DNA of 64,000 bases from NCBI GenBank assembly GCA_017651425.1, contig JAGCCZ010000062.1:24564-88563 (forward strand). Reading direction: 5' to 3'. The notes beneath the pieces were generated by a model that saw only the letters and a program-made list of their open reading frames with translations, was not told the origin of the DNA and did not search any database. This stretch comes from Bacteroidales bacterium (GTDB taxonomy: Bacteria; Bacteroidota; Bacteroidia; Bacteroidales; WCHB1-69). Position numbers and translations under genes: made by a program. Shown here piece after piece: positions 1 through 64,000 of this stretch (positions are counted from its first letter, which is position 1; each line of letters begins with the position of its first letter).

Positions 1-3000
1 CGTGCGGCAGCAGTTCGTGCTTGGGGATGACGCGAATGACACAATCCCATAATCCAACATTCTTGGCATCAAGGGAGAATTGGTAGTGCGCCACTCCCTT
101 GTCGCAGGAGATGAGCGTGAGAGGCGCTTTTGAGAAGAGGTGGATACGGCCGCTTTCATCTCTCTCAGCGAAGAGCATCTCAACCTTTAAGTCGTCGGGA
201 GAGAGAGTTCCGATGCGGAGATCGAGTGTGAGATTCAGGGCCTCGCCCACGTAGAAGGTGTTTTTGGCGGGGTGGCTGTATTGGATGTCAAGGCGTTTGA
301 GGTCTCCCCAGCCCGCCACGATTTTCTCTTTCCACCGCAACAGCTGGCGCACGTTGTGAAGATTGTCGGCGCGCAGCGTGTCGGTGCGACGCTCCAGCTT
401 GTGGTAGAACTTGTCGTAATAGTCGTCCATCTGGCGCTTCATCGTGTAGTGAGGCGAGATTTTGGCGAAGCAATCCTTCATCATGCGCACCCAGTCGGTG
501 GGTATGCCTTCGGCAGTGCGGGTGTAGAAGGCGGGAATGATCTCCTCTTCGATGGTGGAGTAGAGCGTGGCGGCATCCAGCTCGTCTTGTAGCCGGTTGT
601 CGCGGTAGGTGATCTGCTCCTTGATGGCCCAGCCGGCGCCCGGCACATAGCCCTCGGCCCACCAGCCGTCCAGGACGCTGAAGTTGAGCACACCGTTCAT
701 CACGGCCTTCTCGCCGCTGGTGCCGGAGGCCTCCAACGGGCGGGTGGGCGTGTTGAGCCAGACATCGCAGCCGGAGACCAGCTTCTTGGCGAGAATCATG
801 TCATAGTTCTCCACAAAGATGATCTTTCCGATAAATTGCGGCTTGCGCGCCAACTCGATGATGCGTGTGATGAGGTCTTGGCCAGCCTTGTCGTGCGGGT
901 GAGCTTTCCCGGCAAAGATGAACTGCACAGGATTCTTTTCGTTGCATAAGATCTGGCGCAGCCGCTCCTCGTCGGTAAAGAGCAGATGGGCACGCTTGTA
1001 GGTGGCAAAACGGCGGGCAAAGCCGATGGTCAGCACGTCGCTGCGGATGGCCTTCAGGGTGCTGGCAATCAGGGCCGGCGACTCGTTGCGACGGCGCATC
1101 TGCTCATTGAGCAGCTCCTTGACAGCGACAATCATGTCATGCCGCAACTCGTCTTTGATTTGCCAGATTCGGTAATCCTTTACATTATATATTTTGTTCC
1201 AGATTACCGGGTTGGAGCGATCGTGCTCAAACTCGGGGCCGAAGGTGTCGTAGTGCAGCTCCTGCCATCTCTTGTGCGCCCAAGTGGGGTAGTGGACGCC
1301 GTTGGTGACGTAGCCGATGTGCGACTCTTCGGCGAACCGGCCTTCGTAAAGGTCTGCGAACATCTCCTGGGACACCCGCCCGTGGATGCGGCTCACACCG
1401 TTGATCTCTTGCGAAAGGTGACAGGCTAAGATGCTCATCGAGAACTTGTCGTTGGTGTAGTCCTCGCGTTTGCGGCCAAAGCCCATGAAGGTTTCCCATG
1501 TGATGTTGTAGCGGGCAGGATAGGAGGCGAAATAGGTGCGCATCAGATCTTCGCTGAAGGCATCGTGACCGGCGGGCACCGGCGTGTGTGTCGTGTAAAG
1601 CGACGAGGCTTTCACCAACTCAATGGCCATGGACATGTTGACATGCTCGTTCTGCATGATGTCATATACTCGCTCCAAGTTGAGGAAGGCGGCATGGCCT
1701 TCGTTGAGGTGGAACAATTCCGGTTTCTCACCGATCAAGTTGAGCATCCTCATGCCGCCAATGCCGAGCAACAGTTCCTGTTTGAGGCGGTTCTCTTGGT
1801 CGCCGCCGTAAAGCGTGGCGGTGACACCGCGGTCCTCGTGCCAGTTTTCATTGAAGTCAGTGTCAAGCAGGTAGAGGGGAATGCGGCCGACATCCACGCG
1901 CCAAATGCGGGCGTAGAGGTTTCGTCCGGGCAGGGCGAGGCTAACTTTCATCCAGTCACCGTTCTCGTCTTTCAAAGGCTTGATGGGCAGTTTGGAGAAA
2001 CTTTGCGGCGGATAGAGGTTGACTTGCTCGCCGCGGGCAGAGATCTGTTGGGTGAAATAGCCGTAGCGGTATAGCAGGCCCACGCCCAGCATGTTGACAT
2101 TGCAGTCGGAGGCCTCCTTGAGGTAGTCGCCTGCTAACATGCCCAGACCGCCGGAGAAGATCTTCAATTCGTTGGTGATGCCGAATTCCATGCTGAAATA
2201 GGCGATCCGTTTCTCGGGTCGTGAGCATGGCGTATCCATGTAGGTGCGGAATTGGTTATAGACGGCATCCAGTTTGGAGAGGTAAACTTCGTTTTGGGAG
2301 AAGTTCTCCAACCGGTCGATGGGAAGCATTTGCAACAGATAGACAGGGTTTTCGTTGCAAAGGCGCCAGAGACTGGGACCTGCAATCTCCTCGAAGAGTT
2401 CGCGTGCCTCGAAGTTCCAGCTCCACCAGACATTCTCGGAGAGGCGTTCCAGCTTCTCGAGGGCGCTTGGCAGGTGCGATTTGATGGAAATGCGATGCCA
2501 TTCGGGCATCTCACGGTTGATGTGCTCCACAAAACGCCCCATGTTAGAGGTCTTGTTCTGATAGAGCTCGTAGCGCAGGTCGCTCTTGCCGAGGGCGATG
2601 TCGTAGGCGGCCAGATAATTGTCGTAAAGATGTGCCCAAAGTGCATGTTGGGCGATTTCGACGGCCTTTGCGTCAATTTCCTTTTTGCAAGTGGCATCAC
2701 ACTGGCTGTAGAAGGAGATGGCCTTTGCGATGTCCTTGACAACCTCGTCGTCATTGTCGTCGGTGCGCTCGATTACGCAAACGCTTTGCTGGTTCTGGAA
2801 ATTGTCGCGCACCCAAAGCCCGAAACCGGCCAAGGAGGTGGTGACGGAGGGCACGCCGAAGGCGATGCTCTCCAACGGAGTGTATCCCCACGGTTCGTAG
2901 TATGAGGGGAACACGCTGAGGTCGAAGCCGATGAGCAGGTCGTAGTACGACAGGTTGAAGATGCCGTCCTCGCCGTCGAGATATACGGGCACGAACACGG

Positions 3001-4186
3001 CTTTCACCTTCTGCTCGGGAGCGTTGGTGATATTGTTCTCGCGCAAGGCGCGGATGATGGGGTCGTTGAAGGGGTCGTGCAGCACATGGGTGGCGTAATC
3101 CCCCATGACGGGTGTGCTGCCGATAGGCTGTTGCATCTTGCGGAGGAGTTCTTCCCGGCGTCCGCTGTTGCCAGCAGGCACGGTGAGGAAGGCCACGACC
3201 GTGCGGTCCGAGTTCTGCTGGGAGAGCTGCGCTAAACTGCGGATGAAAACATCGATGCCTTTGTTCTTGAACTCATAGCGGCCGCTGTTGACGACCAGTA
3301 GAGCGTCGTCGGGCAGCTCCTGTTGCATCAGCGAGGAGGCAACGTGCAGGAGCGTTTTGCGGGCGACGGCGCGCTTGGTGGTATATTCGTCGCCTGTGGG
3401 TACAAAGCCGTTCTCGAAGCCGTTGATGGTGATCACGTCGGCGGGCTTGCAGAAGAAGGCTGCACACTCCTTGTTGGTGATGTCGCTGACGGTGGTGTAG
3501 GCATCGGCGTGCTTCGCGGAGAGGGACTCCAGGGAGAACTTGGACTGCACACCGAAGCGGTGCGCGGTTTCGGCAGGTGCATATTGCTTTATGTCGCCGT
3601 AGAGAGGCAGGCCGTTGCCGGCGATGCAGCGCCCTAACACTGTGGCATGTGTGGTGAAGACGGTGGCAATCTGCGGCACCACGCGCTCAAGGTGCAGAAT
3701 GCCCGTGCCAGTCATCCACTCGTGAAAATGGGCCACAATCTTGTCCATGGAGCTGCAATGGAAATTGTAGAAACTCTCGATTACCCGCCCGGCTGCATAA
3801 CCGAACAGGGCCGGCTCGATGTAATCCCATTGTCCGGAGATGGAATCCAACTGGTAGGAGAGCCAGAATTGGGTGAGAATATCGTTTTTCTTCTCAAAGA
3901 AAGGTGTGAAGTCAACGAGGATGACCACCGGGGAACCGCAGATGTCCCAGCGTCCTACGCGCACCTTGAGACCTTCTGTCTGTGCGGTTTCGCGCCAGCT
4001 GCGGTAGAGGTCGTGGTCCTCGATGAAATCGTCGTTGTGTTCCTTGGAAATGTCAGGCCCTACGCAAAGATAGCGGTCGTGAAACTGTTGGACCACTGTG
4101 GCGGCCTTGGTTGACAAAACAGTATAGATACCGCCCACTTTGTTACATACTTCCCAGGCGGTTTCGAAAATGTAATCAGCACTCAT
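1..4186 (-). CDS. glycogen synthase (GT3-like N-terminal half) fused to alpha-glucan phosphorylase (GT35-like C-terminal half); 3' end runs off the left edge
   Basis: Absent from the ORF track because it is open to position 1. No listed minus ORF occupies its frame. My reverse-strand translation from ATG 4186..4184 gives MSADYIFETAWEVCNKVGGIYTVLSTKA, HFHEWMTG and TTHATVLGR (eukaryote-type glycogen synthase). It continues with GGLGMLAGDYLKEASD, EGHAAF, TTHTPVPAGHD, GKAHPHD and EASGTSGEKA (alpha-glucan phosphorylase). Confidence 0.8.
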   Translation of the reverse strand, partial: MSADYIFETAWEVCNKVGGIYTVLSTKAATVVQQFHDRYLCVGPDISKEHNDDFIEDHDLYRSWRETAQTEGLKVRVGRWDICGSPVVILVDFTPFFEKKNDILTQFWLSYQLDSISGQWDYIEPALFGYAAGRVIESFYNFHCSSMDKIVAHFHEWMTGTGILHLERVVPQIATVFTTHATVLGRCIAGNGLPLYGDIKQYAPAETAHRFGVQSKFSLESLSAKHADAYTTVSDITNKECAAFFCKPADVITINGFENGFVPTGDEYTTKRAVARKTLLHVASSLMQQELPDDALLVVNSGRYEFKNKGIDVFIRSLAQLSQQNSDRTVVAFLTVPAGNSGRREELLRKMQQPIGSTPVMGDYATHVLHDPFNDPIIRALRENNITNAPEQKVKAVFVPVYLDGEDGIFNLSYYDLLIGFDLSVFPSYYEPWGYTPLESIAFGVPSVTTSLAGFGLWVRDNFQNQQSVCVIERTDDNDDEVVKDIAKAISFYSQCDATCKKEIDAKAVEIAQHALWAHLYDNYLAAYDIALGKSDLRYELYQNKTSNMGRFVEHINREMPEWHRISIKSHLPSALEKLERLSENVWWSWNFEARELFEEIAGPSLWRLCNENPVYLLQMLPIDRLENFSQNEVYLSKLDAVYNQFRTYMDTPCSRPEKRIAYFSMEFGITNELKIFSGGLGMLAGDYLKEASDCNVNMLGVGLLYRYGYFTQQISARGEQVNLYPPQSFSKLPIKPLKDENGDWMKVSLALPGRNLYARIWRVDVGRIPLYLLDTDFNENWHEDRGVTATLYGGDQENRLKQELLLGIGGMRMLNLIGEKPELFHLNEGHAAFLNLERVYDIMQNEHVNMSMAIELVKASSLYTTHTPVPAGHDAFSEDLMRTYFASYPARYNITWETFMGFGRKREDYTNDKFSMSILACHLSQEINGVSRIHGRVSQEMFADLYEGRFAEESHIGYVTNGVHYPTWAHKRWQELHYDTFGPEFEHDRSNPVIWNKIYNVKDYRIWQIKDELRHDMIVAVKELLNEQMRRRNESPALIASTLKAIRSDVLTIGFARRFATYKRAHLLFTDEERLRQILCNEKNPVQFIFAGKAHPHDKAGQDLITRIIELARKPQFIGKIIFVENYDMILAKKLVSGCDVWLNTPTRPLEASGTSGEKAVMNGVLNFSVLDGWWAEGYVPGAGWAIKEQITYRDNRLQDELDAATLYSTIEEEIIPAFYTRTAEGIPTDWVRMMKDCFAKISPHYTMKRQMDDYYDKFYHKLERRTDTLRADNLHNVRQLLRWKEKIVAGWGDLKRLDIQYSHPAKNTFYVGEALNLTLDLRIGTLSPDDLKVEMLFAERDESGRIHLFSKAPLTLISCDKGVAHYQFSLDAKNVGLWDCVIRVIPKHELLPH

Positions 4187-4201
4187 ATTCAGGGGTTGGA
4201 A

Positions 4202-5365
4202 TTAAAGGCCGCAAAAATACGAAAAAATGTGATTGGCAGCCCATGCCGAATGTTGATTTTGCCTATTCGGTGTCAATTCCAGCACCGTGATCTCGCTGCG
4301 GGTGCCGAGGCGCATGGGCGGGCCGAAGGTGCCGGTGCCGCAGGAGGTGTAGGCCTGCATCTTCCCGTAATGATACAGCCCGCGGTTGAACTGGAAGAGG
4401 CGGTCGTTGACCCAGATGAGCGGGATGAGCTGGCCGCCATGCGTGTGGCCGCCTAAATAGAGGTCCACGCCTGCCTGCTCCAGATAGTGGCCGCCACTGG
4501 GATTGTGGTGCAAGGCGATCACGGGCAGCTCGCGACTGGCCCGGAAGGTGTCGCACACGCTCTGTATGGTGGCCTCGCCCACGGGCGCATGCATGGAGTT
4601 CCGGTCGCTGCCGTCGATGCGCATGTAGTCCAAACCGAGAATCTGCAGGCCGTGCTCCTCCACGACTTCCGTTTCCAGCACTCGGATGCCGGTTTCGCGC
4701 AACAGCTGCTTGACCTGCGCCAAGTCCACATAGCCGTCGTGGTTGCCCGACACGAAATAGATGGGAGCCTTGATCTGCTTGAACGGCTCCAAGGTCTTGG
4801 TGCTGAGGTTGTAGTGGCTCTCAAAGCAGTCGCCTGTGAAGAAGACGATTTCAGGGTCCGCCTGGTTGATGAGATTTACTAACTTCTGAACATGCAGCAC
4901 GCCGCGAAAATGGCCGAGGTGCGTGTCTGTCAGCAGCACGGCGCGCATGGGCTTCTGTAGTTTGGGCAACTCAATGGTCACAGGTTTGAGCCGAGGCAGG
5001 AATGCGTTGATTGTCGCACCTGTGCAGACAATCGCCGTCAGCGAAAAGACGATGACGCCGAAGGTCTTGGGTGTCCAGTGCGCGAATAGTTGTGCCAAAT
5101 CTATGATGAGCATCGACAGGAGCAGGTAGAGCAAGATGCCCGTCATCTCACTGAAAATGCGCACTGCAGCGTGCATAAAGGGTTGGCAGGTCCACTCTCG
5201 TACCGCTGCGAAGGTGAAAAAGAACGAAGCTGTCAGCAGAAGGGTGTAAAGCAGGGTGAAGGGCCATGTCTTGCAGCCGAATATGAAGGCTGTGCGTCGC
5301 GAAAGATACCAAATTGCAACGCCTATGATGGCCAAGAAAAAGAAAAATGCCAGTGAGTTTCTCAT
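4202..5365 (-). CDS. membrane-anchored metallophosphoesterase
   Basis: Motifs LTDTHLGH, TGDCFE, SGNHDG and GGHTHGGQ follow a hydrophobic N-terminal region. The track ORF extends to 5557, but those 64 extra codons overlap the next gene. ATG at 5365 begins MRNSLAFFFFLAIIG. Confidence 0.8.
   Translation of the reverse strand: MRNSLAFFFFLAIIGVAIWYLSRRTAFIFGCKTWPFTLLYTLLLTASFFFTFAAVREWTCQPFMHAAVRIFSEMTGILLYLLLSMLIIDLAQLFAHWTPKTFGVIVFSLTAIVCTGATINAFLPRLKPVTIELPKLQKPMRAVLLTDTHLGHFRGVLHVQKLVNLINQADPEIVFFTGDCFESHYNLSTKTLEPFKQIKAPIYFVSGNHDGYVDLAQVKQLLRETGIRVLETEVVEEHGLQILGLDYMRIDGSDRNSMHAPVGEATIQSVCDTFRASRELPVIALHHNPSGGHYLEQAGVDLYLGGHTHGGQLIPLIWVNDRLFQFNRGLYHYGKMQAYTSCGTGTFGPPMRLGTRSEITVLELTPNRQNQHSAWAANHIFSYFCGL
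4212..4219 (-). promoter_or_regulatory. -7 promoter box TATTTTTG (TAnnTTTG)
   Basis: 25 nt upstream of the glycogen-enzyme ATG. Confidence 0.55.
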
Positions 5366-5448
5366 GAGGGTCGTTTTAGGGACAAATCTGTTAATGTGTT
5401 TTTGGGGATGTAGGTTGGCCGCATCCTCGACTGCCGATGCGCCTGGGA

Positions 5449-6603
5449 TTATAAATGAGGTGTCAAAGTTTTGATGTTCACCGTAATACAGTATTGCGTC
5501 TCCTCGTCCACGGGCGTGAGGGCCAAGAAACCTTCGCGCCACCGGCCGTCCTCGCAAACCATCTTGGGCTGCGCCTGCACATAACTTAGCAACTCGCCTC
5601 GCGCGGGCCGATACTCTAATTGCATCGTGCCCACAGACTGCGGGTGTACGTGCCGCTCGTATAAGATGTGCGCCGCCATGCCCATCGTCATCCGCAGGTT
5701 GATCTCAACCATCGGATTTAAAATATAGTTGCGATCCGTTGAATTTTTGATTTTATGGTTTGAATTTTGAAACACCATCATGTCCACTCCCACGCATCCC
5801 GTGTATGTTGGCTGTATATCCTTTTTGATAAACTTGACAAGGGCGTTGCGTACCGAATAAAGATTTTTAAGGTCAATCCATTGTGAAAGAATTAGTTCGA
5901 TATCGTTGTCGCTGCGCAACTCATTGCCGGCATAGCCGTAGTGGCGGGTGCGGAAGAGCGAGTACCCCGCAAAGCGCACTTCCTGTGGAGTACATTGGAA
6001 TTCCATGGCGAAGTCCTGCACCACATCGTACAGGGGTTCGCCCAGCAGGGCGCCCTGTCGGCGGAGCACGCCCTCGCTTTGGCGTCGCAGGGTGGGGGTG
6101 AAGTCGCCGTGGACGTATAGGTTGCCGCGCCCGTTGCCGGAGTACGGCGACTTGAGGATGCAATCGTGCTCTTCGGCGATGAACAGGGCCACGGCATCCA
6201 TCGTGGTGAGCAGGCGGGCAGCAGGTGGTAACGGTAGGCCTGGACACTTGTGGTGGAGAAATTCCATGGCACGGATGGAGGTGCCGCGGTGGGCCAGCTC
6301 GCGAAGCTGCTGTAGAGTCGTGTCGTTGGGCAGCAGGCTTTCGTCAACACCTGCCGCACGCAGTTGCTGGCGCACAAGACGGTCCCAGCCCCACGGACGC
6401 ACGGCCGTGATGGGTGTCGCGGGAAGCTCAGAAGTGGTGTCTGCGTATGGCAAGAAGAGCATGTCTCCCTCGTCGGTCAGGTGGCGCAGAAAGGGAGCGC
6501 ACTCATGGGCGAAGCGTATGGCAGACTGCAGCGGCACGAAATGGTCGCTGTCATGAGCCAGTGCATAGTCGTGCTCCGGATTGAAGATGTAAAGAGCTGA
6601 CAC
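5449..6603 (-). CDS. conserved hypothetical protein, ATP-grasp-like
   Basis: 384-aa ORF with a GTG start (cac at 6601..6603). KSPYSGNGRGN, GVDMMVF and NPMVEINLRMTMG resemble ATP-grasp strands. No firm family assignment. Confidence 0.5.
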   Translation of the reverse strand: MSALYIFNPEHDYALAHDSDHFVPLQSAIRFAHECAPFLRHLTDEGDMLFLPYADTTSELPATPITAVRPWGWDRLVRQQLRAAGVDESLLPNDTTLQQLRELAHRGTSIRAMEFLHHKCPGLPLPPAARLLTTMDAVALFIAEEHDCILKSPYSGNGRGNLYVHGDFTPTLRRQSEGVLRRQGALLGEPLYDVVQDFAMEFQCTPQEVRFAGYSLFRTRHYGYAGNELRSDNDIELILSQWIDLKNLYSVRNALVKFIKKDIQPTYTGCVGVDMMVFQNSNHKIKNSTDRNYILNPMVEINLRMTMGMAAHILYERHVHPQSVGTMQLEYRPARGELLSYVQAQPKMVCEDGRWREGFLALTPVDEETQYCITVNIKTLTPHL

Positions 6604-6679
6604 TTGATGCTATTTTCCTGTTGAGAGGCCGGTGCGAAACCAGTGCCCCTGCTTTGCGTGTTGGTCTTTTACAAACAGT

Positions 6680-7000
6680 TTAGCTCACCCTCACTGCTGT
6701 TCCGGAGGCGGTGACCATGAGCATGCCGTTGTTGGCGCCAAGGACTTCATAGTCGATGTCGATGCCTACCACGGCATCGGCACCCATTTGGGCAGCGCGT
6801 CTTTCAAGTTCGTCAAGAGCCTTTTCGCGTGCTTCAAGAAGTTCTTTTTCATAGGAGCTGGAGCGCCCGCCGATGACGTTGCGAATGCCGGCGGCCCAGT
6901 CTTTGATGAAGTTCACGCCGGTGATCACTTCGCCGAATACGACGCCTTTGTATTCGTAAATCTGTTTGCCCTCGATGGAGGGAGTGGTTGTGAGGATCAT
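6680..7000 (-). CDS. YbjQ/UPF0145 family protein
   Basis: 106 aa: [48 protein letters not shown] is the typical full-length family pattern. Confidence 0.9.
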
Positions 7001-7053
7001 TGTGGTATGGTTTTAGGTTTTAGAAGAGTTCTTGAATAGTTTCAGATTCCCAC

Positions 7054-7395
7054 TCAATCCACGTACCGTCCGTTTGCCCAGACGACCCGCACCACGCGGG
7101 CGCTCTCGTAGAAATCGGCGCAGTTGCCATCACCGTGGCCGGAGATGCCGCCAAAAGTGGCCATCAGCGTGCCGTTGACGGAGAAGAGGTAGTCCATGCC
7201 GTCTGAGATGTCGCTGCGTCCGCAGAAGAAATAGACGGTGTTGCTGTGGTATTGGCACTCGTCCACGCGCTGGATGACGTTGGAATATTGTGAGATGCGG
7301 TTTCTGATGGCGCTGGGCACGCTGCTCGACGTGTCGCTGCAGCCTGCCATAATCAAACAGGTTGCCATGATGATGAGAGTGAAAAAACGTTTCAT
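7054..7395 (-). CDS. hypothetical lipoprotein
   Basis: Signal peptide plus lipobox MKRFFTLIIMATCLIMAGCSD. A -7 box lies 20 nt upstream. Confidence 0.6.
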   Translation of the reverse strand: MKRFFTLIIMATCLIMAGCSDTSSSVPSAIRNRISQYSNVIQRVDECQYHSNTVYFFCGRSDISDGMDYLFSVNGTLMATFGGISGHGDGNCADFYESARVVRVVWANGRYVD

Positions 7396-7415
7396 TGCAA
7401 TTTTTTTTGAGGCTA

Positions 7416-7423
7416 CAAAAATA
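7416..7423 (-). promoter_or_regulatory. -7 promoter box TATTTTTG
   Basis: 20 nt upstream of ATG 7395. Confidence 0.55.
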
Positions 7424-7476
7424 ATAAAAAAATGGCAGGTTCAAATGTGCATTGCAAAGGGCGATTTCGTCGCGAT

Positions 7477-7848
7477 TCAGGCATCCTCCAATGCTCTCTT
7501 CGCTTCCGTTCGGTCTTTCGCCAGTTGCGCAGAAAGTGCTTCCCAACTGTCGAACACCTGCTCGGGGCGCAGTTGCTTCACAATCACGAATACCACCTCC
7601 TGACCGTACAGGTCGCCCGTGAAGTCAAAGATGTTTATCTCGTATGTCAACTCGCTGAGCGATAGGGTAGGGCGCGTGCCTACATAAAGCATTCCTTCAT
7701 GTCGTTTTCCGTCAATATACACCCATACGGCATAGACACCTTTTTCCAACTCCGGGGGCGTGTCGGGCTGCACGTTGGCGGTCGGGAAGCCGAACTTGCG
7801 TCCGTTTCCAAGCCCATGGATGACGGTGCCGGTGATGAGGTCGTTCAT
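7477..7848 (-). CDS. riboflavin kinase (stand-alone RibF C-terminal-type domain)
   Basis: GTVIHGLGNGRKFGFPTANV, GVYAVWV, VGTRPT, NIFDFTGDLYGQEV and LRPEQVFDS..L..QL..D. Confidence 0.8.
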   Translation of the reverse strand: MNDLITGTVIHGLGNGRKFGFPTANVQPDTPPELEKGVYAVWVYIDGKRHEGMLYVGTRPTLSLSELTYEINIFDFTGDLYGQEVVFVIVKQLRPEQVFDSWEALSAQLAKDRTEAKRALEDA

Positions 7849-7899
7849 GTGGGTCTGATGTTTATAGATTATGGTTGAAACCTGAAACTTGAAACCAGC

Positions 7900-8754
7900 T
7901 CATTCGCCCGTGTCGTACAGCGCCCTTTCGATGACCAACGGCATGCGTTTGCGCTTGAATTCGGATTTGCGATGGCGGGTCAGCACGCGCTCCACGGTCT
8001 CCGCGCCGTAGGCATCCGACAGGCGTTTCATCTCCTGCGTGTCGTCGCCGTGCTGCAGGTAGCTGTTCAGGATGTCGTCCACCTCCTCGTAGGTGTGTCC
8101 GGGGGCTATCTGGGCCATGTCGCCGCCGGCCGCCACGGCGTTGCCGTCGGTGGGCGTGATGTCGTAGGCGGCGCGCAGGGCCTGGTGGCGTGGGGTGCTT
8201 TCGTCGGTGTGGACTTCGGTGAAGAGGTACTTGCAAAGCTCGTAAACCTCATGCTTCCACAGCCCGCCGATGGGGTTGTAGTCGGCCACGTCGCCATGGA
8301 TGGTCCAGAAGCCGAGATAGTGTTCCGTCAGGTTGTCGGTGTCCATGACAAGTCCGCCGGTCACCGAGGCGAGGTTGTAGAGGTAGATCATGCGCAGGCG
8401 GGCCTTGATGTTGCCCTGCGAGACGGGTGTCGAGGGATAGCGCTGCTCGCAGGTGGCCTTCACTAACAGGTACTGCGCCTGCAGGTTCTCCACCCAGTAT
8501 TCGTCGCAGAAGGCTTTCATGGCCAAGCTGGCCGAGTCGTTCTCCTCGGCGGAGTTCGACGAGCAGGGCATGCTGACGCCGATGAACTTGAACTGCCGTT
8601 CGGGATAGCGCGTCACCACTTCGTGGCAGATGGCGGCCGTCACGGTGGAGTCGATTCCGCCGGAGAGACCCAGCACCATGGTCTTCAGACCGTTTTTGGT
8701 GAGATACCCGGCCGTCTCGCTCACCATGGTCTCAAATACTCTTTTATAGTTCAT
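7900..8754 (-). CDS. nadE: NAD+ synthetase
   Basis: PP-loop LGLSGGIDSTV and a 284-aa length typical of NadE-family proteins. Confidence 0.9.
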   Translation of the reverse strand: MNYKRVFETMVSETAGYLTKNGLKTMVLGLSGGIDSTVTAAICHEVVTRYPERQFKFIGVSMPCSSNSAEENDSASLAMKAFCDEYWVENLQAQYLLVKATCEQRYPSTPVSQGNIKARLRMIYLYNLASVTGGLVMDTDNLTEHYLGFWTIHGDVADYNPIGGLWKHEVYELCKYLFTEVHTDESTPRHQALRAAYDITPTDGNAVAAGGDMAQIAPGHTYEEVDDILNSYLQHGDDTQEMKRLSDAYGAETVERVLTRHRKSEFKRKRMPLVIERALYDTGE

Positions 8755-8790
8755 TGCTTTATAATTTATTGTCGGATTTATTCAAACCCG

Positions 8791-8798
8791 CAAAGATA
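8791..8798 (-). promoter_or_regulatory. -7 promoter box TATCTTTG
   Basis: 36 nt upstream of the nadE ATG. Confidence 0.6.
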
Positions 8799-8961
8799 CA
8801 AAAACTTTGTTTTTTGTCGATTATTCTTCCCCCTTCAGGATTCCTCCATCCGTGTTGTGCGCAATGTTTATTCTTTTTTTTATGTCTCGTGGCGGAATAT
8901 TGTCCGTTTCATGTCTTCATTTTTATAGTCTTAGTCCAATCCACCCAATTCGCCGACCCGA

Positions 8962-10416
8962 TTAGCCGACCGACCCCGACAACGTCAGGCTCAGCAGTTT
9001 CTGCGCCTCCACGGCAAACTCCATAGGGAGCTTGTTGAGGACCTCCTTGGCGTAGCCGTTCACAATCAGACTGATAGCGCTCTCCTGGTCTATGCCGCGC
9101 TGCTGGCAGTAAAAGAGCTGGTCTTCGGATATCTTGGAGGTGGTGGCCTCGTGCTCCAACACCGAGCTGGAGTTGGAGCAGTGAATGTCGGGCCAGGTGT
9201 GCGCGCCGCACTTGTCGCCCATCAGCAGCGAGTCGCACTGCGAGAAGTTGCGGGCGTTCTCGGCGTTCTTGCCCACCTTCACCAGTCCGCGGTAGCTGTT
9301 CTGACTGTGGCCGGCGGAGATGCCCTTGGAGACGATCAGGCTGCGGGTGTTGCGGCCCAGGTGGATCATCTTGGTGCCCGTGTCGGCCTGCTGGTAGTTG
9401 TTGGTGACGGCCACGGAGTAGAACTCGCCCACGCTGTTGTCGCCTTTGAGCACGCAGCCCGGATATTTCCAAGTGATGGCCGAGCCGGTCTCCACCTGAG
9501 TCCAGGAGATCTTGGAGTTGGCACCCTTGCAGAGGCCACGCTTGGTGACGAGGTTGTAGATGCCGCCGTTGCCGTTCTTGTCGCCCGGGTACCAGTTCTG
9601 CACAGTGGAATACTTGATCTCGGCATCCTTCATGGCGATGAGTTCGACCACGGCTGCGTGCAGTTGGTTCTCATCGCGTTGCGGGGCGGTGCAGCCCTCC
9701 ATGTAGCTCACGTATGCACCCTCATCGGCGATGAGCAACGTGCGCTCAAACTGGCCGGTCTTGGCCGCGTTGATGCGGAAATAGGTGGATAATTCTATAG
9801 GACAGCGCACGCCCTTGGGGATATAGCAGAAAGACCCTTCGCTGAAAACAGCGGAGTTCAACGCCGCGTAGAAGTTGTCGGTGTAGGGCACCACCGAGCC
9901 GATGTACTGGCGCACCAGATCGGGGTGCTGCTGGATGGCCTCGCCGAAAGAACAGAAGATGATACCGTACTTCTTCAGCGTGTCGGAGAAGGTCGTCTTC
10001 ACCGAGACGGAGTCCATGACGGCATCCACAGCCACGCCGGCCAGCACCTTTTGCTCCTCTAAGTTGATGCCTAACTTGTTGAAAGTATCGACCAGCTCGG
10101 GATCGACTTCGTCCATGCTGGCAAGTTGCTTTTTCTTCTTGGGAATGGCTAAATAGGTAATGTCCTGATAGTCAGGGCGCGGGAAATCAAGATGCCCCCA
10201 AGTCGGTTCTTTCAGCGTGAGCCAGTGGCGGTATGCCTTGAGACGGAATTCCAGCAGCCACTCGGGTTCGTTTTTGCGGGCGGAGATCATTCGCACGATC
10301 TCCTCACTAAGACCTTTGGGAAACTCCTCGATGTCGATGTCCGACACGAAGCCGTACTTGTAGTCTTGTTCGGTGATTTCTTCTAATATGTCTTTTCTTT
10401 CGGGTTCTTCTTTCAT
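8962..10416 (-). CDS. sufB: Fe-S cluster assembly protein SufB
   Basis: 484 aa. [10 protein letters not shown], the beta-helix region ..[17 protein letters not shown].. and [21 protein letters not shown] are characteristic of SufB. Confidence 0.95.
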
Positions 10417-10427
10417 TTTTCAGGGAT

Positions 10428-10482
10428 CAGTGAATGGTGAACAGTGAACGGTGAGTGTGGGTGGTGAACAGTGAGTGGAATC
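10428..10482. repeat. imperfect heptamer array (CAGTGAA TGGTGAA CAGTGAA CGGTGAG ...)
   Basis: Read directly. It lies between the sufB ATG (10416) and the sufB -7 box (10508), so it is probably in the sufB 5' UTR. Confidence 0.8.
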
Positions 10483-10507
10483 AGGGGGGGCATTTAAAAT
10501 GCGGCGG

Positions 10508-10515
10508 CAAAAGTA
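10508..10515 (-). promoter_or_regulatory. -7 promoter box TACTTTTG
   Basis: 91 nt upstream of the sufB ATG. The heptamer array lies in between. Confidence 0.5.
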
Positions 10516-10620
10516 CGATTTTTTTACGCTCTATGCCGGAACGAATGTTGAATAATCCGTAGCTTATATTAATAGTGTAAAATCATAGTTTTTTTAAAAA
10601 GAGCAAAATTAAAAAAAATA

Positions 10621-10628
10621 TACTTTTG
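10621..10628 (+). promoter_or_regulatory. -7 promoter box TACTTTTG
   Basis: 68 nt upstream of the RND adaptor ATG. Confidence 0.5.
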
Positions 10629-10696
10629 CAATTTGTTTTTTAATATTCGTTGTAGAATTCAAATTATTCATTTACAATATTATAAAAAAAGAAGAT

Positions 10697-11821
10697 ATGA
10701 AAATGAGACCAATGAAATGGGCGTGTTTTTTCTTGCTTATGGTTGGGTTGATGTCCTGTGGAGTGGACATGCCCAAGGTGACAAAGACATCATTCGAGAC
10801 GATAACCGTGGCCAAACAGGACATCTCGGTGCCCGTGAAGTTCAGCGCGAAGCTGAAAGGACAATCTGACGTGACCATCTCGCCGCAGGTGAGCGGTCAG
10901 CTGATGAAAATCTGCGTGAGCGAAGGTCAGCAGGTGAAAAAGGGCACGACGCTGTTCGTCATCGACTCCCGCAACGCACAGCTGGAATTAGAGGCCGCGC
11001 AGGCGAACCTGCAGGCTGCCGAGGCCTCGGCGAACAGTGCGAAGTTGGAGTATGAATCCAATAAAAACCTGTTTGAGAAAAACATTGTAAGCCGTTATAT
11101 GCTGGACAATTCGGAGAACTCGTACAAGCAGGCACAGGCTGCCGTGAGCCAAGCCCGTGCCGCTGTGAGCCGCGCCAGGGTGAACCTGGGCTTTTGCACC
11201 ATCACATCGCCTGTGGAAGGCATCATCGGCGAGATTCCCGTCTCGGAGGGACTTCAGGTGACACCGGGCACTCATCTGACCATCGTCAGCGGCAACACAA
11301 TGATGGACGCCGTCTTCTCCATCCCTGAGTCAGTGCTGGAACAGGCCGTTGCCAGCGGTTATGAGGGGAAGATAGAGGATGCACTGAAGAAATTTCCGGA
11401 CGTGACCTTTGTGATGAAGAACGGCACGGAATATCCGCACAAGGGACGTGTTTCGAGTGCCACCGGCGTGGTGAACGCCGCCACGGGTACCATCGCCTGC
11501 AAGGCCACCTTCCCCAACCCGGACGGCCAGCTGTACAGCGGTATCCAAGGCACCATTATCCTGCCCGCCGACAAGAAGGACGTGATAATCATTCCGCAGG
11601 CCGCTGTGGTGCGTCTGCAGGACAAATCATTGGTTTACAAGGTTAAACCCGACAGCACCGCCACTGCTGTCGCCGTGACATATTCGGATGCTGGCAATGG
11701 CAAGGACTTCATCATCACGAGCGGACTGGAAGTCGGCGACAAGATTGTGACCATTGGGGCAAATAACGTGCAGGAAGGCGAACAAGTTTTGTTCCCCGCA
11801 GCACCGAAAACCGAAAAATAA
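10697..11821 (+). CDS. RND efflux periplasmic adaptor subunit (lipoprotein)
   Basis: Lipobox LMSCG, alpha-hairpin region LELEAAQANLQAAEASANSAKLEYE, and beta-barrel motifs ITSPVEGIIG. It lies upstream of the RND pump. Confidence 0.9.
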   Translation: MKMRPMKWACFFLLMVGLMSCGVDMPKVTKTSFETITVAKQDISVPVKFSAKLKGQSDVTISPQVSGQLMKICVSEGQQVKKGTTLFVIDSRNAQLELEAAQANLQAAEASANSAKLEYESNKNLFEKNIVSRYMLDNSENSYKQAQAAVSQARAAVSRARVNLGFCTITSPVEGIIGEIPVSEGLQVTPGTHLTIVSGNTMMDAVFSIPESVLEQAVASGYEGKIEDALKKFPDVTFVMKNGTEYPHKGRVSSATGVVNAATGTIACKATFPNPDGQLYSGIQGTIILPADKKDVIIIPQAAVVRLQDKSLVYKVKPDSTATAVAVTYSDAGNGKDFIITSGLEVGDKIVTIGANNVQEGEQVLFPAAPKTEK

Positions 11822-11824
11822 GCC

Positions 11825-14800
11825 ATGAAGGGAAATATTTTCATCAACAGACATGTGATGGCATGCGCCATAGCGATTGTCATCATGCTGGTGGGCTTCA
11901 TCTGCATCACCACACTGCCTATAGAGCAATACCCGAACATCGCCCCGCCGACAGTGCGCGTTTCGACGTCCTACACCGGTGCCGACGCGAACACCATTAT
12001 GAAGTCGGTGGTGCAACCTTTGGAAGAGAACATCAACGGCGTGCCCGGCATGACTTATATTACCAGTTCGGCCTCCGCCTCGGGCGATGTTTCGATCCAG
12101 GTCTATTTCGAGCAGGGCACCGATCCCGACCTCGCCGCGGTGAACGTCCAGAACCGTGTCAGCAGGGCCACGGCATTGCTGCCCGCGGAAGTCACGAAGG
12201 TGGGCGTGCAGGTGATGAAGCAGCAGAGCAACATCCTGCACATCGGCGCACTGAAGAGCGTTGACGGCAAGTACGATGCCGACTTCATCGCCAATTACAT
12301 CGACATCAACGTTCGTCCCCGCCTGATGCGTATCACCGGCGTGGGCGATGTGATGGCGCTCGGCAACACTTATGCTTTACGTATCTGGCTGAAACCCGAT
12401 GTGATGGCCCAGTACGGACTGGAGCCTAACGACGTGTTCGCGGCCATCGGCGGGCAGAGCTTCGTCACAGCCACGGGTTCGCTGGGTGAGCAGAGTGAGA
12501 ATGCCTATCAATACTCTATGGAATACAAGGGCACGCTGAAGACCGTCGAGGAGTTCAACGATATTGTGCTGCGCTCTGTTGACGGCGGCCACGTGCTTCA
12601 CTTGAGCGATGTGGCAGACGTGGAAATCGGTGCGGTGAGCTACAACTTCACCTCCAACATTGACGGCAAGCCCGGCACCATCTACATGGTGTTCCAGGCC
12701 CCTGGCGCCAACGCTACGGAAGTGAACGCCCGCATCAACAAGCTGTATGAAGAGCTACAGCCGACAATGCCCGCCGGTCTTGAGTTTGAGATATTGGAAA
12801 CTTCGGATGACTTCCTCTTCGCCGCCATCCATAATGTGGTGGAGACGCTCATCATCGCCATCATCCTTGTCATCCTCGTGGTTTACTTCTTCCTGCAAAG
12901 CTTCAAAGCAACGATCATCCCCTCAGTTTCGATTATCGTGTCGCTGTTGGGCACCTTCGCTGTCGTGAAGGTGGCAGGTTTCTCCCTGAACATCTTGACG
13001 CTATTCGCCTTGGTACTCGCCATCGGAACGGTGGTGGATGACGCCATCGTCGTGGTTGAAGCGGTGATGGCGAAGATGGAGGGCGGCATTTCGGACGCCC
13101 GAGAAGCTACTCGCCAGGCCATGAGCGATGTCTCCATAGCGGTCATCTCGTGTACGCTGGTCTTCATGGCCGTGTTTATCCCCGTGGCCTTCATGCCTGG
13201 CACCTCTGGCTCGTTCTTCCTGCAGTTCGGTGTCACGCTGGCATCGGCCGTCGGTCTGTCGTGCATTTCGGCTCTGACGCTCTGCCCGGCCTTGTGCGGT
13301 CTGATGATGCGTTACTCGAAGGATGAACAGGAGAAGAAGAATCTGAATTACTATGTCAAAAAGGCCTATACGGTCAGTTATAACGCCATCCTCAACAAAT
13401 ACAAATCAGGTGTCGCCAAGTTCATCAAGCGTCCGTGGGTTGCGGGCGTGCTGTTGGCTTGTGCTGCCGTGCTGCTCATCCTGTCCATGCGTGGTCTGCC
13501 GTCTGGTCTCGTGCCGCAGGAAGACCAAGGCGTCTTCTTCGCCGAGGTGCGTGCGCCGGAAGGCTGCACCCTGCATGAGACACAGGAGATCGTGAAGAAG
13601 GTGGAAGAGAAGGTGAAACAGATTCCTGAGTTGGAAAGCTACGCCGCTGTCAGCGGTTACGGCATGATGGCCGGTCGCTCGGGCAGTTGCTACGCCACCT
13701 TCATCATCCGTCTGAAAAATTGGGACGACCGTCCGGGCATGAATCATAACATCATGTTGGTCTATGGCCGTTTCGCCGCCAGCTGCAGTGACATCAAGAA
13801 TGCCAAGGTGATTCCGTTCCAGATGCCGCAGGTGCCTGGCTATGGTAGCAACAGCAGTGTCAATCTGGTGCTGCAAGACATGCAGGACCGCCCGATGTCG
13901 GAGTTCAACGCCGACGCCACCAGGTTCCTTGCCAAACTGAACGAGCGACCGGAGATTATGGCGGCGATGTCCACCTATTCTGAGCGTTTCCCGAAGTATG
14001 AGGTCAGCGTTGACGCACCGCAATGCGACCGTGCAGGTGTGTCGCCCGCCACTGTTCTCAAGACGCTCGGCGCTTATTGCGGCGGCTCATACGTGGGTAA
14101 CTTCAATCAGTTCGGCAAGGTCTATCGTATCATGGCCAACGCCGCACCGGAGTACCGTCTTGACCCCTCCTCGTTGAACAACATCTTCGTCCGCGTGCGT
14201 GGCGGCAAGATGGCTCCCCTCTCGGAGTTTGTGACGCTGAAGGAGATTGTCGGTTCGGCCTCCGTCGATCATTTCAATCTGTTCCAAAGCATCACTTGCG
14301 GTGTGATGACTGCCAGCGGATTTTCGGAGGGCGATGCCCATGAGGCCATCGCCGAGGTGTTCAAAGAGGAGATGCCCGCCGGCTACGGCTATGAATACGG
14401 CGGAATGTCACGTGAAGTGGAGGAGGCCGCCGGCTCGAATGCCACCGTTCTCATTTACGTTATCTGCGTCATTCTCATCTACCTCATCTTAGCCTCTCTC
14501 TACAACTCCTGGTTCACGCCGTGGGCCGTGCTGCTTTCCGTACCCTTCGGTTTGTTGGGCTCGTTTGGTGTTGTGTGGCTCGTCTCAAGACTGCACCTGC
14601 CGGGCATGGAGAACAACATCTACCTGCAGACAGGTGTCATCATGCTCATCGGTCTGTTGGCGAAGACCGCCATCCTCATCACCGAGTTTGCCTCGGAGCG
14701 TCGCGCACAAGGTTTGAGTATCCGCGATGCCGCCTTCGCCGCCTGTGAGGAGCGCCTCCGTCCTATCTTGATGACCGTTGTCACGATGATTGCGGGTATG

Positions 14801-15097
14801 ATTCCGCTCATTATCGCAGGAGGTGCGGGTGCCAACGGCAACCGCGTGCTCGCCCTCGGCGTCACCGCCGGTATGGCCGTCGGCACGTTGGCATTGGTTT
14901 TCGTTGTCCCCGCCTTCTTCATCGTTTTCCAGAACCTGCACGAGAAAGTTCATGGAGTACCGGTAGCTGTGGAATCCGGAGAAGTCGCGGTTTCTGAAAT
15001 GACAGCCATGGAGACAGCAGAGAAGACAACGATGGAGGAGATTGGCGAAAACGTGGAGAAAGAAGTTAAGCATAACGAAAACAAGTCAGAGAAATGA
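11825..15097 (+). CDS. RND multidrug efflux permease (AcrB/MexB family)
   Basis: 1090 aa with a 12-TM pattern. FINRHVMA.AIAIVIML.G, LPIEQYPNIAPPTV and GTVVDDAIVVVE are present. Confidence 0.95.
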   Translation: MKGNIFINRHVMACAIAIVIMLVGFICITTLPIEQYPNIAPPTVRVSTSYTGADANTIMKSVVQPLEENINGVPGMTYITSSASASGDVSIQVYFEQGTDPDLAAVNVQNRVSRATALLPAEVTKVGVQVMKQQSNILHIGALKSVDGKYDADFIANYIDINVRPRLMRITGVGDVMALGNTYALRIWLKPDVMAQYGLEPNDVFAAIGGQSFVTATGSLGEQSENAYQYSMEYKGTLKTVEEFNDIVLRSVDGGHVLHLSDVADVEIGAVSYNFTSNIDGKPGTIYMVFQAPGANATEVNARINKLYEELQPTMPAGLEFEILETSDDFLFAAIHNVVETLIIAIILVILVVYFFLQSFKATIIPSVSIIVSLLGTFAVVKVAGFSLNILTLFALVLAIGTVVDDAIVVVEAVMAKMEGGISDAREATRQAMSDVSIAVISCTLVFMAVFIPVAFMPGTSGSFFLQFGVTLASAVGLSCISALTLCPALCGLMMRYSKDEQEKKNLNYYVKKAYTVSYNAILNKYKSGVAKFIKRPWVAGVLLACAAVLLILSMRGLPSGLVPQEDQGVFFAEVRAPEGCTLHETQEIVKKVEEKVKQIPELESYAAVSGYGMMAGRSGSCYATFIIRLKNWDDRPGMNHNIMLVYGRFAASCSDIKNAKVIPFQMPQVPGYGSNSSVNLVLQDMQDRPMSEFNADATRFLAKLNERPEIMAAMSTYSERFPKYEVSVDAPQCDRAGVSPATVLKTLGAYCGGSYVGNFNQFGKVYRIMANAAPEYRLDPSSLNNIFVRVRGGKMAPLSEFVTLKEIVGSASVDHFNLFQSITCGVMTASGFSEGDAHEAIAEVFKEEMPAGYGYEYGGMSREVEEAAGSNATVLIYVICVILIYLILASLYNSWFTPWAVLLSVPFGLLGSFGVVWLVSRLHLPGMENNIYLQTGVIMLIGLLAKTAILITEFASERRAQGLSIRDAAFAACEERLRPILMTVVTMIAGMIPLIIAGGAGANGNRVLALGVTAGMAVGTLALVFVVPAFFIVFQNLHEKVHGVPVAVESGEVAVSEMTAMETAEKTTMEEIGENVEKEVKHNENKSEK

Positions 15098-16473
15098 AAA
15101 GAACATTCATCATCATAGTCATTAGCGTAATAAGTGTTGCTTTTGCAGGCTGCGGGATCTATAACAAATACACGTCGCAGTCCGGAGTGTCGTCCAATCT
15201 CTACGGCACCACGGAGGATGTGATCGCGGCGCAGGCCGACAACTCCATCGCGGAGATGTCGTGGCGTGAATTCTTCACCGACCCGCTGTTGCAGAATCTC
15301 ATTGATTCCGTGTTGGCTCGCAACACTGACTTCAATTCCGCCCGTATTGCCGTCGAGCAGGCACAGGCTTCCCTTAAGGCTACGAAGTTGGGCTACCTGC
15401 CCTCTGTTACGTTCGCTCCTTCCGGCTCTGTGTCGAGTTTCAACTTCAGTCCTGCCGGCTGGACTTACAACCTGCCGTTGCAGATGGACTGGAATCTGGA
15501 TTTTTTTGCGGTCAACACAAACCAAAAGCGCAAAGCTCAGGCAGTCCTCGCACAAGCCGAGACACGGAAACAGGTGGTCCAGGCCAACCTTATCTCCGCT
15601 GTGGCGCAGCAGTATTGTATGCTGCAGCTCTTAGACCGCCAGCTGGAGATTCTGCTTGCCACCGACAGCTTGTGGAAATCCTCTTTGGAGATGCAGCGTG
15701 CTCTTTGGGAGAACGGCAAGTCCTATTCCACTGCCGTTGACCAGATGGAGTCCTCCTATCTGAATGTCAAAACGCAGATTGTGGATGTGAAGCGCAGTAT
15801 CCGCAGTGTGGAAAATGCCATCTGCCAACTGTTAGCCATCAGTCCGCAGCATATCAGCCGCAGTCGTTGGAGCAACTACGAACTGCCGCAGCGCGTGAGC
15901 ACGGGAGTGCCGGCGCAGCTGCTCACTTATCGTCCGGACATCAAAATGGCCGACCATCTCTTGGAAGAGGCCTTTTATAACACGCAGGCTGCCCGTGCCG
16001 CCTTCTATCCCAAGGTCTCGTTGCAGGGCATCATCGGCTGGACCAACAATGGCGGCAGTGTGACGGTGAACCCCGGTGCCATGTTGCTCAACGCTGTCTT
16101 ATCCCTTATGCAGCCCGTCTTCGCACAAGGCAAATTGAGAGCGAACCTTAAGATCAGCAAGTTGTCGCAGGAAGATATCGCCCAGCAGTATGTGCAGACC
16201 GTCATCAACGCTGGCAATCAGGTGAACGAGGCCTTGGCCGACTGCCAAGCTGCCCGTGAGAAGGATGTGTACTACAAGCGTCAAATCGAGGTTTTGCAAT
16301 CCGCCTACACAGGCACGCACGAGCTGATGGACAACGGCAAGGCCAGCTACTTGGAGGTCCTGACGGCGCAGGAGGGTCTTCTCGGTGCGCAAATCAGTGA
16401 GGCCACGAACCTCTACAACGGTGCCCGCTCCATCATCGCGCTTTACATCGCATTGGGCGGCGGAGCGAAGTAG
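15094..16473 (+). CDS. outer-membrane efflux lipoprotein (TolC/NodT family)
   Basis: Lipobox FAGCG. WREFFTDPLLQNLI, two TolC repeats, and a 4-nt overlap with the pump gene. Confidence 0.9.
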   Translation: MKRTFIIIVISVISVAFAGCGIYNKYTSQSGVSSNLYGTTEDVIAAQADNSIAEMSWREFFTDPLLQNLIDSVLARNTDFNSARIAVEQAQASLKATKLGYLPSVTFAPSGSVSSFNFSPAGWTYNLPLQMDWNLDFFAVNTNQKRKAQAVLAQAETRKQVVQANLISAVAQQYCMLQLLDRQLEILLATDSLWKSSLEMQRALWENGKSYSTAVDQMESSYLNVKTQIVDVKRSIRSVENAICQLLAISPQHISRSRWSNYELPQRVSTGVPAQLLTYRPDIKMADHLLEEAFYNTQAARAAFYPKVSLQGIIGWTNNGGSVTVNPGAMLLNAVLSLMQPVFAQGKLRANLKISKLSQEDIAQQYVQTVINAGNQVNEALADCQAAREKDVYYKRQIEVLQSAYTGTHELMDNGKASYLEVLTAQEGLLGAQISEATNLYNGARSIIALYIALGGGAK

Positions 16474-16498
16474 TTGACAAGTGATTTTACTGTAAAAG

Positions 16499-16539
16499 AA
16501 AATGGAGAAAACTTTTGCGAAGTTTTCTCCATTTTTTTT
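16499..16539 (+). terminator. rho-independent terminator after the RND operon
   Basis: 12-bp perfect stem atggagaaaact / agttttctccat (16502..16532) followed by a T-run. Confidence 0.85.
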
Positions 16540-16624
16540 ATATCGTTCCTTCATGGTCAAAAAAGCGGTGATAAGATACTGTTTTTAGGGATTGCCAGGC
16601 CCCAGTCAGGGATGGCACAATGTG

Positions 16625-17203
16625 TCACGGCTCAAACCAGATGCCATGGTCTAGCATATACAATTTCGTCTCGTATTGGGACAAAAACATCCTGAACAAC
16701 TTCTTCGCATATCTCGGAGGTTTGCAGTTGTGGTGACATTGCCACTCCCATTTGCCGTTATAACACCAATATTCCGTCACGATATGGCCTCGTTCGTCTT
16801 GAATGTGTAATGCAGAACTATATCCTTTTTCAGAATAGAATGTGAGGACAGGACAGTCGTATTTCACCCTTTTATACTCTATTTGAAAATATAAGTTAGA
16901 AACGGTTCCGTCCCTATTGTATATAATGTTGGCCCGATAATTCGTTTGATTGTTACAATACCTCCTCTCCCGAACCGTACTGTCCGCATAGAGCACTTCC
17001 ACGATGCGGGGAGAGACCGTGTCCTTGAATTTATACAACAGATAATCACCGTCGCAAAGGTAGGTGATACGATAAATGGTCTGGCCTTCCACATTCAACG
17101 TCTCAGTATGCAGAAAAACAGGCACATCATACTGCGCCTGCAAAGGACAAGCAAGAACGAGAACGAAAAATGCCAAAACAAAAGTCTTGATTCTACTCAT
17201 CAT
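16625..17203 (-). CDS. hypothetical secreted protein (AT-rich gene)
   Basis: The track ORF starts at TTG 17224 inside degenerate heptamer repeats. ATG at 17203 gives MMSRIKTFVLAFFVLVLACPLQAQ, a classical signal peptide. No recognisable family. Confidence 0.5.
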   Translation of the reverse strand: MMSRIKTFVLAFFVLVLACPLQAQYDVPVFLHTETLNVEGQTIYRITYLCDGDYLLYKFKDTVSPRIVEVLYADSTVRERRYCNNQTNYRANIIYNRDGTVSNLYFQIEYKRVKYDCPVLTFYSEKGYSSALHIQDERGHIVTEYWCYNGKWEWQCHHNCKPPRYAKKLFRMFLSQYETKLYMLDHGIWFEP

Positions 17204-17224
17204 TTTACAATTCTCCATTCTCAA

Positions 17225-17315
17225 TTCTTAACTCTCAACTCTTAACTCTCAACTCTTAACTCTCAACTCTTAACTCTTAACTCTTAACTCTTCACTCTTA
17301 ACTCTTAACTCTTAA
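17225..17315. repeat. 13-unit heptanucleotide tandem array (CTCTTAA / CTCTCAA / CTCTTCA on the plus strand; GAGTTAA-type on the minus strand)
   Basis: Counted directly: units at 17225, 17232, ... 17309. The last unit contains the trxB stop codon (17312..17314). Degenerate heptads continue to the downstream start codon. Confidence 0.95.
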
Positions 17316-18253
17316 CTCCCCATCAAAAACCTCCCCGCCTCAATCCCGGCGATAGCGCCCGCGCCGGCAGCGATGATGGCCTGGCGATAGTTGGGGTCCT
17401 GCACGTCGCCGGCGGCAAACACACCGGGGATGTTGGTGCGGCACGTGCCCGGCTGCGTGAGGATGTAGCCCTGCTCGTTCATGTCAAGCTGGCCTTTGAA
17501 AAGGTCGGAGACGGGGGATACGCCAATGGCCTCGAACACGCCGTCCACCTCCAAGGTGCGCTCCTCGCCGCTGTGTACGTCCTTCACTTGCAGGCCTGTG
17601 ACCTTCTTGATGAAACCCTGCTTCACGCCCACAATATCGACGGGCACGGTATCCCAGACCACTTCGATGTTCTCGGTGGAGAGCACCTGCTTCTGCAGGG
17701 CCATCGTGCCGCGGAACTGGTCGCGACGGTGTACAATATAGACTTTGGTGCAGAGATTCGACAGGTAGAGGGCATCCTCCAGGGCTGTGTCGCCGCCGCC
17801 GATGACGACAGTGGTCTTGTTTCGGAAGAAATTGCCGTCGCAGGTGGCGCAGGTGGAGACGCCGAAGCCGCGATACTGCGCCTCGCCGGGCATTCCTATC
17901 CAGCGGGCATTGGCACCAGTGGCCACGATGACGGTCTCGGCAACCACCTCCGTGCCGTCGTCTAATTTGCAGTGGAACGGGCGACTGGAGAAGTCCACCT
18001 CGGTGACCATCCCGGGACGCAGTCGCGCCCCCACATGAATGGCCTGCTGGCGGATATCCTCCATGATGACGGGGCCGGAAGAACCCTCGGGATAGCCGGG
18101 GAAGTTCTCCACCTCGTTGGTGATAGTCAACTGGCCGCCGGGTTGCATCCCCTCGATGACCAAGGGGCTCAGGTCGGCGCGGGAAGTGTAGATGGCAGCA
18201 GTGTAGCCCGCCGGCCCTGCTCCAATTATAAGGCATTTTACGTTTTCTTGCAT
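17312..18253 (-). CDS. trxB: thioredoxin-disulfide reductase
   Basis: GAGPAGYTAAIY, redox site CATCDG, GGGDTALE and AAGDVQD. The track start at 18277 is a TTG that overlaps the -7 box. ATG at 18253 lies 21 nt downstream of the box. Confidence 0.95.
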   Translation of the reverse strand: MQENVKCLIIGAGPAGYTAAIYTSRADLSPLVIEGMQPGGQLTITNEVENFPGYPEGSSGPVIMEDIRQQAIHVGARLRPGMVTEVDFSSRPFHCKLDDGTEVVAETVIVATGANARWIGMPGEAQYRGFGVSTCATCDGNFFRNKTTVVIGGGDTALEDALYLSNLCTKVYIVHRRDQFRGTMALQKQVLSTENIEVVWDTVPVDIVGVKQGFIKKVTGLQVKDVHSGEERTLEVDGVFEAIGVSPVSDLFKGQLDMNEQGYILTQPGTCRTNIPGVFAAGDVQDPNYRQAIIAAGAGAIAGIEAGRFLMGS

Positions 18254-18274
18254 GATAGTGTCGTTTAAGGGGCG

Positions 18275-18282
18275 CAAAGATA
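18275..18282 (-). promoter_or_regulatory. -7 promoter box TATCTTTG
   Basis: 21 nt upstream of trxB ATG 18253. Confidence 0.65.
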
Positions 18283-18294
18283 TAAAAAAATGGT

Positions 18295-18322
18295 GTTCAC
18301 TGATAGCTCTTCACTGTTCACT
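18295..18322. repeat. short heptamer array (GTTCACT GATAGCT CTTCACT GTTCACT; the complement of CAGTGAA-type units)
   Basis: Read directly. It lies between the divergent trxB and parC -7 boxes. Confidence 0.7.
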
Positions 18323-18331
18323 AAAAAAATG

Positions 18332-18339
18332 TATCTTTG
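18332..18339 (+). promoter_or_regulatory. -7 promoter box TATCTTTG
   Basis: 25 nt upstream of the parC ATG. Confidence 0.65.
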
Positions 18340-18364
18340 CCGCCCATGAATAAAACCCCTTATA

Positions 18365-21070
18365 ATGGCAGAACCCACTGATAATAACGAGGAAGTCATC
18401 CTCCCCGAAGAGGAGCAGGCCTCCGATTTACATAAAGTCATTTTCGTCCAGTCAATGTACCGCGAATGGTTCTTGGATTACGCCTCCTATGTGATCCTCG
18501 ACCGCGCATTCCCTGATGTCTATGACGGCCTCAAGCCGGTGCAGCGCCGCATCCTGCACTCCATGGACGAGTTGGAGGACGGGCGCTACAACAAGGTCGC
18601 CAACATCGTCGGCAACACGATGAAATACCACCCCCACGGCGACCAATCCATCTACTCGGCCCTCGTGTCGTTAGGGCAGAAGAACTACGTCATTGACACA
18701 CAGGGAAACTGGGGTAACATCCTGACCGGAGACCCGGCTGCCGCTCCACGTTACATCGAAGCGCGCCTCTCCAAGTTCGCTCTTGAGGTGGTCTTCAACC
18801 ACAAGACCACGGATTGGCAGGTCTCCTACGACGGTCGCAATAAGGAGCCGATCGCCCTGCCCATCAAGTTCCCGCTGCTGTTGGCACAGGGTGTGGACGG
18901 CGTGGGCGTTGGCATGTCCACCAAGATACTGCCCCACAACTTCAATGAGCTTATCGATGCTTCCATACACATTCTTCGGGGTGAGGATTTTGAAATCTTC
19001 CCCGATTTCCCCACTGGCGGCATGGCTGACGTGAGTCGCTATGCCGATGGCGCGCAAGGCGGCAAGGTGCGCAACCGCGCCAAGATCGGCATCGTCGATA
19101 ACAAAACCCTTGTCATCACCGAGATCCCATACGGCACCACCACCGGCAAACTCATCACCGAGTCCAAGAACTCCATCACCGCCGCTGTTGATATGGGCAA
19201 GCTCAAGATCAAGAAGATCGACGACAACACCGCCGAACATGTGGAAATATACCTCCACTTGATGCCTGGCGTTTCCCCCGACCAGACGATCGATGCCCTG
19301 TATGCCTTCACCGACTGTGAAATCACCTATTCCACCAATGCTTGCGTCATCTGGAACGGGCACCCCGTCTTCACCAATGTGAAGGAGATTCTGAAGATCA
19401 ATACCGAGAACACGCTCAACCTGCTTCGTCGGGAATTGGAGATAGAATTGGACGAGTTGGGCCGCAAGTGGCACAAGATCTCCTTGGAAAAGATCTTCTT
19501 CGAGAAGCGAATCTATAAGGAACTCGAAAAGGATGTCGAATCCTGGGATCTCCAGATCGACAACATCGAGCGCGCCTTCGACCCGTATCGTTCCCTCTTC
19601 CATCAGGAGATCACCCGCGACGATGTGCTGGCCCTTTGCGAGAAGCCTGTCCGCAAGATTTCGAAATTTGACATCAAGAAGGCAGAGCAGGACATCGCCG
19701 ACATCGAACTCAACATTGAGGAGGTGCAGAACCATCTCGACCACATCGTGGATTATACCATCAATTTCTTCCGGCAGCTCAAGAAGAAATACGGCGCTGC
19801 CTATCCGCGCCTCACGGAACTCAAGAGTTTCGACAATATTGTGGCTGCAACCGTGGCCGTGGCCAACCAAAAGCTCTATGTGAACAAGAAGGAGGGCTTT
19901 ATCGGCACTTCCCTCAAAAAGGACGAGGATGTCGAATATTGCTGCGACTGCTCAGACCTTGACGAGCTGATTGTCTTCCACGAAGACGGCAAGTTTATCA
20001 TTACCAAGGTGGCCGACAAGAAGTTTGTGGGCAAGAACATCCTTCATGTGGAAGTCTTCAAGCGCGGCGACGACAGGCATATATATAATATGTGTTACAT
20101 GAACGGCGCGGGCGGCTCCACCATGGTGAAGCGTTTTGCCATCGGCGGCGTGTCGCGTGACAAGGAGTACGACCTCACCAAGGGCAAGGCCGGCTCGAAG
20201 GTGCTTTATTTCACCTCCAACCCCAACGGCGAGGCCGAGGTTATCCGCGTGAAACTCAAGCCCAAGGCCAAGCTCAAGAAACGCGAGTTCGACTACGATT
20301 TCAGCCAGCTTGCCGTCAAGAGCCGTTCCGCACTCGGAAACCTCCTGACGCACTATCCCGTTTCCACCATCACGCTCAGCCAGAAGGGCGTCTCCACCCT
20401 CAGTGCCATCAATATCTACTTTGAAGAGTCTGTGATGCGTCTCAACACTGAGGAACGCGGTACTCTGTTGGGCGCATTTAAAGAGGATGACAAGATATTG
20501 AGTGTCTATAAGTCTGGTAATTACCGCGTCACGGGATTTGAGTTGAACACCCACTTCGACGACGACCTTGGCGTTATCCGCAAGTGGAGCAAGCATCATC
20601 TCATCACGGTTGTCTATTACCAAAAGAAAGAGGACAAATACTACATGAAACGTTTTGCCCCTGACATTTTCAACAAGAAAGTGGAATTTGTGCCCGACGA
20701 CGGTGCCTCTAATATTGTGGGCATCTCCATCGATTATCTGCCTCAAATCAAGGTCGTTTATCGTGAAAAGAAATCCACGGAGGATTCCGAGACCATCCTG
20801 TCTTGTGCCGAATTTGTGGAGGTGATGACTTTCCGCGCCCGCGGCAAGCGTATCAACTTCCCGAATATTAAAAAAATAGTCTTCATTGAGCCGTTGCCGT
20901 ACGAGGAACCGGTTGAGGAACCTGAAGAGATTGAGCCGGTAGTGGAAGAGGGCGATGCTGAAAGCATCGACGAGGCCATTGCCAAGGACATATTCAATGA
21001 CATCACCATTGAGAAGAAGGATGACATGCCTTCCGGCGACGAAGGCGGTGACCAGCTCTCGCTCTTCTGA
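18365..21070 (+). CDS. parC: DNA topoisomerase IV subunit A (GyrA/ParC family)
   Basis: YASYVILDRAFPDVYDGLKPVQRRIL and KYHPHGDQSIY. The length (901 aa) and the absence of a GyrA box suggest ParC. Confidence 0.85.
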   Translation: MAEPTDNNEEVILPEEEQASDLHKVIFVQSMYREWFLDYASYVILDRAFPDVYDGLKPVQRRILHSMDELEDGRYNKVANIVGNTMKYHPHGDQSIYSALVSLGQKNYVIDTQGNWGNILTGDPAAAPRYIEARLSKFALEVVFNHKTTDWQVSYDGRNKEPIALPIKFPLLLAQGVDGVGVGMSTKILPHNFNELIDASIHILRGEDFEIFPDFPTGGMADVSRYADGAQGGKVRNRAKIGIVDNKTLVITEIPYGTTTGKLITESKNSITAAVDMGKLKIKKIDDNTAEHVEIYLHLMPGVSPDQTIDALYAFTDCEITYSTNACVIWNGHPVFTNVKEILKINTENTLNLLRRELEIELDELGRKWHKISLEKIFFEKRIYKELEKDVESWDLQIDNIERAFDPYRSLFHQEITRDDVLALCEKPVRKISKFDIKKAEQDIADIELNIEEVQNHLDHIVDYTINFFRQLKKKYGAAYPRLTELKSFDNIVAATVAVANQKLYVNKKEGFIGTSLKKDEDVEYCCDCSDLDELIVFHEDGKFIITKVADKKFVGKNILHVEVFKRGDDRHIYNMCYMNGAGGSTMVKRFAIGGVSRDKEYDLTKGKAGSKVLYFTSNPNGEAEVIRVKLKPKAKLKKREFDYDFSQLAVKSRSALGNLLTHYPVSTITLSQKGVSTLSAINIYFEESVMRLNTEERGTLLGAFKEDDKILSVYKSGNYRVTGFELNTHFDDDLGVIRKWSKHHLITVVYYQKKEDKYYMKRFAPDIFNKKVEFVPDDGASNIVGISIDYLPQIKVVYREKKSTEDSETILSCAEFVEVMTFRARGKRINFPNIKKIVFIEPLPYEEPVEEPEEIEPVVEEGDAESIDEAIAKDIFNDITIEKKDDMPSGDEGGDQLSLF

Positions 21071-21073
21071 ACC

Positions 21074-22183
21074 ATGAAGACTCGCTATTTCGTCGGATGT
21101 CTGCTGCTCGCAAGCCTTGCTTTGGCGGTTTGTGCTTGCAGGGAACGTGTGAATCCCCCGACACCGTACAATATCGAGGTGCCATACGGCTTTCCTACGC
21201 GGCTCAACATTCCCGATGACAATCCCATGACCGTGGAGGGAGTGCAGCTCGGCGAGTTGCTGTTCCATGATCCCCATTTATGTGGCTATCGCGGCGATTC
21301 CCCGGATTCGCTGATGTCGTGCGCCACTTGTCATGTGCGCGGCCACAACTACGACATCGGGACCGACAACCCGCGTTTCCCCGACGGAGTGGCCAGGGGA
21401 CGCACCACGGGGAAGGCTACGCGACACAATGTGATGCCCCTCACCAACCTTGTATTCAATTCGGAAGGTTATTTCTGGAACGGCGGCGTGTATGGACAGA
21501 ATCCGAATGCTGACGTAAGAACGATTGAAGACATCGTGCGCATGGCCATCACGGCAGACGACGAGATGTGCTCCACTCCAGAGCGCACCTTGGCCGCCTT
21601 GCGCGCCGACAGCCGCTATCCCGAGTACTTCAAGAAAGCTTTTGGCAGCGAAGAAATCACAATGGATAGGGTAGAGAAGGCTATTGCACAATATGTGCGC
21701 TCTTTAGTCTCCGCCAATAGTAAGTTTGACCGCTATCTTCGTGGCAGCGAGCAACTCACTCCGCAGGAACTGCGTGGCTATGTGCTCTTCTCAACCGAGG
21801 AGGGCGCCGACTGTTTCCATTGCCATGGCGGTGACGGTTCGCCGCTTTTTACGACGAATCTGTTTTATAACAATGGCTTGGATGATTCTTTCGAAGACGA
21901 CTACGACCGTTTTTTTGTCACGGGAGACCCGATGGACCGCGGCGTGTACCGTGCGCCCTCGTTGCGCAATGTGGCCGTCTCCGCGCCCTATATGCACGAC
22001 GGCCGCTATCGTACGCTCAACGAGGTGCTGCAGTTTTATAACGAAGGGTTGCACCCGTCGCCCTATATCAGCCCCCTGATGCATAAAGTGGATGATGGCG
22101 GCGCCCACCTTTCCCCGTCGGATTTGGCCGCACTCAAGGCCTTTCTTTTGACACTGACGGACGAAGATTTTATACAAAAATGA
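21074..22183 (+). CDS. di-haem cytochrome c peroxidase (CCP/MauG family)
   Basis: Two CxxCH motifs (CATCH, CFHCH) with a signal peptide. PSLRNV..APYMHDG is present. Confidence 0.9.
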   Translation: MKTRYFVGCLLLASLALAVCACRERVNPPTPYNIEVPYGFPTRLNIPDDNPMTVEGVQLGELLFHDPHLCGYRGDSPDSLMSCATCHVRGHNYDIGTDNPRFPDGVARGRTTGKATRHNVMPLTNLVFNSEGYFWNGGVYGQNPNADVRTIEDIVRMAITADDEMCSTPERTLAALRADSRYPEYFKKAFGSEEITMDRVEKAIAQYVRSLVSANSKFDRYLRGSEQLTPQELRGYVLFSTEEGADCFHCHGGDGSPLFTTNLFYNNGLDDSFEDDYDRFFVTGDPMDRGVYRAPSLRNVAVSAPYMHDGRYRTLNEVLQFYNEGLHPSPYISPLMHKVDDGGAHLSPSDLAALKAFLLTLTDEDFIQK

Positions 22184-22200
22184 GTGTATCACAATTTTTG

Positions 22201-22208
22201 TATTTTTG
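22201..22208 (+). promoter_or_regulatory. -7 promoter box TATTTTTG
   Basis: 45 nt upstream of ATG 22254. Confidence 0.55.
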
Positions 22209-22253
22209 CCGCCGTTATTGCTAACCGAAAAATTAACTCAAAAACTGATAAAA

Positions 22254-22958
22254 ATGAAAAAACAAATTTCCCTGTGGTTCGCCGCTATCATGATTCTCGG
22301 CGCCATCAACATCTTTGCTCAAAAACCATTTGCCGGCACCGTCAGCTTTGCTTTCACGGTGGAAGGCACGGATGATCCCAACAAGGCTGCTGAATTGTCA
22401 GGAGTCACCATGGACTATTTGGTGATGGGCAACTGCACGAAAATGTCTGTCAGCGAAATGGGCATTGGGGTTGAAAATATCACGAATGGAGATGACAAAA
22501 AGGTCTCGACGGTCATTGATGTTCCCGGATATGGCAAATATTATATCGAGAAAAGCGAAGCTGACATCAAGAAAGCCTTTGAAACAACGAAGTTCGATTA
22601 CAATTACACGGACGAGACCAAGGAAGTGGCTGGATACACGTGCAAGAAGGTTGTCGTGACCGTCACGGACCTTGAGACGGACGAGGAGGATTCTTTCTTT
22701 GCATGGGTGACCAATGACTTGCAGACAGGTGACGACATCAATTTCAGCACCTATCCCGGCTTGAAGGGTTATCCTTTGCGTATGGACATCCCGCAAGAGG
22801 ATGGCGGCGAGACTTTCTACATCGTTCAATATGCCACGAAGGTGACTCCCAGCAAGAAGATCAAACTGACAGAGTTCTACCGTTCTTCCGACGCCACGAA
22901 CCTTGAAGATGCTTCAGAAGATGTCAAGACTGCCTTGAAACAAATGTTGGGCATGTAA
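22254..22958 (+). CDS. hypothetical secreted protein
   Basis: ATG 22254 gives MKKQISLWFAAIMILGAINIFAQ. The track start at 22206 precedes the likely transcription start. A -7 box lies at 22201. Confidence 0.6.
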   Translation: MKKQISLWFAAIMILGAINIFAQKPFAGTVSFAFTVEGTDDPNKAAELSGVTMDYLVMGNCTKMSVSEMGIGVENITNGDDKKVSTVIDVPGYGKYYIEKSEADIKKAFETTKFDYNYTDETKEVAGYTCKKVVVTVTDLETDEEDSFFAWVTNDLQTGDDINFSTYPGLKGYPLRMDIPQEDGGETFYIVQYATKVTPSKKIKLTEFYRSSDATNLEDASEDVKTALKQMLGM

Positions 22959-22999
22959 TGCTGAAAAGATTGGTAATACACACTGAAAAAGTGTGAATA

Positions 23000-23036
23000 A
23001 AAAAAGGTGAGTCCGATTGGATTCACCTTTTTTTTA
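23000..23036. terminator. bidirectional hairpin terminator between convergent genes
   Basis: aaaaaaggtga-gtccgattggat-tcaccttttttt: an A-run and a T-run flank a GGTGA/TCACC stem. Confidence 0.7.
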
Positions 23037-23056
23037 TTGATGCGAGTTTGCTTCCG

Positions 23057-24181
23057 TTACTGGTTGTTTCCCTCTTTGGGAACGATACGCAGGAATTCGA
23101 CGTCGAACACCAGTGGGGAGTAGGGCGGGATGTTGTAGTTGCCGCGCTCGCCGTAGGCCATGTTGGAAGGCAGCAGAATGGTGGCCTTGTCGCCGACGTG
23201 CATCTTGCTGAGGGCGATTTCCCATCCGGGGATCACCTGATGGGCACCGAGTGTGAAGGTGAAGGGCTCGCCACGTTCAACAGAGCTGTCGAACACGGTG
23301 CCGTCCAACAACTTGCCCGTATAGTGGACCTCCAAGTCGTCGCCTTGCTGCGGCGTCGGGCCCGTGCCTTTCTTGGTGGTGGTGATGTAGATGCCTTCCG
23401 GTGTCGGTGTCGCCTTGATCTTGTTGTCCTTCACGTATGCTTGGATCTTGTCGGCCTCCTGGCTGGCGCTTTCCTGCATCATCTGCTCATATTCGGCCTG
23501 CATTTTTTGGAATTCCGCCTTGGGAATCTGGCCGTAGAGCTTGACATCGGAATAGAGCGGCGTGTCGCCGAAGGGATACTCTTGGCCCTGCATGAAGTGC
23601 TGGAAGAACTCCTTGCCGTTGAAGATGAAGGTGGCACTGTCGCCCACATGCATCATGCGGAGGGCTGTGTAGAAGTCGCCGTCGTACAGGGAGTCCATGA
23701 TCATCTCGTTGGGCATCATCGGGATGAGGATGGAGTCGCCGGCGCGCAGGTTGAAGAGCACACCCACGAGGTCGCCCGTCTTGGGCATGGCGGCGGTGTC
23801 GTTGATGTCACCGTAGAACTGGTAGTAAAGGCCCGTTTGCTTGTCTTTCTTGAAGCCTTTGTACTTGCTGAACACACCCTTGGCGGCCAAGATGCCGCAG
23901 ATGATGCCGGCCAGCACCAATAGGCCGATGATGATGCCGACGATGAGGCCGGTCTTGCTTTTGGCGGGTTTTTCCTCCTCAATGGGAGCGGCGGGTTCTT
24001 CTTGGGGAACTTCAGATGTCTCCTCCACTTCGGGAGTCTCTGTCATTTGAGGCGTTTCTTGCTCTTGTGGAGTCTCAATGTGTTCTTGAATCTCCTGATT
24101 TTCCAGATTTTCTTGATTTTCGATTTCTGACATTGTTGTGTTGTTATGATTGTTATTGAATTTGGTTTTTTTGCTATCCAT
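23057..24181 (-). CDS. FKBP-type peptidyl-prolyl isomerase with acidic low-complexity N-terminus and TM segment
   Basis: C-terminal VHYTGKLLDGTVFDSS..GEPFTFTLGAHQVIPGWE..MHVGDK..PSNMAYGERG. N-terminal ENQENLENQEIQE...PEVEETSEVPQEEP. The track start 24193 is GTG. The first ATG is at 24181. Confidence 0.85.
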   Translation of the reverse strand: MDSKKTKFNNNHNNTTMSEIENQENLENQEIQEHIETPQEQETPQMTETPEVEETSEVPQEEPAAPIEEEKPAKSKTGLIVGIIIGLLVLAGIICGILAAKGVFSKYKGFKKDKQTGLYYQFYGDINDTAAMPKTGDLVGVLFNLRAGDSILIPMMPNEMIMDSLYDGDFYTALRMMHVGDSATFIFNGKEFFQHFMQGQEYPFGDTPLYSDVKLYGQIPKAEFQKMQAEYEQMMQESASQEADKIQAYVKDNKIKATPTPEGIYITTTKKGTGPTPQQGDDLEVHYTGKLLDGTVFDSSVERGEPFTFTLGAHQVIPGWEIALSKMHVGDKATILLPSNMAYGERGNYNIPPYSPLVFDVEFLRIVPKEGNNQ

Positions 24182-24184
24182 TTC

Positions 24185-24241
24185 CGCCGCCACGATGTGA
24201 CGGCGCTACCGAGCTCTTGCCCCTGTCGGGGCTGCTCAAGG
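24185..24241 (-). repeat. tandem stem-loop element, copy A: a conserved 37-nt hairpin plus a GC-rich hairpin abutting the start codon
   Basis: 24205..24241 (gctaccgagctcttgcccctgtcggggctgctcaagg) matches 33096..33132 except for 3 of the 4 loop bases (tgtc vs taac). The stem is GCCCC/GGGGC nested in GAGC/GCTC. A second hairpin, cgccgccac-gat-gtgacggcg (24185..24205), ends 3 nt from ATG 24181. Confidence 0.75.
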
Positions 24242-24250
24242 TAAAATTCT

Positions 24251-24754
24251 TCATTCTTCCTTGATTCGTATAATCATTGCAATCGGCACGCGGCCCTTGA
24301 TTTTGTCGCCGTCACCGGCCACGCCGTAGGCTAAATGGGAGGGAATGACGAGGCGAGCCTTGGCGCCCGGACGCAAGAACTGCATGGCTTCGTGCAACCC
24401 TGTGATCTCTTCCGAACGTCCCACGGTGAACTCCTTGGCCCCGTCCTTTTCGGAACTATAGACCATCTCGCCCGAAAGCAGGAAGGTCTGATAGCCGAGT
24501 GACACGCGGTCGCCCTCCTTGAAGAGGTCGCCCTCGCCGGGCTCCAGAATCTCTATGCGGAGTCCGGTGCCCGTTTGGGTGGTGTTCCATCCATACCTTT
24601 TCAAGAACAGATCGATCTCCTCGCTTTCCCATTGCACAATCTTCTTGTTGCCCTCAACGTATGGCGCGTCCTTGTCCACCACCTCCTGCTTGTCGGTGGT
24701 CACAACTTGCCCCGTCTGACTGTTGTTGCAAGAAAGGGACAGAAAGACGAGCAT
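24251..24754 (-). CDS. FKBP-type peptidyl-prolyl isomerase (lipoprotein)
   Basis: GDRVSLGYQTFLLSG..FTVGRSEEITGLHEAMQ.LRPGAKARLVIPSHLAYG. The N-terminus LSLSC looks like a truncated lipobox, so the true start may be a non-ATG codon upstream, where the frame stays open. Confidence 0.8.
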   Translation of the reverse strand: MLVFLSLSCNNSQTGQVVTTDKQEVVDKDAPYVEGNKKIVQWESEEIDLFLKRYGWNTTQTGTGLRIEILEPGEGDLFKEGDRVSLGYQTFLLSGEMVYSSEKDGAKEFTVGRSEEITGLHEAMQFLRPGAKARLVIPSHLAYGVAGDGDKIKGRVPIAMIIRIKEE

Positions 24755-24844
24755 CGGCAGGGCTAATATGATGTTGTATTTGGACGTTGGGATTGAGTTT
24801 TTAAGTTTTGGACGTTGGATTTTCGGGAATCGGCGGAGTTTGTT

Positions 24845-25867
24845 TTAAAACGAGAAGTTGTTTTTCGCCAATTCGCGGGCGGCATTCTCGAAATGCTTGA
24901 GGGCATCCTCGAGCGGACCGTTATAGAAGGCACCGGCAGCGTTGTGGTGTCCGCCGCCGTTATAGTATTTCCGGGCAAACTTGTTGACATCGACCGGCCC
25001 CATGGAGCGGAAGGAGACGCGGATGCGGTTCTCGCGCTCGACAAAGAAGGCGGTGTAATGGATGTCTTGAATGGAGAGCCCGTAGTTGACAAACCCTTCG
25101 GTGTCGCCGATTTGGAAGTTGTTGTCAAGAAGGTCTTGTTTGCTGAGGTACATGAAGGAGACGCCGAGCTCGGGCAGCACCGTCATGCGCTGGGAAAGGG
25201 CGAGGCCGAGCAGCTTCATGCGGCTGATGGTGTAGTTGTCATACACTTTGCGGTGGATGGACTCGCCGTTGATGCCGGAGGCGATGAGCTTGCGCAGCAC
25301 GTCGTAGGTGCTGGGCTGGTCGCAGGCGTACGTCACCGAGCCAGTGTCGGTGATGATGCCCACATAGAGCGCCTCGGCGATCGGTTTGGTGAACTTCCGC
25401 TTGGGGGTGAGGTACTTGTAGAGGAAGTTATAGACCAGCTCCGCTGCAGAGCTGGTCTTGGCAGTGGAGTACATGATGTCGCACTTGATGTCGGGCTGCA
25501 CATGATGGTCGATGAGCACTTTGAAGCCCGTGGCCTTGATAATGGACTTCTCCAAGTCCTGTCCTGCGCGGTGCGGCATGTTCATGTCAACCACGAATAG
25601 TATGTCGGCCTCCTTGATAGCTTTGCGGGCGGCAGTGAGGTGCTGTTGCGCCACGATGATGTCCTCCGCACCCTCCATCCAGTGCAGGAAGTCGGGGAAA
25701 GGATTTGGGGAGATGACCGTCACCTCGTAACCGTCATCCTTGAAATAATGATACAATGCCAATGCTGACCCGACCGCATCCCCATCTGGATTAAAGTGGA
25801 ATACAATCGCTATCTTGCGGGTTTGCATCAAGGTGTCCTTGAATAGTTGTATTTCCTGTTTCTTCAA
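24845..25867 (-). CDS. nrnA: DHH-family oligoribonuclease / pAp phosphatase NrnA
   Basis: IVFHFNPDGDAVGS, DTG, DHH-like LIDHH and C-terminal GGGHHNAAG. TTG start (caa at 25865..25867). Confidence 0.85.
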   Translation of the reverse strand: MKKQEIQLFKDTLMQTRKIAIVFHFNPDGDAVGSALALYHYFKDDGYEVTVISPNPFPDFLHWMEGAEDIIVAQQHLTAARKAIKEADILFVVDMNMPHRAGQDLEKSIIKATGFKVLIDHHVQPDIKCDIMYSTAKTSSAAELVYNFLYKYLTPKRKFTKPIAEALYVGIITDTGSVTYACDQPSTYDVLRKLIASGINGESIHRKVYDNYTISRMKLLGLALSQRMTVLPELGVSFMYLSKQDLLDNNFQIGDTEGFVNYGLSIQDIHYTAFFVERENRIRVSFRSMGPVDVNKFARKYYNGGGHHNAAGAFYNGPLEDALKHFENAARELAKNNFSF

Positions 25868-25887
25868 AAGCGAAAAATTTAAGGCTG

Positions 25888-25895
25888 CAAAAATA
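25888..25895 (-). promoter_or_regulatory. -7 promoter box TATTTTTG
   Basis: 20 nt upstream of the nrnA TTG start. Confidence 0.55.
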
Positions 25896-25983
25896 GTAAA
25901 TTTGAAAATATAAATGTATTAAATAAAGATATGCATGGCATGAAAACTTCAATTTTTTTCTTGACATCACAATGAAAAAATTG

Positions 25984-25991
25984 TATTTTTG
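25984..25991 (+). promoter_or_regulatory. -7 promoter box TATTTTTG
   Basis: 41 nt upstream of the rnfD ATG. Confidence 0.6.
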
Positions 25992-26032
25992 CGGCTTGTA
26001 TCAGAAAATGCAAATTAATAACACTTTATAGA

Positions 26033-27010
26033 ATGGATAAATTACTAAATGTTTCCGGTTCGCCCCACGTACATAGCGGTGAATCCGTGAAGAAGATCAT
26101 GTGGTCGGTGGTGCTGGCTCTGGTGCCGGCATTCCTGGTCTCCGTCTTCTATTTCGGATTGCCAGTGCTAATCCTGACCGTCGTGTCCGTGGGCTGCTGT
26201 GTCCTGTTTGAGTATTTGATACAGCGATTTCTCATGAAAGTGGAGCCTTCGATAAACGATGGCTCTGCAGTTGTGACGGGCATGTTGCTGGCTTTCAATG
26301 TGCCGGCAAACTTGCCGATTTGGATGATTGTCGTGGGCGCTATCGTGGCCATTGGCATTGCCAAGATGTCCTTTGGCGGCTTGGGACGCAACATCTTCAA
26401 CCCCGCGTTGGTGGCCCGTGTGTTTATGCTGATAGCCTTCCCTGTGGCCATGACCACCTGGCCGGTGGCCACGCCCGTCTGGGGCTTCGCCGATGCCGTG
26501 ACAGGCCCGACCCCGTTGGGGCTCCTCAAAGAGGGCGCTACGGTCGCTGGGGCTATGGGCGATGCGCACATGCCCAGCTATGTCAACATGCTGGTTGGTC
26601 AGATGGGCGGCAGCTTCGGCGAGGTTTCCGCCATCGCCCTGCTTATCGGTGCGGCCTTCCTGATGTGGAAGCGCATCATCAGCTGGCACATTCCGGTGGC
26701 ATTCCTGCTCACCGTGTTTGTGTTCGCCGGCATCTTCTGGCTCATCGACCCGACACACTACGCCAACCCCTTCTTCCACCTGCTCACGGGCGGTCTCATC
26801 CTCGGTGCCTTCTTCATGGCCACAGACATGGTGACCTCTCCTGTCTCCAACCGGGGCATGCTGGTGTTCGGCTGCGGCTGCGGCTTGCTCACCATCATCA
26901 TCCGACTCTTCGGTGCCTACCCGGAAGGTGTCTCCTTCTCCATCTTGATCATGAACTCCCTCGTGCCGCTCATCAACAAGGGCTTCAAACCGAAAACTTA
27001 TGCTAAATAA
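26033..27010 (+). CDS. rnfD: Rnf electron-transport complex subunit D
   Basis: SGSPHVHSG, a polytopic membrane protein, and flavin-attachment region FFMATDMVTSP. Confidence 0.9.
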   Translation: MDKLLNVSGSPHVHSGESVKKIMWSVVLALVPAFLVSVFYFGLPVLILTVVSVGCCVLFEYLIQRFLMKVEPSINDGSAVVTGMLLAFNVPANLPIWMIVVGAIVAIGIAKMSFGGLGRNIFNPALVARVFMLIAFPVAMTTWPVATPVWGFADAVTGPTPLGLLKEGATVAGAMGDAHMPSYVNMLVGQMGGSFGEVSAIALLIGAAFLMWKRIISWHIPVAFLLTVFVFAGIFWLIDPTHYANPFFHLLTGGLILGAFFMATDMVTSPVSNRGMLVFGCGCGLLTIIIRLFGAYPEGVSFSILIMNSLVPLINKGFKPKTYAK

Positions 27011-27026
27011 CTAAAAACCAACCATT

Positions 27027-27620
27027 ATGTCACAGAAGAAAGAAGCTTCATTGCTGCGGTTGGTCGTTGTGCTGACCAGCATCGCGTTGGTGGCGGGCTT
27101 GGCCCTGACAGGCGTCTATGCCCTCACCAAAGAACGTATTGACAATGCCCAGAAAGCCAAGAAAGAATTGGCACTGAACCTCGTGTTGCCCGACTTCAAG
27201 GGCACTATCACGGATACCACCATTGTTCCCGAAGGTGAAAAGGAAGGCCTTCTGGTACATTTGGCAAAATCGGATGATGGCACACTCTACGGGGCCGCCA
27301 TTGAGACTTATACCAAGAAAGCATTTGACGGGCGCTTTGATCTCATGGTTGGCTTTGCCGCCGATGGCAGTATCATCAACACTGAGGTGATCGATGCCTC
27401 CGAAACTCCCGGACTGGGTGACAAGATCAACAAGACCAAGAGTGATTTCGCCAAGCAGTTCAATGGTCAGGATCCTGCCACTTACAAACTGTCTGTCAAG
27501 AAGGACGGCGGCGATGTGGACGCCATCACGGCAGCCACCATTTCATCGCGCGCATACTGCGATGCCGTGCAGCGTGCCTATAACGTTTTCATGAATGTAA
27601 AGGAGGTTACCCATGAGTAA
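27027..27620 (+). CDS. rnfG: Rnf complex subunit G
   Basis: N-terminal TM, ETPGLGDKI, and FMN-binding site DAITAATISSRA. Confidence 0.9.
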   Translation: MSQKKEASLLRLVVVLTSIALVAGLALTGVYALTKERIDNAQKAKKELALNLVLPDFKGTITDTTIVPEGEKEGLLVHLAKSDDGTLYGAAIETYTKKAFDGRFDLMVGFAADGSIINTEVIDASETPGLGDKINKTKSDFAKQFNGQDPATYKLSVKKDGGDVDAITAATISSRAYCDAVQRAYNVFMNVKEVTHE

Positions 27621-28236
27621 ATGGAATATTCTCACCAAAGGTTTTTTCAAGGAGAATCCAAGTTTGATTCTCGTCTTGGGCACATGCCCCACGTTGGCGG
27701 TCACCACGTCAGTGAACAACGCCCTCGGTATGGGTGCGGCCACCACGTTTGTGCTCCTGATGTCCAATATCATTATCTCGTTGCTCAAGAATGTGATTCC
27801 TGACAAGGTTCGCATTCCGTGCTACATTGTGATTATCGCTACTTTTGTGAGTATGGTTGACCTGCTTATCCAGGGCTTCGCGCCGGCATTGTCGGCCAGT
27901 CTGGGTGTCTTCATCCCGTTGATTGTCGTCAACTGCATCGTGCTTGGCCGCGCGGAGGCGTTTGCCAGCAAGAACGGTGTCTGGGATTCCATTCTCGACG
28001 GCCTCGGCATGGGCATCGGTTTCACCATCTCTCTGGTTCTCATCGCCGCCGTGCGTGAGATTTTAGGCGCCGGCGCTTTCATGGGCCACCAGTTCATCCC
28101 TTCCGACTACAACATCCTCATCTTTGTGCTCGCACCCGGCGCGTTCATCGTGTTCGGATTCATCATGGCTCTCGTCCGCCATATCCTCAACAAGGTTGAA
28201 GCCAAGCGCAAAGCCAAGCTCACCGTCCAAAAATAA
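27613..28236 (+). CDS. rnfE: Rnf complex subunit E
   Basis: NPSLILVLGTCPTLAVTT, IPLIVVNCIVLGRAEAFA, and an 8-nt overlap with rnfG. Confidence 0.9.
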   Translation: MSKWNILTKGFFKENPSLILVLGTCPTLAVTTSVNNALGMGAATTFVLLMSNIIISLLKNVIPDKVRIPCYIVIIATFVSMVDLLIQGFAPALSASLGVFIPLIVVNCIVLGRAEAFASKNGVWDSILDGLGMGIGFTISLVLIAAVREILGAGAFMGHQFIPSDYNILIFVLAPGAFIVFGFIMALVRHILNKVEAKRKAKLTVQK

Positions 28237-28268
28237 CATTGTTCACGAACCTTTAGCACATTATTATT

Positions 28269-28859
28269 ATGGAATATATATTGATGATTATAGGAGCCGT
28301 TTTGGTGAACAACATCGTCTTGGTGCAGTTCCTCGGCATTTGTCCCTTCTTGGGCGTTTCCAACAAGGTGAACACTGCGCTCGGCATGGGCATGGCAGTC
28401 GTCTTTGTGATGACGTTGGCCACGCTTGTGACAGCAACCCTCCAGAAATACATTTTGCTCCCGTTGGGGATCACCTATTTGCAGACCATCGTCTTCATCC
28501 TGGTCATTGCGGCCTTGGTGCAGATGGTCGAAATCGTGCTCAAAAAGATCAGCCCTCCGCTGTATCAGGCTCTGGGTGTCTTCTTGCCGCTGATTACAAC
28601 CAACTGTGCCGTGTTGGGCGTGGCCATCAAGGTGACCGAACAGGAGCTTATATCGGGACACGGCTTCTCTATTTTGGACAGCACGATCTATGCTGTCGCC
28701 GTGGCCATCGGTTTCACGCTTGCCATCGTCATCTTTGCCGGTATGCGCGAGCAGTTGGAGCTGGTCGATGTGCCCAAGGGGATGAAGGGCGTGCCCATCG
28801 CACTCATCACCGCCGGCATCCTCGCCATGGCTTTCATGGGCTTCTCCAATCTGGTGTAA
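28269..28859 (+). CDS. rnfA: Rnf complex subunit A
   Basis: NNIVLVQFLGICPFLGVS and LPLITTNCAVLGVA. Confidence 0.9.
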   Translation: MEYILMIIGAVLVNNIVLVQFLGICPFLGVSNKVNTALGMGMAVVFVMTLATLVTATLQKYILLPLGITYLQTIVFILVIAALVQMVEIVLKKISPPLYQALGVFLPLITTNCAVLGVAIKVTEQELISGHGFSILDSTIYAVAVAIGFTLAIVIFAGMREQLELVDVPKGMKGVPIALITAGILAMAFMGFSNLV

Positions 28860-28880
28860 GCCGGAATGTTCAAAATAAGA

Positions 28881-28914
28881 ATGCGCCGCTTCTTTTTCGA
28901 AAGGAGCGGCGCAT
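28881..28914. terminator. hairpin terminator between rnfA and dus (convergent)
   Basis: 10-bp stem atgcgccgct / agcggcgcat. Confidence 0.75.
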
Positions 28915-28933
28915 TTCGTATGGTGGAGATTCG

Positions 28934-29854
28934 CTATGCAAGCATTTGCAACGAGGTGTCAAAGAATGTTCCCCAGTCGTCAATGCGGAGCAACTGTTTG
29001 AGCTGCTCGTCGTTTATCCCGGCTAGATGTCTCCAATAGTGCCACAGTTCCTTGAAGTTGTGGAGGGTGCCGCGCTCGTGGCGCATCGGCAACAGTTCGG
29101 CGGCAAAGTGCTGGTAATACTTGAGAAAACGGCCTTTGCGGTCGCCGGTGTCCATTCCGCGTATCTCCTCGGCAAGGAAGGGGTCGGCCAAAATGCCGCG
29201 TCCCAACATCCAATCCTGTATATCGGGATAGCGTTGCCGCAAACGCTCATGGTCGGCCGGAGAGTTGATGTCGCCGCTGTAGATGAGGCGATGGCGGGTG
29301 TGCCGGCAAAACTCGTCAAGCGTGTCCCAATCGGGCACGCCATCGTACATCTGCTCGCCTAAGCGCGGGTGGATGACAATGTACTCCAAAGGATACTTCT
29401 CCAGCCGCTCGAGGATGCGCAGTCCCTCCTCGGGAGAGTGCAGCCCCAAACGCATCTTCACCGAGAACTGAAAGGGCGTTTGTGTGGCTGCGGCTACCAC
29501 CTCCTCCACGCGGTCGGTGTCGGGCATGAGGCCGCAGCCGCGGCGACGGCGCACCACCTGGGCCATGGGACATCCCAAGTTCCAGTTGAAGGAGGTGTAG
29601 CCGTAGGTCTCGTGCAGCAACTGCATGGTGTCCACGAAATGTGCGGGCACGTTGCCCATCAGCTGCGGCGTCGTGGGACGCAGCATGTTGTTCTTCGGCC
29701 AGAGGTCACGCCAATTGGTCACGTTGAGCTTAGCACGCTTCTGTACGGGCATGAAAGGTGTCATAAAAAAGTCTATGCCGCCAAAGTGACGGCATAGTGT
29801 GTTGCGGAACAGGTAGTTTGTAATCCCGTCAAGCGGGGCAAGCCAGAGGTTCAT
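28934..29854 (-). CDS. tRNA-dihydrouridine synthase family protein
   Basis: LAPLDGITNYLFRN, NLGCP and IHPR, consistent with a TIM-barrel Dus pattern. Confidence 0.75.
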   Translation of the reverse strand: MNLWLAPLDGITNYLFRNTLCRHFGGIDFFMTPFMPVQKRAKLNVTNWRDLWPKNNMLRPTTPQLMGNVPAHFVDTMQLLHETYGYTSFNWNLGCPMAQVVRRRRGCGLMPDTDRVEEVVAAATQTPFQFSVKMRLGLHSPEEGLRILERLEKYPLEYIVIHPRLGEQMYDGVPDWDTLDEFCRHTRHRLIYSGDINSPADHERLRQRYPDIQDWMLGRGILADPFLAEEIRGMDTGDRKGRFLKYYQHFAAELLPMRHERGTLHNFKELWHYWRHLAGINDEQLKQLLRIDDWGTFFDTSLQMLA

Positions 29855-29869
29855 GATAGAATCTGTCGT

Positions 29870-30877
29870 TTAGCGGACCACGACCTTGTGGTTGGAAGTC
29901 ATGCCATTCTGGTCTATGGTAAGCGTGTAAATACCACGGGCCAGGTCGCTGACATCCACGGTGGCCTGTCCTCCATCGGATTCCACCACGCGCAAAAGTC
30001 TGCCTTGCAGATCGTACACTTGGCAGCGATACGGTTCGGCAACTTCGGGCGCCACACGAACATAATCCGTGGCCGGGTTGGGGTAGGTGTGGAATTGCGT
30101 CGCATTGCGATCCGCGACCCCCACGCCAGCCTGTGTGATAGTGACATCATCCACCAGCAGCACGGTGTTGAGGTCCGCTGTGCCGAAATTGCCAGCCATA
30201 ATGATGATGCTGATGCTGTCGCAGGGCTGCCCCGGCGTGTCAAAGGGAATCGAGACGTAGGTGTATTCATTGGCGGGCTGGTCGATGCTGGCCTCTGCAT
30301 AGCTCACGGGTTGTCCGTTGCTTCTGGAATAGGCAATGACTTGCACTTCGTCATTCTCCATAGGAGCGAATTTCATCCAGAAGTTCAGGGATTGTGGCGT
30401 TTTGGAACAGGAATCGCCCGGGGCAAACACTTGGGCCAAGGAAGTCAGAACGGTCGGGTCTATGTCGCCGGGATTGACCCCCGTGGAGTCAGTGAACATC
30501 GAGACGATGTCGAGGATGGCCTGCAACGGGATGTTGAAGCCTTCGGCGACGCCCAATTGTGCGACACCGGGGAAGTTAATGTTGTATTCTGTGCCGGGTA
30601 TGCCCACATTGGCGGGTTGCAGCTGCAAGGCATACGAGCCGTTGTGCGCGTCGGAGACCCTGCTGCCGAAATAGGTGTTCACGGGAATGGGCACCTGAAC
30701 GCCGAAGACCTCGGTTATAATATTGCCCACCAAAGCGGTCGTCCAACCATTTGGCTGCTGGGTAGAGGCCGAACCGTTCCAGTTTTCAAAACTTCCGTTG
30801 TTCAACGGCACCTGTGCGGTCAGCAACGAAAAGGTGAAGAGCATTGTCAAAGAGAGTAATAACTTTTTCATAAGCAT
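29870..30877 (-). CDS. secreted protein with T9SS C-terminal sorting domain
   Basis: Signal peptide MLMKKLLLSLTMLFTFSLLTAQ. C-terminal YPNPATDYVRV...VYDLQGRLL...VDVSDLARGIYTLTI is the Por-secretion-tail pattern. Confidence 0.75.
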   Translation of the reverse strand: MLMKKLLLSLTMLFTFSLLTAQVPLNNGSFENWNGSASTQQPNGWTTALVGNIITEVFGVQVPIPVNTYFGSRVSDAHNGSYALQLQPANVGIPGTEYNINFPGVAQLGVAEGFNIPLQAILDIVSMFTDSTGVNPGDIDPTVLTSLAQVFAPGDSCSKTPQSLNFWMKFAPMENDEVQVIAYSRSNGQPVSYAEASIDQPANEYTYVSIPFDTPGQPCDSISIIIMAGNFGTADLNTVLLVDDVTITQAGVGVADRNATQFHTYPNPATDYVRVAPEVAEPYRCQVYDLQGRLLRVVESDGGQATVDVSDLARGIYTLTIDQNGMTSNHKVVVR

Positions 30878-30960
30878 GTGTTTTAAAAGGGTTATTTATT
30901 CTTACTATAATAATGATATGGAAATCGCAAAAAGGGCAATGTTAATGTATGGACAAAAGG

Positions 30961-31743
30961 TTACCAGACGCTGTCCCAATCCTCGGCATCCCGCACGGAT
31001 GGGTCTCGCTGGTATTCTAATAGTTTGGCGTATTTGAGGAAACTGTTATGGGCGATGGCCTTGGACAGAACGTAACCGTCGGTGCCGCCAAAGATGCCGC
31101 CACGCAGGAAATAGTTTACAAAAAAAGCGGAAAAACCATGGAAGAAAGGCGAAAATGCATTGGCTTTTTTGCCTTTCAGAAAGAGAATCTTCGCTCCTCG
31201 GGTACTGTAGTTTCGTTCAGGTTTGGAAAAAAGCTGGTCGTAGTTCTTGTATCGATAGTGGATCAGGTCAGCTTTCAACTCGCAAGTGTTGGTCGTTGGT
31301 ACAAAAGCGTGCTGTTTCAGTTCGGCGAAGCGCAGCTTGTCCTTGCGGAACAGGCGCACCAGATAGTCGGGATACCAGCGGCAGCACTTTACCCACCGCT
31401 CGCCGATGTAGTTGCGCCGCCGGATGGCAAAGCCGTCGTACGGAGTGTGCTCCAAATCCAGCTGTTGGATGATTGCCACGAGTTCGTCAGAAAGGCGCTC
31501 GTCGGCATCGATGCTCAGCACCCAGTCATTTTTGGCGTGCTCCAACGGCAGGTTCTTCTGCGGACCGTCGCCGATGTAGGGGTGTACGAACACGCGTGCC
31601 CCGGCCTTCTCTGCCAATTCGACGGTGTTGTCGGTGCTGCAGGAGTCGGTCACGATGACCTCGTCGCACACGCGCTGCAGCGAGTACACGCAGGCCTCGA
31701 TGTTTCGGGATTCGTTCAGGGTGGTGATGATGCCGGTGATCAT
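30961..31743 (-). CDS. family-2 glycosyltransferase
   Basis: ITTLNESRNIEACV, VIVTDSCSTDNTVELA and LSIDADERLS (DxD region). Confidence 0.85.
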   Translation of the reverse strand: MITGIITTLNESRNIEACVYSLQRVCDEVIVTDSCSTDNTVELAEKAGARVFVHPYIGDGPQKNLPLEHAKNDWVLSIDADERLSDELVAIIQQLDLEHTPYDGFAIRRRNYIGERWVKCCRWYPDYLVRLFRKDKLRFAELKQHAFVPTTNTCELKADLIHYRYKNYDQLFSKPERNYSTRGAKILFLKGKKANAFSPFFHGFSAFFVNYFLRGGIFGGTDGYVLSKAIAHNSFLKYAKLLEYQRDPSVRDAEDWDSVW

Positions 31744-33059
31744 ACGCGTTCGATTTTCGCACCGAGATTGTTCAATCTCTCCACGATATGCTCGTACCCT
31801 CTGTCGATCTGCTCGACGTTCTGGATCACGCTCTTCCCTTCGGCGCTCAGGGCTGCGATGAGCAGGGCGATGCCGGCGCGGATGTCAGGGGAGGACATCT
31901 TGGTGGCTCGCAGGCGCTTCTCGCGGGCGAGGCCGACGACGATGGCGCGGTGCGGGTCGCAGAGCACGATCTGCGCGCCCATTGACTGCAGCATATCGAC
32001 GAAGAAGAGACGGCTTTCGAACATCTTCTGGTGGATCAGCACGCTGCCCTTGGCCTGGATGGCTGTCACAAGGGCGATGCTGATGAGGTCGGGGGTGAAT
32101 CCCGGCCATGGCGCGTCGGCGATGGTCAGGATGGAGGCCTCGCGCGGGTCGGAGTAGATGCTGTACGGCTCCCGCCCGTGTACGATGAGGTCGTCGCCCT
32201 TCCGCTCGAACTGCACACCCATCTTGCCGAAGGTGTAAGGAATCAGCCCCAGATGGTCGCAGGCGCAATCCTTGATGGTCAGCTCCGACTGGGTCATGGC
32301 TGCCATGCCAATGAAGCTGCCCACCTCGATCATGTCGGGGAAGATGCGGTGCGTGCATCCGTGCAACTTCTCGACACCCTCAATCTTCAGCAGGTTGGAG
32401 CCGATGCCGGAAATCTTCGCGCCCATGTTGTTGAGCATGGTGCAGAGCTGGTACAGATAGGGCTCGCAGGCGGCGTTGAAGATGGTGGTCTCGCCCTCCG
32501 CCAACACTGCCGCCATCACGATGTTGGCGGTACCCGTCACGGATGGCTCGTTTAGCTGCATGTAGCAGCCCTTCAGGTGCTTGGCTTCTAACTCGAAGAA
32601 CTTCTCGTCCGGGGAGGTGGAAATCACCGCACCAAGCTTCTCCAACCCCTCGAAGTGGGTGGTCAGCGGGCGCCGCCCGATCTGGTCGCCGCCGGGCTTG
32701 CCGGAGTAGGCCTTGCCGTAGCGTCCCAACAGCGGACCGAGCACCATGATGGAGGCGCGGATCTTCGCCGACAGCTTCGCGAACTCGTCGGTGCGCAGCT
32801 GCTCGAAATCGACATCCTCCGCCTGGAACGTGAACGTATGCTCGTCCACCTCCGTGATCTTCACTCCCATCAGCGCCAAAATCTCGCGATAGCGCTGCGT
32901 GTCGAGGATGTTCGGGATGTTGGAGATGGTGACCGGCTCGTCGGTCAGCAGCACGGCCGAGAGCACCTGCAGAGCCTCGTTCTTCGCGCCCTGCGGGGTG
33001 ATCTCGCCGTTTAGCCGATGGCCACCTTGTATGATAAACTCTGCCATGATTCTTTTCAT
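31740..33059 (-). CDS. murA: UDP-N-acetylglucosamine 1-carboxyvinyltransferase
   Basis: IQGGHRLNGEI.PQGAKNEALQVL.A.LLT and the catalytic-loop region KPGGDQIGRRP. 4-nt overlap with the GT2 gene. An alternative ATG lies at 33047. Confidence 0.95.
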   Translation of the reverse strand: MKRIMAEFIIQGGHRLNGEITPQGAKNEALQVLSAVLLTDEPVTISNIPNILDTQRYREILALMGVKITEVDEHTFTFQAEDVDFEQLRTDEFAKLSAKIRASIMVLGPLLGRYGKAYSGKPGGDQIGRRPLTTHFEGLEKLGAVISTSPDEKFFELEAKHLKGCYMQLNEPSVTGTANIVMAAVLAEGETTIFNAACEPYLYQLCTMLNNMGAKISGIGSNLLKIEGVEKLHGCTHRIFPDMIEVGSFIGMAAMTQSELTIKDCACDHLGLIPYTFGKMGVQFERKGDDLIVHGREPYSIYSDPREASILTIADAPWPGFTPDLISIALVTAIQAKGSVLIHQKMFESRLFFVDMLQSMGAQIVLCDPHRAIVVGLAREKRLRATKMSSPDIRAGIALLIAALSAEGKSVIQNVEQIDRGYEHIVERLNNLGAKIERV

Positions 33060-33064
33060 TTGAA

Positions 33065-33132
33065 CCCAGGGTGGCGGCCTTCGGCCTTACCCTGGGCTAC
33101 CGAGCTCTTGCCCCTAACGGGGCTGCTCAAGG
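33065..33132 (-). repeat. tandem stem-loop element, copy B
   Basis: 33096..33132 is the conserved 37-mer. A second hairpin, cccagggt...accctggg (33065..33096) with inner ggcc-ttcg-ggcc, ends 5 nt from the murA ATG at 33059. Confidence 0.75.
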
Positions 33133-33161
33133 AATTATGTTTAAGGAAATTACCTTATTTC

Positions 33162-33203
33162 TGATCACTGATCACTAATCACTGATCACTGATCACTGAT
33201 CAC
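33162..33203. repeat. 6-unit heptanucleotide tandem array (TGATCAC / TAATCAC on the plus strand; GTGATCA on the minus strand)
   Basis: Counted directly. It abuts the phosphofructokinase stop codon (33204..33206). Confidence 0.95.
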
Positions 33204-34436
33204 TTATTCCGGAATCACAATCGGGAACTTCTGCGTGAACTCCATGCGGTAAGGTGCCCCGATGATGTTGGTGAGGAAATCGACATATTGGTCGGTGAAC
33301 TGGAACTTGTTGGGATCGTAATAGGCGGCGGGCAGCGGGAAGTTGCCGATGTTGCCCATCTCGATGGCGTCGGTGTGGAACTCTTCCAGCTCGTCGTAAG
33401 GGACGATGTCGCGCATGACGGGCATCTTGCCGTAGTCCTCGCGCAGGAGCAGATCCACGACCTTGTCGGCTAATGTGGAGGTCAGGCGGCGGTCATACTC
33501 GTAGCACTTGCCGGAGCGGGGGATGTAGCCGGAAATCTGTCCGCGGGCCTCGATGCCGAGACGGCGGTTGATTTCGGAGGCGATGACGCCGCTCACGCCG
33601 CCGAAACGCGGGTGACCGTACTCGTCAAGGTCGGAGGAAGCATACACCATGCCCAGCTCCTGCTTCTCGTCATCCCACCAGCGCACGCCTTCGGAGACTG
33701 CGATGATGAGGCTGTGTTTCGGGGAACGCATGTACATCTCTTTGACAGATTCAAAGAAGAACTCCTTGCGTTCTTTGGTCATCTCCACTTCGGGAACGAG
33801 GGCCATCTGGGCGCCGCCGAACATGGCCGTGCCCGTCAGCCAACCGGCGTCGCGGCCCATCACTTCGAGCACCATAATGCGCTGGTGCGACTCGTTGGTG
33901 GTGTGCAGTTTGCTGGTCAGTTTCTTGATGGCCATGGCACCGGAAGGGAAGCCGGGGCACAACACGGTCTCGTGCTGCTGGCCGTTGTAGTGGTGCATCG
34001 TGCGGGTGCGCAAGTCGTTGTCGATGGTCTTGGGGAAGCCAATGACGGGAATGCCGTAGGTGGCGTACATCTTCTTGGCAGCGCCATTGGTGTCGTCGCC
34101 ACCGATGGTCACCAACACATCGATCTTGTAGCGCTCGATGTTGCGCAGGATCTGCTGCGAGCGGTCTTCGGGATTCTTCTTGCTGGGGAAGGGGTTTGTA
34201 CGGGAGGAAAGCAGGGCGGTACCGCCGTAGATGCCGTTGTACGGGATGTTGGTCAGATCCACGATGTCGCCGTCGCCCAAAAGGCCCTTCCAACCACGAA
34301 GGACGCCATATACCTTAAAACCGAGCATAGAGGCACGGTTGCGCACACATTCGATACTGGAGTTGATGGCAGGGGTGTCGCCGCCGCCGGAAAGTATGGC
34401 CAAAGTCTTGCCATTGAAAAGTTTGTCTGGTCTCAT
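33204..34436 (-). CDS. 6-phosphofructokinase family enzyme with PPi-type GGDD signature
   Basis: SGGGDTPAINS, IGGDDTNG, PKTIDND and VMGRDAGW. GGDD rather than GGDG is the signature usually associated with PPi dependence (inference). Confidence 0.9.
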   Translation of the reverse strand: MRPDKLFNGKTLAILSGGGDTPAINSSIECVRNRASMLGFKVYGVLRGWKGLLGDGDIVDLTNIPYNGIYGGTALLSSRTNPFPSKKNPEDRSQQILRNIERYKIDVLVTIGGDDTNGAAKKMYATYGIPVIGFPKTIDNDLRTRTMHHYNGQQHETVLCPGFPSGAMAIKKLTSKLHTTNESHQRIMVLEVMGRDAGWLTGTAMFGGAQMALVPEVEMTKERKEFFFESVKEMYMRSPKHSLIIAVSEGVRWWDDEKQELGMVYASSDLDEYGHPRFGGVSGVIASEINRRLGIEARGQISGYIPRSGKCYEYDRRLTSTLADKVVDLLLREDYGKMPVMRDIVPYDELEEFHTDAIEMGNIGNFPLPAAYYDPNKFQFTDQYVDFLTNIIGAPYRMEFTQKFPIVIPE

Positions 34437-34474
34437 TTTGAAAATATTTTTATTGATAAATTTCGGATAAAGAA

Positions 34475-35170
34475 TTATCTCGCCAACAGGGAATCTGCCG
34501 ACGCGCGGTGCGTGGAATCGGTTCGGATGTTGACCTCCTCGATGCGCATTTCTTCATAAAGACCTTTCAGCATCTTGTCGATGATGTAGTTCTGCACATC
34601 AAAACTGATTGAGCCACCTCCAAGTTGATAATAGCGTGCAACAATCTGATCCCAACAGTCGTTGACGCCGAACAGGTTCATGCGGATGGAGACGGGACTC
34701 TGCAAACCCGCTTTCATGTCGGCATCTTTAAAACGCACAAAATAGTCGGTGATGGCAGTGCTGTCGCCTTTAATGAGCGCATCGTGGTTGTAGTACACCA
34801 GCGAGCCGATGGCCTCCTTGAAGATGGGGGTCATCACCTGGGTGTTGCAGTTCTCGGCCACAAGGTTGGATAAAAAAATCAGCGAATCTGCCAAATATCC
34901 TTGCGCGTTTTCTCGAAGCATTTGGAAAACAGAGCTTTGCAAATCGTCATAGTTGATGCTGTATTGGCCGTTTTCATATTGGCTGAAACCATTGGCCACA
35001 CAAAGATGGTTTATGGCTGAATCAGAGGCGGTTGTGAGACAGGTTATGAAGGCAGTCTCTTTTTGTGAGTTGGAGTACATTTGTCGTACATATTCGCCGC
35101 TTTCATCCACGCAGGATTGCACAAAAAATGCTGCAACAGCCATTAAAATCAGGATTTTTATTTTTTTCAT
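34475..35170 (-). CDS. lipoprotein, DUF4197-like
   Basis: Lipobox FFVQSC. The C-terminal ..KMLKGLYEEMRIEEVNIR....R..ADSLLAR resembles the DUF4197 pattern as I remember it (from memory only). Confidence 0.55.
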   Translation of the reverse strand: MKKIKILILMAVAAFFVQSCVDESGEYVRQMYSNSQKETAFITCLTTASDSAINHLCVANGFSQYENGQYSINYDDLQSSVFQMLRENAQGYLADSLIFLSNLVAENCNTQVMTPIFKEAIGSLVYYNHDALIKGDSTAITDYFVRFKDADMKAGLQSPVSIRMNLFGVNDCWDQIVARYYQLGGGSISFDVQNYIIDKMLKGLYEEMRIEEVNIRTDSTHRASADSLLAR

Positions 35171-35190
35171 TTTTTTCTGAAATTAGAGCG

Positions 35191-35198
35191 CAAAGATA
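35191..35198 (-). promoter_or_regulatory. -7 promoter box TATCTTTG
   Basis: 20 nt upstream of ATG 35170. Confidence 0.6.
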
Positions 35199-35200
35199 CT

Positions 35201-35208
35201 TATTTTTG
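35201..35208 (+). promoter_or_regulatory. -7 promoter box TATTTTTG
   Basis: Only 4 nt upstream of the birA ATG, which implies a leaderless or near-leaderless mRNA. Confidence 0.45.
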
Positions 35209-35212
35209 CGGA

Positions 35213-35965
35213 ATGAAAGACATATTCGTTGAACATGTTCATAACACCCAATCAACCAATAAGTTGTTGGGCTCTTTGTTGGTAGAAGAAGGCGCTTTGA
35301 AAAGGGAAATCCCGCCATTTTTTGCGCTGTGGGCCGATTTTCAGTCCGCCGGACGCGGCATGGGAACCAACCGCTGGTTTAGCGAGGAGGGCAGGAATCT
35401 GTTGGTGAGTTTTTATTTCGAGCCAGACATCCCGGCATCGCGGCAGTTTCTGTTTAACCAGTACTTCTCCGTGGCCACTTCCCGCTTTATCAGCCAATTT
35501 GCCAATTCCGTTGCCATCAAGTGGCCCAACGACATTTATGTCAGCGGGAAGAAAATTGCGGGCATCCTCATCGAGCATGTGATCCAGGGCGACAAGCTCA
35601 AGCATACCATTGCCGGCATCGGCATCAACCTTAACCAAGATAGGTTTCCGTCGGAAATCCCAAATCCCACATCCTTGTGGATGGAGACGGGCAAGCATTA
35701 CGATGTGGAGGAGTTCTTGCACCAATATCAGCAGTTCCTGCGTGCGCAATACGCGCAGCTGTCCGTGCTGCCCGCCGCTGCCAATGCTTTGCAGGAGGCC
35801 TACTTGGGACGCCTGTATCAGAGAGACATACCCCATCGCTATCGCATCCAAGGACAGGAGACGACGGCCACCATCCTTGGGGTGGACGATTTCGGGCGGC
35901 TGCAGCTGCGGGATGAAAACGGCACGGATTACTCCTGCGGAACGAAGGAGGTGGTGTTTTTGTGA
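35213..35965 (+). CDS. birA: biotin--[acetyl-CoA-carboxylase] ligase (no HTH domain)
   Basis: QSAGRGMGTNRWFS and KWPNDIYVSGKKIAGILIE. Confidence 0.9.
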   Translation: MKDIFVEHVHNTQSTNKLLGSLLVEEGALKREIPPFFALWADFQSAGRGMGTNRWFSEEGRNLLVSFYFEPDIPASRQFLFNQYFSVATSRFISQFANSVAIKWPNDIYVSGKKIAGILIEHVIQGDKLKHTIAGIGINLNQDRFPSEIPNPTSLWMETGKHYDVEEFLHQYQQFLRAQYAQLSVLPAAANALQEAYLGRLYQRDIPHRYRIQGQETTATILGVDDFGRLQLRDENGTDYSCGTKEVVFL

Positions 35966-36048
35966 AAGAGTTTGAGGAGAAGATGTTTTGAGGCATTAAT
36001 CGGCTACAGAAACATTGTCATCACAACATATATTGTAATTTGCAACAG

Positions 36049-36375
36049 TCACTCCGCCACCTCCACCTTGCTGAAGTCCATCCTCACGGGGGTGACGTTC
36101 TGCCATCCTGCCATCGGGCAAAACAACGAGCCCGTCACGCGCACGCGCTTGTGGGAATATTGGGCTGCGAAATCCTTTTCAGAAAAAGATTCATACTTTT
36201 CCCAATCCGGCACAATCATAAACTCCGACTGCCATGTTGTACCGTCTTCCGAAAGAAAATCAATTTCCTCCTGCGAAAGATATGGAGTCACATCAACGGG
36301 CTTGTCCGTCTTGAGGATAAAGGTGATGCACTCCCCTTCTTTGTGAGTTTTTCTGTAGCGGTCAATCTCTTGCAA
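36049..36375 (-). CDS. hypothetical protein (108 aa)
   Basis: TTG start only. The frame is open for 17 further codons upstream without an ATG. The C-terminal ..RVRVTGSLFCPMAGWQNVTPVRMDFSKV is duplicated as a fragment at 37901..37980. Confidence 0.4.
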   Translation of the reverse strand: MQEIDRYRKTHKEGECITFILKTDKPVDVTPYLSQEEIDFLSEDGTTWQSEFMIVPDWEKYESFSEKDFAAQYSHKRVRVTGSLFCPMAGWQNVTPVRMDFSKVEVAE

Positions 36376-36519
36376 GCTGTCGCCATAAAGGGTGACGAGG
36401 TATAGGTGGAAGGTGCCGCATTGTCAAAGTCAGAAAATGTTTAGGACGCTATTGATAAATATTACCATTTTCTTTTCCCTTCCTCCGTGTCGGGCGCAAC
36501 TGCTAATTGGTTTATTGTA

Positions 36520-37764
36520 TTACAACTTAGAGACAGGTACAAGGCTTATCTGGTAACCGTCTTTCTCTATCATACGTTCATCATTGTTCGTCACAATGAC
36601 AAGGTTGCTGCATTTCAACTCTCCAGCACACTCAACCAAACTGTCAACCTCGCGTTTCTCGGTTTTGGGGCTGCTTATGTCGTAACAAACCTGAACCAGC
36701 CGCTCAATGTGTGTTCCCCTTCGCAGGACGAAATCGACCTCCTTGTCATTACGCGAACGATAATAGAACATCGTCTTGTCAGTATCGTATCCACGACGTA
36801 TAAGTTCGATGAACACCTGGTTTTCAAGCAAGCGCCCGAGATTGTCGCTCAATGCGAAAGCCTTGGCCGCTACAAAGCCATTATCCACTACATAGACCTT
36901 TCGCGGGGCCTTCTTCATCAATTTCAGCTTGTTATTGTAACGGGGCAGATAATAAAACAGGTATGGCTCGTGCAGATAGTCCATGAACTTCTTGGTGGTA
37001 TTGACGCTGGAGAAGCCTAACTCTTCTGTCAATTCGTTGGCACTGACAGGATTACAGAAGTTGGAAACAAGATACATAGCGAGATTGTTCAAGTCTGTCA
37101 CATTACGTACATGGTGTCGTTTCGCCACATCCTTCCACACAATGGAGTCAAACAACGTGTCGAGATAACTACGCGTCAATGGACGTGAAGCCACCACCTC
37201 TGGATAGCCGCCATTCCTCATATAATCATCCGTCAGTACTGCGGCTTCAGTTTTCTGTTCCGGCTCCAGTTTGTGGAGGTCGAGTTGATGCCAGTCGAAA
37301 AACTCCTCCAGACTGAACGGCAGCATCTCCACCTGAAGATACTTGCCTGTCAATACTGTGGCCATCTCGCTGCTGAGCATCTTGGCATTGCTACCCGTAA
37401 TGACAAGGTTCTTGCCCATCCTGTAAAGCTCACTGACCCACAAATCCCATGCCTCAAGGTTCTGCACCTCGTCGAGCAGGATATATTCATAATCTGGATA
37501 GACATCATCCAGCATCCGCATGATCAGGTTCGCATCCCAGGCATCCAACAAAGGCTGACTGTCGAAGTTCAAATAGGCAAAGTTCTTGTAACGCAACATC
37601 AGCAAAGCCTGAGTGGATTTGCCCACACGCCGAGGTCCAGTAATCAATTTGATGAGGTGGCTGCCCAGCAAAAGATCTGTATCTTGATTGCCTCGTCGCG
37701 TCAGATAAGGACGTGACATCAAATTGTCGCGTTCCTTTTTTTGGTTGAGAATAACCGTCTTCAT
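36520..37764 (-). CDS. AAA-family ATPase with DUF4143-type C-terminus
   Basis: Walker A GPRRVGKST and Walker B ILLDEVQ. The C-terminal EVDFVL....I.L..V.Y arrangement is typical of this stand-alone ATPase family. Confidence 0.85.
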   Translation of the reverse strand: MKTVILNQKKERDNLMSRPYLTRRGNQDTDLLLGSHLIKLITGPRRVGKSTQALLMLRYKNFAYLNFDSQPLLDAWDANLIMRMLDDVYPDYEYILLDEVQNLEAWDLWVSELYRMGKNLVITGSNAKMLSSEMATVLTGKYLQVEMLPFSLEEFFDWHQLDLHKLEPEQKTEAAVLTDDYMRNGGYPEVVASRPLTRSYLDTLFDSIVWKDVAKRHHVRNVTDLNNLAMYLVSNFCNPVSANELTEELGFSSVNTTKKFMDYLHEPYLFYYLPRYNNKLKLMKKAPRKVYVVDNGFVAAKAFALSDNLGRLLENQVFIELIRRGYDTDKTMFYYRSRNDKEVDFVLRRGTHIERLVQVCYDISSPKTEKREVDSLVECAGELKCSNLVIVTNNDERMIEKDGYQISLVPVSKL

Positions 37765-37786
37765 TTTCTGTCTTTTTATTTGTCGG

Positions 37787-37794
37787 CAAAGATA
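37787..37794 (-). promoter_or_regulatory. -7 promoter box TATCTTTG
   Basis: 22 nt upstream of the ATPase ATG. Confidence 0.6.
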
Positions 37795-37810
37795 CGTTTT
37801 TTTTCAATTC

Positions 37811-37859
37811 ACAATTCTTATTGCATAAAAAAGCATATTTTTTATGCAATAAGAATTGT
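37811..37859. repeat. perfect 22-bp inverted repeat with 5-nt loop
   Basis: acaattcttattgcataaaaaa-gcata-ttttttatgcaataagaattgt, checked base by base. It lies between the ATPase -7 box and the pseudogene fragment. Confidence 0.9.
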
Positions 37860-37900
37860 ATATAGCATAAAGTACGGCAACTTCATTGTTATCCTTAGAA

Positions 37901-37980
37901 CCTTACTGAAGTCCATCCTCACCAAAGTCGCATTTTGCCAGCCGGCCATGGGCAGAACAACGAGCCCGTGACGCGGACAT
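37901..37980 (-). pseudogene. truncated, frameshifted copy of the 3' end of a 36049..36375-like gene
   Basis: About 78 nt align by eye to 36066..36140 (ccttactgaagtccatcctcac...aacaacgagcccgt.acgcg.ac). A 1-nt deletion (tgcccatgg vs tgcccgatgg) breaks the frame. There is no 5' part. Confidence 0.5.
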
Positions 37981-38040
37981 GCTGTTTATAATTGGTTTTC
38001 AAAAAGTGGAAAAATGGACAATTGCGATTGGCGAATTGTC

Positions 38041-38068
38041 TAAATCGTCGGTCGTAACCGACGATTTA
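38041..38068 (-). terminator. hairpin downstream of lipoprotein gene 38145..39257
   Basis: 12-bp perfect stem taaatcgtcggt-cgta-accgacgattta. There is no clear U-run on the minus strand. Confidence 0.5.
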
Positions 38069-38144
38069 TTATATAATTTACACACGAATGAAATTCACCG
38101 AATAACAGTTACCAGCAAAAGCATTTAGCAGATGATTCGGCGAC

Positions 38145-39257
38145 TTATTCTTTCGCACTATAACTCCTCACCACCTCCACCTTCTTCGTCTCAGGATCCG
38201 TGTACAGGATTTGCAACCGTTCCAAGGCCGTGTTTAAAACATATTCGTAGTCGCCATTTTGGAAATGGTATTCGTGTTTTGCGGCATCGTACCGCCCTTG
38301 CGTGACAATCAGATCCGGGGCGGAAGAGAACATCTTGTCCTTCTTCCACAAAAGGAGGCGATAGGAGCCGTTCGCAACGCTGTCAACACGGACGATGGAA
38401 TCTCCCGCCTCGAACTCCGACAACAGCCAACCTGGTTCCAGCAAGTATTTGGCCAAGACAGGGTTGTATTCCAGCTGTTTGTAACGGAACTTCTCGCCGT
38501 CCCAGGTGAAACGATGGTAAAAATCCGTCATGAACAAACCGCCGTCGGGGCCTCTCAGGTAGGCGAATTGCGGCATATAGAGATCCTTTCCCGTCAGTTC
38601 GAAGAAGAAGTTTTCTTCCCAAGCACCTTCGTAGTAAAGCGACGGCGAACCAGGGGTGCACTCAACGGAAAGATTAGCGGAAAAGCCCACTGCTTTTGGG
38701 TGAATTTCGGGGATGTGCTCAAAGATTTCGGCTGGCTTTAGCAATCCTGTTTTATCCATCGAAAAGGCATCCACACCTATATCGTATGACCAACCTTCCT
38801 GACGAAAGAAATACTCAACGAGATAAACCGACCCATCTGAAGATTCCAGTTGATACAACTTCCTTGGTTCCCGATAATAGTCCTCCATAAACACCCCCTG
38901 AAACGTTACATTGTTTTTGGTTTGATAGATGGTATGGAAGCTGATTGTGCTACCGAAGTCGCCGTCTTCCCAGCTATAAACTTTCAGCTTCCCATTGGGC
39001 GAGGTGAGAAGGGTAATGCGCAACTCATACAGCTTCGCGGACAAATCCGCATCGAAAGTGGTCTCATCGTGCTGCAGTCTCTCCACGAAGCTTACCAGCT
39101 CCTTGGCGTATGCCTTTCTTTCAGGAGAGTCATCCTCGAAGGTGAGGAAGTATTTCGTGGGGTCAGTAGTAACTTGTTTTTTCTTCTTGCAGCTTGACAA
39201 GACTACGACGAGTGCTATCACTAATACGACGAGTAATAGATGGTTGTTGTTAAACAT
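38145..39257 (-). CDS. hypothetical lipoprotein, island paralog family (member 1)
   Basis: Lipobox VVLSSCKKK. The C-terminal module IVRVDSVANGSYRLLLWKKDKMFSSAPDLIVTQG is shared with 42137..43318 and, more loosely, with 46767..47879. Confidence 0.65.
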   Translation of the reverse strand: MFNNNHLLLVVLVIALVVVLSSCKKKKQVTTDPTKYFLTFEDDSPERKAYAKELVSFVERLQHDETTFDADLSAKLYELRITLLTSPNGKLKVYSWEDGDFGSTISFHTIYQTKNNVTFQGVFMEDYYREPRKLYQLESSDGSVYLVEYFFRQEGWSYDIGVDAFSMDKTGLLKPAEIFEHIPEIHPKAVGFSANLSVECTPGSPSLYYEGAWEENFFFELTGKDLYMPQFAYLRGPDGGLFMTDFYHRFTWDGEKFRYKQLEYNPVLAKYLLEPGWLLSEFEAGDSIVRVDSVANGSYRLLLWKKDKMFSSAPDLIVTQGRYDAAKHEYHFQNGDYEYVLNTALERLQILYTDPETKKVEVVRSYSAKE

Positions 39258-39320
39258 TTTTTGCTGGACTAAAATAGTAATTGATTTTCAGTTCTTCATT
39301 AATATGTCTGCATCATCCTT

Positions 39321-40592
39321 CTAACGAATCTTCAGCGTCAAAATAGTCACCGCAGCAAGTATGAGCGTGACAATACAGAACCGTAACACAATCTTCACCT
39401 CGTGATGTTTGTTTTCACTGCCTTTGAAGACAAAAGTGCAAGTTGGGTCGTATTTCCGAACGTCTTCAATGGATTTGCGGAAATGGTCATGAATCGGGGT
39501 GCCTCTCCAAACCCGCACATGGCGATTCCGTTTCTTGTAGAATTTATACACCCGCGTTTGAATGATGACGCCGAGACTTTCCACCAAGAAAACCCCACAG
39601 AGCAAAGGCAGCATCAGCTCCTTGTGGATAATCATCGCGCAAACGCCGATGATGCCGCCTATGGTTAAGCTGCCCGTGTCACCGAGGAACACCTGCGCCG
39701 GGAAACCGTTCCACCACAGGTAGCCCACCAATGCCCCGATGAATGTGGCCAGGAAGATTGTGATTTCCTCAGAGCCTGGGATGTACATTACATCGAAATA
39801 TTCAGCGAACACAACGCTGCCACTCATATATGCCAGCACTAAAAGTGCAACGCCGATTATAGCTGAATTTCCGGCGCACATACCATCCATACCGTCGTTT
39901 AGGTTGGCCCCGTTGCTCACCGCTGCGACTACGAACACCGTCAACAGCACGAAAAAGATCCAGCCTGCACGGTACTTGTTTGTCTCGCCGAGCCATGAAA
40001 ACAAGTCGGCATAGTTGAAATTATGATGTTTCACAAATGGAATTGTCGTCTGGGTGGATTTTATCTCCGGAGTTTTGTCCACCACCTCGATGTTGTTCTC
40101 GATGTGACTGCTCACCACCTCGTTCATCGTCACCGCCGGACTAAAACGCAGGGTAAGGCCGACAATCAGACCGAGTAACACCTGCCCTGCAATCTTCACC
40201 CAGCCGTTCAGGCCATCTTTGTTTTTACGGAAGGTCTTGATGTAGTCATCCGTGAAGCCAAGCAATCCCATCAACACCATAGTAACGAGCATCAGAATCA
40301 TATACACATTTGTCAGTTTGCCCAACAGCAGACAAGGAAACAAAATGGCCACGATGACGATGATGCCGCCCATAGTGGGCACATTCTTCTTCTCTTTTGC
40401 CGCCGGGTCGATCTTCTCATCGCGCTGTGTCTCGCTAATCTTGTGGCGAGTCATCCAATGGATAAACCACTTTCCGAACCAAATACTGATGCACAGTGCC
40501 ATGATGCCTGCAATGATGGCGCGGAAGGAGATGTAAGTAAACAAACTTACGCCGAAAAGGCTATTGAAATAGGTGAATAAAGAGTATAACAT
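39321..40592 (-). CDS. mraY: phospho-N-acetylmuramoyl-pentapeptide transferase
   Basis: 423 aa. KNVPTMGGIIVI, FTDDYIK, NGANLNDGMDGM, FLGDTGSLTIGG and PIHDHF are present, with the Bacteroidales-type C-terminus ..TLKIR. Confidence 0.9.
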   Translation of the reverse strand: MLYSLFTYFNSLFGVSLFTYISFRAIIAGIMALCISIWFGKWFIHWMTRHKISETQRDEKIDPAAKEKKNVPTMGGIIVIVAILFPCLLLGKLTNVYMILMLVTMVLMGLLGFTDDYIKTFRKNKDGLNGWVKIAGQVLLGLIVGLTLRFSPAVTMNEVVSSHIENNIEVVDKTPEIKSTQTTIPFVKHHNFNYADLFSWLGETNKYRAGWIFFVLLTVFVVAAVSNGANLNDGMDGMCAGNSAIIGVALLVLAYMSGSVVFAEYFDVMYIPGSEEITIFLATFIGALVGYLWWNGFPAQVFLGDTGSLTIGGIIGVCAMIIHKELMLPLLCGVFLVESLGVIIQTRVYKFYKKRNRHVRVWRGTPIHDHFRKSIEDVRKYDPTCTFVFKGSENKHHEVKIVLRFCIVTLILAAVTILTLKIR

Positions 40593-40598
40593 GATGAA

Positions 40599-41123
40599 TT
40601 ATTGTTTGATTATTACAAGATACTTTGGAGGAACAGCCTCTGTCAGCCACACATTGTTTCTTGAAAGCCAGAATTGATATCCGTCTTCCCACATTTTGTG
40701 TGCGGCAACTTTCAAAATGACCACATTCCCTTTCCTACGGCTTCCCACTTTTAACGCTATGGATTCGTCAATCGACAGGTGAACATGTTGACGGCTCATT
40801 GGTACGAGTCCTTTTTCCATGATAGAGGGCACATTTGCAGCAACGGTGCCGTGATAGAGATATTCTGGCGGTGTAGCTTCCGCCAATTCTACATCCACGG
40901 CAATACTATGCCCTTGTCGAGCACGGATGTACTGACCATCCTCCGAAAACTCGAACCGCTGTTTGTTACTATTTGCTACGATATTTATCAGTTCCTCAAG
41001 AGTGAAAGCATGACTTGTAATAAGATCACTGACCTCCCGCCAACCATGGATGTCGAAAGCGTAGTGGATGTCGTGGCGCAGGAGGTAGGCTAAACGTTTT
41101 TCTTTATGGATGTTGTCGGGCAT
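40599..41123 (-). CDS. kptA: RNA 2'-phosphotransferase (Tpt1/KptA family)
   Basis: LAYLLRHD, GW, IRARQGHS, YHGT and QHVHLS, i.e. an R-H-R-R catalytic-tetrad context. 174 aa. Confidence 0.85.
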   Translation of the reverse strand: MPDNIHKEKRLAYLLRHDIHYAFDIHGWREVSDLITSHAFTLEELINIVANSNKQRFEFSEDGQYIRARQGHSIAVDVELAEATPPEYLYHGTVAANVPSIMEKGLVPMSRQHVHLSIDESIALKVGSRRKGNVVILKVAAHKMWEDGYQFWLSRNNVWLTEAVPPKYLVIIKQ

Positions 41124-41170
41124 GGGGTAAATGATTTAAGATAACAAAAACTGGGTGGTAATGCTCAGAA

Positions 41171-42052
41171 TTATATGTTGAACCATTCCAAACTTTCTTC
41201 AAAAGTCTTTCGTAAGTCTTCAACGGATGGATCTGACGGCAATTTGTACTTTTCGTCAAGGAACGAATAGGCATATATATTCGCCAGTTTAACACCCACA
41301 AGCAACGCTTCTCCGTCTATGAGATTGACAGAAGTATTAACCGCCCTGAGCTCCTGACTGTTACGAATTGCAACTCCCACCTCCTTGTCCCATACCTTGA
41401 ATTGCCGAACGACCTCTGCTCTACCCAATCCCGTCAAATAATAAATTCCAAGGTCCACGTCACGAAAAATCGCGGGTGTTATCACATTTCCACGCTTGCC
41501 ACTGTATCCAAATCCCAATCTCGTCAAGTAAGCATCCTTGACACAGCAGTCATGAACAACGCCGAACAAGGTGTCACGTGCCTCATCGTCCGTAAATTCC
41601 CGTTCAGTATGGTATAAAACAGCCATATAGTCAATATGTGACAGTTTGTTCTTTTCTATGACATAATCTTTATCCTTGGCTAAACGCAGACAGATAAAGT
41701 AATAATTCCTGTCCGCATCAAATTGTCCCAAATTACTCTTAATAAAGTCTAACGGGAAATGACGGATGATAATCCAGGCGCATCTGTTTTCATGGTACCT
41801 CTCCCACAATTCTTTGACCTTCTGCTCAAAAGAAGGGTCCCACAAATCAAGCAACCTGGAATACACCCATTCCCTGTCGGACTTTCCGGAATCCAAAAAA
41901 GCATCCATGATCCGCTTTTGGTCCTCCCAGTCAAGACCGGAGAACCGCTTACGAATCTCGTTCCGCGACTCTGACACTTTGCCACTTTTCTTGTCGATAT
42001 AGTTCTTGATGACCGTGGCGATGGGATTGTTTCGTTTCACATTTCTGTACAT
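41171..42052 (-). CDS. hypothetical protein (293 aa, cytoplasmic)
   Basis: Clean ATG ORF, co-directional with 47-nt and 84-nt gaps to its neighbours. No motif I can assign. Confidence 0.6.
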   Translation of the reverse strand: MYRNVKRNNPIATVIKNYIDKKSGKVSESRNEIRKRFSGLDWEDQKRIMDAFLDSGKSDREWVYSRLLDLWDPSFEQKVKELWERYHENRCAWIIIRHFPLDFIKSNLGQFDADRNYYFICLRLAKDKDYVIEKNKLSHIDYMAVLYHTEREFTDDEARDTLFGVVHDCCVKDAYLTRLGFGYSGKRGNVITPAIFRDVDLGIYYLTGLGRAEVVRQFKVWDKEVGVAIRNSQELRAVNTSVNLIDGEALLVGVKLANIYAYSFLDEKYKLPSDPSVEDLRKTFEESLEWFNI

Positions 42053-42136
42053 TTCTACTATTCTTTCATTGGGCTTGACATACGAATAATGACTAATTCA
42101 AAAACAACGGGAATATTTAATCAGCATACATAGTTC

Positions 42137-43318
42137 CTAATCTTCAAAATCATACTTGGCAATCTGTTTCCCGTCTTTCAACACGTGCAAGTTATACTCA
42201 GAAACCCTATAATCATAATCCTTGTTCTTGAAAACGAACTGTTCATTTTTCTCATCCCTTGTGCCATTCGTGATGACCAGTTCTGGCTCCGAGTCCATTT
42301 TTTTGTCCGCAGCCCATGCAGCATACCGATAAACACCATCCTTCATCTTGTCAACCCTAATCAGATTTCTTTTGGTCTGTTTCAAGAATTCCATAGACTC
42401 GTAATCTTTCAAAGAAAGATGGAGAAATGGATTGGCAACGGATTTGTCGCCAATCTGCCGCATTTGTTTTCCATCCCACAAGTAGCACAAGTATCTGTCA
42501 TTCAAATAAACATCCTCTTCTGGAACGTACAGGACATTCGTTTTTTCATCAAAATAATCCAACCATTCAAACCCCATCCCACTTGTGCGACTATACCAGT
42601 CACCAGGATAAAACTCATAGGAAACAGCATGCTCCCTTCCACTTTCTTTCGTGTCCCCCTCATGACCGGCGACCTCAACCAGTCCCGAATCTGTTAGCAA
42701 ATAGACACTATATCCGATAAAGCATTCCCCTCCATAAGGAAACTCATCTGCTGTCAAATAATAATTGTCCCCTTTGACATGCAGCGTGCGCAAACTAAAA
42801 GGACAAGCCCCTGTCCAATCATGATAAAGTGAGGCTTGGTAATGTATTTTTCCAGCACGACGATACTGGACGAGCGTATATGCATCGCTCCATCGTCCAT
42901 CATGCTGTGGTTCCCATACATAAAACCGAATCATGCTGTCCTTGGAGTCGAGGATTTGAATATCCGCATAATGGCAGATGGAATCAAATGGGTAGTTCAT
43001 AGAAGAGGAATCAGACATCACCACCTCCTTAAAAAGGTCATAATCAAAATTATAGTAATCAGCTATCATATTTGAGATAGTGACACCGTCGGGGAAAAAG
43101 TAGTGTACCAGTTTCCACTCCGCCTCTTCCATCGAGGAGTAAGTAATCACCGAATCACAGTTCTCTTTGGTATATGAATGCCTTACGACAAGAGTCTTTT
43201 GCGGGAATCGCCGTTCAAATTGAGGCATATCCGTAAAACATTCCGATTGTCTGGATTTGTTTTGACAGGAAAACAACATTGTTGCCACGATGAAAATAAA
43301 AAGCGTTATTCGTTTCAT
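42137..43318 (-). CDS. hypothetical lipoprotein, island paralog family (member 2)
   Basis: ATG 43318 gives MKRITLFIFIVATMLFSCQNK. The track start 43399 overlaps the upstream gene. It shares the identical 15-mer ITYSSMEEAEWKLVH with member 3 and the C-terminal LIRVDKMKDGVYRYAAWAADKKMDSEPELVITNG with member 1. Confidence 0.65.
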   Translation of the reverse strand: MKRITLFIFIVATMLFSCQNKSRQSECFTDMPQFERRFPQKTLVVRHSYTKENCDSVITYSSMEEAEWKLVHYFFPDGVTISNMIADYYNFDYDLFKEVVMSDSSSMNYPFDSICHYADIQILDSKDSMIRFYVWEPQHDGRWSDAYTLVQYRRAGKIHYQASLYHDWTGACPFSLRTLHVKGDNYYLTADEFPYGGECFIGYSVYLLTDSGLVEVAGHEGDTKESGREHAVSYEFYPGDWYSRTSGMGFEWLDYFDEKTNVLYVPEEDVYLNDRYLCYLWDGKQMRQIGDKSVANPFLHLSLKDYESMEFLKQTKRNLIRVDKMKDGVYRYAAWAADKKMDSEPELVITNGTRDEKNEQFVFKNKDYDYRVSEYNLHVLKDGKQIAKYDFED

Positions 43319-43364
43319 ATTCGATGTTTGTCTGAATGTATTATTAACTTCCATGGTGAGGTCA

Positions 43365-44267
43365 TTACTTACACACAAACTTTTTGCCGTTCCAAACAAA
43401 TTTCCTATAATGATCGGTTATTTGGGTTGAACAGCAATATTCATCCATATCTTTATACACATACGTTCGGATATAAATGGCGGATTCGCTTGGATCAAAA
43501 TACCCTAACGTTCTAAAATCATTTTCTGCTAAAGTGTCATACATCTCGTCATTCATACAAATTTCCGTATAGAGGCTTTGGCCATCTTCTTCCCAACCGC
43601 TGAATCCACCTTTCTCTTTAAAAACGAAAGCTGGATGCAATCCTGCGCTGTCCAACTCGTAAGCACACAACCTGTAACTGTCTCCGCTACCCGTATATCC
43701 ATTGTATCCCCAGACAAAATACAGTGTGGAATAACCTGTATTAAAAGTGTAAATGGTGTCAGGCCGTAAGCAATAGTAGCAATCCTCGGCCCGTTCGGGT
43801 TCATCTGCCTTGTGCACTTTGCCATTCATCCTGTAATAGGCCAACATCATAGGCATCTCGTGTGCTGAATGAGGGAATAATCCATAACACCGTATATTTC
43901 CATCTTCGGAAGTGACAGGCTTACAAAGATCGCAGAAAGATTTATCCTCACTAAAAAGTGAATCGAACGGATAATCCATAGACGAAGGGTCGGACAAGAT
44001 TATTTTTTCAAAATCTTCATACGAACAGTTGGGCACAAAATGCACCAACTTCCACTCCGCCTCTTCCATGGAAGAGTAGGTGATTTCTGTGGAATCGTTG
44101 GCATGATGGTGAATCCAAACGAACTTTTGAGGAAATTTTTGTTCGAACTCGGGCGTTTGCATATCTAATGAAGCTACATTCTTGTTGTCGCAACTGAGCA
44201 AAACAGCAGCAAGAAAGAAGATTGATGCAACCAGTGACAGATGATTATTGAATAAATTCTCGCACAT
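43365..44267 (-). CDS. hypothetical lipoprotein, island paralog family (member 3, lacks the C-terminal module)
   Basis: Lipobox AAVLLSCDNK. The N-terminal region PEFEQKFPQK...ITYSSMEEAEWKLVH...DPSSMDYPFDS parallels member 2. Confidence 0.65.
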   Translation of the reverse strand: MCENLFNNHLSLVASIFFLAAVLLSCDNKNVASLDMQTPEFEQKFPQKFVWIHHHANDSTEITYSSMEEAEWKLVHFVPNCSYEDFEKIILSDPSSMDYPFDSLFSEDKSFCDLCKPVTSEDGNIRCYGLFPHSAHEMPMMLAYYRMNGKVHKADEPERAEDCYYCLRPDTIYTFNTGYSTLYFVWGYNGYTGSGDSYRLCAYELDSAGLHPAFVFKEKGGFSGWEEDGQSLYTEICMNDEMYDTLAENDFRTLGYFDPSESAIYIRTYVYKDMDEYCCSTQITDHYRKFVWNGKKFVCK

Positions 44268-44347
44268 GATTATAAAAATTAGGTTAAAAAAATACTGTTT
44301 ATCTTAGAATTTATGAATAACGATGCCAAACGCCCCATTTATCTTGA

Positions 44348-44551
44348 TTAATTACGGTATCTGGATCGAATCAGCAATACGCCAAGAATACAGATTATGA
44401 CAACGGTTCCGACACTGATGATACTATGAGTCACAATAGGAAGATTGAAAAACAGAGGAACAACCTGAGCGATAGCTATGAGGAAAAGTAATATTTCCGA
44501 ACCTTGTTGCAAACGTCTGTTCTTGTTTTGGTTGATGCTATTCGTAAACAC
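44348..44551 (-). CDS. possible small two-TM membrane protein
   Basis: 67 codons with a GTG start only. It has two hydrophobic stretches (ILLFLIAIAQVVPLFF, IISVGTVVIICILGVLLI) and lies 57 nt downstream of the rSAM gene. Confidence 0.35.
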   Translation of the reverse strand: MFTNSINQNKNRRLQQGSEILLFLIAIAQVVPLFFNLPIVTHSIISVGTVVIICILGVLLIRSRYRN

Positions 44552-44608
44552 AATCAGATATTTGAGCTTCCGTCCCAGAGCCTCGATGTTTTTGGGAAAC
44601 TGTCTAGA

Positions 44609-45700
44609 TCAAACTATTTTGTTGTACAGCAAATTAATTTTCTCAATCGCCTTTATCGCAAGTTTATTCTCGTAAGTATCTTCGGGGTTTGAAAGAATTC
44701 TATTCGCTGTCAAAAGTGCAGAAAAGACGGCACGGATTTTTGTAAGTTTGCATTTACTTTTATCTCTTCTATTTATTATCCCATTTGCCAGCATATTTGC
44801 GCCATAACAAGAATTACACACAGGTTCTAGATGGCAATTTTCCCGACACTCCGTGTCAACGAAACACTTTGGATTAGAGAAATCAATGTTATAGATTTCG
44901 GACATTTGATCATCAGAAAAGGTCATTGGGGTAAAAAAGGTACATGGATATCGCCGACCATCGCAATCATAGGCTGCCATATGTTCACCACACCCACACC
45001 ATTTATGTAATTCAGTTTCTTCTTCACATTTGTGAATCGGCATGTTGATAATAGGTGCAGGTTTGTATTGTGGATTATCAATATAGAATTGACACAATTT
45101 ACCAAGTTCTTCTATGATGACATTTACATGATTGTCATCGTCCCAATCTATTCCCTCAGCGAAATTTGATCCTGCTATGTTAAAACCTAATTTATGTATA
45201 TGAACAATATTGTCGTATATGTGATTGATCGTCTGCTTTGAAATAGTCATCTTCACTGTCTGAGTAGGCCAACATTCCAAGAAGAATGGAATATCAATAG
45301 CAGCATATGAATTGGAACGATTTATATTATGATCAGTTGAGGTACCATCAAGACTTAAACTTAACCAAAACTGTTCCTTATGCCGCCGTAGCCAATCTTT
45401 AATTTCCGAAGTCAACAATGTTCCGTTGGTAGTGGCAAAAAAAACATACTTGTTTCGCCACTGTTTCGTCCATGTCCATTCACAAATCTCGCGTATCGTA
45501 TCAAAAGCAACAAATGGTTCTCCCCCAAAAAGATCTATTTCCACTTCATCATAGTTCTGGTCATTAAGATAATTTTCTATAATAGATTTAGCGACGGACT
45601 TTGGCATTTTCATTGTTGATTTTGTGTTTTCGTAACAATAAACACAATTCAAATTGCAACTATGCGTTAATATCAGTGACAAATGGAATTTTCTATTCAT
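44609..45700 (-). CDS. radical SAM / SPASM-domain peptide maturase
   Basis: CNLNCVYC (the CxxxCxxC motif) at residues 15-22. C-terminal auxiliary-cluster cysteines CGCGEHMAAYDCDGRRYPC and CRENCHLEPVCNSCYG. It is immediately preceded by Cys-rich short ORFs. Confidence 0.9.
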   Translation of the reverse strand: MNRKFHLSLILTHSCNLNCVYCYENTKSTMKMPKSVAKSIIENYLNDQNYDEVEIDLFGGEPFVAFDTIREICEWTWTKQWRNKYVFFATTNGTLLTSEIKDWLRRHKEQFWLSLSLDGTSTDHNINRSNSYAAIDIPFFLECWPTQTVKMTISKQTINHIYDNIVHIHKLGFNIAGSNFAEGIDWDDDNHVNVIIEELGKLCQFYIDNPQYKPAPIINMPIHKCEEETELHKWCGCGEHMAAYDCDGRRYPCTFFTPMTFSDDQMSEIYNIDFSNPKCFVDTECRENCHLEPVCNSCYGANMLANGIINRRDKSKCKLTKIRAVFSALLTANRILSNPEDTYENKLAIKAIEKINLLYNKIV

Positions 45701-45869
45701 CTTTTTTGTATTTTTTTAACCCTGATAGTGTACCATCACAACCAGCAATATATTTTCCTTTACATGTATCGGCACATACCCCATTACAAGTCCCTTCACA
45801 ACCCACAAGCCAACGTGAACCGAAAGAAACATTACTCTGCACCCACTTCGCTAATAATTCATAAGCCAA
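45693..45869 (-). CDS. putative Cys-rich RiPP precursor 1 (58 codons, TTG start; not in ORF track)
   Basis: Hand translation: (M)AYELLAKWVQSNVSFGSRWLVGCEGTCNGVCADTCKGKYIAGCDGTLSGLKKYKKDE. It has CxxxCxxxCxxxC spacing. Its stop TAG (45695..45693) overlaps the rSAM ATG (45700..45698) by 8 nt. Confidence 0.5.
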   Translation of the reverse strand: MAYELLAKWVQSNVSFGSRWLVGCEGTCNGVCADTCKGKYIAGCDGTLSGLKKYKKDE

Positions 45870-46090
45870 ATAGTTTGTTTATTTAATTTATTATTTATCA
45901 CATTCGTAATCACAAACTTATCGTTTGAAGCCTTCATTACTCATTAAATCACAACCAATCCAGCCGGCCGTTTATTCATCACTACGCTCACAATCTCTTT
46001 CACCACAATCTCCATTGAAGCAAAACGTATAAAAATGAGGGGAAATCGAATAACAACCTTTTAAACCGCAAATTGACATGAAACCTTCTC

Positions 46091-46132
46091 ATTAAATAAA
46101 ATTTAGGGATAGCCATTAGTGCTATCCCTAAA
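46091..46132 (-). terminator. rho-independent terminator after precursor 2
   Basis: 12-bp perfect stem tttagggatagc / gctatccctaaa (46102..46132), followed on the minus strand by ttttatttaat. Confidence 0.85.
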
Positions 46133-46143
46133 TCAAATGTACG

Positions 46144-46302
46144 TTACGGATTTAAACCACCTGCCGGAGTTCCGTCACAACCGCCAACGCAGTCCCCAGA
46201 ACAGCTACCATCTGAACAATAAGCCCAACCCATGGTAGTTGTTCTTGTTTTGCCTACAATTTGCAAATCATCAAGCTTCTTGACGAGATTTGCATTCAAC
46301 AT
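46144..46302 (-). CDS. putative Cys-rich RiPP precursor 2
   Basis: MLNANLVKKLDDLQIVGKTRTTTMGWAYCSDGSCSGDCVGGCDGTPAGGLNP, taken from ATG 46302. Alternative starts are at 46314 and 46347. It shares W..C..G.C.G.C...C..GCDGT..G with precursor 1 and has its own hairpin terminator. Confidence 0.65.
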   Translation of the reverse strand: MLNANLVKKLDDLQIVGKTRTTTMGWAYCSDGSCSGDCVGGCDGTPAGGLNP

Positions 46303-46766
46303 TTTTGTTACCATAATACAAATTATTTGTTTTGTTGTTACCATCATTTTAAAACTAGGAAGACGGCATTATCCTATTCTTTTACTGTTTCTGTATTTAA
46401 AAATGGTTATCATTATCACTGTCATGACGCATTAAAAATAAGCCAATCAACAATAGCCAACCAAGCTAATAAGGATTCTAGCAGGAATAGCTTTCCCATA
46501 TTGTTTGTATTGGCCAGTTTGCTCACTCATAAAAGCATACGCCGCGTTATATCCCATCCGGCTCCGTCGGGTCTTGTTCTAAATCACTTTGCAAAGTTGC
46601 AAAATATGCCGCATAGAAACATTTGACAATATAAAGCATTTCTGTAACAATATCTTATACACCATCGCTTTGTTGCTTCGCACGTAATCACGCTCGTTTC
46701 TGTCAACCTTGCCAATGAATTGCTTTTTTGTCACTTTTTGCTCCTATGCAATAAAGAAGATAAAAC

Positions 46767-47879
46767 TCACAGCTGAGAGACCCATCTGAAGTCTCCAGAA
46801 TAAATCAGATTCTCTTCGGGGTCATAAACAAACAACTCTTCATGTTGCATACCATTCCTCCAACCATGATAGTACTCGTAACGATAGCCATTGTTGAAAA
46901 AAATGTATTTTTCGCCCAACGGTGAGCTTTCATCATCAGTCCGCCATTCGTCATGGGATATCAGAGTGTTGCTATACGACCATATTTGTTTGGTGCCGTT
47001 TTTTATAACAAGGTCGGGACTCCCCTCTTTTACCCCGCCATTCCAACATTTGTAAGTCCAGTCGTCCTCGCTTTGTTGCTCAATTCGTATGAAGTATTTG
47101 TCATTGCAGAATTCCACAGGTTCATCATATTTCTGCAACTCAAAACGCCGCTTGTTCCAATTATATTGGCGATATTTTAAAGGATTATCTATCAATGGCA
47201 TTCCTTTGAGAACATATAGTTCTTTCCTTAATCTACTGTAGATGAACACGGAATCATTTATCCCCTCGTTGAATGTCAACGACCCGCCCTGATCGTCCCA
47301 AGATAATTCAAGATTATCAGAAACGCTGTCTTTACTGGCAAAAGCCCCTTTTACTTTGCGCAATTCATTGTTTTCTATCTCATATACATAAAAATTGTAT
47401 GTTTCGCATGTCCCTTGATGCATGCTCCCTTGAAAATCTTCCAACAGATAATACTTGTCTGAATCGATATGACAAATTCGAGTAATATACCCATTGAAGT
47501 TTTCAATTTCCTCGCAGAAAACCTTTCCATTGGACCTGTATTGAAGCAATGTTTTGCACTCAAAACCCAAAGAAGGATTGCCTTCAAACCCGCACCTTTC
47601 CACGCTATAGGCTCGCACGTTGCCATCTTCTGAGGTGGCGATTCGTATATGAGAGAGTTTTTCTTCAAATCCATATTCAAGGGACTGAGGTTTTTCCTTG
47701 ATAAAATCGAAGACGGATTGCATGGCTTCGTCGGAATAAGAACCGCCTTCAGGCCATGCAAGCATCTTATTCAACTCTTCAGTGAATGTTCGTTCCTGAC
47801 GACTCTTATCACACCCACAAGAGACGAGGATCAATGCCATAGACAAACAGACTGTTTTAATATAATTTCGGGGTTTCAT
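46767..47879 (-). CDS. hypothetical lipoprotein, island paralog family (member 4, divergent)
   Basis: Lipobox LILVSCGCDK. Its architecture is like members 1-3 (..NVRAYSVE.., ..YFIRIEQQSEDDWTYKCWNGG..GSPDLVIKNG..). Confidence 0.65.
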   Translation of the reverse strand: MKPRNYIKTVCLSMALILVSCGCDKSRQERTFTEELNKMLAWPEGGSYSDEAMQSVFDFIKEKPQSLEYGFEEKLSHIRIATSEDGNVRAYSVERCGFEGNPSLGFECKTLLQYRSNGKVFCEEIENFNGYITRICHIDSDKYYLLEDFQGSMHQGTCETYNFYVYEIENNELRKVKGAFASKDSVSDNLELSWDDQGGSLTFNEGINDSVFIYSRLRKELYVLKGMPLIDNPLKYRQYNWNKRRFELQKYDEPVEFCNDKYFIRIEQQSEDDWTYKCWNGGVKEGSPDLVIKNGTKQIWSYSNTLISHDEWRTDDESSPLGEKYIFFNNGYRYEYYHGWRNGMQHEELFVYDPEENLIYSGDFRWVSQL

Positions 47880-47956
47880 ATTATTTGTTTTTTACGTTCC
47901 TATAACAAACAAATGCCATACATCTGAATCCTTTTTTTACAACATCCCACACTATT

Positions 47957-48247
47957 TCACTTCACCGTCTGCACCTCCGTTATCTTGTATTGGCCATCCT
48001 CTGCGATCTCGACAGTGACGGAGAACTTGAGGGTGACCTTGGAGCCTTTCGTGCCATAGAGCTCGGCGACTAAATCGTGCTCCAGCACCCGGGAAATGCG
48101 CTGCAGCAGCCCCACGTCAATAACCTCCCGACGGAAGATGTCGTAAACGTTCTGCCGGTGGCATCCCAGTCGTCGGGCGAACTCGCTGACGCTCAGACCT
48201 GATGCCTCGAAATATTCTTTCACTTTTTCGCCTGAGTGTGTTTTCAT
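47957..48247 (-). CDS. small XRE-type helix-turn-helix protein
   Basis: GLSVSEFARRLGCHRQNVYDIFRRE. It is the last gene of the kinase/phosphatase cassette, 21 nt after the PP2C gene. Confidence 0.7.
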   Translation of the reverse strand: MKTHSGEKVKEYFEASGLSVSEFARRLGCHRQNVYDIFRREVIDVGLLQRISRVLEHDLVAELYGTKGSKVTLKFSVTVEIAEDGQYKITEVQTVK

Positions 48248-48268
48248 AACTGCTTATTATTGTGCTAA

Positions 48269-49693
48269 CTACTTGCTACTCTGTAACAGGTCTTCCAATA
48301 CGCTTACAATTTTGCCGTTCGTGTCAAAAGTCATAAAACAGTGAACAAGGTACGACACTTCGGTTGAATCTTGTTTGACAACCTTGAAATCTTCAATGAA
48401 ATCTACAGACACATCCCCATTTGGCAATTGCCGACAACCCCAAGTCTCCCATTGAACATCCAGGTGTTTGTCAACGGCCCCCCTTTTATTGTCAAAATTT
48501 CCAAGAAGCTCAACTGCCTTTTCCTTGCTTATATCGGTGTAGTTGATGAAACGCCTGACAGTATCAGCATACATTTGTCCAAGAGCGTCAAAATTGTTTT
48601 TTTGTACGGCCTTCGTGTAATCATCAACCTTTTGCATCAGAACACTATTGTCTAACCGATTGTCCGAACTTGATTTTTCTGTTGAATTAGCCAAAGACAC
48701 CCGCATCAGATATTCTTCAAGTTTATGTATTCTCGCGTCTTTTGCTTTGGAAAACATCAGCATGGCGAAACAAGAGCCCAAAAGCAGAACACAAATTGAT
48801 GTCAGTATAGGAAGGATCACCTTATTCCCTTTTACTCTTTTCCCTTTTGGGATTTCTGCCACGATTTCCTCAACTACGCTATCATCTTGCAGATTCTCGT
48901 TCTCATCCATTATCGGGGCGATCTCTTCTTCCTCCGCCTGATACTCCATCAACACCACCGTAATATTGTCTTTTCCTCCTGCATTATTGGCGGCAGCAAT
49001 CAAGGCCTGCACCTTCTCTTCAATCGGGAGTTCTTGCTCCAATATCGCGACTATCTGCTCAGATGTAATCATGTCCGTCAGACCGTCGGAACAGAGCAGG
49101 AAAGTGGAATTGGGCAGAAGAGGGAATTCCTCCGCGTCAAGAAAACTTTGGTCATTGACACCGTGTCGTTCCTCTCCGACGGATCTGCTTATTTCGTTGC
49201 GACGAGGGTGGCGCATAGCCTGTTCTTCGGTCAACTCGTTAATTTCCTCGCAATAGCCGACATACGAGTGGTCATGGGAGAGTTTGAGAAGTTCCCCGTT
49301 ATGATATTGATACATTCTTGTGTCGCCCACGTGTACCATATCAAGCACCTTCCTATCCGCGTCAATCAATGCGGACGTAAGCACACAGCTCATATTGGGT
49401 CGGGCTGTGTCCAACTGGCGGCGGTCAAAGATGGCATTATTGGCACACACCACGGCCTGCTTTAGCAGCTCCAAACGCTCACCTCGATTGAACTCTTTCA
49501 AATAGGAAGGGATTTCCTTTTGTGCGATCTCGGCAGCAACCTCTCCGCCTTCATAACCACCCACGCCATCAATTACAATGACCAACACGGTGCTGTCGTC
49601 CAACTTTTCCGCCACGAAAGCATCTTCGTTGTTGGTGCGCCGTTTCCCAGCATCGGTATCTCCGAAAAACCGAATTTTTTCTACGTTCCTCAT
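48269..49693 (-). CDS. PP2C (PPM) Ser/Thr phosphatase with TM segment and extracytoplasmic C-terminal domain
   Basis: GDTDAGKRRTNNEDAF, VIDGVGGYEGGEVAA, LLCSDGLTD and GGKDNITVVL. TM segment ILPILTSICVLLLGSCFAMLMF. About 150-aa C-terminal domain of unknown type. Confidence 0.85.
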   Translation of the reverse strand: MRNVEKIRFFGDTDAGKRRTNNEDAFVAEKLDDSTVLVIVIDGVGGYEGGEVAAEIAQKEIPSYLKEFNRGERLELLKQAVVCANNAIFDRRQLDTARPNMSCVLTSALIDADRKVLDMVHVGDTRMYQYHNGELLKLSHDHSYVGYCEEINELTEEQAMRHPRRNEISRSVGEERHGVNDQSFLDAEEFPLLPNSTFLLCSDGLTDMITSEQIVAILEQELPIEEKVQALIAAANNAGGKDNITVVLMEYQAEEEEIAPIMDENENLQDDSVVEEIVAEIPKGKRVKGNKVILPILTSICVLLLGSCFAMLMFSKAKDARIHKLEEYLMRVSLANSTEKSSSDNRLDNSVLMQKVDDYTKAVQKNNFDALGQMYADTVRRFINYTDISKEKAVELLGNFDNKRGAVDKHLDVQWETWGCRQLPNGDVSVDFIEDFKVVKQDSTEVSYLVHCFMTFDTNGKIVSVLEDLLQSSK

Positions 49694-49696
49694 ATC

Positions 49697-50665
49697 TCAA
49701 ATTGTTTTCGCCATGAATTTTATGACCACTTCATTGTTCAGAACTATTGTTGACTTGGGAATCAACCTCACCCAATTGATGTGGGCATTTCTCTCACTCA
49801 ACTCCACATGTCTTTCGTTCAGCATTGTCGGCCCCCATGCTGCCAACTGAAACCCTATCTCCTTATGTTGAATCGCAACATGGGTCTCTTGCACCTTGTC
49901 GCTATTTATTTTGAGGATATTCGATCCATTCCGATGGTCACTTTTGCCAGAAATCATGATGTAGGGTTCGCGCATAGGCCACTCAAGGTTTTCCCATTGC
50001 AGCAAAGCCAGTTCCTTTTTCTTTTCTGGAATCAACTCACTGATCTTGTCCGGGTCTTCTTGCAGCATCTTATCGAAGGGATACAGCCGGATGCCCTCTC
50101 CCAAGACCTGTATGTCCCCCATATTCTGTTCTTCCAGCCTGCTGGTTCTCGGATTCCTGGTCTTTATCGTTGCATCCGGATCTTTAACCACTCTTGGGGC
50201 ATTGTCTGCGATTTCCACCTTGAACGGTATCGTGTAGCTCATATCTATTTTTATTTCCCCTTTGGGCACAGTGCCGTCAACAGTAAATTGGACACACCAT
50301 CTCGCATCCGTTGGCGTATATTTCACTTTCGGGTATCTATTTCCCAAACGTTCCAACATTTTATGCTTTAGTTCCAGACGACGTTTCCCCTTTCTTATCA
50401 AGGTGTAGATTCTCGCCAAAATAATCGGTCCCCATCTTTCAAAAAAAGGTGTCCTGACATGGTAGTCGTCAGGATGCATATAGATGATGAACATTGTAGG
50501 GAAAATCAACTCACTGGTTTCATCATCCGACTCCAAAATCATTTCTTGCTGGAATTTCTTCCCCAACAGTTTTTTTATGTTCCCTATTGTAATATTTCTT
50601 CCCTGTCCGGACTGTCTTTCCGACTCAAGGGACAATTTTTCCAAAATACCCATATCGTTATTCAT
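49697..50665 (-). CDS. FhaA-like protein (DUF3662-type N-domain plus degenerate FHA)
   Basis: N-terminal MGILEKL... and LIFPTMFIIYMHPDDY resemble the FhaA N-domain pattern (from memory). The C-terminal ISGKSD..ETHVAI..MLNERHV..STIVLNNEVVIKF is FHA-like, but the GR and SxxH motifs are degenerate. 8-nt overlap with the upstream FHA gene. Confidence 0.6.
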   Translation of the reverse strand: MNNDMGILEKLSLESERQSGQGRNITIGNIKKLLGKKFQQEMILESDDETSELIFPTMFIIYMHPDDYHVRTPFFERWGPIILARIYTLIRKGKRRLELKHKMLERLGNRYPKVKYTPTDARWCVQFTVDGTVPKGEIKIDMSYTIPFKVEIADNAPRVVKDPDATIKTRNPRTSRLEEQNMGDIQVLGEGIRLYPFDKMLQEDPDKISELIPEKKKELALLQWENLEWPMREPYIMISGKSDHRNGSNILKINSDKVQETHVAIQHKEIGFQLAAWGPTMLNERHVELSERNAHINWVRLIPKSTIVLNNEVVIKFMAKTI

Positions 50666-51467
50666 TTATATCTTTATAAACCAAGATTGTTTTTATAGCC
50701 AAACTATCCTTCACAATTATCTTGTCGCCATTTTGCAATGGAAACTTTGCGTTGACACTCTCACATCTGATAGTCTTTCCTCCGTTTATTAAGAGTGTCT
50801 TTCCAGGAAACGCACCACCTTCATCAACTTGGAAAAAGAACCCCGTTGTGTTTTCAAAACCGATATGCGCATGGTTCCTGCTGACACAACGGTATTCCTC
50901 TCGCAAAGGTGAAACGGGGTCATCATCAAAAAAGATATGGTTTTCCCTGAAAACGTTGTTTTTCTGGACAAAACGCCCGCGACCGATATTGTATGCGGGG
51001 ATTCTGCCGCTTGTAATCTCCTCAGACGAAAGCAGATATTTCTTTTTTAAGGGAGCAACCACACAACCATCCATAGCGACAATTCGGGCTTTCTTTACAG
51101 CGGGCGCTTTGACAATAGTGCATTCTTCCACCTCCAGGTATTCGAGGTTGTTGTCGCCAATCATAAAAAAGTTGTGATTGTCTTCTGCAGGTTTGCCCAT
51201 TTTAAAAGTCACCTGTTCAAATTCGAAGCCCTTTTGCGCAAGAGTTGAAAGCATCAAATCTCGATAGTTATCACTGTCATATTGGTCGAACTCGATTTGC
51301 TTCTCGCAATCAAGCCACACAATGAGTTGTCTGCCTTTTGCGGTACTCAGTTCTTCCATGATTCCAGTAAGCGTGGAGCAGATGTTGTTGACCAACGACT
51401 CCCTGTTGTCTAATCCGGCAGGTTTCCCACCTTCTTTTTTGAAGATATTTGAAAATATTTTTGACAT
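50658..51467 (-). CDS. FHA-domain protein
   Basis: C-terminal YNIGRGRF..., CVSRNHAHIGF, TLLINGGK and LQNGDKIIV. These are the canonical FHA G-R, S-x-x-H and N-G landmarks. Confidence 0.75.
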   Translation of the reverse strand: MSKIFSNIFKKEGGKPAGLDNRESLVNNICSTLTGIMEELSTAKGRQLIVWLDCEKQIEFDQYDSDNYRDLMLSTLAQKGFEFEQVTFKMGKPAEDNHNFFMIGDNNLEYLEVEECTIVKAPAVKKARIVAMDGCVVAPLKKKYLLSSEEITSGRIPAYNIGRGRFVQKNNVFRENHIFFDDDPVSPLREEYRCVSRNHAHIGFENTTGFFFQVDEGGAFPGKTLLINGGKTIRCESVNAKFPLQNGDKIIVKDSLAIKTILVYKDINE

Positions 51468-51502
51468 AGCTCTGTGTTTTGGGATGACATTGTCGTATAT
51501 AA

Positions 51503-53284
51503 CTATTTGCCTCCTATCGCCGCGTTTAATGCGTTGATTTCTTTGTTTTTGCTTTGGATTATTGACTGGAGTTCTTGTATCTTTTGATCCTTTTGTGTGA
51601 CAATACTATTCAACCTTTTCACCTCGGAGAAGTTGTCTGCTGACTTTTGATTAGACAATTGGGACTCAAGATTCTTGATTCGCTGATTTTTTTGCGTTAT
51701 CTGATTCCTTAGATTCGCAATCTCGGCTGCATTGTCCGAAGGCTTTTCTTTGGACAATTGATTCTCGAGGTTTCTGATTATTCGGTCTTTTTGCGAAATC
51801 AGATTGTTTAAGCGATTGATTTCATTCGAACTGACACCGGGAGACACTTGTGTCACTTCGTCATCTTGTAAATCTGATATGATTGTCCTGAGTTCATTGA
51901 TTTCATTATTGGCAGATGCAATAGCCTGATCCTTTTCTTTCAGTTTCCTGTCCCATTCCGCAGGACTATTGTTCCACGCATAAAGGGATGTCCCCACACC
52001 AAAAAGGCAAAAAAACGAGATCAATATCCACAAAGGGGTTCGTCTCTTGTTAAGTTGTTGCTGCATTGCAGTCAATTGTTTCTGCGAGTCATGTAATTGT
52101 TCCTGCGTTTCGCGCAAAGTCTGCTGAGTCCGATTGAGCGCGTTTTGTGTGCTATTCAACTGCTTGTTTAATGAAGCATTTGTATCTCGCAACTCATTTG
52201 CCCGTGCGGACAGCAACTTATTCTCAGATTTCAACTGATCTATTGCCATCTCAAATTTGACATTGTTGGTGTCCTTGCAATGAGCCTCTATGCATTCATA
52301 CAACTCCTTGCCGTTTCTGAACCGATCATTAGGATTTTTGCTCAGGCACTTCAAGATGACATCCTCCAGCCATTGGGGGTAATCACGTTCGTAGGTTTCT
52401 CCAGAAAATTTCTTTTCAAAGAATCCTTTGCGGGCAGATTCTATTGCAGGAGGCGGCCATTGCCTCAGGTGCGCATCCATCAGTCTCTCATCATCTGGAA
52501 ATGGATATTGACCCGCAAGCCAAGCGTAAAGAACTACTCCAAAGCTATATACATCTGATTTCTTAGTGGGTTCCGTTTTGCTATTACCGTTCCACAATTC
52601 AGGTGCTCTGGAAATTTCTGCGCCGCCATGGCAACGGCTGAGTGTTGGAGCCTCTTCTCCCTCGACGGCCATCCCAAAATCAATCAAAATGAAATTCCCG
52701 TCAGTACGACGCAGTATGTTTTTTAGATGGATATCATTGTGAATAACTTTATACCGTTCAATCAAGCCATTACGCATTTTTTCGTCCTTCACCACAGAGC
52801 CTACCACACATCCGTCTGGTAGTTTGTCCTTATCGGGATCCATCAGGAAACGATAAGCCTCTTCATGACAGTAAGCAAGCGCACTGCTGATTTGCACTGC
52901 CATCCGAAGCACTTCTTCTACAGGCACAAAATTCCCGTTCTCCTTCAAATATTCCGCCAAGTTGTCCCCCTGGATGTAATTTCTTTCCCAATAGGCGATA
53001 TGTTCAGACGGGAATTGCGAGTCCTGGAACGTGCCATAGGTATTGATACTCTCTATATGCGGGTGACTGCCGTTGCCAAGTTTCAACAGCACTTCGGTCT
53101 CCCGCAGGAACTTCACATATATCTTGTCCTTTTTAAGCTCTTCATCGTCTTTGGCGACAATAGGATCTTTCAGCACGCGAATAGCACGCACATGCCCCAA
53201 TTCCTTGTGACGGACCTTATAGACCTTGGCGAAAGAGCCGTCTTTGTCGCCGCCAAGGACTTCATATTCTTTTGGTACTGCCAT
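51503..53284 (-). CDS. Hanks-type Ser/Thr protein kinase with TM segment and extracytoplasmic coiled-coil repeats
   Basis: GSFAKVYKVRHK (P-loop/Lys), HNDIHLKNIL (catalytic loop), IDFGMAV, SRAPELW and SDVYSFGVVLY. TM segment LWILISFFCLFGVGTSLYAW. The C-terminus carries 33-aa repeats. Confidence 0.9.
   Translation of the reverse strand: MAVPKEYEVLGGDKDGSFAKVYKVRHKELGHVRAIRVLKDPIVAKDDEELKKDKIYVKFLRETEVLLKLGNGSHPHIESINTYGTFQDSQFPSEHIAYWERNYIQGDNLAEYLKENGNFVPVEEVLRMAVQISSALAYCHEEAYRFLMDPDKDKLPDGCVVGSVVKDEKMRNGLIERYKVIHNDIHLKNILRRTDGNFILIDFGMAVEGEEAPTLSRCHGGAEISRAPELWNGNSKTEPTKKSDVYSFGVVLYAWLAGQYPFPDDERLMDAHLRQWPPPAIESARKGFFEKKFSGETYERDYPQWLEDVILKCLSKNPNDRFRNGKELYECIEAHCKDTNNVKFEMAIDQLKSENKLLSARANELRDTNASLNKQLNSTQNALNRTQQTLRETQEQLHDSQKQLTAMQQQLNKRRTPLWILISFFCLFGVGTSLYAWNNSPAEWDRKLKEKDQAIASANNEINELRTIISDLQDDEVTQVSPGVSSNEINRLNNLISQKDRIIRNLENQLSKEKPSDNAAEIANLRNQITQKNQRIKNLESQLSNQKSADNFSEVKRLNSIVTQKDQKIQELQSIIQSKNKEINALNAAIGGK
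51506..51823 (-). repeat. in-frame ~99-nt (33-aa) tandem repeats encoding the kinase C-terminal coiled coil
   Basis: EINRLNNLISQKDRIIRNLENQLSKEKPSDNAA / EIANLRNQITQKNQRIKNLESQLSNQKSADNFS / EVKRLNSIVTQKDQKIQELQSII.... Confidence 0.8.
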
Positions 53285-53306
53285 AATTAGAAACTTTTAT
53301 AAGTGA

Positions 53307-53870
53307 TTAGAAACGGTGAATTAAAAGGATGACTCCGTTAACGGAATCTTGATGTGCAGTAGTTATTTTCCCTGTAGAAAAATCGTGGGTAAAAAAAAGT
53401 GTACGGCTATTCTGTTCGGGTGTACACGTCCAATAGATATCATATAATCGGACAACATCCCTATTCGAATATATCAACTTCATCTCATCCAACGTGGGAA
53501 TTCCTTTCCTTGTTACATAAAGGTCAAAATAGTAGTAAAGTTTTTGCCATCCTTTGTTCAGCACTGCCAATCCATGTTTGCCCCCGTCTCTTATATAAAC
53601 AACCTGATATTTTTCATCACCTACATCTATATAGTCTCCCACATTATACGTTTTCTCTTTGCCGCAATCCCCAATCAACACTTCCACCGAGACCACGGTT
53701 TTCCCCGAAAGCTCCTTATAGACATTGTAATACTTTTGTGCCGCATCACAATCACCGGCTTCCAACTGCTGCATAGCTTTGTCGAGGTAGTGGGAATAAT
53801 CTGTTTGGGCAAAGCAAGCAGTCAATGAATTTAAGATGAAAACACCGAACAATAAAATAATCCGTTTCAT
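53307..53870 (-). CDS. hypothetical secreted protein
   Basis: Signal peptide MKRIILLFGVFILNSLTACFAQ. It is sandwiched between the SEDS-PBP and kinase genes with gaps of 12 and 22 nt. Confidence 0.6.
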   Translation of the reverse strand: MKRIILLFGVFILNSLTACFAQTDYSHYLDKAMQQLEAGDCDAAQKYYNVYKELSGKTVVSVEVLIGDCGKEKTYNVGDYIDVGDEKYQVVYIRDGGKHGLAVLNKGWQKLYYYFDLYVTRKGIPTLDEMKLIYSNRDVVRLYDIYWTCTPEQNSRTLFFTHDFSTGKITTAHQDSVNGVILLIHRF

Positions 53871-53882
53871 AATAATTCTTTT

Positions 53883-56800
53883 TTATCTGTTAACATATCC
53901 GTTTGCATACAATGATTCCAAAATCGCATCTTTGGTCAGGCGGACGGCGGCACCGGAACCCGCTCCACGCTCTATGCGGACACATACTGCCAATGGATGT
54001 TTGCCATTCTGTCCCTCTACAAAGAACATATACCAACCGTCATTGATTTTTTGGGGTACTGAACCGACATAGCGATAACGTTCAGCCGTCCCTGTTTTCC
54101 CCCCAACTAATACTGGTAGGGGCGCGTTATTGCGAGCTTTTTGATTGGCAGACTCCGCCTTCATATATCCTTTCAAAACAGCGGCACTTTTAGGTGTCAA
54201 CAATTGCACTTCACCCTCATTCCGCAGCTTTTTTGCAAATTCACCTTTAGGCAATACATATTGTGTACATGGCATTTTGCCTTTATTCACCACCGCAGAT
54301 GCAACTCGCGCCATGTTGAGCGGCGAAGCTTGCAGTTCATAGTTTCGGTAACCTTGCCCCCAAGCCCAACGCCACTCCCCTTCATTCATGTTCTTATGGG
54401 TTCCATTTTCCGTACGCTTGGCATATTTTTCAAGTGCTACCTTTTGGTTTTGAGTTATTTTGTCTCGAAAGTGTTTTTGTTGCTCCGCATTAGTCTTTTT
54501 AGTGAAATAATACGGCACTGAATTCCCGATAGCGATGCCGGTGGCTTCATAGACACTGTCCAAGGCCCAGTACAAATCGTTGTCATTTACGAGATTGATG
54601 AAATAGCAGTTGGAGGACTCGACTATAGCCCACCACATATCCACTTTATCAACCGCTTTTTTATGTCTTGGGTAGAACAGGCCCTGATATGGCTCTTTTG
54701 CACGGCCTTTCTCGACAATATCATCCTTTGTCACCAAATAGGTCTTATCGGCAGCGGCAGTTCCCAGTTTTTGAAACCCGGCCATTGCAGACATCACTTT
54801 CGCCGTGGAGCCAGGCATGGTCTGATGGAGCAAACCCAAATCGCGCTCGGTATAAGCGCACCACCCTCCGTCTTTGTAATTGTCTGAATATCCGTGCGAG
54901 GCCTCCTCGCGTAATCGTTGGTAATCCGGCAACGGATAGTTCGCCGATGTCAGCAAATCCCCGTTTTGGGCATCCAACACAACGACAGAAATGCGCAACA
55001 GGTTCTTATTTGACAATCTTTTTTTCTGCACATATTCTGCGATTCGTTGTTGCATATCGGTCTGCAATTGGGCATCCACCGTGAGATAAAGGTCGTATGC
55101 CCCTTCTTGAACTTCCCGGTTATGTTTTCTCAATCTCCTACCGTGAATGCCATTTCGAAGATACTTCACCAATTTATGTTTATCCTCCAATGTGAGCGTG
55201 ACAAAGTCTTGTTTGTAGTAGTTCAAATATCGAGAATTGGCTTTGATTTTGTCGCTATGCAGGGTGACTTTTGCCGTAGGCTTTCCCTTTATATCATAAC
55301 CTCGCAGATAGGACTTGTGTTGGGATTCCGCCAAATACCCAATTGGATGTTTTTCGTTATATTCAAAAACAGGACCTAAGTTTTGGTCACCGACCATAAA
55401 GAAGAGATGTTCGGCACAAGGATAATAACGTTTGTTATTTCCATCACTTGCGGCAAGAAGGACTCCCTTACGATCATAGATATTTCCCGTTTTCATCTCC
55501 CTGTCAAGCAATTCAATACGCGGATTATACTCTATTGTGGGCCACCCGTCTTTTGATAGCGTGTATGCAGGTCTTATGAGAGTCTTATTTCTCGCAAAGC
55601 AGCCCAAGCCATAGTACGCCCAAACGCCGAGCGTGACAACGGCTATGAATCCAAAGATGAAAATGACAATCCCGCTTGTGTAATTGTATTCACCCACACT
55701 ATGTTTGCGGATTCTCTCTTGGCTTTCAGTCAGATGTTCCTGTTTGATGTTTTGGGAGAACGAGAGCACTATCCCTATAGCAAAAAGATTGACTATCATG
55801 CTCACGCGCCCATAGCTTAAGAAGGGGACAGTGATACCTGTAAGCGGAATAATGCCACTGCTGCCAAGAGCTATGATGAAAAATTGCACGACAGTCGCAA
55901 TCGAAACACCCATACAGAAATAAAAAGCAAACAAGTGTTTTACAGCATAGCCAACCTTTACAGTTCTCCAAAGAAGTAACATCAGAGCAGCGATAACAAG
56001 AGCCAACCCAATCCAGCCCGTCTGTTCTGCTATGGAAGAAAGTATCATATCCGTTTGGAAAGCAGGTATGAGGTTTGGGTTACCATCGCCCAGTCCTTGC
56101 CCGGAAAGACCGCCTGTAGCCATAGCCCAAAGCCCGTTGGCTACTTGGGTGTTGCTCACAGGTTTTGCATCTTTTCCGTGTGGATAATTGGAATCTTTAG
56201 GGTTGAAATCCAAATCTCCCCATGTGTTGACACACATGCTGGTGCGTTGTTCGAAACGTTCCCCAAAATCAGTATTCACATTTTTTGCAATAGCACCTCC
56301 AAAGACAAAAACGAAAACAAGCACATTAAAAACCAAAGCAGACTCAACGACCTGTTTGAGGCGGTACCTGCCATATAGAATCCAACAGAAAAACCAAAGG
56401 CAAGCAAGCAACAGAGATAATTTCGCCCCGGACAACCAGTAACCAACAACTATAAAAAAAGCGAAGGATAACACACCATATATTAACATGGCAAAGTCAC
56501 ACGTCAAGATTTTCTTCTTCTTTTCATCCTCTGTCAGATTGTCGAGATTGACTTTTGATTTCACTAATGAATAGAGCAATATAAAAGTAACGCCGATGAC
56601 CAATGCAGGCCCCATATCTTCCAGTATAAAGTACAAAAACAGAAGCAATAGCAAACCGACAATGACCCAACTGAGTGTTTTTACTTTCGCTCCGAAACGT
56701 TTGACATTTGGTTGAGAGTAGGCGACTATAAAATCTGCCTTTTGTGTAAAAAACGCTGCTATAAAGAACAATGTCAGATATTTGACTATTTCGCTCGGCT

Positions 56801-58298
56801 GAAAAACCGGGAGACCCGGCAATGCAAGATTCACTTTAACCCCGCCTACTTCTTTACCGAAGAAAAACAACAAAACGGTTAAAAAGAGGGCACATAACAG
56901 CCAACCAACACCATCGGGAGCATGGTGATTACCCTTATGTTTCAACTTGAAAGAAGCAAATTCAGGAGTGATTGGTTTCAGCAACAATCTAAACGGAAGA
57001 AGGGAAACGTCCACTACAGTAGTGACAACCAATGCCACTACAGCAATCATCTTTTTATACCATACGACCCTGCGGCTCAAAGTCAATCTCGACCATTTTG
57101 TTTGCTCAACAAAAGGAGAAAAACACCATTTCATCAATTCCGTTGGCAGTTCAAAGCCCAAACGATATTGATTTTGATAGAATCTAACAAAGTCAATACA
57201 TTGCAGAATCCCTATCAGCACAATCCCTGCCAACACGCCTTTCGCCATCACAACGCCTTCCAAATCCTCCGTCAGCGGATTATGTATCGCAAACATCACG
57301 AGAACGCACAAGCCCGACAAGAACATAACCGCAGCCACTAATAGAGTATCGAATTTGTGTTTGCGCCAACGCAAAAAGAGAACTAACAGCCACCAAGCCA
57401 ACATAACCAATCCAAACCACGTAACCACTTGAAATTTAAACTCCTGCGGTGTGCGGACTGTAATGGTTCCATCGTTCTTAATCTGTCTGAGCGTGAGGTT
57501 GTCAATCATCGGTATGCGATGCTCCAACTGCTCAAACTCAAACGCTTTATTTTTCCCAAAATGCTTGCGCTTGTCAAAAACGCCTCGCACAACTCCTTTT
57601 GAAGAACCGTACTCACAGCCTGCTTTTAGGGGAAGCACACTGTAGCCATACGCTCTATTCAAACCTTTAAAGACGACCCTTCCTTTGCTGTCGGTTTTGG
57701 CATATCCAACAATGTCCGTGTGTTCCACTGAATCCACATAGTACTCTCGCAAGCACACCACCACGTCTTTGCAATCCGACTTCTTTTTTCCGAAAAGCAC
57801 ATTGAGAATCTTTCCCCGCCTCCTTTTTTCGTAAACACGCACCTCAATACTCCCATCTCCGTTCTCTCGTTTTAAATCCAATTTCGTGTCGAGCGAACCA
57901 TTTTCAGGGACAGAGTCTTTCAACCCCAAGCGTTCGTACGACAGATAGAGATTGTTTGTCAATACATTTTCTTTCGCAGCCACCGAAGCCGGAACCTTCC
58001 CGAAGTCCCGTTTTTGGAGGTGATACAGGTTCGGGTACTCCATCCCCCTTTTCAGTCTGGCCACGATGGTATCGGCAATAAAATCTGCGTCTTCTTGGTC
58101 GGCTACATACCCGTTTGTCATCAGAATTTGCGACAATTTTCCGGAGTCTGTTTCCGGTGAAAGGTTTATGGCACGGTCATGTTTATAATCCTCCTCAACT
58201 TCCTCAAATCGAGAACGGAGGTTGTTGAAAAGCATCAACATCATACCACACAACACAAGTGTGGAAATCAGCATTGCGTATTTTCGGATTGTATCCAT
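53883..58298 (-). CDS. fusion protein: N-terminal periplasmic domain + SEDS (FtsW/RodA) glycosyltransferase + class-B penicillin-binding transpeptidase
   Basis: 1471 aa with no interruption. SEDS landmarks: FQPSEIVKY (res 499-507), GGLSGQGLGDGNPNLIPAFQTDMILSSIAEQTGWIG (729-764) and PLTGITVPFLSYGRVS (818-833). A PBP membrane anchor at ~875-898 is followed by the transpeptidase triad STAK (1164-1167, codons checked at 54809..54798), SSN (1228-1230) and KTG (1401-1403). Confidence 0.9.
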   Translation of the reverse strand: MDTIRKYAMLISTLVLCGMMLMLFNNLRSRFEEVEEDYKHDRAINLSPETDSGKLSQILMTNGYVADQEDADFIADTIVARLKRGMEYPNLYHLQKRDFGKVPASVAAKENVLTNNLYLSYERLGLKDSVPENGSLDTKLDLKRENGDGSIEVRVYEKRRRGKILNVLFGKKKSDCKDVVVCLREYYVDSVEHTDIVGYAKTDSKGRVVFKGLNRAYGYSVLPLKAGCEYGSSKGVVRGVFDKRKHFGKNKAFEFEQLEHRIPMIDNLTLRQIKNDGTITVRTPQEFKFQVVTWFGLVMLAWWLLVLFLRWRKHKFDTLLVAAVMFLSGLCVLVMFAIHNPLTEDLEGVVMAKGVLAGIVLIGILQCIDFVRFYQNQYRLGFELPTELMKWCFSPFVEQTKWSRLTLSRRVVWYKKMIAVVALVVTTVVDVSLLPFRLLLKPITPEFASFKLKHKGNHHAPDGVGWLLCALFLTVLLFFFGKEVGGVKVNLALPGLPVFQPSEIVKYLTLFFIAAFFTQKADFIVAYSQPNVKRFGAKVKTLSWVIVGLLLLLFLYFILEDMGPALVIGVTFILLYSLVKSKVNLDNLTEDEKKKKILTCDFAMLIYGVLSFAFFIVVGYWLSGAKLSLLLACLWFFCWILYGRYRLKQVVESALVFNVLVFVFVFGGAIAKNVNTDFGERFEQRTSMCVNTWGDLDFNPKDSNYPHGKDAKPVSNTQVANGLWAMATGGLSGQGLGDGNPNLIPAFQTDMILSSIAEQTGWIGLALVIAALMLLLWRTVKVGYAVKHLFAFYFCMGVSIATVVQFFIIALGSSGIIPLTGITVPFLSYGRVSMIVNLFAIGIVLSFSQNIKQEHLTESQERIRKHSVGEYNYTSGIVIFIFGFIAVVTLGVWAYYGLGCFARNKTLIRPAYTLSKDGWPTIEYNPRIELLDREMKTGNIYDRKGVLLAASDGNNKRYYPCAEHLFFMVGDQNLGPVFEYNEKHPIGYLAESQHKSYLRGYDIKGKPTAKVTLHSDKIKANSRYLNYYKQDFVTLTLEDKHKLVKYLRNGIHGRRLRKHNREVQEGAYDLYLTVDAQLQTDMQQRIAEYVQKKRLSNKNLLRISVVVLDAQNGDLLTSANYPLPDYQRLREEASHGYSDNYKDGGWCAYTERDLGLLHQTMPGSTAKVMSAMAGFQKLGTAAADKTYLVTKDDIVEKGRAKEPYQGLFYPRHKKAVDKVDMWWAIVESSNCYFINLVNDNDLYWALDSVYEATGIAIGNSVPYYFTKKTNAEQQKHFRDKITQNQKVALEKYAKRTENGTHKNMNEGEWRWAWGQGYRNYELQASPLNMARVASAVVNKGKMPCTQYVLPKGEFAKKLRNEGEVQLLTPKSAAVLKGYMKAESANQKARNNAPLPVLVGGKTGTAERYRYVGSVPQKINDGWYMFFVEGQNGKHPLAVCVRIERGAGSGAAVRLTKDAILESLYANGYVNR

Positions 58299-58603
58299 TT
58301 TGAGTTGATATTGCCTGTGATATTTATTCAGATTTGTTCTTTAGCATCCTTTTTTGTTGTCGCATCTGCGTTAACAAACAACAACCTTACCGTATCGCAC
58401 ATAAAGAAAGTGGAGCTTCAGTTCGACAGTCTCCACTCGGTAGGGTCTGGACTCCCCGTTAGTAAGATACTGAAGAACAAGCCCCACCTGTTTGTATTTG
58501 GCAATAAATACTCACAAGCAAGCTTGATTTCCGATATCCGTACTAACATTCGCGAATGGTCCAGATTCACCGAGACGGATAAGCGAAAACTCGCTTTCTT
58601 TTT

Positions 58604-58641
58604 AATAAAAACCGCCGCCCGGCATCACGACCGAACAGCGG
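58604..58641 (-). terminator. probable rho-independent terminator of the dipeptidase gene
   Basis: On the minus strand: CCGCTGTTCGG-TCGTGATG-CCGGGCGGCGG (11 bp including 3 G.U pairs), followed by TTTTTATT. Confidence 0.6.
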
Positions 58642-58674
58642 GGCAAAGATAATAAAAAAACAATTATATAACGA

Positions 58675-59481
58675 TTACCGCACGTTCCAGTAAACAGGGT
58701 GGTTGAAGTAGGTGTTGGGGTAGGGCTCGTTTTTGAGGGTGAAATGCCACCATTCGCTTTCAATCGGTTTGAATCCGTGCTTGACCATGGTGTTGCGCAG
58801 GAGCATGCGGTTGGCGAGTTGCTGGCGCGTGAGCGTGGCGGTGTGCGAGGGATGGCTCTCGACACCGAACCAGTCGAAGGTGCCGCCCATATCGACCTCC
58901 TTCTCCGTGCGCATGTCGAACAGCGTCAAATCCACCGTGGAGCCGCGTGTGTGGCCCGACCGGCGGGCGATGTAGCCGTTGTCGAAAAGGTAGGGCTTGT
59001 CGTACATGGGGTAGAAATACTGCTTCGTCAGGGTGTCGCTCGGGTCTTTCGACCAGCGGACAAAGTGATCCACGGCCTGCTGCGGACGGTAGGCGTCGTA
59101 AATCTTGAGCCGATACCCTTGCTCCTTCAGCTCGTCGCTCACCTTCTTGAGGGCGTTGGCGGCCTCTACCGTAAGCAATGCGATGGGCTGGAGGTAGCCG
59201 TCAATGCGCGTGCCCGCAAAGTTGTAGGTGCTGTAATAGCGGATTTCGAGAATGGCATCCGGGATGACATCCGTGAGAAGCACGAACCCCTCGGGGTTCT
59301 GATAGTCGTCGGAAATTGCCCCCACTGCGGGCGCGGGCTCCTCAACGGGAGCTTGGACGGTCTCGGCCGTCGCCTTTTTTCCGGAGCATGAAGTCGAAAT
59401 TAACATGGATGCCAGCAGGATGGCGCATAAAATGCAGGATAGGGTAGGGTGTTTGGAAATTGATAAACTTTTGATTCTCAT
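58675..59481 (-). CDS. D-alanyl-D-alanine dipeptidase (M15, VanX/DdpX-type) lipoprotein
   Basis: Lipobox ISTSCSG. YDAYRP, SGHTRGSTVDLTL and EWWHF are present. Confidence 0.85.
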   Translation of the reverse strand: MRIKSLSISKHPTLSCILCAILLASMLISTSCSGKKATAETVQAPVEEPAPAVGAISDDYQNPEGFVLLTDVIPDAILEIRYYSTYNFAGTRIDGYLQPIALLTVEAANALKKVSDELKEQGYRLKIYDAYRPQQAVDHFVRWSKDPSDTLTKQYFYPMYDKPYLFDNGYIARRSGHTRGSTVDLTLFDMRTEKEVDMGGTFDWFGVESHPSHTATLTRQQLANRMLLRNTMVKHGFKPIESEWWHFTLKNEPYPNTYFNHPVYWNVR

Positions 59482-59520
59482 ATTTTTAAACTTTTTTTAT
59501 TATGCTTTTTGTTTGAAATG

Positions 59521-59528
59521 CAAAAGTA
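59521..59528 (-). promoter_or_regulatory. -7 promoter box TACTTTTG
   Basis: 39 nt upstream of the dipeptidase ATG. Confidence 0.5.
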
Positions 59529-59697
59529 TAAAAAACTGATATGATGTCGGATTTACATACAATCTTCACGGATCTTGTTGTCGTGGCTTTTGCACAGGTG
59601 ATTCTGCCAATCTGTCACGGGCTGTTTTTGGCACAAATTTTGCAATAAAAATGCGCGTTTTTACGCTTTTTCTTCTAAAAAATTAAAACACAACAAT

Positions 59698-61611
59698 ATG
59701 CAAACCGGTAAAATTAATGTTCAAACGGAAAACATTTTTCCTGTCATCAAGAAATTCCTCTATTCAGACAATGAAATTTTCCTTCGTGAGTTGATTTCCA
59801 ACGCGGTGGACGCCACCCAGAAGCTCAAGCGTCTGGTGAGTCTTGGCGAGGCCAACTGCGAGTTGGGCGACCTGACCATCGAGGTGAAGGTCAACAAGGA
59901 GGAGAAGACCATCCGCGTCATCGACCGCGGCATCGGCATGACGGCCGAGGAGGTGGACAAATACATCAACCAGATCGCCTTCTCCGGGGCTGAGGACTTC
60001 CTGGCCAAGTACAAGGGCACGGATGCCGCCAACATCATCGGCCACTTCGGACTGGGATTCTACTCTTCATTCATGGTCGCTGACCGCGTGGACATCCTGA
60101 CCCAATCCTACAAGGAGGGTGCCAAGGCCGTGAAGTGGAGCTGCGACGGCTCGCCCGACTTTACCTTGGAGGAGATCGAACCCCGCGAGCGCGGCAGCGA
60201 GATCGTGCTGCACGTGGCTGACGACACCGCCGAGTTCCTTGACGAGAACAGGATCGTGGGGCTGCTCAACAAATACTGCCGTTTCTTGCCCATCCCCATC
60301 CTTTGCGGCACCAAGACCGAGTGGCGCAAGCCCGAGCCCAAGCCCGAAGAGGCTGCCGATGAGAACAAGGATGAGAAGAAAGAGGAGCCCAAGGAAGAGG
60401 CTGTGCAGGTGCCCCGCATCATCAATGACACCGACCCGCTGTGGCAAAAATCACCCTCGTCGTTGACCGATGATGACTACAAGAAATTTTACCACGAACT
60501 CTACCCGATGAACTTCGAGGATCCGATGTTCCAGATCCACCTCAACGTGGACTATCCCTTCAACCTCACGGGCATCCTTTATTTCCCGAAGGTCAAGAAC
60601 CAGCTCGACCTCAAGAAGAACCGCGTGCAACTCTATTGCAACCAGGTCTTTATCACAGACGAATTAGAGGGAATCATCCCGGAGTTCATGACGCTGTTGC
60701 ATGGTGTCATCGACTCGCCCGACATCCCGCTGAACGTCTCCCGCTCCTACCTGCAATCCGATGCCAACGTCAAGAAAATCTCCACCTACATCAGCAAGAA
60801 GGTGGCCGAGAAGTTGGAGTCGATGTTCAAGGAAAACCGTGAGGATTTCGAGAAGAAATGGGACGAGCTGAAGGTTTTTCTGCAGTACGGCTCGCTGACG
60901 GACGAGAAGTTCTACGACAAAATCAAGGATTTCTACCTTTTGAAGAGCACGGAGAACAAATATTACACCGTTGAAGAGTACAAGAATTTGGTGAGTGCGT
61001 TGCAGACGGACAAGGATGACAATGTCATATTCTTGTACGCCGCCAACGTGGATGAGCAGAACCTCTACATCTCCGCCGCCAAGGAGAAGGGCTACGATGT
61101 GCTGCTGATGGACGGCTTCCTCGATGCGCATGCCATCCAGATGCTGGAACAGAAGAACGAAAAGGTGCGCTTCACCCGTGTGGATGCCGACGTGATTGAT
61201 AAGTTGATCCAGAAAAAGGACGATGTTATCCCCTCGAAACTCTCCGACGACCAGCAGAAGAACCTCAAGGAGCTTTTTGCTAAATGCGCCGATGGCAGCA
61301 GGTTCACGGTGATGGTGGAGAGCCTGAGCGAGACCGACCTGCCCGTGATGATCACGCAGAACGAGTTCATGCGCCGTTTCAAGGACATGGAGAAGGTGTC
61401 GGGACAGCAGGGATTTTATGGCAACTTTGATCACTACAACATTGTGGTCAACGGTAACCACCCGTTAGCCTCGCGTGTGCTGTCGGAGGAGGACGAGACC
61501 AAGCGCACCCAGTTGGTGCAGCAGATGATCGATCTGGCCTTGTTGTCGCAGAACATCCTCACCGGCGAGAAGCTCGGCGAGTTCGTGAAGAGAAGCTTCG
61601 AGATTCTGTAA
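59698..61611 (+). CDS. htpG: molecular chaperone HtpG (Hsp90)
   Basis: FLRELISNAVDA, IGHFGLGFYSSFMVA and LNVSRSYLQ. 637 aa. Confidence 0.95.
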   Translation: MQTGKINVQTENIFPVIKKFLYSDNEIFLRELISNAVDATQKLKRLVSLGEANCELGDLTIEVKVNKEEKTIRVIDRGIGMTAEEVDKYINQIAFSGAEDFLAKYKGTDAANIIGHFGLGFYSSFMVADRVDILTQSYKEGAKAVKWSCDGSPDFTLEEIEPRERGSEIVLHVADDTAEFLDENRIVGLLNKYCRFLPIPILCGTKTEWRKPEPKPEEAADENKDEKKEEPKEEAVQVPRIINDTDPLWQKSPSSLTDDDYKKFYHELYPMNFEDPMFQIHLNVDYPFNLTGILYFPKVKNQLDLKKNRVQLYCNQVFITDELEGIIPEFMTLLHGVIDSPDIPLNVSRSYLQSDANVKKISTYISKKVAEKLESMFKENREDFEKKWDELKVFLQYGSLTDEKFYDKIKDFYLLKSTENKYYTVEEYKNLVSALQTDKDDNVIFLYAANVDEQNLYISAAKEKGYDVLLMDGFLDAHAIQMLEQKNEKVRFTRVDADVIDKLIQKKDDVIPSKLSDDQQKNLKELFAKCADGSRFTVMVESLSETDLPVMITQNEFMRRFKDMEKVSGQQGFYGNFDHYNIVVNGNHPLASRVLSEEDETKRTQLVQQMIDLALLSQNILTGEKLGEFVKRSFEIL

Positions 61612-61691
61612 CGTGCCTGGACATTGCGATCTTCCGTGCAGATTCTGCATTCCTTTCGGTTTTGCAAGAAATCAGGAGATGAGAAAATGTT

Positions 61692-61699
61692 TATTTTTG
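61692..61699 (+). promoter_or_regulatory. -7 promoter box TATTTTTG
   Basis: 21 nt upstream of ATG 61721. Confidence 0.55.
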
Positions 61700-61720
61700 C
61701 GGCGTTAAAAAGACCCTGCA

Positions 61721-62914
61721 ATGAACCGTACCATCATCACCGCAATCCTGCTGCTGCCACTGTTAGCGTGGGCTCAGCCCAAGGGCCACTTCGCCTCGCG
61801 CATCTTCCCAAGAAATGCCATGTCATCTCCTGATCCGAAGAATGATTATCAGTGGAAGATGATTAGCTTCTACACCGACGACTACTACCAGATCTGTAAC
61901 TTCTCATACGATGCCGACCATCGACTCTTGGCGATGTCCGACTCCATCTATGGCGAGTACAACGTTATTGACTCCATGAGTTACGATGCCGCGGGCAACT
62001 TGGTACGCCTGTCGGGTTGGCAAGTATTGGACGGGGTTAGGCAGAATGTATATTACATCGACTACACCTACAATGCCGCGGGGCTGATCACCTCGAGAAG
62101 CAACTACAACAATTTCGGTGGCAACTGGGAATTGGGCGGCATCTACCACTACACCTACAACGCGCAGAACCAACTGGTGCTCACTACCTTGGGTTTTGCT
62201 GGGATGCTGTATCAGAAGATTGAATATCAGTATGTGGGCAACGACTGCGTTCAGGAGTTGTGGTACGACTACAGCTTTGACACGGGCACGTTGTTCCCGT
62301 CGGAGAAGATCGTGACGAGCTATGCGGACGGCCACAAGGTGCTGGTGCTGGACAGCGTGAGCGACGACGGCACCTATTGGCAGTACAACGGCAAGTTCAC
62401 CTATCTGTATGACAACAGCGGCAACTGTACGGAGTATCACCATTATGATGGGACGAACAATGAAGTTGAACGCAGCCTTTACACCTACTCCCCTTCTATG
62501 CCGCTCAGCAGCACGCTTATCCCGTGGAATCCGGAGATGGACCGTCCGCGGATGTACGACAACGTGGACGCCTGCGTGCGCGAGGCCTGGTACAGCTTGG
62601 ATGTGGACCATGTGTTGCAGTATGTGTGCGACTACGTTTACGACTACGCCGACATACATACCTCCGTGCAAAGCCATGATGCCTCGAGGCTTTCCGTGTA
62701 TCCCAACCCAGCCTCGGACCGCATTGTGTTAGACGGCTTGGCGGATGGCGAGGCCGAGGTCCGTGTCCACGACCTCTCGGGCCGTCTCGTGCTCACCCGC
62801 CGCGCTTCTGGCCCCACAGCTCTCCTTGATGTCAGTTCCCTCGCCCCGGGCTGCTATGTGGTAAAAGTGGTGCAGGGGGATGGTGAGAAGGTTGTGAAGG
62901 TGGTGGTGGAGTAG
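61721..62914 (+). CDS. secreted YD-repeat-like protein with T9SS C-terminal sorting domain
   Basis: Signal peptide. Repeated Y.YD..GN / YTYNA.. motifs. C-terminal LSVYPNPASDRIVL...VHDLSGRLV...LDVSSLAPGCYVVKV. Confidence 0.75.
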   Translation: MNRTIITAILLLPLLAWAQPKGHFASRIFPRNAMSSPDPKNDYQWKMISFYTDDYYQICNFSYDADHRLLAMSDSIYGEYNVIDSMSYDAAGNLVRLSGWQVLDGVRQNVYYIDYTYNAAGLITSRSNYNNFGGNWELGGIYHYTYNAQNQLVLTTLGFAGMLYQKIEYQYVGNDCVQELWYDYSFDTGTLFPSEKIVTSYADGHKVLVLDSVSDDGTYWQYNGKFTYLYDNSGNCTEYHHYDGTNNEVERSLYTYSPSMPLSSTLIPWNPEMDRPRMYDNVDACVREAWYSLDVDHVLQYVCDYVYDYADIHTSVQSHDASRLSVYPNPASDRIVLDGLADGEAEVRVHDLSGRLVLTRRASGPTALLDVSSLAPGCYVVKVVQGDGEKVVKVVVE

Positions 62915-63010
62915 GGGAGATCATAAGGGGATGTGTGTATTGCTAAAGTATTAACAATCAAGCATTTATTTTTTTTGTAGTTTTCTTCTTTCAAATGAAA
63001 AGAAAAAAAG

Positions 63011-63018
63011 TATCTTTG
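63011..63018 (+). promoter_or_regulatory. -7 promoter box TATCTTTG
   Basis: 34 nt upstream of the methyltransferase-remnant ATG 63053. Confidence 0.55.
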
Positions 63019-63052
63019 CAGGTTACAATTAGATTGTATATTTTAGCGGAAT

Positions 63053-63217
63053 ATGACGGCATATCAGAAAAATAACAACCACGGATTCAAGGCCATTGAC
63101 TTCTTCTGCGGAGGAGGTGGGATGACGTGTGGGCTGCGGCATGTGGGGATTTCGGATGCGGAGTATTTAGGGGCGTTGAAGGGGTTTTTGATGATGAATT
63201 TGGTAGAGAAAGAGTAA
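63053..63217 (+). pseudogene. N-terminal remnant of a DNA (cytosine-5) methyltransferase
   Basis: 54 codons: MTAYQKNNNHGFKAIDFFCGGGGMTCGLRHVGI (motif I, FxGxG), then unrelated sequence and a stop. It is G+C-rich, unlike the gene that follows. It is below the ORF-track size cut-off. Confidence 0.5.
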
Positions 63218-63219
63218 CT

Positions 63220-64000
63220 ATGGGAGAAGTAAAACATCATAAAAGGCGTGGTAAACTTCCTGAAATTGAAGTAGTTGACCTATTTTGTGGCATAGGCGGT
63301 TTGAGCTACGGTATGAAAACCGCCGGTTTCAACATTCTTGCTGGGTATGATTTGGATTGGACTTGCCAATATGCTTACGAAACAAATACAGGAGGAAAAT
63401 TTTTCTATAAAGATGTGAAAGAGGTAGAGGGTGACGAAATTCAAGCTCTTTATTCAAATAAAAAAAATACCATCCGTGTACTTGCTGGTTGCGCTCCTTG
63501 TCAGCCTTTTTCTACCTATGCACACACAAACAAGCACAAAGATGAAAACAAATACAATCTACTGTATGAGTTTGGCCGGTTAGTGAAACAAGTACATCCT
63601 GATATTGTTACGATGGAAAATGTCCCCGCGATAGCTGCATTTAAACTAAAATCCGTATTGGGCGATTTTGTAAAAGCATTGCAGGATGAAGGTTACCACG
63701 TGAAATATCAAGTTGTCTATTGCCCTGATTACGGCATTCCACAAACTCGAAAACGTTTGGTTTTATTGGCCTCACGTTTAGGGGACATCCAATTGATCTC
63801 TTCTACACACAAAAAAGAAGAATATGTAACTGTTCGTGACACAATCGGAAGCCTTCCTCCATTAAAAGCAGGAGAGTCTTGCCCAACGGATCCTTTACAT
63901 AGATGTAGAGCCTTGTCTGATTTGAATCTGAAACGTATCCAAGCCACGCCATACGGCGGTAGTTGGAAGGATTGGCCCGAAGAATTGCTTTTAGACTGCC
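63220..64000 (+). CDS. DNA (cytosine-5) methyltransferase; 3' end runs off the right edge
   Basis: Hand translation gives motif I DLFCGIGGLSYG, motif IV GCAPCQPFS, motif VI MENVP and motif VIII QTRKRLVLL. It is AT-rich and open to position 64000. Confidence 0.85.
   Translation, partial: MGEVKHHKRRGKLPEIEVVDLFCGIGGLSYGMKTAGFNILAGYDLDWTCQYAYETNTGGKFFYKDVKEVEGDEIQALYSNKKNTIRVLAGCAPCQPFSTYAHTNKHKDENKYNLLYEFGRLVKQVHPDIVTMENVPAIAAFKLKSVLGDFVKALQDEGYHVKYQVVYCPDYGIPQTRKRLVLLASRLGDIQLISSTHKKEEYVTVRDTIGSLPPLKAGESCPTDPLHRCRALSDLNLKRIQATPYGGSWKDWPEELLLDC

What the first reader, a model, noticed from the sequence alone, without database searches (positions are those of the whole stretch)
45693..45869. 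Unlisted 58-codon ORF with a TTG start whose stop overlaps the rSAM start codon
The six-frame track shows only two antisense plus-strand ORFs here (45601..45864 and 45683..45886). Reading the minus strand codon by codon gives a frame from TTG (45869..45867) to TAG (45695..45693). It encodes five cysteines at i, i+4, i+8, i+12 and i+20, followed by a Lys-rich tail. The 8-nt overlap (GATGAATAG) with the maturase ATG is typical of translational coupling. There is no in-frame ATG, so the start is uncertain. GTG at codon 10 is an alternative. This is the kind of gene that automated annotation would miss.
Basis: seen in the sequence. Interest (0 to 1): 0.55.

Follow-up and report, generated by a model that had tools for sequence, protein, structure and literature searches.

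The report
Leaderless extra Cys-rich ORF before maturase
The small cysteine-rich reading frame is really there and resembles the peptide substrates of the neighbouring radical-SAM enzyme, but it lacks their leader and an ATG start and is absent from related strains, so it is most likely a decayed or very young extra copy; the conserved substrate gene lies 275 bases further upstream.

Summary
A 58-codon frame runs TTG (45869) to TAG (45693) on the minus strand, with Cys at codons 24, 28, 32, 36 and 44, and overlaps the rSAM ATG by 8 nt. It is not "unlisted": GenBank holds it as MBO7587401.1 (hypothetical protein, Bacteroidales MAG).

Its core (codons 24-50) is a genuine CxxxC-repeat sequence of the type found upstream of this maturase clade. 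The rest does not fit a working precursor:
- Its N-terminus has no similarity to the family leader.
- It is one of 2 of 32 family-type ORFs without an in-frame ATG.
- It is the only one overlapping the maturase.
- It has no homologue in 5.8 billion protein clusters.
- It is absent upstream of the nearest diverged maturase (L171) and of all relatives at 60-82% identity.
- The "coupling" overlap is just the maturase's own conserved codons (ATG AAT AGA), and the Lys-rich tail is its A-rich 5' region.

The conserved precursor is at 46144..46314 (MVTKMLNANL…YCSDGSCSGDCVGGCDGTPAGG) and is followed by a terminator-like hairpin.

Best reading: a lineage-specific, leaderless remnant or young divergent copy of a precursor gene, lying in the maturase's 5' region (~0.55). 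A functional TTG-initiated second substrate is not excluded (~0.25).

The parts
45693..45869 (-). The ORF in question: 58 codons, TTG..TAG, no in-frame ATG. GenBank MBO7587401.1.
45720..45800 (-). Core-like segment (codons 24-50) CEGTCNGVCADTCKGKYIAGCDGTLSG. This is the only part with significant similarity to family precursors.
45801..45869 (-). N-terminal 23 codons (L)AYELLAKWVQSNVSFGSRWLVG. No detectable homology to the family leader.
   Evidence: score -1.4 bits, no better than shuffles
45693..45719 (-). Lys-rich tail LKKYKKDE plus stop. It is encoded by the A-rich 5' region and first codons (ATG AAT AGA) of the maturase gene. That A-rich region and ATGAATAG are also present in L171, L173 and L174; the conserved alignment with L171 starts only about 6 nt before the ATG.
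44609..45700 (-). rSAM/SPASM-type peptide maturase, 363 aa. CX3CX2C at C15/C19/C22; conserved C-terminal Cys set; no N-terminal RRE extension. Nearest models are PapB and TIGR04115, both below cut-off.
46144..46314 (-). Conserved precursor p1: MVTKMLNANLVKKLDDLQIVGKTRTTTMGWAYCSDGSCSGDCVGGCDGTPAGGLNP.
   Evidence: (E=5.5e-28)
46100..46134 (-). Terminator-like hairpin (14 bp stem, -20.5 kcal/mol) plus T tract, directly after p1. It has positional equivalents in relatives.
   Evidence: (I5)
45972..46079 (-). Middle 35-codon Cys-rich ORF (ATG) MSICGLKGCYSISPHFYTFCFNGDCGERDCERSDE, in the same frame as the target ORF. Similarity to the family is not significant.
45882..45971 (-). Same-frame Cys-containing fragments interrupted by TAA stops (TAGWIGCDLMSNEGFKR*VCDYECDK**IK*). 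Possible debris of earlier precursor copies.
45913..45920 (-). Bacteroidetes -7-like promoter motif TAAGTTTG, 43 nt upstream of the TTG. Candidate internal promoter for the maturase transcript; a motif match only.
45860..45880 (-). 21-nt block 81% identical to the block around p1's ATG. It contains an out-of-frame ATG (45862..45860, M-N-Y-stop). Marginal evidence for a frameshifted duplicate.
   Evidence: D4; P~0.04

Best explanation
The locus is a two-gene RiPP module: a precursor gene (p1, 46144..46314), a terminator-like hairpin, and an rSAM/SPASM maturase (44609..45700). The maturase most likely installs intramolecular thioether (ranthipeptide-type) cross-links from the core cysteines; this chemistry is inferred from homology to PapB and CteB and is not shown. 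The 58-codon ORF lies in the variable spacer between hairpin and maturase, where some relatives carry a second, complete precursor gene. It is a lineage-specific copy of a CxxxC-repeat core that has lost, or never had, the family leader and the ATG start. The frame then simply stays open upstream to a TTG. Downstream it runs through the maturase's A-rich 5' region until the out-of-frame TAG inside the maturase's codons ATG-AAT-AGA. I therefore read it as a remnant, or a very young and diverged copy, of a precursor gene that is probably not a regular substrate. If ribosomes translate it at all, the main consequence would be delivering ribosomes to the maturase start. Shown: the anatomy, the core similarity, the lack of leader similarity and the lack of conservation. 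Inferred: non-functionality and the enzyme chemistry.
For: - Conserved partner is elsewhere. p1 orthologues with a near-invariant core sit upstream of every close maturase relative. A profile built without the window finds p1 at E=5.5e-28. p1 has 35 homologous clusters, against none for the target peptide.
- The target matches family profiles only over codons 24-50 (9.5 and 7.8 bits; second best of 1677 window ORFs).
- Two leader-only profiles give no hit.
- 30 of 32 CxxxC-type ORFs upstream of clade maturases have an in-frame ATG 22-56 codons before the Cys motif; the target does not. It is also the only one that overlaps the maturase; the others end 8-495 nt upstream.
- The ORF is absent in L171, whose maturase is in the same 90% protein cluster at ~85% nt identity. 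Homology there starts only ~6-18 nt before the ATG, and the frame has in-frame stops. L162-165, L167, L169, L175 and L180 have no second ORF. L161, L082 and L168 have a different second precursor with ATG and leader.
- The stop and tail are dictated by maturase sequence that L171, L173 and L174 also carry.
- The same frame upstream holds further Cys-containing pieces broken by TAA stops.
- A 21-nt block containing an out-of-frame ATG resembles the block around p1's ATG.
- ORF length alone is not unusual (P=0.17).
Against: - Five cysteines remain in register (4 x CxxxC plus the family's terminal GCDGT..G motif) although the rest of the core is only about 30-45% identical to any relative. Neutral decay would be expected to erode Cys codons too.
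- The frame is uninterrupted for 61 codons in 35% GC DNA, whereas the neighbouring same-frame fragments are broken.
- NCBI's pipeline predicted it as a gene.
- A Bacteroidetes -7-like motif 43 nt upstream would make it the first cistron of a maturase transcript.
- This enzyme has no RRE domain, and its relative PapB can modify leaderless peptides in vitro (PMC12715619), so a missing leader does not strictly exclude modification.
- All copies available are near-clonal, so purifying selection on the ORF could not be tested.
Confidence: 0.55

Rival explanations
1. It is a functional second precursor peptide, initiated at TTG (or the GTG at codon 10). It carries a novel or dispensable leader, is translated as the first cistron of the maturase transcript, is translationally coupled to the maturase, and is cross-linked by it into a distinct product.
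For: - The core is a significant CxxxC-repeat match with the terminal GCDGT..G motif.
- It is on the same strand, immediately upstream of the maturase, at the position where L161, L082 and L168 carry a second precursor.
- The frame is intact while its neighbours are broken.
- PGAP calls it a gene.
- There is a candidate -7 promoter motif 43 nt upstream.
- The maturase lacks an RRE, and PapB shows leader-independent activity (PMC12715619).
- RiPP second precursors are commonly lineage-specific (established knowledge).
Against: - No ATG, whereas 30 of 32 family-type ORFs have one.
- No leader similarity, although the leader motif M.TnlLN..li.kl..l is kept even in divergent second precursors.
- No homologue anywhere, and absent in L171.
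- The 3' end is fixed by maturase sequence, not by its own stop.
- The TIGR04114 score of 14.2 is below the cut-off of 20.
Confidence: 0.25
2. It acts as a regulatory upstream ORF. Its translation, through a run of Cys codons ending inside the maturase start, sets how many ribosomes re-initiate at the maturase ATG. That would tie enzyme synthesis to read-through of the p1 terminator or to cysteine supply. The peptide itself would be unimportant.
For: - The 8-nt stop/start overlap is there.
- The ORF lies between a terminator-like hairpin and the maturase.
- It has five Cys codons in 21 codons.
- Bacteroidetes lack Shine-Dalgarno-led initiation, so upstream translation can matter (own knowledge, not tested here).
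Against: - Relatives express the maturase without any such ORF, with 36-105 nt untranslated spacers.
- The overlap sequence is just the conserved maturase codons.
- There is no conservation to indicate a selected regulatory role.
- The maturase has its own A-rich initiation region.
Confidence: 0.1
3. It is a chance open frame with no evolutionary relation to precursor genes.
For: Open stretches of this length arise in 17% of shuffles of the spacer. The region is AT-rich intergenic DNA.
Against: The Cys periodicity is unique among 1677 window ORFs. Alignment to family cores beats composition-preserving shuffles in at least 999 of 1000 trials for every core tested, and the ORF is the second-best hit of two family profiles.
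Confidence: 0.03

Closest known systems
CXXX-repeat radical-SAM target peptides and their maturases (NCBIfam TIGR04114 / TIGR04117 / TIGR04118 targets; TIGR04115 maturase)
   Same: Small peptides with Cys every fourth residue are encoded just upstream of a short (~360 aa) rSAM/SPASM enzyme without an RRE. More distant members of this maturase clade have precursors that pass TIGR04114 (24.1 and 22.4 bits against a cut-off of 20). The target ORF's best family hits are TIGR04117 and TIGR04114.
   Different: The target ORF scores below cut-off (14.2 against 20; 14.9 against 50). The window's maturase and all nine clade members tested score 98-135 bits against the TIGR04115 cut-off of 350, so the clade is a relative and not a member. 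The target also lacks a leader and an ATG.
PapA/PapB (freyrasin) ranthipeptide system of Paenibacillus
   Same: PapB is the best-scoring model for the maturase (NF047865, E=8e-41, aligned 5-328 of 330). PapB makes Cys-to-Asp/Glu thioethers in Cys-X3-Asp/Glu motifs (PMC9413430). The cores here are rich in Cys with nearby Asp/Glu.
   Different: The score of 140 bits is far below the cut-off of 340, whereas a true PapB (L044, Paenibacillus ottowii) scores 406. The motif here is CxxxC and not CX3D. PapB has an RRE domain (PMC12715619), and this enzyme starts directly with the rSAM motif.
CteB / SCIFF-type thioether-forming rSAM-SPASM maturases (PDB 5wgg, 5why)
   Same: This is the only solved structure found by sequence (E=3.4e-14). 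The alignment covers query residues 7-324 against chain residues 99-442, that is, the rSAM and SPASM parts.
   Different: The N-terminal ~98 residues of the solved chain have no counterpart here. TIGR03974 scores 75 bits against a cut-off of 425.
Second precursor genes (p2) in sister loci L161, L082 and L168
   Same: They occupy the same position between p1 and the maturase on the same strand, with a CxxxC-type core ending in GCDG/GCEG. The target's best pairwise score is with L161 p2 (77, 0 of 1000 shuffles).
   Different: The p2 genes have an ATG and the canonical leader (QLNANLTKSLxxLQIEG), and they end 36-49 nt before the maturase. There is no DNA-level similarity to the target (E>=0.2), and a distant family core (L099) scores almost as high (74).

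Membership tests
CXXX-repeat rSAM target peptide (TIGR04114/TIGR04117) | Repeated Cys-Xaa-Xaa-Xaa units scoring above the model cut-off | tested here: not met
   Four consecutive CxxxC units are present, but TIGR04114 scores 14.2 bits (cut-off 20) and TIGR04117 scores 14.9 (cut-off 50).
CXXX-repeat rSAM target peptide (TIGR04114/TIGR04117) | Encoded next to, and on the same strand as, an rSAM/SPASM peptide maturase | tested here: met
   The stop overlaps the ATG of the 363-aa rSAM at 44609..45700.
Precursor family of this maturase clade (p1/p2 type) | N-terminal leader with the motif M.TnlLN..li.kl..l / LNANLxxxLxxLQIEG | tested here: not met
   Leader-only HMMs find p1 at E=5e-12 and 1.8e-8 but not the target. 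The target's N-terminus scores -1.4 bits, and 632 of 1511 scored shuffles do as well.
Precursor family of this maturase clade (p1/p2 type) | Cys-rich core alignable to family cores | tested here: met
   Second-best of 1677 window ORFs with two profiles (9.5 and 7.8 bits; 3 of 2000 and 11 of 3000 shuffles reach these). In pairwise tests, 0 of 1000 shuffles reach the observed score for seven of eight cores and 1 of 1000 for the eighth.
Precursor family of this maturase clade (p1/p2 type) | In-frame ATG start 22-56 codons before the Cys motif | tested here: not met
   30 of 32 family-type ORFs have one. The target has none between the upstream TAA and the core.
Precursor family of this maturase clade (p1/p2 type) | Reading frame conserved in orthologous loci | tested here: not met
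   It is found only in copies at least 99.8% identical (L166, L170, L172). It is absent in L171 and in all loci with 60-82% maturase identity, and no protein homologue exists.
PapB-family ranthipeptide maturase (NF047865), for the neighbouring enzyme | Score above the curated cut-off of 340 bits | tested here: not met
   140.3 bits. Clade members score 124-147, and a genuine Paenibacillus PapB scores 406.
TIGR04115 CXXX-repeat-target rSAM maturase, for the neighbouring enzyme | Score above the curated cut-off of 350 bits | tested here: not met
   126.3 bits. Clade members score 98-135.
rSAM/SPASM peptide maturase (general), for the neighbouring enzyme | CX3CX2C SAM-cluster motif plus a C-terminal Cys set for auxiliary clusters | tested here: met
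   C15, C19 and C22 are invariant, as are C235, C253, C285, C289, C295, C298 and C317 across 29 homologues. Pfam Radical_SAM and Fer4_12 hit. There are end-to-end alignments to PapB, TIGR04115 and CteB. The Pfam SPASM model itself did not hit.
Translationally coupled gene pair | Stop/start overlap that is maintained because of coupling | tested here: inconclusive
   The overlap exists, but ATGAATAG is simply the maturase's codons M-N-R and is conserved where the ORF is absent. Actual coupling cannot be tested with these tools.

The most novel reading that the evidence does not exclude
The ORF is a functional, TTG-initiated precursor without the family leader. The RRE-less maturase would modify it without leader recognition, and it would be made only from the maturase's own transcript through stop/start overlap. 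That would make it a natural example of leader-independent RiPP maturation, yielding a second, lineage-specific cross-linked peptide.
Probability: 0.15. Interest if true: 0.6.

Novelty: new member of a known kind. Interest (0 to 1): 0.25.

Why it matters
The ORF itself matters little. It is an already-annotated, strain-specific, probably decaying or nascent copy of a RiPP core. It does show how precursor copies are gained and lost in the spacer between a precursor gene and its maturase.

The useful correction is for anyone mining this locus. The substrate to clone is the conserved p1 gene at 46144..46314, not the ORF that abuts the enzyme.

The surrounding system is of more interest. It is an uncharacterised two-gene rSAM module, found here mainly in gut and rumen-type metagenomes and MAGs, and no NCBIfam equivalog model covers it. 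Its 22-residue core YCSDGSCSGDCVGGCDGTPAGG is about 95% conserved while its leaders drift to about 34% identity.

Tried and rejected
1. Orthologue of the second precursor (p2) of L161/L082. Pairwise protein similarity is significant, but a distant family core scores equally well, and DNA similarity is nil. Rejected as specific orthology.
2. Hidden leader homology. By eye, (L)AYELLAKWV resembles MLTELLNSML of L175, with the TTG aligned to the ATG. A broadened leader HMM gives -1.4 bits, no better than shuffles. Rejected.
3. A leader encoded in another frame upstream (frameshift or sequencing error). Three-frame translation and leader HMMs find nothing in 45870..46143. Four independent assemblies give the same sequence, so assembly error is excluded.
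4. A frameshifted duplicate of p1. Colinear repeats D4 and D2 have offsets of 452 and 439, and an out-of-frame ATG sits at 45862. Overall alignment gives z~2 and the start block P~0.04. Kept only as suggestive.
5. The middle ORF 45972..46079 as a decayed precursor. The HMM gives 1.0 bit. Not supported.
6. Rfam families in the spacer: only a sub-threshold chance hit.
7. The sigma-70 promoter scan is uninformative for Bacteroidetes.
8. Codon-level selection (dN/dS) was impossible. The only other copies are 99.8-100% identical, with no substitutions in the ORF.
9. Literature: no paper in the library contains the p1 core string or describes this clade. Haft & Basu 2011 is not held.

Full report
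**Observation**

On the minus strand a frame opens after TAA (45881..45879), has TTG at 45869..45867, and ends at TAG 45695..45693. It translates to (L/M)AYELLAKWVQSNVSFGSRWLVGCEGTCNGVCADTCKGKYIAGCDGTLSGLKKYKKDE. Cys fall at codons 24, 28, 32, 36 and 44, there is no in-frame ATG, and GTG is at codon 10. The next gene, a 363-aa radical-SAM protein (44609..45700), starts at ATG 45700..45698, so the two overlap by 8 nt. All the sequence statements in the finding are correct.

The claim that the ORF is unlisted is not correct. The mechanical ORF list shows it. The identical 58-aa product is in GenBank as MBO7587401.1, a hypothetical protein of a Bacteroidales MAG, beside the rSAM MBO7587400.1.

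**Is it more than chance?**

- The open frame alone is not. 17% of dinucleotide shuffles of the stretch between precursor 1's stop and this ORF's stop contain an equally long open stretch on this strand.
- The cysteine pattern is. This is the only one of 1677 stop-to-stop ORFs in the window with four Cys in CxxxC register.
- Its residues 23-50 align to cores of family precursors far better than composition-preserving shuffles do (0 of 1000 for seven of eight cores, 1 of 1000 for the eighth).

**The neighbouring enzyme**

- It has the CX3CX2C motif at C15/C19/C22 and a conserved C-terminal set of cysteines.
- It hits Pfam Radical_SAM and Fer4_12.
- It aligns end to end with PapB (NF047865, 140 bits) and with the CXXX-repeat-target maturase TIGR04115 (126 bits), but far below their cut-offs of 340 and 350.
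- Nine clade members behave the same way, whereas a true Paenibacillus PapB passes at 406 bits.
- The only solved relative found by sequence is CteB (5wgg/5why, E=3e-14). It aligns from chain residue 99 onward, so the enzyme here lacks the N-terminal recognition domain.
- It is therefore an rSAM/SPASM peptide maturase of a clade without its own NCBIfam model.

**What sits upstream of this enzyme's relatives**

I collected about 180 loci. Upstream of the maturase, on the same strand, there is typically a small gene with a 22-56-residue leader and a CxxxC-repeat core. Some of these cores pass the TIGR04114 model.

In the close clade (60-82% maturase identity) the conserved gene is the orthologue of window ORF 46144..46314 (p1):
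- Its sequence is MVTKMLNANLVKKLDDLQIVGKTRTTTMGWAYCSDGSCSGDCVGGCDGTPAGGLNP.
- A profile built only from relatives finds it in the window at E=5.5e-28.
- It has 35 homologous protein clusters.
- Across them the core is about 95% identical while the leaders are about 34% identical.
- In the window and most relatives a strong hairpin with a T tract follows p1 (46134..46100). This is a terminator-like signal between precursor and enzyme, a layout common in RiPP operons (own knowledge).

**How the target ORF compares**

1. Family profiles match only its core: 9.5 and 7.8 bits, the second-best hit in the window, with 3 of 2000 and 11 of 3000 shuffles reaching those scores.
2. Two leader-only profiles do not match its N-terminus at all. 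An apparent resemblance to MLTELLNSML-type leaders scores -1.4 bits, the same as shuffles.
3. Of 32 CxxxC-type ORFs upstream of clade maturases, 30 have an in-frame ATG. The target is one of the two that do not. It is also the only one overlapping the maturase; the others end 8-495 nt upstream.
4. A search of 5.8 billion protein clusters returns only the query itself.
5. The ORF occurs only in near-clonal copies: L166 and L172 are 100% identical, and L170 is 99.8% identical with no change in the ORF. These show the sequence is not an assembly error, but they give no power for a selection test.
6. The nearest diverged relative is L171, whose maturase is ~85% identical at DNA level and in the same 90% protein cluster. 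Its upstream DNA is unrelated until a few to about 18 nt before the ATG, depending on the alignment, and has stops in this frame.
7. L162-165, L167, L169, L175 and L180 have only p1. L161, L082 and L168 have a second precursor at this position, but with an ATG and the canonical leader and no DNA similarity to the target.

**The 3' end**

ATGAATAG is the maturase's codons M-N-R read out of frame, and the Lys-rich tail is the enzyme's A-rich 5' region. The same A-rich sequence and ATGAATAG are present in L171, L173 and L174. In L171 the same frame reads LNK*KNE*. The overlap is thus a by-product of maturase sequence and is not evidence of designed coupling.

**The spacer**

The 443-nt spacer between p1 and the maturase is 35% GC, against 50% for the window. 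In the same frame as the target ORF it contains a 35-codon Cys-rich ATG ORF (45972..46079) and further Cys-containing pieces broken by TAA stops. A 21-nt block at 45860..45880 is 81% identical to the block around p1's ATG, and it carries an ATG that is out of frame with the core (M-N-Y-stop). Together with the core repeat, the two offsets (452 and 439 nt) differ by 13 nt. This fits a duplicated precursor that lost its frame, but the statistics are marginal (P~0.04, overall z~2).

**Conclusion**

The most likely reading (about 0.55) is a lineage-specific remnant, or a young and strongly diverged copy, of a precursor gene lying in the maturase's 5' region.

Several points count against that reading:
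- The five cysteines and the terminal GCDGT..G motif are intact.
- The frame is unbroken although its neighbours are broken.
- PGAP predicts a gene.
- A Bacteroidetes -7-like motif, TAAGTTTG, lies 43 nt upstream.
- The related enzyme PapB can act without a leader in vitro (PMC12715619), and this enzyme has no recognition domain.

I therefore leave about 0.25 for a functional TTG-initiated second substrate, about 0.1 for a purely regulatory upstream ORF, and almost nothing for pure chance.

The chemistry is inferred from homology only: thioether cross-links of the ranthipeptide type, as made by PapB in Cys-X3-Asp/Glu motifs (PMC9413430).

**Novelty**

The ORF is an already-annotated, non-conserved member or relic of a known kind (CXXX-repeat rSAM targets). 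The surrounding p1-maturase module is uncharacterised as far as the searchable literature shows. Its invariant core with variable leaders is the more interesting feature of the locus.

Noticed in passing
window 46144..46314 (-): This is the conserved precursor gene of the locus (p1). It has 35 homologous clusters, all unnamed. Its core YCSDGSCSGDCVGGCDGTPAGG is ~95% pairwise identical while its leaders are ~34%, the reverse of the usual RiPP pattern. None of its five ATG-start versions is held under an NCBI source, so it may be missing from the GenBank annotation that does list the target ORF.
   Followed up: partly
P0131, P0133, P0136, P0138-P0140, P0145, P0147, P0159; L180:2142-2396: Some p1 homologues (75-85 aa) carry two tandem copies of the invariant core behind one leader, joined by a short GTPRG/GTPAGG-type linker.
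   Followed up: no
window 45972..46079 (-) and 45882..45971 (-): A 35-codon ATG ORF (MSICGLKGCYSISPHFYTFCFNGDCGERDCERSDE) and further Cys-containing pieces broken by TAA stops lie in the same frame as the target ORF. 'YTFC.[ND]G.C' resembles p1 cores of L168 and L169, but the profile score is only 1.0 bit.
   Followed up: partly
window 46100..46134 (-): A 14-bp-stem hairpin (-20.5 kcal/mol) with a T tract lies immediately after p1's stop. Hairpins at the same position, but with different sequence, occur in L162, L167, L169, L175, L168 and L001. A likely terminator or attenuator between precursor and maturase.
   Followed up: partly
L173:1-140 and L174 (two independent samples): The maturase (~89% nt identity to the window's) has an in-frame TAG at codon 7 (TTG->TAG), before the CX3CX2C motif, so gene callers start it 31 residues late. 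It is possibly a pseudogene in that strain.
   Followed up: no
L008:1561-1650 (Treponema MAG): A 29-codon ATG-less CxxxC ORF (NYKFFRHSTDNCNSRCTGYCDTSCDYQLM) lies between a complete precursor and the maturase. It is a second case of a leaderless core-only ORF in this family.
   Followed up: no
window 44300..46400 against flanks; L161-L183: The p1-maturase module is 35-38% GC in a window averaging 50%, and its flanking genes differ in every relative (DUF4062, BNR sialidase, epimerase, TetR/OEP and others). No protease or transporter is linked. The two-gene module seems to move between genomic contexts.
   Followed up: partly
window 45913..45920 (-) and 46134..46141 (-): There are two Bacteroidetes -7-like promoter motifs (TAAGTTTG, TACATTTG) on the coding strand inside the 443-nt spacer. 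About 0.1-0.3 would be expected by chance. No exact motif was seen upstream of p1.
   Followed up: no
window 42137..43399 (-) and 43365..44267 (-): Two adjacent paralogous putative lipoproteins share the motif YSSMEEAEWKLVH. Neither hits any Pfam or NCBIfam family. A further family-less lipoprotein lies at 46767..47879, on the other side of the module.
   Followed up: no
window 44348..44551 (-): A 67-codon GTG-start ORF with two predicted hydrophobic helices lies 57 nt downstream of the maturase. It was not seen downstream of the maturase in relatives.
   Followed up: no
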